Assembly (NCBI GenBank): GCA_031385045.1
Contig: JANNBC010000027.1
Span: forward strand, 1-25,424
DNA: 25,424 nt
Source of the DNA: a bacterium
GTDB taxonomy: Bacteria; Bdellovibrionota_C; UBA2361; CALJRW01
Direction of reading: 5' to 3'
This document shows, piece after piece, positions 1 to 25,424 of this stretch (position 1 is the stretch's first letter; each line of letters opens with the position of its first letter). Made by a program: the position numbers and the translations under genes. Under the pieces are notes generated by a model, which ran no database searches, was not told the DNA's origin, and saw nothing but the letters and a program-made list of their open reading frames with translations.

Positions 1-56
1 GAGGACAAGGATCGCATTTTTAGTTTATTGGGGTTTTAGTATATTTGTTTTCCCCT

Positions 57-208
57 GTATTGAGCCTCATAAAATAAGCCTCAATACTTTAGCGACCCCC
101 ATGGGTCGCTTCAAGCGCTTCGCGCTTGATATACTAGGCGACTAATTTTAGAACAGTAATTTCTATTGTCGCCTAGTATATTCCTGGGGTACCAGGTCGC
201 GGACGACT
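57..208. repeat. Cluster of back-to-back inverted repeats (candidate structured RNA or REP-like ssDNA element)
   Basis: Stems read directly: GTATTGAG 57-64/80-87; AGCGACCC 91-98/103-110; TCAAGCGC 111-118/122-129; TATACTAGGCGAC 130-142/168-180; CCTGG 183-187/192-196; GTCG 196-199/204-207. Clearly more GC-rich than the flanking intergenic DNA. Function unknown. Confidence 0.75.
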
Positions 209-473
209 ATTTAGTGCTGGATTAAATTATAAATTAAACTAATTACAAAAGGTATTAGTTCTGCTAGAATTATTAGTGGAAGTTAGCCTAAAGTTGAATA
301 GGTTTGGAATAAAACCTATGCTAACAAAGCTAAGCCAAAATATTAGCTTAATGAAAAACAAACGACTCAATTACGTGGAGAAGTTTTTATTATAATATAG
401 AATAAAAAAATTAAACCATATCAATCAGATAAAATTATATCTGAATCATTAGTTTTTATTTGAGAAGAATTCT

Positions 474-1526
474 TTGTCCTCAACACTAGCATTTAAAAAT
501 TCCACCAAGGTATCCAGTAAAAATTTTCAACTGATCTTGGAGTCTATTCCAACAGACAACAATGAAAATCTAACTCAAATCAAGACAATCCTACTAACTG
601 ATTTGTCGTTTGATCTAGAGCAGGCTCGTGAAATAATTGAAAATCTACCTCGCCCAATTGCTACTTCCTCTGAACTAAGCGTACTTCAATCTCTCTCCGC
701 CTTATTTGCTAACACAGGGGCAGTCCTAGATATTTTACCGATCGTAGAAGCAACCGTAATCCCACCAAATGTTAACTTTTTTGAGGAGAATATTGATAAT
801 AAGCCTACTCCAGAACAGGTCATTCAGGGAAAAGCAATTAGCCACAAAGACTATTCCCTCTTTGAAGTTAATAAAAGTGATAAATTTGGGGGCAAAGCAA
901 GCCTTGTTACAAAAAATCCGATTGTTTTTAATTCCTTAATTAGTATCTTCTTTGCAAGCATTATGCTGGGATTATCATTTTTAATCTTTTCTGGTAAGCC
1001 AACAGAAGACACCTCAGCTCAACTACTTGAACAAATCAAACTTTTACAACAAGAGGCTTTAAACAATAAGCCTGCTGCCACTAAATTTGTTAGTGAAGAT
1101 AATTATACCGCTAGCTTCATGATTTCTGGTATCACCTTTGATTGCTCAGTTTCTAAAGGTACCAATAATATTATCAGCACAATCACAATCGAAGCAAAAA
1201 ATAATAAGAATTCTAATTTAGCAGAAGAATTCGACAAAGTTTTAATTAATAACTTGCGTGTTAATAATGCTGCCGACAATACTTTTACTGCTAGAGGCGT
1301 AATGAAAATTTACATCAATCAAGCGGGTCAATTAGTCCGACCGACGGCACAAGCATTTATTGGTGGCTCTTATAACGCTGAAGTAGATCAAATCAGCCTA
1401 CGCATCTTGGTAAATCGCGGTTTCGAAGAATTACCAGGAGAAGAAAAATTTATCATCGATCCCTCAAATCTTGAAGAAACAAAGATCTTTATCGATCGAA
1501 ATATCTCCTTAAACAAACAGGGCTAA
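474..1526 (+). CDS. Hypothetical single-pass membrane protein with N-terminal ribosomal bL12(L7/L12)-CTD-like domain
   Basis: 350-aa ORF with TTG start. Residues ~18-87 follow the bL12 CTD pattern. Hydrophobic segment at ~150-172, then a beta-rich C-terminal region. Stop is 3 nt before the next gene. Confidence 0.7.
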   Translation: MSSTLAFKNSTKVSSKNFQLILESIPTDNNENLTQIKTILLTDLSFDLEQAREIIENLPRPIATSSELSVLQSLSALFANTGAVLDILPIVEATVIPPNVNFFEENIDNKPTPEQVIQGKAISHKDYSLFEVNKSDKFGGKASLVTKNPIVFNSLISIFFASIMLGLSFLIFSGKPTEDTSAQLLEQIKLLQQEALNNKPAATKFVSEDNYTASFMISGITFDCSVSKGTNNIISTITIEAKNNKNSNLAEEFDKVLINNLRVNNAADNTFTARGVMKIYINQAGQLVRPTAQAFIGGSYNAEVDQISLRILVNRGFEELPGEEKFIIDPSNLEETKIFIDRNISLNKQG

Positions 1527-1529
1527 GCA

Positions 1530-2366
1530 ATGCCTTTTAGATTACTCCTTATCTCAATAATAATTAGTAGCCCGGCCTTGGCGGAAACAATCAATTCCAT
1601 TGTAGCAACGGTCGAATCTCAGTCGATCACCGACTACGATCTAAAGAAATCATCAATCCAAAAATCTCCTGAACAACTAGATCAAGAGATATTTTCTAAG
1701 CTAATTAGACTAGATGCTCAGTGTCATGGGATTAATACCAATGCCGAAGAAGTTAATTTTTACTTAGAACAAATTGCTAAAAACCAAGGGCAAACTAGCG
1801 AAGAGCTATTTAGCACCCAACTAGATCAGGGCCAATCACCTGAAGCTGTTCGAAAAGAAATGGAATTAGAAATTCTTAAGCAAAAACTAGCACAGAAATT
1901 ATTTCAGAACTCAAAAAATGGCTTAGAGCAAAACTCGGAATCAATTGCTAAAGTCAATCTTAGTCAAATCATCATTGATCGCACAAAGCATGAAGAGGCC
2001 AAAGCTGATGAGCTAGCTCAAAAAGTAATAGATGGTTATGACAGTGGACAAACATTTGAACTACTAGTCGAGCAATTCTCCGATGCCAGCAACAAAGAAG
2101 ACAAGGGTAATTTAGGTGAGCTAAATTGGTCAGACTTAGATCCTAATTTTAGAAAAGAATTAGAAGTAATCTCCCCAGATCAACTAACAAAGCCAATCAC
2201 CAAAGAAAATTTAATTTTTATTTTTAAGTTAAATGAAATAATTAAATCCGATGAACTAGATCCTGACGAAGCAAAAGCTGAGCTATCACCGGCAGAAACA
2301 AACCGTTTATTAAGAGATTATTTCAGCAAAGATCTTTACAAAAACTACTTAATCGATAAAAAATAA
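1530..2366 (+). CDS. SurA-like periplasmic chaperone / parvulin-type peptidyl-prolyl isomerase
   Basis: Signal peptide ending ALA. SurA N-domain start (IVATVESQSITDYDL). One rotamase domain (LSQIII...FELLVEQFSD...GNLG...TKPI...IFKL). Confidence 0.8.
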   Translation: MPFRLLLISIIISSPALAETINSIVATVESQSITDYDLKKSSIQKSPEQLDQEIFSKLIRLDAQCHGINTNAEEVNFYLEQIAKNQGQTSEELFSTQLDQGQSPEAVRKEMELEILKQKLAQKLFQNSKNGLEQNSESIAKVNLSQIIIDRTKHEEAKADELAQKVIDGYDSGQTFELLVEQFSDASNKEDKGNLGELNWSDLDPNFRKELEVISPDQLTKPITKENLIFIFKLNEIIKSDELDPDEAKAELSPAETNRLLRDYFSKDLYKNYLIDKK

Positions 2367-2567
2367 ACTCTCTCACTTTGCTGGCAAATGCCAAGTAAAA
2401 GACCATATAAAACCCAATCATCTTAGTATGTTAGCATTGCAATGACAGATTGGTAATAATTTGCTAGAAAACATATAAAGAGGGTAAAGTTTCATTTGTT
2501 GTAATTTTAACGCTAAAAATTACAGTCACAACTCCTTGGTTTTATTAAATAAATTACAAACATAACG

Positions 2568-3938
2568 ATGAAAATTCCTGAACATATCTTTCGCCAATAT
2601 GATGTCAGAGGACTTGTTGGTAGTGAAATCACTAACGAACTTGCTTACTTAATCGGCAGGGCATATGCCCAAATGGCAGTTAAGGCCGGCAAAAACCAAA
2701 TTAGCATTGGTCGTGACTGTCGAGAAAGCTCCCCTGAACTGGCAAGCAACTTAGCAAAGGGATTAAATGATGAAGGTATTGATGCTGTTCTAATTGGTGA
2801 GTGCCCGACTCCTTTAATGTACTGGTCTTTATTTAACAGAGAAGTTGGTGGTGGAATTCAGGTAACGGGAAGTCATAACCCATCTGATATGAATGGTTTT
2901 AAAATTTGCATGGGGAAAGATTCTCTGCATGGTGAACAGATTCAAGAATTAAAACAAATTATTTTAAAAATTAATGGACAGGTTGCTGACGTAACTCCTC
3001 GTGGCAAAACATCTGAAGTCAAAATTCACCAAGACTACATTAAAGATATCGTAGATAATTGCCGGCCTTATCTAGGTAAAAGAAAATTAAAAATTGTAGT
3101 CGATGCAGGTAATGGTGTCGGAGGACTAATCGGTTGCCAAGCCTTAAAAGATCTTGGCCATGAAATTATTGAATTATTCTGTGAGCCGGATGGAACATTT
3201 CCTAATCACCACCCGGATCCTACTGTTCCTGAAAACTTAAAAGACTTACAAGATAAAGTATTGGAAACTAAAGCTGATTTTGGAATTGGCTGGGATGGAG
3301 ATGGAGATCGGATCGGACTAGTCGACGAGCAAGGTCAGGTTATCTATGGTGACATGCTCTTATTAATCTATGCTCGTGAAATCCTAAAAGAAATTCCTGA
3401 TGCTAAAATTATTGCCGATGTGAAATGTTCTTCCTTGCTTTTTAACGATATCAAAAAACGCGGTGGCACTGCAATTATGTGGAAAACAGGACATTCCTTA
3501 ATTAAAAGCAAACTAAAGGAAGTTGGTGGAGCTCTTGCTGGTGAAATGAGTGGGCATATTTTCTTTAAGCATCGTTTCTATGGATTTGACTGTGCTAGCT
3601 ATTGTTCGGCTCGGATTGCTGAGATTGTTAGCAATACAGACTTGCCTGTATCAGCGCTATTAGCAGATCTACCAAAAGTCTTTAACACTCCAGAGCTACG
3701 CATGGACTGTGACGATCAGACAAAGTTTAAAATTATTGAAGCAGCTAGACCACTTTTCGCAGATTTTACAGTCGATACTACTGATGGGTTAAGAATTGAA
3801 TTCCCTGATGGTTGGGGGCTAGTTCGAGCATCAAACACTCAACCAATTTTAGTAATGCGATTTGAATCAAGCAATCCAGAAAATCTGAAAAAGTATCAGA
3901 CCTTGGTGACAGAGAGATTGGCGACAATTAAAGGTTAA
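2568..3938 (+). CDS. algC: Phosphomannomutase/phosphoglucomutase (AlgC-like)
   Basis: IFRQYDVRG N-terminus, catalytic VTGSHNP, metal-binding DGDGDR, sugar-binding GEMSGH, C-terminal RASNTQP. Confidence 0.92.
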   Translation: MKIPEHIFRQYDVRGLVGSEITNELAYLIGRAYAQMAVKAGKNQISIGRDCRESSPELASNLAKGLNDEGIDAVLIGECPTPLMYWSLFNREVGGGIQVTGSHNPSDMNGFKICMGKDSLHGEQIQELKQIILKINGQVADVTPRGKTSEVKIHQDYIKDIVDNCRPYLGKRKLKIVVDAGNGVGGLIGCQALKDLGHEIIELFCEPDGTFPNHHPDPTVPENLKDLQDKVLETKADFGIGWDGDGDRIGLVDEQGQVIYGDMLLLIYAREILKEIPDAKIIADVKCSSLLFNDIKKRGGTAIMWKTGHSLIKSKLKEVGGALAGEMSGHIFFKHRFYGFDCASYCSARIAEIVSNTDLPVSALLADLPKVFNTPELRMDCDDQTKFKIIEAARPLFADFTVDTTDGLRIEFPDGWGLVRASNTQPILVMRFESSNPENLKKYQTLVTERLATIKG

Positions 3939-3941
3939 ACA

Positions 3942-5114
3942 TTGGTTAAGGCAACATACAAAGCATATCCACCTGAGGAACATGGACTCAAACTTGCTGA
4001 TATCGATAGCGATGCTCTAAAGATCATCCATCGACTTCACCAACATAACCACGAGGCCTATATTGTAGGTGGTGGAGTGCGTGACCTTTTGCTTAAAAAA
4101 AGTCCCAAAGATTTTGATATTGCAACTGATGCTACACCTCAACAAATCCGAAGAATATTTCAAAACTGTCGAATTATTGGCAAACGTTTTAAGCTAGCAC
4201 ATATTTATTTTCGTGGCGGAAAAATTATTGAGGTTGCCACCTTCCGTCAATCAAAAGAATTTGATGAAGATTCCACTGACACCTTAGAACTAGCAACAGA
4301 TGATTGTTATGGAAATATTTCTACCGATGCCCTTCGTCGCGATTTAACTATTAACGCCCTCTTTTTTGATCCTAGTGATGGAATGATTCATGATTATGTT
4401 GGAGGCCTGGAAGATTTTAAGAATAGAATCATTAAAATTATTGGCAAGCCCGAGTTACGCTTTCAGGAAGATCCCGTTCGGATTATTCGCGCTATTCGTC
4501 ATGTCGCACGAACTGGCTTTAAGCTAGATCAGAAAACTGCGGACGCACTTCAAAAGACAGCACCACTCCTTAGCAACTGTCCCGGATCTCGAATCTTTGA
4601 AGAATTTAAGAAAGACTTGCTCTCTGGATACTTTCAAGAAATCCTAGGCTTGTTAAACCATTATAAAATCTTACCAATATTTTTACCGGATTTAGCTGAA
4701 AGAATTAACCAAGATGGCGCACTTTTAAAAGATTTGAATTTTTGCATTAAAGGAATCGATCGTCATTCCTTAGAGAACAAATCCCCTAGTCTCAATATCG
4801 CTCTAACAATTATTGCTCTATTTAGTAGAAATGAATTTCAATTATCAAGCAAACTACCAGAGATATTTCTTGCCCCACAAGATATTCTAGATTTTTATCG
4901 TTCCAATTATCCAAGTTTACAAGTCCCTAAAAAAATTAAACGTGATTGCGCTGACTTAACACGCTACCTGTGGACCTTAGATAATTGTATCCTCAAGAAT
5001 AAAAATTTTAAATTAAAAGTTGATGAGCTGAAAGATGATTTAAAAATCATCCTTAAAATCCTAAATATTAATCAAACTCGCTCTGAGCTAAATAAATTAT
5101 TTAAGTTTGTTTAA
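3942..5114 (+). CDS. pcnB: Poly(A) polymerase I (polynucleotide adenylyltransferase)
   Basis: Class II nucleotidyltransferase motifs VGGGVRD, DFDIAT, EVATFR, RRDLTINA, EDPVRIIRAIR. PAP-specific signature IIGKRFKLAHI separates it from a CCA-adding enzyme. TTG start. Confidence 0.88.
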   Translation: MVKATYKAYPPEEHGLKLADIDSDALKIIHRLHQHNHEAYIVGGGVRDLLLKKSPKDFDIATDATPQQIRRIFQNCRIIGKRFKLAHIYFRGGKIIEVATFRQSKEFDEDSTDTLELATDDCYGNISTDALRRDLTINALFFDPSDGMIHDYVGGLEDFKNRIIKIIGKPELRFQEDPVRIIRAIRHVARTGFKLDQKTADALQKTAPLLSNCPGSRIFEEFKKDLLSGYFQEILGLLNHYKILPIFLPDLAERINQDGALLKDLNFCIKGIDRHSLENKSPSLNIALTIIALFSRNEFQLSSKLPEIFLAPQDILDFYRSNYPSLQVPKKIKRDCADLTRYLWTLDNCILKNKNFKLKVDELKDDLKIILKILNINQTRSELNKLFKFV

Positions 5115-5821
5115 TGCTTAAAAAATATCGACAAGCCTTACTATTATCCTGGAAGGATTTATATCGACATCCAATTATTTTTCTAGGGATTTTTGCCTTA
5201 TTAATTGGATTTCTAATTTGCATCACAATTGTTAGTAAATTGGGTCTTGGGATGGCTGGTGGGTTTATTAGCGGAATGCTCCAAGTGGTGGCATTAACAT
5301 TTTATTTCAATTGGTTAAATTACTGTCAGGCTCCACGTGGAATTAAATTTAAAGACTTACCTGAATTTAACTCGGCACTTTTTACAGCAGTGATTAATGT
5401 CGCCTTTGTCTTATTTATTAGCGATCTGATGCTGCAGAGCTTTTGGGACTCTCCACTCAAAGCAATCGTGATTGGCCTTAACTTAATTGTCGTAATTTGC
5501 TTTAATCCACTTCCAGAAATTATTAATAAACACCAATACCAAGGTCTCACTTCCTTCTCCGAAGCTTTAGACTTTATGAAAAAACGTGGTCTAGAGTGGC
5601 TTCCATTAATTATCCTACCAATCATACCAATATTACTCTTGACCCCAAAGATGGCACTGATAAAACTTGCTATTAGTAGTCCCCTCATGCCTTTTATTGT
5701 AACACTGAAAAATTTTGAATTTCTGGGTCTTAGCTTCGGCGTACTTCCAATTATCCCCTTAATCATCTTCGCTCATTGGATCATGCTATTTCGCCGAAGA
5801 CTCTATGACCAAATTGCTTAA
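5114..5821 (+). CDS. Hypothetical multi-pass membrane protein
   Basis: 235 aa with about six hydrophobic segments. Start overlaps the pcnB stop (TAATG), implying translational coupling. Confidence 0.75.
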   Translation: MLKKYRQALLLSWKDLYRHPIIFLGIFALLIGFLICITIVSKLGLGMAGGFISGMLQVVALTFYFNWLNYCQAPRGIKFKDLPEFNSALFTAVINVAFVLFISDLMLQSFWDSPLKAIVIGLNLIVVICFNPLPEIINKHQYQGLTSFSEALDFMKKRGLEWLPLIILPIIPILLLTPKMALIKLAISSPLMPFIVTLKNFEFLGLSFGVLPIIPLIIFAHWIMLFRRRLYDQIA

Positions 5822-6185
5822 TCTCTAGAACCATTAGAAGTAGCCTTTCTACTCAGAAATAATCTTAAATTTGATAATTGTTTGCCTAAAGAGACAAAGT
5901 AAAGTAGATCTATATTCCGTTCCAAAGTTATTTCAAACTAAGACATATTTAATTCCTGAATCTTTAATTAGATTAACAAGTTAAGTTTAAAGCCCCGAAT
6001 TTTTAGGTCTTTTTTCCTTGATTATTGCTATTCTTAATTTATTTATTAAGTATTTAAATACGTTCAGTTAGTTTACTAAAAATCTTCCCTCGGATCCAAG
6101 GAAGTTTATTTGGTCACAATAAGTTTATAATTTCCTAACAGAAATTACTTTTTGTAATTACTATATTATATTTCACAATTAACAA

Positions 6186-7868
6186 ATGAGTCGTAAAAGT
6201 ACAAAATTCATCTTCATTACTGGCGGAGTAGTTTCTTCTATTGGCAAAGGTCTTTCCTCTGCTTGCCTGGGTGCGTTATTAAAAGCTCGGGGCTTATCAG
6301 TAACGGCAATTAAACTTGATCCTTATATTAACGTAGATCCAGGAACAATGAGTCCTTTTCAACATGGAGAGGTTTTTGTAACCGATGATGGTGCCGAGAC
6401 AGATCTAGATCTTGGTCACTATGAAAGATTTCTAGAAGTTCCACTTAGCAAAAAAAATAATTTTACTGCTGGTCAAGTATATGAAACGGTTATCAGCAAT
6501 GAACGCCAAGGGAAATATCTAGGACATACAGTTCAAGTTATTCCGCATATTACTGATGAAATCAAAAAACGAATTTTTGAAGCTGCGAAGGGATTTGACA
6601 TCTGTCTCGCTGAAATTGGTGGAACAGTTGGTGATATTGAGAGCTTGCCATTTATCGAAGCTATTCGACAAATGCGTTCCGAGCTAGGATGGGAAAATGT
6701 CACAAATATTCATGTGACCTTAGTGCCTTATATCAAAGCTGCTCAAGAGTTTAAGACTAAACCAACACAGCACTCGGTCAAAGAACTAACTGGATTTGGA
6801 ATTCAACCAGACTTCGTACTTTGTCGCTCCGAACAAAAACTAGATCCCGCAATTAAAGCAAAAATTAGCTTATTCTGTAACGTCAAAGCAGATCATGTAA
6901 TTACTGCTCATGATGTCAGTAATATTTATGAATTACCGCTTGTTTTTCACGAACAAGAGTTTGACCAAAGAGTCCTAGAAAGATTAAACATCTGGACGGG
7001 AGAACCCAACTTAAGTCATTGGAAAAAAATCCTTAAGACTTATACTAATCCTAAGAACGGCCGTGTTCGCATTGCCATGATTGGGAAATATGTAGAATTA
7101 GTGGAAAGTTACAAGAGTCTAAGTGAATCCCTAACTCATGCGGCAATTGCAAATAACTGTAAAATTGAAATTAGTTATGTTGATAGTGTAGAGATTGAAA
7201 ATCTAGGAGCAGAAGAAACTATTACTAAAAATGTTGATGCAATTTTAATTCCTGGTGGCTTTGGAAATCGTGGCACCGAAGGAAAGATCGCAACGGTGCA
7301 GTATGCCCGCGAAAATAAGATTCCATTTTTTGGAATTTGCTTGGGACTTCAAATGGCAGTTATCGAATATGCTCGCAATGTTTTAAAACTCCCAGAAGCT
7401 ACTAGTCGTGAATTTGATGAGACAACTAAATACCCGGTAATTGATTGGATGAACGACCAAAAGAATGTAACTAACAAAGGAGCTACGATGCGCTTAGGCT
7501 CTTACCCTTGCAAGCTATTACCAGATTCTCTTGTCCATCAAATTTATAAACAATCACTAATTGACGAGCGCCATCGACATCGCTTTGAAGTTAATAACTC
7601 ATATCGCGAAGCGCTAGCAAAAGCAGGCTTGGTGTTTTCAGGATTATCTCCTGATGAACAATTAGTGGAGATTGTTGAAATTAAAGATCACCCTTGGTTT
7701 GTTGGTGTTCAATTTCATCCAGAATTTAAATCTTCACCTAACAACCCTCATCCACTATTTAAAAGCTTTGTCAGTGCAGCCATTGAATATCGCGACTTAG
7801 AAGCTAATAGCAGAAAGGCTTCCAATAAAAAGACTGCGGAGACAACTGAAGGCTTACAAATAAACTAA
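6186..7868 (+). CDS. pyrG: CTP synthase
   Basis: [45 protein letters not shown], GATase [21 protein letters not shown]. Confidence 0.98.
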
Positions 7869-7876
7869 CATCAAAA

Positions 7877-8701
7877 ATGATTAGCAAATTGGTTAAAATA
7901 AATGATAAGTTTTCTATTGGCGCTGGGCAGCCTCTAACAATCATTGCTGGCCCCTGCCAAATTGAATCTGCCGAGCATTGTCAAATGATCGCTACGCGAG
8001 TTCAAGAAATTGCGGCGGAATTTCCAGTAAACTTAGTGTTTAAGGCCTCCTATGACAAAGCGAATCGAACTAGCCTATCCGGCAAACGTGGAGTTGGAAT
8101 AGAATATGGATTAGAAATACTTGGAAATATTAAATCTAAACTTAATGTTCCAGTAATTAGCGATATTCACCTACCCGATCAGGCAAAGATCGCCTCAGAA
8201 GTATTAGATATTCTACAAATCCCGGCATTCCTTTGCCGACAAACCGATCTATTAATTAGTGCTGGAGAAACAGGCAAGGCAATCAATTTAAAAAAGGGTC
8301 AATTCCTTGCTGCCCCTGATTTAAAATATGCGATCGATAAAATTGCCTCCTCTAATGGCAATGACCAAGTTTTACTTTGTGAACGAGGAACTAGTTTTGG
8401 CTATCGCGATTTAATCGTTGATTTTCGTAATTTCCAAATAATGAAAGATCTTGGACATCCTGTAGTTTATGACGCCACACATAGCGTCCAAATTATGGGT
8501 GGCGCCGAAGGTAAAAGTTCTGGAAATCGCCAATATGTTGCCAACCTTAGCGCTGCAGCTGTTGCCTTTGGAATTGATGCATTATTTTTAGAAGTTCATG
8601 ATAACCCCGATCAGGCACCTTCTGATGGACCAAACATGATTAACTTCTTACAGTTTCAAGAGCTCCTGAAACGCGTAACCAAAATCAGAGCATTATCCTA
8701 A
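7877..8701 (+). CDS. kdsA: KDO 8-phosphate synthase
   Basis: IAGPCQIES, FKASYDKANRTS, QIPAFLCRQTDL, KKGQF, ERGTSFGY, DATHSVQ, SDG. Follows pyrG as is common. N-terminal Cys suggests the metal-dependent class. Confidence 0.97.
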   Translation: MISKLVKINDKFSIGAGQPLTIIAGPCQIESAEHCQMIATRVQEIAAEFPVNLVFKASYDKANRTSLSGKRGVGIEYGLEILGNIKSKLNVPVISDIHLPDQAKIASEVLDILQIPAFLCRQTDLLISAGETGKAINLKKGQFLAAPDLKYAIDKIASSNGNDQVLLCERGTSFGYRDLIVDFRNFQIMKDLGHPVVYDATHSVQIMGGAEGKSSGNRQYVANLSAAAVAFGIDALFLEVHDNPDQAPSDGPNMINFLQFQELLKRVTKIRALS

Positions 8702-9726
8702 TGGCTTTCAGGCTTTCGCAAAAACGGCTTTCACAATTTCTAGCAATAACTGTGCTAACAATCTTCTTTTGGCTGGCAATTAAGTTATTAGATCAAAAAA
8801 ACGATTCTTTAAAATTAGATCTACCAAGCGAGGAAGCTCCAGCAATTGATGAACTAACAGAAAAAATTTCCAAAAAAGTAATCGTTCCAGATATCAGCCT
8901 ACAAGACTTTAAACGAAGTTCTCAAAATGATGGACTACTGCGCTGGGAGCTAGAAGGCAAAACGATTGATTTATTTACTGCGGAAGATTTGATTGAAATC
9001 CTACAGCCTAGAATCAAGTCTTATCAAACACCAGAAGATCCACTGACAATTAATGCCAAGAAAGCCGTAGTTTTATTCCAAGAAAATGATATTAAAGAAG
9101 CGGACCTCAAGCAATCCGTCATTATCAAAAATAAGATCTATGAAATCACTACAGAACAAGCCAAGTATAATAAGAGCCAAGAGGTAATCACTTCAAATGA
9201 GGCTGTCAAAATCATCAAAGAAGGAAATATTATCAATGGAGTTGGTCTCCATGCTAACTTAGCAACTGAGGTTTTTGATATTAAATCTAAGGTTGATAGC
9301 ATCCTAAAAGATAAAGAAAAGAAAAAAGAATTTAAAATCACCTCTGAAAAATTAGTCTACGATAATTTAAATTCTGTTTTTACATATACTGGAAATGTGC
9401 TTGCCACTGATGGTAGTTATGTAATTAAGTCTGATCGACTCACTGGCAATATGAATAAGACACAAGAATTGGAAAAGCTGTTTGCCAGTGGCTCTGTAGT
9501 TATTACTCAAGGTACAAATCTTAGAACTTTCTCAGAGAAAGCTGATTTTGATTTTGCTAAAAATCTAATTGTCCTAACAGAAGATCCGGAACTTGAAAAA
9601 GACAATAGCCTCCTTACTGCCGAGAAAATCTATTATAATACTGAGACTGAGCAAAGCCAAGCAGAAGGTGAAGTTGATGTGAAGATCCTAGAAGAGGCAA
9701 AAATTGGAACTAGTAGCAAACCTTAA
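8701..9726 (+). CDS. lptC: LPS export protein, LptC-LptA fusion
   Basis: N-terminal TM anchor. LptC-like region ~65-200 (RWELEG...ITTEQAKY...ITSNEAVKI...INGVGL). LptA/OstA-like region ~210-328 (ITSEKLVYD...YTGNV...IKSDRL...ASGSVVI...LIVLT...AEKIYYN). Lies between kdsA and lptB with no separate lptA. Confidence 0.75.
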   Translation: MAFRLSQKRLSQFLAITVLTIFFWLAIKLLDQKNDSLKLDLPSEEAPAIDELTEKISKKVIVPDISLQDFKRSSQNDGLLRWELEGKTIDLFTAEDLIEILQPRIKSYQTPEDPLTINAKKAVVLFQENDIKEADLKQSVIIKNKIYEITTEQAKYNKSQEVITSNEAVKIIKEGNIINGVGLHANLATEVFDIKSKVDSILKDKEKKKEFKITSEKLVYDNLNSVFTYTGNVLATDGSYVIKSDRLTGNMNKTQELEKLFASGSVVITQGTNLRTFSEKADFDFAKNLIVLTEDPELEKDNSLLTAEKIYYNTETEQSQAEGEVDVKILEEAKIGTSSKP

Positions 9727-9917
9727 AATTCAGCATCTTAATTCTAAAATACAACACAGATAATAATAGTTTAAATAATACCTACTAAGACTAGATTAAT
9801 TATATGCTTTCATAGAAAATTTATAATTACTACTTTAAAACCAACTCATGAACAAACGTTCTAGAGATAAATATTTTCCTTGATTATCACTTCGAAGGGA
9901 GTAGATAATGGTTAGCC

Positions 9918-10313
9918 GTGCAAACTGAAAATATTAAACATTATAAAATAATCCTTGCCGACGATCATCAGATCGTCAGGGAGATTACTGCCGAAATGTT
10001 GCAATGCTTAGGGCATGAAGTTTTAACTTTTAACGATGGGCAAGAAGTTGTTGACTATTATCTTTACGGGAATCAACAGGTAGATTTATTTATCTTAGAT
10101 TTAGTAATGCCTAAAATGGGTGGTATTGATTGCCTAAAAAAACTACTTACAATCAATTCTAAACTAAAATTTGTAATTTGTTCTGGATATCCAAATCATC
10201 AAGATTTATCTTTGATTTTAAAACACGGCATCAAATCCTTCTTACCAAAACCTTACCAGCTATCAGACCTGCGCAGGATTATTGATAACATAGAAAATCC
10301 TACACTCCACTAA
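9918..10313 (+). CDS. Single-domain response regulator (receiver only)
   Basis: ILADD acidic pocket, LDLVMPKMGG phospho-Asp, CSGY, FLPKPY. No output domain. GTG start. Confidence 0.88.
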   Translation: MQTENIKHYKIILADDHQIVREITAEMLQCLGHEVLTFNDGQEVVDYYLYGNQQVDLFILDLVMPKMGGIDCLKKLLTINSKLKFVICSGYPNHQDLSLILKHGIKSFLPKPYQLSDLRRIIDNIENPTLH

Positions 10314-10457
10314 AAAATACTAAGAATTACCGCATCTACTTCCCTAATTACCTCAACAATAAGGCAATGAGCCTATCCCAAAACTTCAAGAATCTAAAAT
10401 TTCTAAGCCTAATGCTCGAATAATGACTTTCTGATTGATTTGGTTTAAAAGTAAATT

Positions 10458-11201
10458 ATGAATCAAGAAATAATTCATAAATTACAAGCAAAGAAAGTAG
10501 TCAAAAGCTACGGTGGCCGAAAAGTGGTCAATGAAGTAGATCTTCAAATTAGCTCCGGTGAAATCGTTGGACTTCTGGGCCCTAATGGCGCTGGAAAAAC
10601 AACCTCTTTCTATATGTGCGTAGGCCTAGTTGCGCCAGACCGCGGAACGATCGAACTAGACAATCAAGACATTACCAAATACCCCATGTATCAAAGGGCC
10701 AGACAAGGTTTAGCATATCTTCCACAAGAGGCCTCAATTTTTAGAAAGCTTAGTGTTAGCGATAATATTATGGCTATTTTAGAAAATTTAAAATTCCCAT
10801 CAAAAGCGGATCGTCAGATGAGACTAGAGTCCTTGCTAGAAGAGCTTGGTGTCACAAAGTTACGAAATAGCTTGGCGAGTTCACTCTCCGGTGGTGAGAG
10901 ACGCCGAGTAGAAATTGCCCGAGCTTTGGCTAGTAATCCGAAATTCGTACTATTAGATGAACCTTTTGCGGGCATCGATCCGATTGCAATTAAAGATATT
11001 CAAGAAATTATTTATCACCTGAAAAATAAGAATATTGGTGTTCTAATTACCGATCATAATGTTAGAGAAACTCTAGGAATCTGTGATCGCTCCTATATAC
11101 TTGTGGATGGTCAAATCCTTGAAGAAGGAGACCCAGCAACAATTGCTAAAAGCGAAAAAGCCCGAAGATATTACTTAGGTAGTGATTTCTCACTTAACTA
11201 A
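10458..11201 (+). CDS. lptB: LPS export ABC transporter ATP-binding protein
   Basis: GPNGAGKTT, YLPQEASIFRKL, LSGGERRRVEIARAL, LLDEPFAGIDP, ITDHNVRETL, C-terminal YLG. Confidence 0.97.
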   Translation: MNQEIIHKLQAKKVVKSYGGRKVVNEVDLQISSGEIVGLLGPNGAGKTTSFYMCVGLVAPDRGTIELDNQDITKYPMYQRARQGLAYLPQEASIFRKLSVSDNIMAILENLKFPSKADRQMRLESLLEELGVTKLRNSLASSLSGGERRRVEIARALASNPKFVLLDEPFAGIDPIAIKDIQEIIYHLKNKNIGVLITDHNVRETLGICDRSYILVDGQILEEGDPATIAKSEKARRYYLGSDFSLN

Positions 11202-11210
11202 AGTGCGATC

Positions 11211-11258
11211 GACTAATAAAATCAGTACTATTGGAATTCCAATATTTTTAATTTAGTC
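11211..11258. terminator. Hairpin between convergent lptB and the 11268-11570 gene (possible bidirectional terminator)
   Basis: Perfect palindrome TATTGGAATTCCAATA at 11229-11244, flanked by GACTAA 11211-11216 / TTAGTC 11253-11258. T-rich runs follow. Confidence 0.45.
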
Positions 11259-11267
11259 TTTTGAAAT

Positions 11268-11570
11268 TTATGGTAAAACTTCAGCTAGAACCTCTGGATC
11301 TGGACTCACTGTAGGCTTAATCCCTAGATCTCTAATTTTACCAGACAAAAACTCAATTTGATCTTCTTGAGGAAGCTGGGAATCAACAAAAATCATCTTT
11401 TCAGCATCAAGCCGACAAGTACCACTTAAAACCCTCCATCCCGGACCGGTTTTTAGCTTTTCGCGACGAACTTGATAACCATTAGTCTTAGCTAAACTTA
11501 CCAAATCTTGGTAGGTTTGTTCCTTTTTAGAGTCTTTTTTGAAGGGTTTTGATGTTTTTCTTACAGCCAC
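11268..11570 (-). CDS. Small hypothetical protein
   Basis: 100-aa ORF with GTG start and AGAAGG upstream. Fills the gap between lptB and rplS. The VRREKL..G....SG.CRL.....IFVD..L....Q pattern looks like a conserved family I cannot name. Confidence 0.7.
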   Translation of the reverse strand: MAVRKTSKPFKKDSKKEQTYQDLVSLAKTNGYQVRREKLKTGPGWRVLSGTCRLDAEKMIFVDSQLPQEDQIEFLSGKIRDLGIKPTVSPDPEVLAEVLP

Positions 11571-11627
11571 AACTTTAATTATTGAAAATTACCTTCTAAT
11601 TATAGTAAATTAATTAAGTCCTAGCAA

Positions 11628-11657
11628 TTGACTTTAAGCGATAAAATAGGCTAATAT
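11628..11657 (+). promoter_or_regulatory. Candidate sigma70 promoter for rplS
   Basis: TTGACT (11628-11633), 18-nt spacer, TAATAT (11652-11657), about 80 nt upstream of the rplS ATG. Confidence 0.5.
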
Positions 11658-11736
11658 TTCAGCCCTTAGACCTTTGCGTAGTTACGTATAGAATCCAGAG
11701 GTTTTTGTTTTGAATAAGTCCAAGAAAAGAGGTCAT

Positions 11737-12171
11737 ATGTACATTAGTAAAGTTGATATTGTTAAGAACGAGCAATTAAAAGACAAGCTCCCAGATTTCA
11801 AAGCCGGAGATACATTAAAAGTCCACACTAAAATCCGTGAAGGTAACAAAGAACGTGTTCAGGTGTTCCAAGGCATCGTAATTGCTTGTAAAGGTGGTCG
11901 TGGTTCCCAAGGAACATTCACGGTTCGTAAGATTTCTTACAATGTTGGTGTAGAAAAAACTTTCTTATTACATAGCCCACGTATTGAGAAAATTGAGATT
12001 GTTAGTCGTGGTGATGTTCGTCGTGCGAAGTTGTATTACATCAGAGATCTTAAAGGTAAAGCTGCTAGAATTAAAACTAAGTATCACTCTACTAAAGAAG
12101 TTTTGGAAACAGAAACCGAGACTTATGAAACTTCTACAACAGAAGCTCAGTCTGGTGCTACTATCGCCTAA
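11737..12171 (+). CDS. rplS: 50S ribosomal protein L19 (bL19)
   Basis: [62 protein letters not shown]. Start moved to ATG 11737 because AAGAGGT SD lies just upstream. Acidic Thr/Glu-rich tail. Confidence 0.97.
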
Positions 12172-12191
12172 GTCGATAAAATTAAGACAAT

Positions 12192-12239
12192 AAAAAAGCC
12201 GATCTTCAGAAAATTATTTTTCTAAAGATCGGCTTTTTT
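12192..12239. terminator. Bidirectional intrinsic terminator (rplS / bactofilin)
   Basis: AAAAAAGCCGATCTT (12192-12206) pairs with AAGATCGGCTTTTTT (12225-12239), with an inner AGAAAA/TTTTCT stem. U-tracts in both directions between convergent genes. Confidence 0.88.
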
Positions 12240-12281
12240 GTACCTAAGCTTATAAAAATTAGCTACCAGAAAAGTTACCCC

Positions 12282-12758
12282 CTACTCCATCTGACAACGC
12301 CCCTCAAAAACAGCGCCGTTAGCAAAGGATAAATTATTACAATAAATATCAGCAGTCACTCTAGCTTGAGGATAAATAATTGTCTTAGTGGCATGAACCT
12401 TACCTTGAACTTCTCCAAAGCTATAAAAACTTTGACATTCAATTCTTCCACTGACCTGAGAACCAGGAGCTAAGATTACATCTGAAGAAGATATTAAATC
12501 TCCGTGAAAAACACCTTCTACTCGGACTGGCACTTGATAACTAAGTGAGCCTTCAAAGATTGCTCCCTTTGGCACAATACTACGAATCTGAGAGTAGGCT
12601 TCTTGATATAAAAGTCCTGTCTCGGCTTCGCTCGGATATTGCTCCCGAGACACCACTTTACGAACATCTTTTTTATTAGACCACCAAGAACCTTCTGATT
12701 TAAGAACTGATTCAGGAGATGAAATAGCTGGAGAATCTTTAGTTTTTTTCCAAAACAT
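12282..12758 (-). CDS. Bactofilin (polymer-forming cytoskeletal protein)
   Basis: Beta-helix repeats SIVPKGAIFEGSL, VRVEGVFHGDL, VILAPGSQVSGRI, GEVQGKV, VTADI, GAVFEGRCQM. The MFWKK start at ATG 12758 fits the usual membrane-targeting N-terminus better than the TTG at 12818. Confidence 0.85.
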   Translation of the reverse strand: MFWKKTKDSPAISSPESVLKSEGSWWSNKKDVRKVVSREQYPSEAETGLLYQEAYSQIRSIVPKGAIFEGSLSYQVPVRVEGVFHGDLISSSDVILAPGSQVSGRIECQSFYSFGEVQGKVHATKTIIYPQARVTADIYCNNLSFANGAVFEGRCQME

Positions 12759-12969
12759 AGAACAATAGCAAATTTTAAATTGATAGCTGATACTATAGAT
12801 AAAAAAACAGATTTTCAAGGAAATAAATGAATTAAATCAAAAAATTACCAGTCTGTATTCTAATTACAGCTAATTAATTAGCTATTGGAAACTGTCTATA
12901 TTGCTGCAATAGTAGCATTTTGACAAACTGAGCCTAACACTATGATTCAAATTAATAAGTAAAATATCA

Positions 12970-15147
12970 ATGTCCAAGGTTCTAACATTACTCCTGACAA
13001 CACTGCTATTAATCTCGAATCAAGCTAGGGCAATTGAAAGTAACTTATTCTCTTCCGACTACTCTTCAGTCACACTAATCTCCGAAAATAGCCAAATTCG
13101 ACCTGGGGAAGAATTTTGGTTAGCACTGAAATTTGAACAGACGCCTAACTGGCATATTTATTGGCAAAATCCAGGAGACTCAGGACTACCTCCAAAATTA
13201 GAATGGGAGGAGCACTCCGATGTGATGTTTGATTCAGAGATTCATTGGGAAAGACCAGATATTTTAGCAGTGGATCAGTTACTTAACTATGGATTTTCTC
13301 GCGAGACAGTACTCTTACCCGTAAAAGCATATCTAAAAAAAGATTTTAATGGTACAGAAGTTGAAATAAAACTTGGCGCAGATTGGTTAATCTGTAAAGT
13401 TGACTGTGTCCCTGAGTCGCACACATTTATTTTAAAACTTCCAGTCGGACCAAAGATTACTGGAGAACAAGCAGTTTATTTCAGTAACAGTAACAAACTG
13501 CGTCCTTCTCAAGGTCTTTACAGTGGAAGTTACCGAAAAGATGAGTCCAATATTGAGATTAACTTTAATTCACTCCCTAAAATTTTGGGAACCCCACACT
13601 TAGCCCTAGTAGAACAGTCAATCTCGCAAAATTATATTAAACAAGATTTCCAAGATCTAACATTAAATCTTAAAATTGCCCCTGAAAATAAAAATTTACC
13701 AGATACTCTTCATGCAGTATTACTTGATGTTGATCAGAATAATCACACAACTGATTCCTATGAAATAGTTTTAGAAAAAAATAACACTGGCAATGCTACG
13801 ACTAACCTTAATCAATCAGAAGCATTATTAGCGTCAAAAAACCTTCCTAATCAAGCGAAAGGAAACTCTGAAACACCTGCTTTTATTACAATTTTAATCT
13901 TTGCATTCCTTGGTGGAATTATTTTAAACTTAATGCCCTGCGTCTTTCCAATCATCTCAATTAAAGTTTTAGATTTTATTAATCTTTCCAGTAAAGACCC
14001 CCGAGTTGCCCGTCGCCATTCATTAAGTTTTGCAGCTGGGATTATCAGTCTGATGCTATCCTTAGCAATTCTTGCCGAAGTCTTAAAATTATTTGGCCAA
14101 AACTTAGGCTGGGGATTTCAATTACAATCACCGATCTTTGTCAGTTGTTTAATTATTTTATTCTATCTGTTAGGACTTTCCTTCGCTGGATACTTCTATG
14201 TCGGTGATAAACTGATGAGCAAAACTGCGGCTATTCAAACTGAGAAAAGCTACTTCGGTTCATTCTTAAACGGCGCCCTAGCAACTTTAGTAGCGACCCC
14301 TTGTACTGCACCATTTATGGGGACAGCACTTGGCGCAACTATCGGCCTAAATTTCTTTTTATCATTATTAATTTTCTTAAGTTTAGGAATCGGGATCAGC
14401 TTTCCGTTTGTTGCTTTAACTTATAATCAAAAATTAATGAGCCTGATGCCCCGCCCTGGAGCATGGATGGAAAAATTAAAAGAGTTGATGTCGTTTCTAA
14501 TGTTCTTTACTTGTCTCTGGCTACTCTGGGTGGTTGTGAGCTTAACTAGTCCAGAATATTTAATTGGCTTGCTATTTACCTTGATCATGCTCACGGTAAT
14601 TATTTGGGTTAAAGATAATTTTCACTATTCTAATCCATATCTTAAATTTATTAAATCTTTGATTATGATATTCCTACTAGTTTTAGCATTTTCCCCACTT
14701 TCTACTGCCTCTAACTATCAACCAAACGATGACTCCAGCCCTAAAGCCAGTAACCCTTATGGAATTAATTATCAAAACTACAGTGAAGAACTTTTAGCTT
14801 CAGAACTAGCAGCGGGCAATGTTGTTTATGTAGATTTTACAGCACGTTGGTGTATCACCTGCCAAGTAAATAAAAAAAGAGTTTTTTCTTCTTTTGAAGT
14901 TCGAGATTTTTTTCAAAAAAATCATGTCAGCTTACTCGTTGCTGATTGGACTAATAAAGATGAAAAAATCAAAGAATCTTTAAATAAATATGGACGTAAC
15001 AGCGTCCCTCTTAATATTATTTATGGAAATAAAGATAAGTCTGGTGATTTTCGTATTTTACCAGCATTATTAAGTGCCTCAGAAGTACTAAACAATTTAG
15101 AAGAATTAACTTTAACAGATAAGGAAAAAAATCATGTCCAGAATTAA
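12970..15147 (+). CDS. dsbD: Protein-disulfide reductase, DsbD family (ScsB-like)
   Basis: Signal peptide. Alpha domain WHIYWQNPGDSG and ICKVDC. TM domain NLMPCVFPI and ATPCTAPFM, then PRPGAWME. Thioredoxin domain DFTARWCITC. Confidence 0.9.
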   Translation: MSKVLTLLLTTLLLISNQARAIESNLFSSDYSSVTLISENSQIRPGEEFWLALKFEQTPNWHIYWQNPGDSGLPPKLEWEEHSDVMFDSEIHWERPDILAVDQLLNYGFSRETVLLPVKAYLKKDFNGTEVEIKLGADWLICKVDCVPESHTFILKLPVGPKITGEQAVYFSNSNKLRPSQGLYSGSYRKDESNIEINFNSLPKILGTPHLALVEQSISQNYIKQDFQDLTLNLKIAPENKNLPDTLHAVLLDVDQNNHTTDSYEIVLEKNNTGNATTNLNQSEALLASKNLPNQAKGNSETPAFITILIFAFLGGIILNLMPCVFPIISIKVLDFINLSSKDPRVARRHSLSFAAGIISLMLSLAILAEVLKLFGQNLGWGFQLQSPIFVSCLIILFYLLGLSFAGYFYVGDKLMSKTAAIQTEKSYFGSFLNGALATLVATPCTAPFMGTALGATIGLNFFLSLLIFLSLGIGISFPFVALTYNQKLMSLMPRPGAWMEKLKELMSFLMFFTCLWLLWVVVSLTSPEYLIGLLFTLIMLTVIIWVKDNFHYSNPYLKFIKSLIMIFLLVLAFSPLSTASNYQPNDDSSPKASNPYGINYQNYSEELLASELAAGNVVYVDFTARWCITCQVNKKRVFSSFEVRDFFQKNHVSLLVADWTNKDEKIKESLNKYGRNSVPLNIIYGNKDKSGDFRILPALLSASEVLNNLEELTLTDKEKNHVQN

Positions 15148-15739
15148 ATTACTAATCTCTCTATTAGCAATCATGTTTTGTAGTATTACCGCTACCGCCG
15201 AGGTGCAAGTCGGACAGCCCGCCCCAGATTTTCAACTAACAGATTCTAATGGAAAATCTCATAAGCTATCAGATTTTAAAGGTAAGAATGTTGTACTAGA
15301 ATGGTTTAATCATGATTGTCCATTCGTTGTAAAACATTATGGATCTGGGAATATGCAAGCACTACAAGCCAAATACACAAAAGCTGGAGTAATTTGGTTG
15401 GCAATTAATTCAGGTAGCAAAGAATCAGGTTCATACAAAGATCCAAAAACAACAAACGCTCGTACAGTAGAACATAAAGCTGTTCCTACTGCCGTCTTAA
15501 TTGATGATGCGGGAACTGTTGGCAAACTTTATGGAGCAAAAACTACTCCGCATATGTTTGTAGTTGATACCAAAGGAATACTTCGCTATCAAGGCGCAAT
15601 TGATTCAATACCATCTGCAGCACAAGATGATATTGCTAAAGCTGACAATTATGTTAGCCAAGCACTGGACGCAATAATTGCTGGAAAAGAAATCGCCAAC
15701 CCAGTAACTAAATCTTATGGTTGCTCTGTAAAATATTAA
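15134..15739 (+). CDS. Exported thioredoxin-fold redoxin (AhpC/TSA-like, peroxiredoxin-like)
   Basis: Signal peptide. APDFQLTDSNG, LEWFNHDCPFV (single Cys), YGAKTTPHMFV, YQGAID, C-terminal YGCSVKY. Overlaps the dsbD stop. Confidence 0.88.
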   Translation: MSRIKLLISLLAIMFCSITATAEVQVGQPAPDFQLTDSNGKSHKLSDFKGKNVVLEWFNHDCPFVVKHYGSGNMQALQAKYTKAGVIWLAINSGSKESGSYKDPKTTNARTVEHKAVPTAVLIDDAGTVGKLYGAKTTPHMFVVDTKGILRYQGAIDSIPSAAQDDIAKADNYVSQALDAIIAGKEIANPVTKSYGCSVKY

Positions 15740-15753
15740 GTTCTAAAAATTCT

Positions 15754-15807
15754 AACCTTTTAGTAGCTCAATCAGAACTCCAAACTGAGTGACTACTAAG
15801 AGGTTTT
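15754..15807. terminator. Imperfect hairpin between convergent redoxin and dtd genes
   Basis: AACCTTTTAGTAG-CTCA (from 15754) pairs with TGAG-CTACTAAGAGGTT (to 15805), followed by Ts. Confidence 0.6.
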
Positions 15808-16247
15808 TAAAATTCTAGAGCAATTGTCACTGGCCCATTATTAACCAACTCCACCTGCATATCAGCACCAAAAATACCGACTTGTACACCCTGAGGCATC
15901 GCTAAAAGGAAGCTCAGATAAAACTCATTAAAGAGTAGCGCTGCCTCCTTAGGTGCCATGGCATTAAAGAACTCTGGCCTGCGCCCCTTAGATGTATCAG
16001 CATAAAGTGTAAATTGTGGCACAAGAATAATCTCTCCTTGTGTATCTAATAGTGATCGATCAAAACGTCCTTGATTATTGGCAAAGATTCTAAAATTTAA
16101 AATTTTATCAACAATCAAATTGAATTTACTATTATCATCACCTTGACCAAAACCAACTAGGGCTAAAATGCCCTTACCGATCTTTGCTACAACTTGCTGT
16201 TCTACAGTTACCGATGCTGAAGTAACCCTTTGAATGATGATTTTCAT
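15807..16247 (-). CDS. dtd: D-aminoacyl-tRNA deacylase
   Basis: MKIIIQRVTSASVTV, PQFTL (SQFTL motif), KGRRPEF, FGADMQVELVNNGPVT. Confidence 0.96.
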   Translation of the reverse strand: MKIIIQRVTSASVTVEQQVVAKIGKGILALVGFGQGDDNSKFNLIVDKILNFRIFANNQGRFDRSLLDTQGEIILVPQFTLYADTSKGRRPEFFNAMAPKEAALLFNEFYLSFLLAMPQGVQVGIFGADMQVELVNNGPVTIALEF

Positions 16248-16322
16248 ATACTATTTATGGCTTAGACTTGAGGGCTTTAAATTGCTATACATAATAGATA
16301 TTTTCAACTAATTTTTCAAAAA

Positions 16323-17732
16323 ATGTCAGACTTCAAACTTTACAATACCCTTACTCGCGAAGTTAGCGATTTCCAGCCAATCAATTCAGAGGAAGTTAAA
16401 ATCTACTGCTGTGGCCCTACTGTCTATGACTATCAACATATTGGGAACTTTAAAACTTTCCTAATGGAGAATCTATTAGTTAAAGCATTAAGAATAGCCG
16501 GCTATCAGGTTAAATTTGTAATGAACATTACAGATGTTGGTCACTTAACCAGTGATGCCGATGACGGCGAAGATAAAATGATGATTGCCGCCAAGCGCGA
16601 AAAGAAAAAATCTTATGAAATAGCCGACTTTTATACAAATAAGTTTTTTGAAGATTGGGATCTGCTCAAAATGATTCGCCCTGATATCGTTTGTAAAGCA
16701 AGTGATCATATTCAAGAAATGATTGCCATGATTAAAACCCTAGAAGATAAAGGGTTTGCTTATGTTGCTAATGGTAATGTTTATTTTGACGTTTCTAAAT
16801 TAAAAGATTACGGCAAACTAGCTAAACTTGATCTTAAAAAATTACAAGCAGGAACAACAATTGAAGTTGATGCCCATAAAAAAGGTCCGTTTGATTTCGT
16901 TCTTTGGTTCACCAATTCAAAATTTACCAATCATGAATTACTCTGGGATTCTCCTTGGGGTGAAGGCTATCCTGGCTGGCACATTGAGTGTTCTGCAATG
17001 TCCATGAAATACTTAGGTGAGCAAATTGATATTCACTGTGGTGGAATTGATCACGTGCCAGTTCATCATACTAACGAAATTGCTCAGTCAGAAGCTGCTA
17101 CCGGAAATAAATGGGTTAACTTTTGGGTCCACTCGGAATTTATTTTGCTAAATAGCGAGAAGATGTCTAAATCCAAAGGTGGATTTATCACTTTAGATAC
17201 ACTAACCGCGGATGGTATCGATCCACTAGCCTACAAAATGCTTTGTCTTGGCACTCATTATCGCAAACAAATTAATTACTCTAGTGAGTCACTAACCAAT
17301 GCCTCTCGTAATTTACAAAAAATATATTCAGCCTTAGAAACTCTAACTATAAACCCACAAGTAAATTTAACAAAGCTAAGTACCGAGGCTGAAAGTTACT
17401 GGACTAACTTTAAGACGGCAATATTTAATGACCTTAACACACCTCAAGCTCTAGCCGTTCTCTGGCAAGCAATTGACGATCAGACATTAGTAGCTGTTGA
17501 TAAGCTAAATTTAATCCTGCATTTCGATCAGATCCTAGGCTTTGATTTAAGCAATTGGAAACCAAGTAAAATAGAAATACCGAGCGAGGTGCAAGCGCTA
17601 CTAGAACTCAGAAAAGATGCCCGCCTAAATAAAAATTGGGAACAGTCTGATGCACTAAGAGTACAAATTGCTAACTATGGCTTTGAAGTTAAAGATCTAG
17701 GAGCAGAACAAACCATAACTAAAAAATTATAG
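16323..17732 (+). CDS. cysS: Cysteine--tRNA ligase
   Basis: YCCGPTVY, HIGN, NITDVGHL, PGWHIECSAM, HTNEIAQSE, KMSKSKG. Confidence 0.98.
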   Translation: MSDFKLYNTLTREVSDFQPINSEEVKIYCCGPTVYDYQHIGNFKTFLMENLLVKALRIAGYQVKFVMNITDVGHLTSDADDGEDKMMIAAKREKKKSYEIADFYTNKFFEDWDLLKMIRPDIVCKASDHIQEMIAMIKTLEDKGFAYVANGNVYFDVSKLKDYGKLAKLDLKKLQAGTTIEVDAHKKGPFDFVLWFTNSKFTNHELLWDSPWGEGYPGWHIECSAMSMKYLGEQIDIHCGGIDHVPVHHTNEIAQSEAATGNKWVNFWVHSEFILLNSEKMSKSKGGFITLDTLTADGIDPLAYKMLCLGTHYRKQINYSSESLTNASRNLQKIYSALETLTINPQVNLTKLSTEAESYWTNFKTAIFNDLNTPQALAVLWQAIDDQTLVAVDKLNLILHFDQILGFDLSNWKPSKIEIPSEVQALLELRKDARLNKNWEQSDALRVQIANYGFEVKDLGAEQTITKKL

Positions 17733-17744
17733 CTCCGGCAAAGT

Positions 17745-18236
17745 TTAGCAATAACTGCTGTTGTAACAATTGATGGGATCAGTAATTCGACTACAGGCGC
17801 CTGAGGTATCTTTAATATAAACCTCTGTGCTACCAGTATTTGTTTTAGCTAGTAATGAAATTGTAGCAGGCAGAGACCTATCGCCACAGCCAGTACCTCC
17901 ATAATGACGAGAATCATAAGAAGTTGTAGCATCTAGATATTCGCCAATTTTATGAACTAAATTGCCATCGCGATCATAAACACTAATACAACTTGGATAT
18001 AAACCAGCACATCCCCTAAGGGTAATAAAACTAGTACTTTGGCTTCTAGGGTCAGAGCTAGGAATACTATCAGAGGCTTCCGATTTCCAAATTTCACACG
18101 GCTTTAATTCGCGAATAGAACTACAAACTAACTCTAGACCACTAGGAATCAAATCAGAGCTAATATTATTTTCAGCAAAACTCGGTTTAGGATGCCCAAG
18201 CAAGACCCATAGGCAGACAAGAACAAATCTATTCAT
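17745..18236 (-). CDS. Hypothetical secreted cysteine-rich protein
   Basis: 163 aa. Signal-peptide-like N-terminus ending SFA. Eight Cys in the predicted mature part. Occupies the cysS-galU gap. Confidence 0.65.
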   Translation of the reverse strand: MNRFVLVCLWVLLGHPKPSFAENNISSDLIPSGLELVCSSIRELKPCEIWKSEASDSIPSSDPRSQSTSFITLRGCAGLYPSCISVYDRDGNLVHKIGEYLDATTSYDSRHYGGTGCGDRSLPATISLLAKTNTGSTEVYIKDTSGACSRITDPINCYNSSYC

Positions 18237-18301
18237 TTTTATGATACTTAAATACTTACAGTATCGTAATCTTCAGCAATGAGTTGCACCTCACTAGATT
18301 A

Positions 18302-19183
18302 TTATTTAACAAGGCTTCTTAGATAATCCATCAAAGGATCTCGAAGCTCAGGACGCTTCAGAGCATAAGCAATATTTGCTTTAACAAAACCAAGGGTATC
18401 CCCAGCATCATAACGCAAGCCTTGAAACTGATGACCAATGAAACCCTGATCTTTTCTGAGCATATTCATCGCATCTGTTAACTGAATCTCGCCTCCCTTG
18501 CCCGGATCTGTTTTTTCTAAGTAAGAAAAAATCTCTGGAGTTAAAAGATAGCGGCCAACGATTGCTAAATTTGATGGTGCTTCAGAAAGTTTAGGTTTTT
18601 CAACCATTGCGGTGATGTTAATGCTACGATCATCAATTCTATCTCCACTAACAATTCCAAATTTAGGTACATCAGAATCTGGAACTGGCATCAAGGCAAC
18701 AACTGATTTTTGATATTTATTGTAAACATCTATTAACTGTTTGGAGCATGGAACTTCAGAATCTACGAGATCATCACCCAAGAGAACCATAAACGGCTCA
18801 TCACCAATCATATGTTTAGCACAAAGAACCGCATGACCTAAACCGCGCGGAGTCCCTTGACGTACTGCTACAATCTCAACCATCTGACTCACCGTTCGAA
18901 GCTTCTCAGCTAACTCCGTCTTGCCTTCGTTTAAAAGTTTTTTTTCTAAATCAGAGTGTTGATCAAAATGATCAAGGATTGATTCTTTACCGCGAGCAGT
19001 TATTAAGACAATCGTTTCAATCCCAGACTGCACAGCTTCCAAAATTATATGTTGAATAGTTGGAACATCAACAATCGGCAACATCTCTTTAGGAACTGCC
19101 TTAGTGGCGGGTAAAAATCTCGTTCCTAAACCTGCTGCTGGAATGACAGCCTTCCTGACAACATTTTTCACTGACTGATTCAT
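18302..19183 (-). CDS. galU: UTP--glucose-1-phosphate uridylyltransferase
   Basis: KAVIPAAGLGTRFLPATKAVPKEMLP, GLGHAVLCA, LLGDDL, VEKP, GGEIQLTDA. Confidence 0.97.
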   Translation of the reverse strand: MNQSVKNVVRKAVIPAAGLGTRFLPATKAVPKEMLPIVDVPTIQHIILEAVQSGIETIVLITARGKESILDHFDQHSDLEKKLLNEGKTELAEKLRTVSQMVEIVAVRQGTPRGLGHAVLCAKHMIGDEPFMVLLGDDLVDSEVPCSKQLIDVYNKYQKSVVALMPVPDSDVPKFGIVSGDRIDDRSINITAMVEKPKLSEAPSNLAIVGRYLLTPEIFSYLEKTDPGKGGEIQLTDAMNMLRKDQGFIGHQFQGLRYDAGDTLGFVKANIAYALKRPELRDPLMDYLRSLVK

Positions 19184-19902
19184 ACAATTTTATTTTTATT
19201 AGCTAAAAATTCTTTATGATGAGTGGAGATAACCTCATAGGCCTCATCAGGAGTATCAACAATTTTAATACTATCAAAATCCTTAGCAGAAACCAATTCA
19301 CGTTTAAGTGGAACATCTTTCATCCAGTCAATGATCCCTTCCCAAAAAGACCGGTCCATTAATACAATCGGCCTTGGTGTAATATGCCCTACCTGCACCA
19401 ACTGCCAAGTAAAAAACAACTCCAAGACTGTCCCAATCCCCCCTGGAGTACAAATTACAGCATTTGACATACTCATAAATTGATCTAGGCGAGAGGAGAA
19501 TCGAAGATGATGATGTTTAATATCTAAGTGATTATTTGGATCAGGCTCCCAAGGTAATTCAATTGACAGTCCAATTGATAAAGATTTGGTTTTACGTTCT
19601 TGCTGACCATGACGCACACCACGATTCCCAGCCTCCATTAAGCCTGGACCACCGCCTGTTAAGACATCTATGCCGTCCCAAGCTAACATTCTTGCTAGCT
19701 CATAAGCTTCTTGATACTCCACATTCTCAGGTTTAATTCGAGCACTTCCAAAGATACAAACACGGTAAAATCGATTTTCCTCTAAAGTCTTTAACTTTTC
19801 TTCAATTGCCACTGCCCGACGATGTAAAATCTTGAGTCGATCCTCTAAATGTCGCCTTCTTTCCCCACGGTCGATTTTGGATTTATTTTTCACTTCATTC
19901 AT
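19180..19902 (-). CDS. LOG family (Rossmann-fold nucleotide phosphoribohydrolase) protein with N-terminal coiled coil
   Basis: VCIFGSAR, TGGGPGLMEAGNRG, PGGIGTVLELF (PGGxGTxxE). Stop overlaps the galU start (ATGA). Confidence 0.88.
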   Translation of the reverse strand: MNEVKNKSKIDRGERRRHLEDRLKILHRRAVAIEEKLKTLEENRFYRVCIFGSARIKPENVEYQEAYELARMLAWDGIDVLTGGGPGLMEAGNRGVRHGQQERKTKSLSIGLSIELPWEPDPNNHLDIKHHHLRFSSRLDQFMSMSNAVICTPGGIGTVLELFFTWQLVQVGHITPRPIVLMDRSFWEGIIDWMKDVPLKRELVSAKDFDSIKIVDTPDEAYEVISTHHKEFLANKNKIV

Positions 19903-19936
19903 GGTATGATTTTTCCTTACTAATAATAATTACTTA

Positions 19937-20329
19937 ATGTGGAATAATTTTCTTTACGGAATCTGGCTATCCGTGCCAATCATTTTTTTTATTCAATTTA
20001 GTTATAACAGAATAACTGAATTGCGTAAAAAGAAACACGATCCGATTAACCGCTCCAACTATTATCTGCAAGTTGGAGTTTTCACATTATTTTGTTCGGT
20101 TTTTGCTATTCTAGTTAACGAATATTTTCTGATTACTAGCATACCAACTTTAATACATACTGACTATGCCCTAGAAACAATTCAGATTGTATTCTATCCA
20201 CTACTAGTCTCCTTTTTAGCTCCCTATGCTGGCTCAAATAAACCACCAGAGACTCTTCAAGATCATATTCAAAAACATGGGCTGTTAAAGCCTTTCAACA
20301 GTAAAAATAATGAGAATAGCAGGCGTTGA
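19937..20329 (+). CDS. Hypothetical membrane protein (about 3 TM)
   Basis: 130 aa with three hydrophobic segments. Overlaps the rnhB start by 20 nt. Confidence 0.6.
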   Translation: MWNNFLYGIWLSVPIIFFIQFSYNRITELRKKKHDPINRSNYYLQVGVFTLFCSVFAILVNEYFLITSIPTLIHTDYALETIQIVFYPLLVSFLAPYAGSNKPPETLQDHIQKHGLLKPFNSKNNENSRR

Positions 20330-20870
20330 TGAGGCTGGACGTGGTCCCTTAGCTGGACCAGTCGTAGCCGCAGCAGTTGTCTTTCCGGAAGGATATTATA
20401 ATCCAGAGATCAGAGATTCCAAGCAACTTTCCGCTAAAAAACGCGATTCTCTTGTTGAGATTATTAAAAGAGATGCACTTGATTTTGCAATTATCGCAGT
20501 TGGTCATCATCGAATAGATCTAATCAATATTAGGTCCGCTAGTTTACTAGCTATGAGCCTAGCACTAAAACGAATTAGTGCCGACCAAGTATTAATCGAT
20601 GGCAATGCACTAATTAATACAAAACTAACTCAGGAAGCAATTATCAAAGGAGATCAGAAATTTGTACAAATCTCCGCCGCATCGATCTTAGCAAAACAAT
20701 ATCGCGATGAGTTAATGGTAGTAATCGATCAAAAATATCCTGGATTTAATTTTACTAAACATGCCGGCTATCCAACAAAGTCCCACCTTGAAGCAATTGC
20801 CCAAATTGGACCATCGCCAATTCACCGCAAAACCTTTAAAGGGGTCAAGGAATTCCTACTTATTAAATAA
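20310..20870 (+). CDS. rnhB: Ribonuclease HII
   Basis: AGVDEAGRGPLAGPVVAAAV, RDSKQL, LIDGN, KGD, ISAASILAK, HAGYPT, HRKTF. Confidence 0.97.
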   Translation: MRIAGVDEAGRGPLAGPVVAAAVVFPEGYYNPEIRDSKQLSAKKRDSLVEIIKRDALDFAIIAVGHHRIDLINIRSASLLAMSLALKRISADQVLIDGNALINTKLTQEAIIKGDQKFVQISAASILAKQYRDELMVVIDQKYPGFNFTKHAGYPTKSHLEAIAQIGPSPIHRKTFKGVKEFLLIK

Positions 20871-21240
20871 ATTTATTGGCTGGAGCGGTGAACTACTAGC
20901 AACAATTTACTTTCAGTCAAAATCATTTCTGATTTTAAATCGCAATTACCGAACGAAAAAAGGAGAAATTGACCTGATAGTTCTTAAAAATAGAACAATA
21001 CACTTTATTGAGGTCAAAACTAGCTTAAAATCTAATGCCTATTACTCTAATTTACTAAGAGTTAATCAATTAAAACAAAAGAAGATTAAAAGCCTTGCCT
21101 CCGACTATCTGTTTAGACAAAGAAAAATGTATATCAAGTACTATCCAAATCAGATTAGTTTTGATGTAGTCTTAATTAACTGGGATATGTGTTTAAAATT
21201 TAAATCATGCTTAAAATATATTCCAAGATATTTTAAATAA
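20761..21240 (+). CDS. yraN: YraN family (UPF0102) putative nuclease; start uncertain
   Basis: G..GE..A..Y, ILNRNYR...GEIDLI, HFIEVKT, V...KQKKI, FDVV. Usual position after rnhB. The homologous region starts only near 20860-20880. Confidence 0.8.
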   Translation: MPAIQQSPTLKQLPKLDHRQFTAKPLKGSRNSYLLNKFIGWSGELLATIYFQSKSFLILNRNYRTKKGEIDLIVLKNRTIHFIEVKTSLKSNAYYSNLLRVNQLKQKKIKSLASDYLFRQRKMYIKYYPNQISFDVVLINWDMCLKFKSCLKYIPRYFK

Positions 21241-21485
21241 TGCAAAATAATATGAAGAAACGAAGATTACTTTTTCGCTTAGCAACCTGTCCTTATTGTA
21301 AAAAGGCAGAAGCAGCTTTAGATAATGCAAAAATTGAATATCAAAAAATTGATATTAACCCGACAGATCGCAGTGTAATTGAATTACTTTCAGGACAAAA
21401 AACTGTACCAATATTAGTAGAAGTAATTGGCTCGGAAAGCCAAGATGATGATATAATTGACTACATCAAAACCATTAAAAACTAG
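21240..21485 (+). CDS. Glutaredoxin-like protein
   Basis: CPYC active site, LSGQKTVPIL (cis-Pro motif), DDIIDYI. Coupled to the yraN stop (TAATG). Alternative start ATG 21252. Confidence 0.85.
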   Translation: MQNNMKKRRLLFRLATCPYCKKAEAALDNAKIEYQKIDINPTDRSVIELLSGQKTVPILVEVIGSESQDDDIIDYIKTIKN

Positions 21486-21579
21486 TTAATTCTGCGGTAC
21501 GCCCCAGCAACAGTTCTTCTGTAAATTAAAAATCTAATAATATTAGGTATTTATGTTTAAAAAAACTATAAATTAATGC

Positions 21580-21608
21580 TTGTAATGATGCTCAACTCTT
21601 TATAACAT
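21580..21608 (+). promoter_or_regulatory. Candidate sigma70 promoter for the histone gene
   Basis: TTGTAA (21580-21585), 17-nt spacer, TAACAT (21603-21608). Confidence 0.5.
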
Positions 21609-21703
21609 ACCATTCTGTTAACTTTAAGGACGGTCACAAGTTATAATAATAAATTAGAGATTATTTTAAGCTACCGTCCACACAGATTTTTTTGGAGAAT
21701 AAT

Positions 21704-21907
21704 ATGTCTGATAAAGAAGTACTAATTGTGGTTTCTAAACTTAAGTCCCATGTAAAAAAAGCTCACAACATGAGCACAGCTGCTACAGTTCCAGCAGTAC
21801 TTAGTGATTACGTTGCAAAAATCATAACTAAAGCTGCTGAAAGCGCTCAAAAAGATAAGCGTAAAACTATTATGGATCGTGATTTTAGCTTTTTAAACGA
21901 AGCCTAG
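21704..21907 (+). CDS. Bacterial histone-fold protein (Bdellovibrio Bd0055/HBb-like singlet)
   Basis: 67-aa Lys-rich protein. N-terminal EVLIVVSKLK and C-terminal A.KDKRKTIMDRD histone-fold L2/alpha3 motif (RKTxxxxD). ATG 21704 follows a GGAG SD at 21694-21697. Confidence 0.88.
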   Translation: MSDKEVLIVVSKLKSHVKKAHNMSTAATVPAVLSDYVAKIITKAAESAQKDKRKTIMDRDFSFLNEA

Positions 21908-21921
21908 TCATACATTCATTT

Positions 21922-21952
21922 GTGATAGAGATGACCAAGTCATCTCTATCAC
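21922..21952. terminator. Perfect 14-bp hairpin between convergent histone and nadC genes
   Basis: GTGATAGAGATGAC-CAA-GTCATCTCTATCAC. No U-tract in either direction, so a terminator role is uncertain. Confidence 0.55.
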
Positions 21953-22006
21953 TACCAGTTCCCATTCCTGCCCGCATAAAATTAATTTTCACTGTTACAG
22001 TTAGAT

Positions 22007-22900
22007 TCAGCTAGATAAGATCTCTAAAGAAAGATCCACCGCGGTTGCACTATGTGTTAAGGCCCCAACAGAAATAAAATCTACACCAGACTCAGCAATG
22101 GCACGAACGGTTTGTAAACTAACACCGCCACTTGCTTCAAGTTCCACGTGACCTTGATTAAGGGCTACAGCACTCACAAGCTCTGACACCTTCATATTAT
22201 CTAAAAGAATTCGATTAACACCAGTAAGAGTTAAAAAACTTTTTACTTGATCTAAATTATCAGCTTCTAGCTCTACAAAGATATTTGGGAAATCTTTTTT
22301 TAGCTGATTGATTCTCTCTTGTAATTTAGCTTGGTAATCACTTCCAAATCCGGCAAGGTGATTATCTTTAACCATGATCGCATCATATAGCCCCATGCGA
22401 TGATTAACTCCACCTCCAGCAAGGACTGCTTGTTTGGCTAGTACCCTAAAGCCAGGTGTAGTTTTACGAGTGTCTAGAATCTTAGCCTTTGTCCCAGCAG
22501 TTAAATTGACATACTCCCTTGTAAGGGTGGCGATGCCTGACATCCTCTGCATAAAATTAAGTATAATTCTTTCTGCAGATAAGATTGACTGATAGCAACC
22601 AGATATTTCTAATACTGCTTCGCGATTATTAATCCGATCTCCATCATGCTTTAAAGAAACAAGATCAAGAGTTGCGTCCATGCTTTTAGCAACTTGCTTA
22701 GCAATTTCAATTCCAGAAATCACAATTGGATTTGAGGCCTTGGAGATAATTTGAGCTCTAGCCTTAGCCTCTTTGGAAATAAAATACTTGGAGGTCAAAT
22801 CCCCCTGCTTCCCAAGGTCTTCGGCAATTGCTAATTCAATTAGTTGCTGAATCAGCTCTAAATATTCTTTCTTCACAATTAATTCCTGCAGAGTAATCAT
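22007..22900 (-). CDS. nadC: Quinolinate phosphoribosyltransferase (nicotinate-nucleotide diphosphorylase)
   Basis: AEDLG..GDLTS, AERIILN, SGIATLT, DTRKTTPG, NHRMGLYD, KDNH, ILLDNM, EASGG, ISVGALTHS. Start may be GTG 22876. Confidence 0.96.
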   Translation of the reverse strand: MITLQELIVKKEYLELIQQLIELAIAEDLGKQGDLTSKYFISKEAKARAQIISKASNPIVISGIEIAKQVAKSMDATLDLVSLKHDGDRINNREAVLEISGCYQSILSAERIILNFMQRMSGIATLTREYVNLTAGTKAKILDTRKTTPGFRVLAKQAVLAGGGVNHRMGLYDAIMVKDNHLAGFGSDYQAKLQERINQLKKDFPNIFVELEADNLDQVKSFLTLTGVNRILLDNMKVSELVSAVALNQGHVELEASGGVSLQTVRAIAESGVDFISVGALTHSATAVDLSLEILSS

Positions 22901-23447
22901 ATAATTTTAAAAGTACTTCTCGGATATTAGCATTTTCTTGAATAAAAAGCTCCTTAGCTTTTGTTAATAATTCAGAACGATCTAGTTCTAGGGGGATATT
23001 TATTTCACTTAAAATCCGGAACAGTGTCTCTTCTGTCCCAACAGTATCTAACAAGACAGGAAAGACAGAGGGTCGATGTTGGGAAACAAGTAAACCCTTA
23101 TCTAAGATTTTAGCAGAGTAAAATAAAATATACCCGGATAATATTCCTAGGGTCTGAAAACCATCAACAATCAAAACCTTTACTAATAAAAGCTTGTTTA
23201 GTACTTGCCAAAAGCTAAGCCTGGAATTTTCACTAGAAAGATAAATAATTTGTATATCCTGTTGTAAAAATCGCTCAGCTAATCCTTCTAGAAAGGTTGT
23301 TTTACCACTACCATGCTTTCCAACTACAGAAGCTCGATAGTCAAAGTTATGAAGCTTCTTTAATACATCCGCCCACTGATCTTCAGTTAAAAAGTAATCA
23401 ATTTTCAAAAGCTCTCTGGTCGCAAAAGGATTATTCTTTGGTCTCAT
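22836..23447 (-). CDS. Small P-loop NTPase (AAA+-like)
   Basis: N-terminal NPF, Walker A GKHGSGKTT, Walker B LIVDG, C-terminal NIREVL. 3' end overlaps nadC. Confidence 0.75.
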   Translation of the reverse strand: MRPKNNPFATRELLKIDYFLTEDQWADVLKKLHNFDYRASVVGKHGSGKTTFLEGLAERFLQQDIQIIYLSSENSRLSFWQVLNKLLLVKVLIVDGFQTLGILSGYILFYSAKILDKGLLVSQHRPSVFPVLLDTVGTEETLFRILSEINIPLELDRSELLTKAKELFIQENANIREVLLKLYDYSAGINCEERIFRADSATN

Positions 23448-23452
23448 GGACG

Positions 23453-24439
23453 TTATTCCTGAATAGATTCTATTTCCAACTGCATAAATCGATCATCTAC
23501 AACATTCTGATAGTCTGGCAATGGTTGCGTTTGAAAATTAGCTTGGGACTTACGAATCCAAACACCAATTTGAGAGATTAAAGACAATGCTACGCTTCCT
23601 CGCTTAGCCTGAAAGGTATATTTTTCTAAAACTTTCTTGACATCATCAATCGAGACTCTAATCTCTGAAGATAAATATGGGTAAGTACTTTCAGGATAAT
23701 TACTATAGAATTCACTAGCCTTAGCCAATCCTAAGACTAGCTTTTGAAGCTCTAATGGTTTCTCTTGAATTACATTTTCGGTTGTAGCCAATAAGATCTT
23801 TGAGGGATAAATATCTAATTTATTAAAAAAGACACCGATATTATCTCCTAAAGATTTTTCAATATTATTACCCCACGGTTGCCAAATACTAACAGCATCT
23901 ACAAAATTATTTTTTAAGGCTGCTTCCATTCCTGCTGGCTGAAGAGCTATTGGCTTAATATCTTGCCAGTTAATATTATTAACTTCCAAAAATCTTGCTA
24001 GAAAAATATGGGAAGTACTAGCTGGAACATATCCTATTTTCTTAGCGATCAGATCTTTAGGGGCATTGATTCCCAATTCTTTTTTAAAATAAATACTATC
24101 TGCTAAGCGATCCCCTAAGGAAGCGATGATTCGAATTGGATTAACAGTAAAATTAAGATAGGAGACATTAACATCCACCAAAGTACCAACTTCAATATCT
24201 CCAGATATCAATGCATCCATAACAGACTTTCCAGTTTGGAATTTATGATATCTTACTGACAATATCTGCTCTGGATAAATACCTTGATACTTAGTAATAA
24301 TGGGCAGTACACTTAAAGCTGGAGTACTACCAAAAGATAAACTTGGAGTCGTTGATCGATTAGTATCAAGGCTGCCAAAAATTTGAGAAACAACAATAAC
24401 TAACAAGACAGAAGATAAAATTATTAAAGTAATTTTCAT
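23453..24439 (-). CDS. ABC-type substrate-binding protein, SsuA/NMT1-THI5-like
   Basis: N-terminal anchor, FQTGKSVMDALISGDIEV, DLIAKKIGY, ALKNNFVDAVSIWQP. ATG 24439 overlaps the upstream stop (TGATG). Confidence 0.8.
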   Translation of the reverse strand: MKITLIILSSVLLVIVVSQIFGSLDTNRSTTPSLSFGSTPALSVLPIITKYQGIYPEQILSVRYHKFQTGKSVMDALISGDIEVGTLVDVNVSYLNFTVNPIRIIASLGDRLADSIYFKKELGINAPKDLIAKKIGYVPASTSHIFLARFLEVNNINWQDIKPIALQPAGMEAALKNNFVDAVSIWQPWGNNIEKSLGDNIGVFFNKLDIYPSKILLATTENVIQEKPLELQKLVLGLAKASEFYSNYPESTYPYLSSEIRVSIDDVKKVLEKYTFQAKRGSVALSLISQIGVWIRKSQANFQTQPLPDYQNVVDDRFMQLEIESIQE

Positions 24440-24819
24440 CAATTTGCTTTCAGACCTTCTTGCACTATCACAATCTCGTTTGCCTCAGGTGCAATAATAA
24501 TTTCTAACTCTGCTTTTTCAATTGCTGGACTAGTTACAACTTCAATCACCCAGATAATAGAGATCAAACTACCAGAATAACTCCAAGGCCCAACGGTAGG
24601 GATTTTTAAACTAAAATTAGCCTCTCCGCGCTTAGCTTGTTGTGGTATTACCAATTGATCTACTTGATCAGCATCCTCTGTTCCACGACCTTGAGTATGC
24701 CAGATTAAATTTACTAGAATTTCTTCCGGTGCCTGGTCAAAACTCCAAAGGAGAGTCCCCGTAATTACTTCGCCAGGACGAAAGTTTTTGACTCCTAAAC
24801 TGGTATTAATCTCAATCAT
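24439..24819 (-). CDS. Hypothetical beta-sandwich (Ig/arrestin-like) protein
   Basis: 126 aa, beta-rich: FRPGEVITG, LIWHTQGRGTED, GPWSYSGSLISIIW. Coupled to both neighbours by overlapping stop/start codons. Confidence 0.7.
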   Translation of the reverse strand: MIEINTSLGVKNFRPGEVITGTLLWSFDQAPEEILVNLIWHTQGRGTEDADQVDQLVIPQQAKRGEANFSLKIPTVGPWSYSGSLISIIWVIEVVTSPAIEKAELEIIIAPEANEIVIVQEGLKAN

Positions 24820-25283
24820 TTCGGACTCACTACTAATTCAAAGGTTTCTTGAACATCAGGAAAGCTAGCAATTTGTACGATACACTTTAATTGATAAACT
24901 AATTTATTATTGGGGGCATTAAAAGAATGAATTAAATTAGCAGGTAGTTTTAACAAGCTCTCCCCGTGTCGTTCCCGAGATTTGCCAAGCTGTGAATAAA
25001 TGTTTTGTTGATAAATCACTTTTTTATCCGTTTTTGTATCTGTCCCCCGACGATAGGTTGCTTGCTCCTCTAATTGAAAAGTAATTTCAATGCCCTCTAT
25101 CACTCTATTGGAACGATCTAAACTCCAATAGATCTTATATTCACCACCTGGTTTAAGTGGATGATTATCAATCTCTAACTTTAGCTGTGGGTTAAATAAT
25201 TGTAGGAATGAATAAATTACTCCATAGATGGTTAGTAGCCCAATGAGTCCAAAGATTATTGTCATAAAGACTGGAGCATGGCC
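24816..25283 (-). pseudogene. 3' part of a membrane-protein gene, probably interrupted by the adjacent IS
   Basis: The frame is open from the IS junction (GHAPVFMTIIFGLIG...). It starts abruptly just before a TM helix, then has a beta domain (EEQATYRRGTDT, HSFNAPNNKL, FPDV) that I recall as the C-terminus of longer DUF3592-type proteins. Confidence 0.6.
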
Positions 25284-25424
25284 CGAATGTCACTTACCTT
25301 CCTCCAGAGTTACGCCATTACTTTTTGATAGAACTGCTGCCTTTTCGTAACGATCTTTGCCATTTTTAATAACTCGAGGGTAACTTCTATTTTTATTTTT
25401 ACGATTTGGAAGCTTAGCTTGGAG
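25284..25424 (-). mobile_element. Right end of an IS4-family insertion sequence (transposase C-terminus 25424-25290 plus terminal IR)
   Basis: Minus frame LQAKLPNRKNKNRSYPRVIKNGKDRYEKAAVLSKSNGVTLEEGK* matches the IS4 transposase C-terminal LPxR...RxxPRVxK...Y pattern. Its TGA lies inside TAAGTGACATTCG, resembling IS4-family ends (CGAATG.CACTTA). Confidence 0.72.

Follow-up and report, generated by a model that had tools for sequence, protein, structure and literature searches.

The open reading frame at 21704..21907 almost certainly encodes a bacterial histone of the Bd0055/HBb type, a member of the class known as 'bacterial dimers'. It lies in a stretch of 25,424 nucleotides (hereafter the window), from a genome of 2.83 Mb that is 95% complete with 0.31% contamination. 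The gene and its flanking features are as follows, L004 being the histone locus of a close relative:

21704..21907 (+): histone gene, 67 aa, single histone fold, ATG at 21704 to TAG ending at 21907
21694..21697 (+): Shine-Dalgarno sequence GGAG, 6 nt 5' of the ATG at 21704, identical in L004
21618..21647 (+): candidate sigma-70-type promoter TTAACT-18-TATAAT, 10/12 match to consensus, -10 box kept in L004
21560..21650 (+): non-coding upstream block conserved in a two-sequence alignment with L004, likely regulatory, which may contain a second promoter
21922..21952 (no strand): perfect 14-bp hairpin in the gap that separates the histone gene from the convergent nadC, a possible terminator or RNA-stabilising stem
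21240..21485 (+): glutaredoxin-like gene (grx), the upstream neighbour within the genus only
22007..22900 (-): nadC (quinolinate phosphoribosyltransferase), the convergent downstream neighbour, which bounds the unit on its 3' side

An earlier note on this DNA had described a basic ORF of 67 residues with a GGAG Shine-Dalgarno sequence, a promoter-like site and a 3' hairpin, and all of these were found in their places (pI 9.57; 12 Lys and Arg against 8 Asp and Glu). A mechanical ORF list starts the frame at TTG 21692, giving 71 residues, but the GGAG overlaps that codon. Between 20500 and 23000 there are 10 promoter-like sites, of which the candidate promoter scores highest; shuffled sequence yields 9.1 +/- 3.3, so that the count itself is at chance level. 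What raises this site above chance is the conservation in L004 of TATAAT and about 90 nt of the surrounding upstream region, in an alignment of two sequences only in which the part closer to grx has diverged. The downstream hairpin is stable (-21.7 kcal/mol, z -6.5, with none of 200 shuffles as stable); the genome holds 100 perfect hairpins of this kind and no second copy of this sequence. We rejected its reading as an intrinsic terminator because the U-tract is missing. It is not one of the 4 terminator-like sites detected in the region, and it is not kept in L004, whose 3' sequence differs. The same note had assigned the gene to its own transcription unit. This stands on the right, where nadC converges. 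On the left, grx precedes the gene by 218 nt with the same orientation, and no + strand terminator was detected behind it, which leaves a monocistronic transcript likely and no more.

A conserved gene neighbourhood was considered and rejected: among 30 loci and six neighbours tested, only L004 and L005, which have the same protein and flanks and were counted once, share these surroundings, and a grx-like gene is present at one further locus. For every locus but L004, the test covers only about 1.5 kb per side. In L004, histone gene and nadC are separated by an ORF on the - strand that lies about 157-1647 nt beyond the stop of the histone gene and encodes 496 aa with a Cys-rich, ferredoxin-like motif; it is absent from the corresponding place in the window. 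At another locus, L022, a 15-nt unit is repeated head to tail about four times downstream of the histone stop, as far as the end of the contig; this may be an artefact of assembly.

The family assignment of the earlier note, a Bd0055/HBb-like histone with a short alpha2, was borne out by both sequence and structure searches. A phmmer search of the PDB returned HBb first (8cmp/8fvx; E 2.4e-8; residues 5-61, 57 residues ungapped) and HLp second (E 0.0057). The Pfam family PF00808 was passed narrowly (22.6 bits against a cut-off of 21.4), while the archaeal histone model NF043032 of NCBIfam failed (18.8 against 50); the expectation that annotation pipelines would call the gene hypothetical thus holds for the second model and not for the first. 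An AlphaFold2 model, built on an alignment of 48 sequences (the window protein, P0001-P0004 and 43 short matches hand-picked from 150 listed), has a pLDDT of 90.4 and helices at 10-21, 29-50 and 58-64. In Foldseek, the comparison that the note had proposed as a check, five HBb chains came out on top (probability 1.00, rmsd 0.8-0.9 Å over 56-57 columns, E 8e-5 to 6e-4, 43-44% identity), followed by HTkC and HLp (rmsd 1.1-1.3 Å, 28-31% identity). The three helices, the long central alpha2 and the matches to solved histones are those of a histone fold.

Alpha3 histones have an alpha2 that is 4-5 residues shorter than that of nucleosomal histones and an alpha3 of 3-4 residues against 10 (PMC11390915). 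The predicted alpha2 of 22 residues has the same length as that of HBb by ungapped alignment and is therefore short in this sense. The predicted alpha3, residues 58-64, counts 7 residues, its last block having a pLDDT of 82; 7 residues follow the clamp Asp (D60) here against 6 in HBb, and the superposition on HBb holds through residue 63. The fold alone does not settle the class, since VIA-align ties HBb (Z 8.4, rmsd 1.2, 58 aligned) with HLp (7.9, 1.2, 56) and HTkC (7.6, 1.2, 57); the archaeal HPhA lies further away (Z 6.3, rmsd 2.1 Å, 61 aligned).

PMC11390915 divides the short-helix (alpha3) histones into two classes, those that form face-to-face tetramers and the bacterial dimers. A histone belongs to the bacterial dimers if its sequence resembles that of HBb and if it lacks an Arg and an Asn, which in HLp are R49 and N53 (PMC12701072). 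The window protein has S47 and D51 at these sites, as HBb has S45 and D49 (HBb positions are raised by 2 in the numbering of the window protein), and the Arg/Asn pair occurs in 0/30 domains of the order and 0/184 wider domains. Residue 47 is Ser, His or Asn among the closest relatives, with His in L004. By sequence the protein groups with HBb (E 2.4e-8 against 0.0057 for HLp; identity 44% against 28-31%), the published class method being CLANS. The RKTxxxxD histone-fold signature named in the earlier note is present as RKTIMDRD at residues 53-60 (R53, K54, T55, D60), the D49-R51-D58 bridge of HBb aligns to D51-R53-D60, and the SK motif and alpha1 lysines are in place (S11, K12, K14, K18). Of the ten residues that contact DNA in simulations of HBb (PMC11317129), seven are identical here, and T8, N22 and S24 are replaced by V10, S24 and A26. 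The top contact, N22, is thus a Ser, as in 3/30 domains of the order, all from the same family, and in 34/183 wider domains. Further departures from the order consensus are H16, N22, I41, T42 and K52. The changes A48H, S45F and I61L allowed Bd0055 to bring DNA ends together (PMC10627809); these sites are K50, S47 and F63 here, K50 standing where the His of the nucleosomal four-helix bundle would be (A48 in HBb; PMC10627809).

Oligomer modelling, which the earlier note had called for, gave a predicted handshake dimer. A structure prediction with four copies reached a self-association score of 0.76, against 0.01 for the best of 3 controls; at least 71% of contacts were shared between runs, and the pLDDT was at least 82. 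The mark for self-association is one that 20/30 solved pairs and 1/23 single chains reach, in a calibration set up differently from this four-copy prediction on an alignment of its own, and the score shows likeness rather than binding, since the HBb complex is already solved and the prediction may simply reproduce it. The named contacts (37-37, 33-41, 17-45 and 24-56) make up a handshake between two copies, and the chains are predicted to dimerise through their crossed alpha2 helices. No confident contacts between dimers were named, residues left unnamed being uncertain rather than shown apart, so that the prediction speaks neither for a tetramer nor against one.

The same note had suggested that a Pro where alpha2 begins, together with the tail FSFLNEA, may change oligomerisation, which found little backing. 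We rejected Pro30 as a special feature: it occurs in 13/30 domains of the order (10/27 outside its own family) and 18/183 wider domains, and a Pro at 30 or 31 in 18/30 and 43/184. Of the 37 other genomes of the order with a match, 29 contributed to the order set of 30 domains, through best-scoring loci only; the wider set has 183 domains from 151/152 wider matches. Pro30 occupies the second position of the predicted alpha2 helix, and proline is well tolerated there. The tail exceeds that of HBb by one residue; among 114 single-domain proteins the median tail has 5 residues, the shortest 1 and the longest more than 15. An F-x-F-L/I tail is found in 8/147 relatives, one of them 93% identical, and the tail is kept within the genus. 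In favour of the proposal, the modelled alpha3 has 7 residues where the class definition gives 3-4.

Codon use points, indirectly, to a highly expressed gene. Measured against 23 ribosomal-protein genes chosen by translation, the histone gene has a CAI of 0.679, above 99.1% of 2268 script-called ORFs of at least 100 aa (98.4% by log-ratio); in a comparison with 10,000 length-matched windows it exceeds 96.2% by CAI and 98.4% by log-ratio. The likeness to rplS that the earlier note had remarked on holds (CAI 0.666, 98.5%), and EF-G and a tailed HU-like gene rank similarly. Together with the Shine-Dalgarno sequence and the promoter-like block, this suggests that the gene probably has a transcript of its own and yields the histone in large amounts. 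The gene differs from that of L004 by 26 synonymous and 3 non-synonymous changes, all three in one codon (dS 1.26, dN 0.019), and the proteins are 99% identical where neighbouring proteins are 58-88% identical; by this comparison the gene is under strong purifying selection. Its GC content is 35.8% against 36.8% for the genome.

The same genome encodes other nucleoid proteins. A profile search of all six frames of the genome found the window histone and one Cys-rich paralogue, and no other. This second histone-fold protein of 178 aa (L002:1498-2034 (-), in G000:C26; profile E 7e-19) has an N-terminal Cys/His cluster and a C-terminal fold, matches no Pfam family, and by eye fits the description of a ZZ-histone like Bd3044; a DEAD-box-like helicase ORF lies upstream on the same strand. 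Its codon use is ordinary (10th percentile by log-ratio), and the contrast agrees with B. bacteriovorus, where Bd0055 is reported as highly and the ZZ histone as weakly expressed (PMC11390915, PMC10627809). DUF1931 was not found in this 95% complete genome, which has one ferritin-family gene. HU/IHF genes number three. One of them (G000:C31:2956-3405 (-), L036), at the 98.7th percentile of codon use, encodes 149 aa that include a long N-terminal tail rich in Lys, Ala and Pro, likely a second abundant nucleoid protein. The histone-based chromatin that the earlier note inferred is therefore plausible, but it must be read beside three HU/IHF genes, one of them equally biased in its codons.

The host phylum is small, a single class in GTDB with 124 species. 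Profile matches, each of which may be to either histone paralogue, were found in 38/91 genomes of the order, 62/124 of the phylum and 38/73 high-quality genomes. A full HMMER search gave 336 relatives, where a word-indexed protein search gave 4 and a pattern scan of named genomes 1. Neither protein nor profile query found a histone match in the 36 genomes of one family, f18 (G040-G075), which looks like a lineage-wide loss and indicates that the histone is not indispensable across the lineage; 0/4 genomes of f3 and 0/3 of f19 had a match. One of the matches, P0011, is a protein of 4157 aa that reached E 4e-18 through 22 weak stretches, with no domain on re-scoring, and is probably a repeat protein and not a histone.

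In a genome of the same family but another genus (G007), the histone is a tandem doublet of 148 aa (P0005, L006, G007:C22:about 15703-16149 (-)), whose halves, 69% and 60% identical to the window histone, are joined by a short linker and followed by a Cys/Ser-rich tail; no separate singlet was found in this genome, which is 91% complete. Two-fold proteins make up 33/151 wider matches, a share inflated by ranking. In a tree of 45 rows the halves of P0005 pair with each other (86/79, unstarred) within a starred group that includes the window histone (99/95). In several further doublets, too, the two halves join each other, and two pair half with half. With 61 columns and an unsettled bootstrap, the tree gives only a suggestion of repeated fusion. 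Doublets of this type have been published for Bacteriovorax (PMC11789641).

Among readings that keep the fold but change its mode of action, a face-to-face histone like HLp or HTkC would form a ring tetramer without DNA and wrap about 60 bp. The same short alpha2 and alpha3, the ties in VIA-align and a motif that ends D-F, as in HLp, speak for it, but Ser in place of Arg, Asp in place of Asn, the closer identity to HBb and the presence of the canonical RKT lysine, which is missing from the face-to-face profile (PMC11390915), make it very unlikely. It is also improbable, if a little less so, that the longer hydrophobic alpha3 (F61-S62-F63-L64) provides a contact between dimers and hence DNA-dependent tetramers that wrap DNA, unlike HBb. 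The predicted helix 58-64 exceeds the single turn of HBb by three residues, F63 corresponds to I61, one of the three sites whose change let Bd0055 bring DNA ends together (PMC10627809), L004 has His at residue 47, and the tail is kept in the genus, with F-x-F-L/I recurring in 8/147 relatives. Against this, the other two mutant sites carry Lys rather than His and Ser rather than Phe, residue 47 is free to vary, tails in the family are short and unconserved, residues up to 63 superpose on HBb, and residues 61 and 64 are named among the contacts inside one dimer. A bolder version holds that a branch at the level of the family, marked by S24, H16, I41, K52 and the longer hydrophobic alpha3, switched its mode to tetramer wrapping through F61-L64 without the face-to-face or nucleosomal residues. 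We would give this slim chances; if true, the singlet, the doublet of the sister genus and the loss in f18 would form a natural series for the gain, remodelling and loss of bacterial histone chromatin.

The histone could be a minor or stage-specific nucleoid protein, with HU/IHF and especially the tailed HU-like protein doing most of the packaging, in which case histone-based chromatin would be too strong a term. Three HU/IHF genes, the tailed one at the same codon rank, are consistent with this, as is the distribution: HU/IHF is found in 90/91 genomes of the order, against 38/91 for the histone, and in 35/36 genomes of f18, against 0/36. We nevertheless hold it to be unlikely, as the codon use of the histone matches that of ribosomal proteins and EF-G, its dN/dS is very low, and Bd0055 ranks 12th of 2,125 proteins in B. 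bacteriovorus (PMC10627809) despite the presence of HU (PMC12701072). The shortness of the ORF and the lack of conserved neighbours beyond the genus could hint at a chance ORF, a pseudogene, a contaminant or a recent transfer. The intact orthologue in L004 under purifying selection refutes this in practice, and the grouping with a genome of the same family in the tree (99/95), the typical GC content and codon use and the low contamination speak against it.

We therefore consider it probable that the protein is a stand-alone, vertically inherited bacterial-dimer histone that works throughout like HBb/Bd0055. Two chains would form a handshake dimer through their crossed alpha2 helices, as predicted, and the clamp D51-R53-D60, whose residues are observed here, would hold loop L2 as it does in HBb. 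The L1-L2 loops and alpha1 (S11, K12, K14, K18, K54, T55 and R59) would then grip the DNA backbone independently of sequence, by analogy with HBb. Each dimer would bend about 30-36 bp of DNA and, at high load, dimers may coat it, forming, to judge by the missing residues, neither nucleosomes nor face-to-face rings. The product, presumably abundant, would act beside HU/IHF as one of several nucleoid proteins. In simulations, HBb puts a bend of about 84 degrees into 36 bp of DNA, and it binds genome-wide without sequence preference (PMC11317129). In crystals it coats DNA end-on (PMC10627809), and bending versus coating is disputed between these two papers. At odds with an HBb-like mechanism are the three of ten changed DNA contacts, the departures from the consensus, the 7-residue predicted alpha3 and the ties in VIA-align.

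Several further observations were made in the window. The ORFs of rnhB and of a UPF0102/YraN-family protein (20310-21240 (+)) overlap by 110 nt from the first ATG of the latter, whose Pfam match starts only at residue 43, so that its true start is uncertain. At 8701-9726 (+), a protein of 341 aa combines LptC-like and LptA/LptD-N domains, with a kdsA-like ORF before it and an lptB-like ABC ATPase after it (neighbours named by eye). A P-loop protein without a Pfam family above the cut-off and six ORFs without a Pfam match are also present (22836-23447 (-), 24439-25265 (-), 474-1526 (+), 5114-5821 (+), 11268-11570 (-) and 17745-18236 (-)).

Bacterial histones are rare, being found in 1.86% of 18,343 genomes (PMC10627809). 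Two, HBb and HLp, are described as characterised (PMC12701072), and literature from 2025 on gave no further characterised bacterial histone among the matches listed. Each added member is useful for the question of whether these proteins bend, coat or wrap DNA. The best use of this one is comparative: with a singlet here, a related doublet in G007 and no detectable histone in f18 (0/36), one order allows tests of the effect of fusion and of what replaces the histone.

Compared with known systems, the protein is closest to HBb/Bd0055 of Bdellovibrio bacteriovorus (PDB 8CMP, 8FVX, 9EZZ, 9F0E), with which it shares a single fold, the length of alpha2, the D-R-D clamp, RKT and the SK motif at 44% identity and an rmsd of 0.8-0.9 Å; both genomes also carry a longer Cys-rich paralogue and HU/IHF. 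It differs from HBb in V10, S24, A26, Pro30, K52 in place of Gly and an alpha3 predicted to extend three residues further. HLp (Leptospira perolatii, 9QT0) and HTkC (Thermococcus, 9F2C) resemble it in the short alpha2 and alpha3 and in RxTxxxxD (rmsd 1.1-1.3 Å), but have R49 and N53 where S47 and D51 stand here, are 28-31% identical and align with a one-residue gap at the start of alpha2. The archaeal nucleosomal histones HMfB and HPhA have the histone fold and the RKT...D motif in common with it, whereas its alpha2 and alpha3 are shorter and K50 replaces the His of the four-helix bundle. ZZ histones carry an N-terminal ZZ-type zinc finger, in contrast to this 67-aa single fold without Cys. 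Finally, the histone of 'Deltaproteobacteria bacterium UBA2361' catalogued in 2023 (Table S1 of PMC10627809) is a singlet of 72 aa that also has Pro at this position of alpha2; it is a different protein from ours and matches a histone of the same order (G037/L033) at 46/59 residues, counted by eye, which suggests that the histones of this order were already catalogued. The class, the histones of the lineage and fused doublets are all published, and the gene described here adds a member to a known family.
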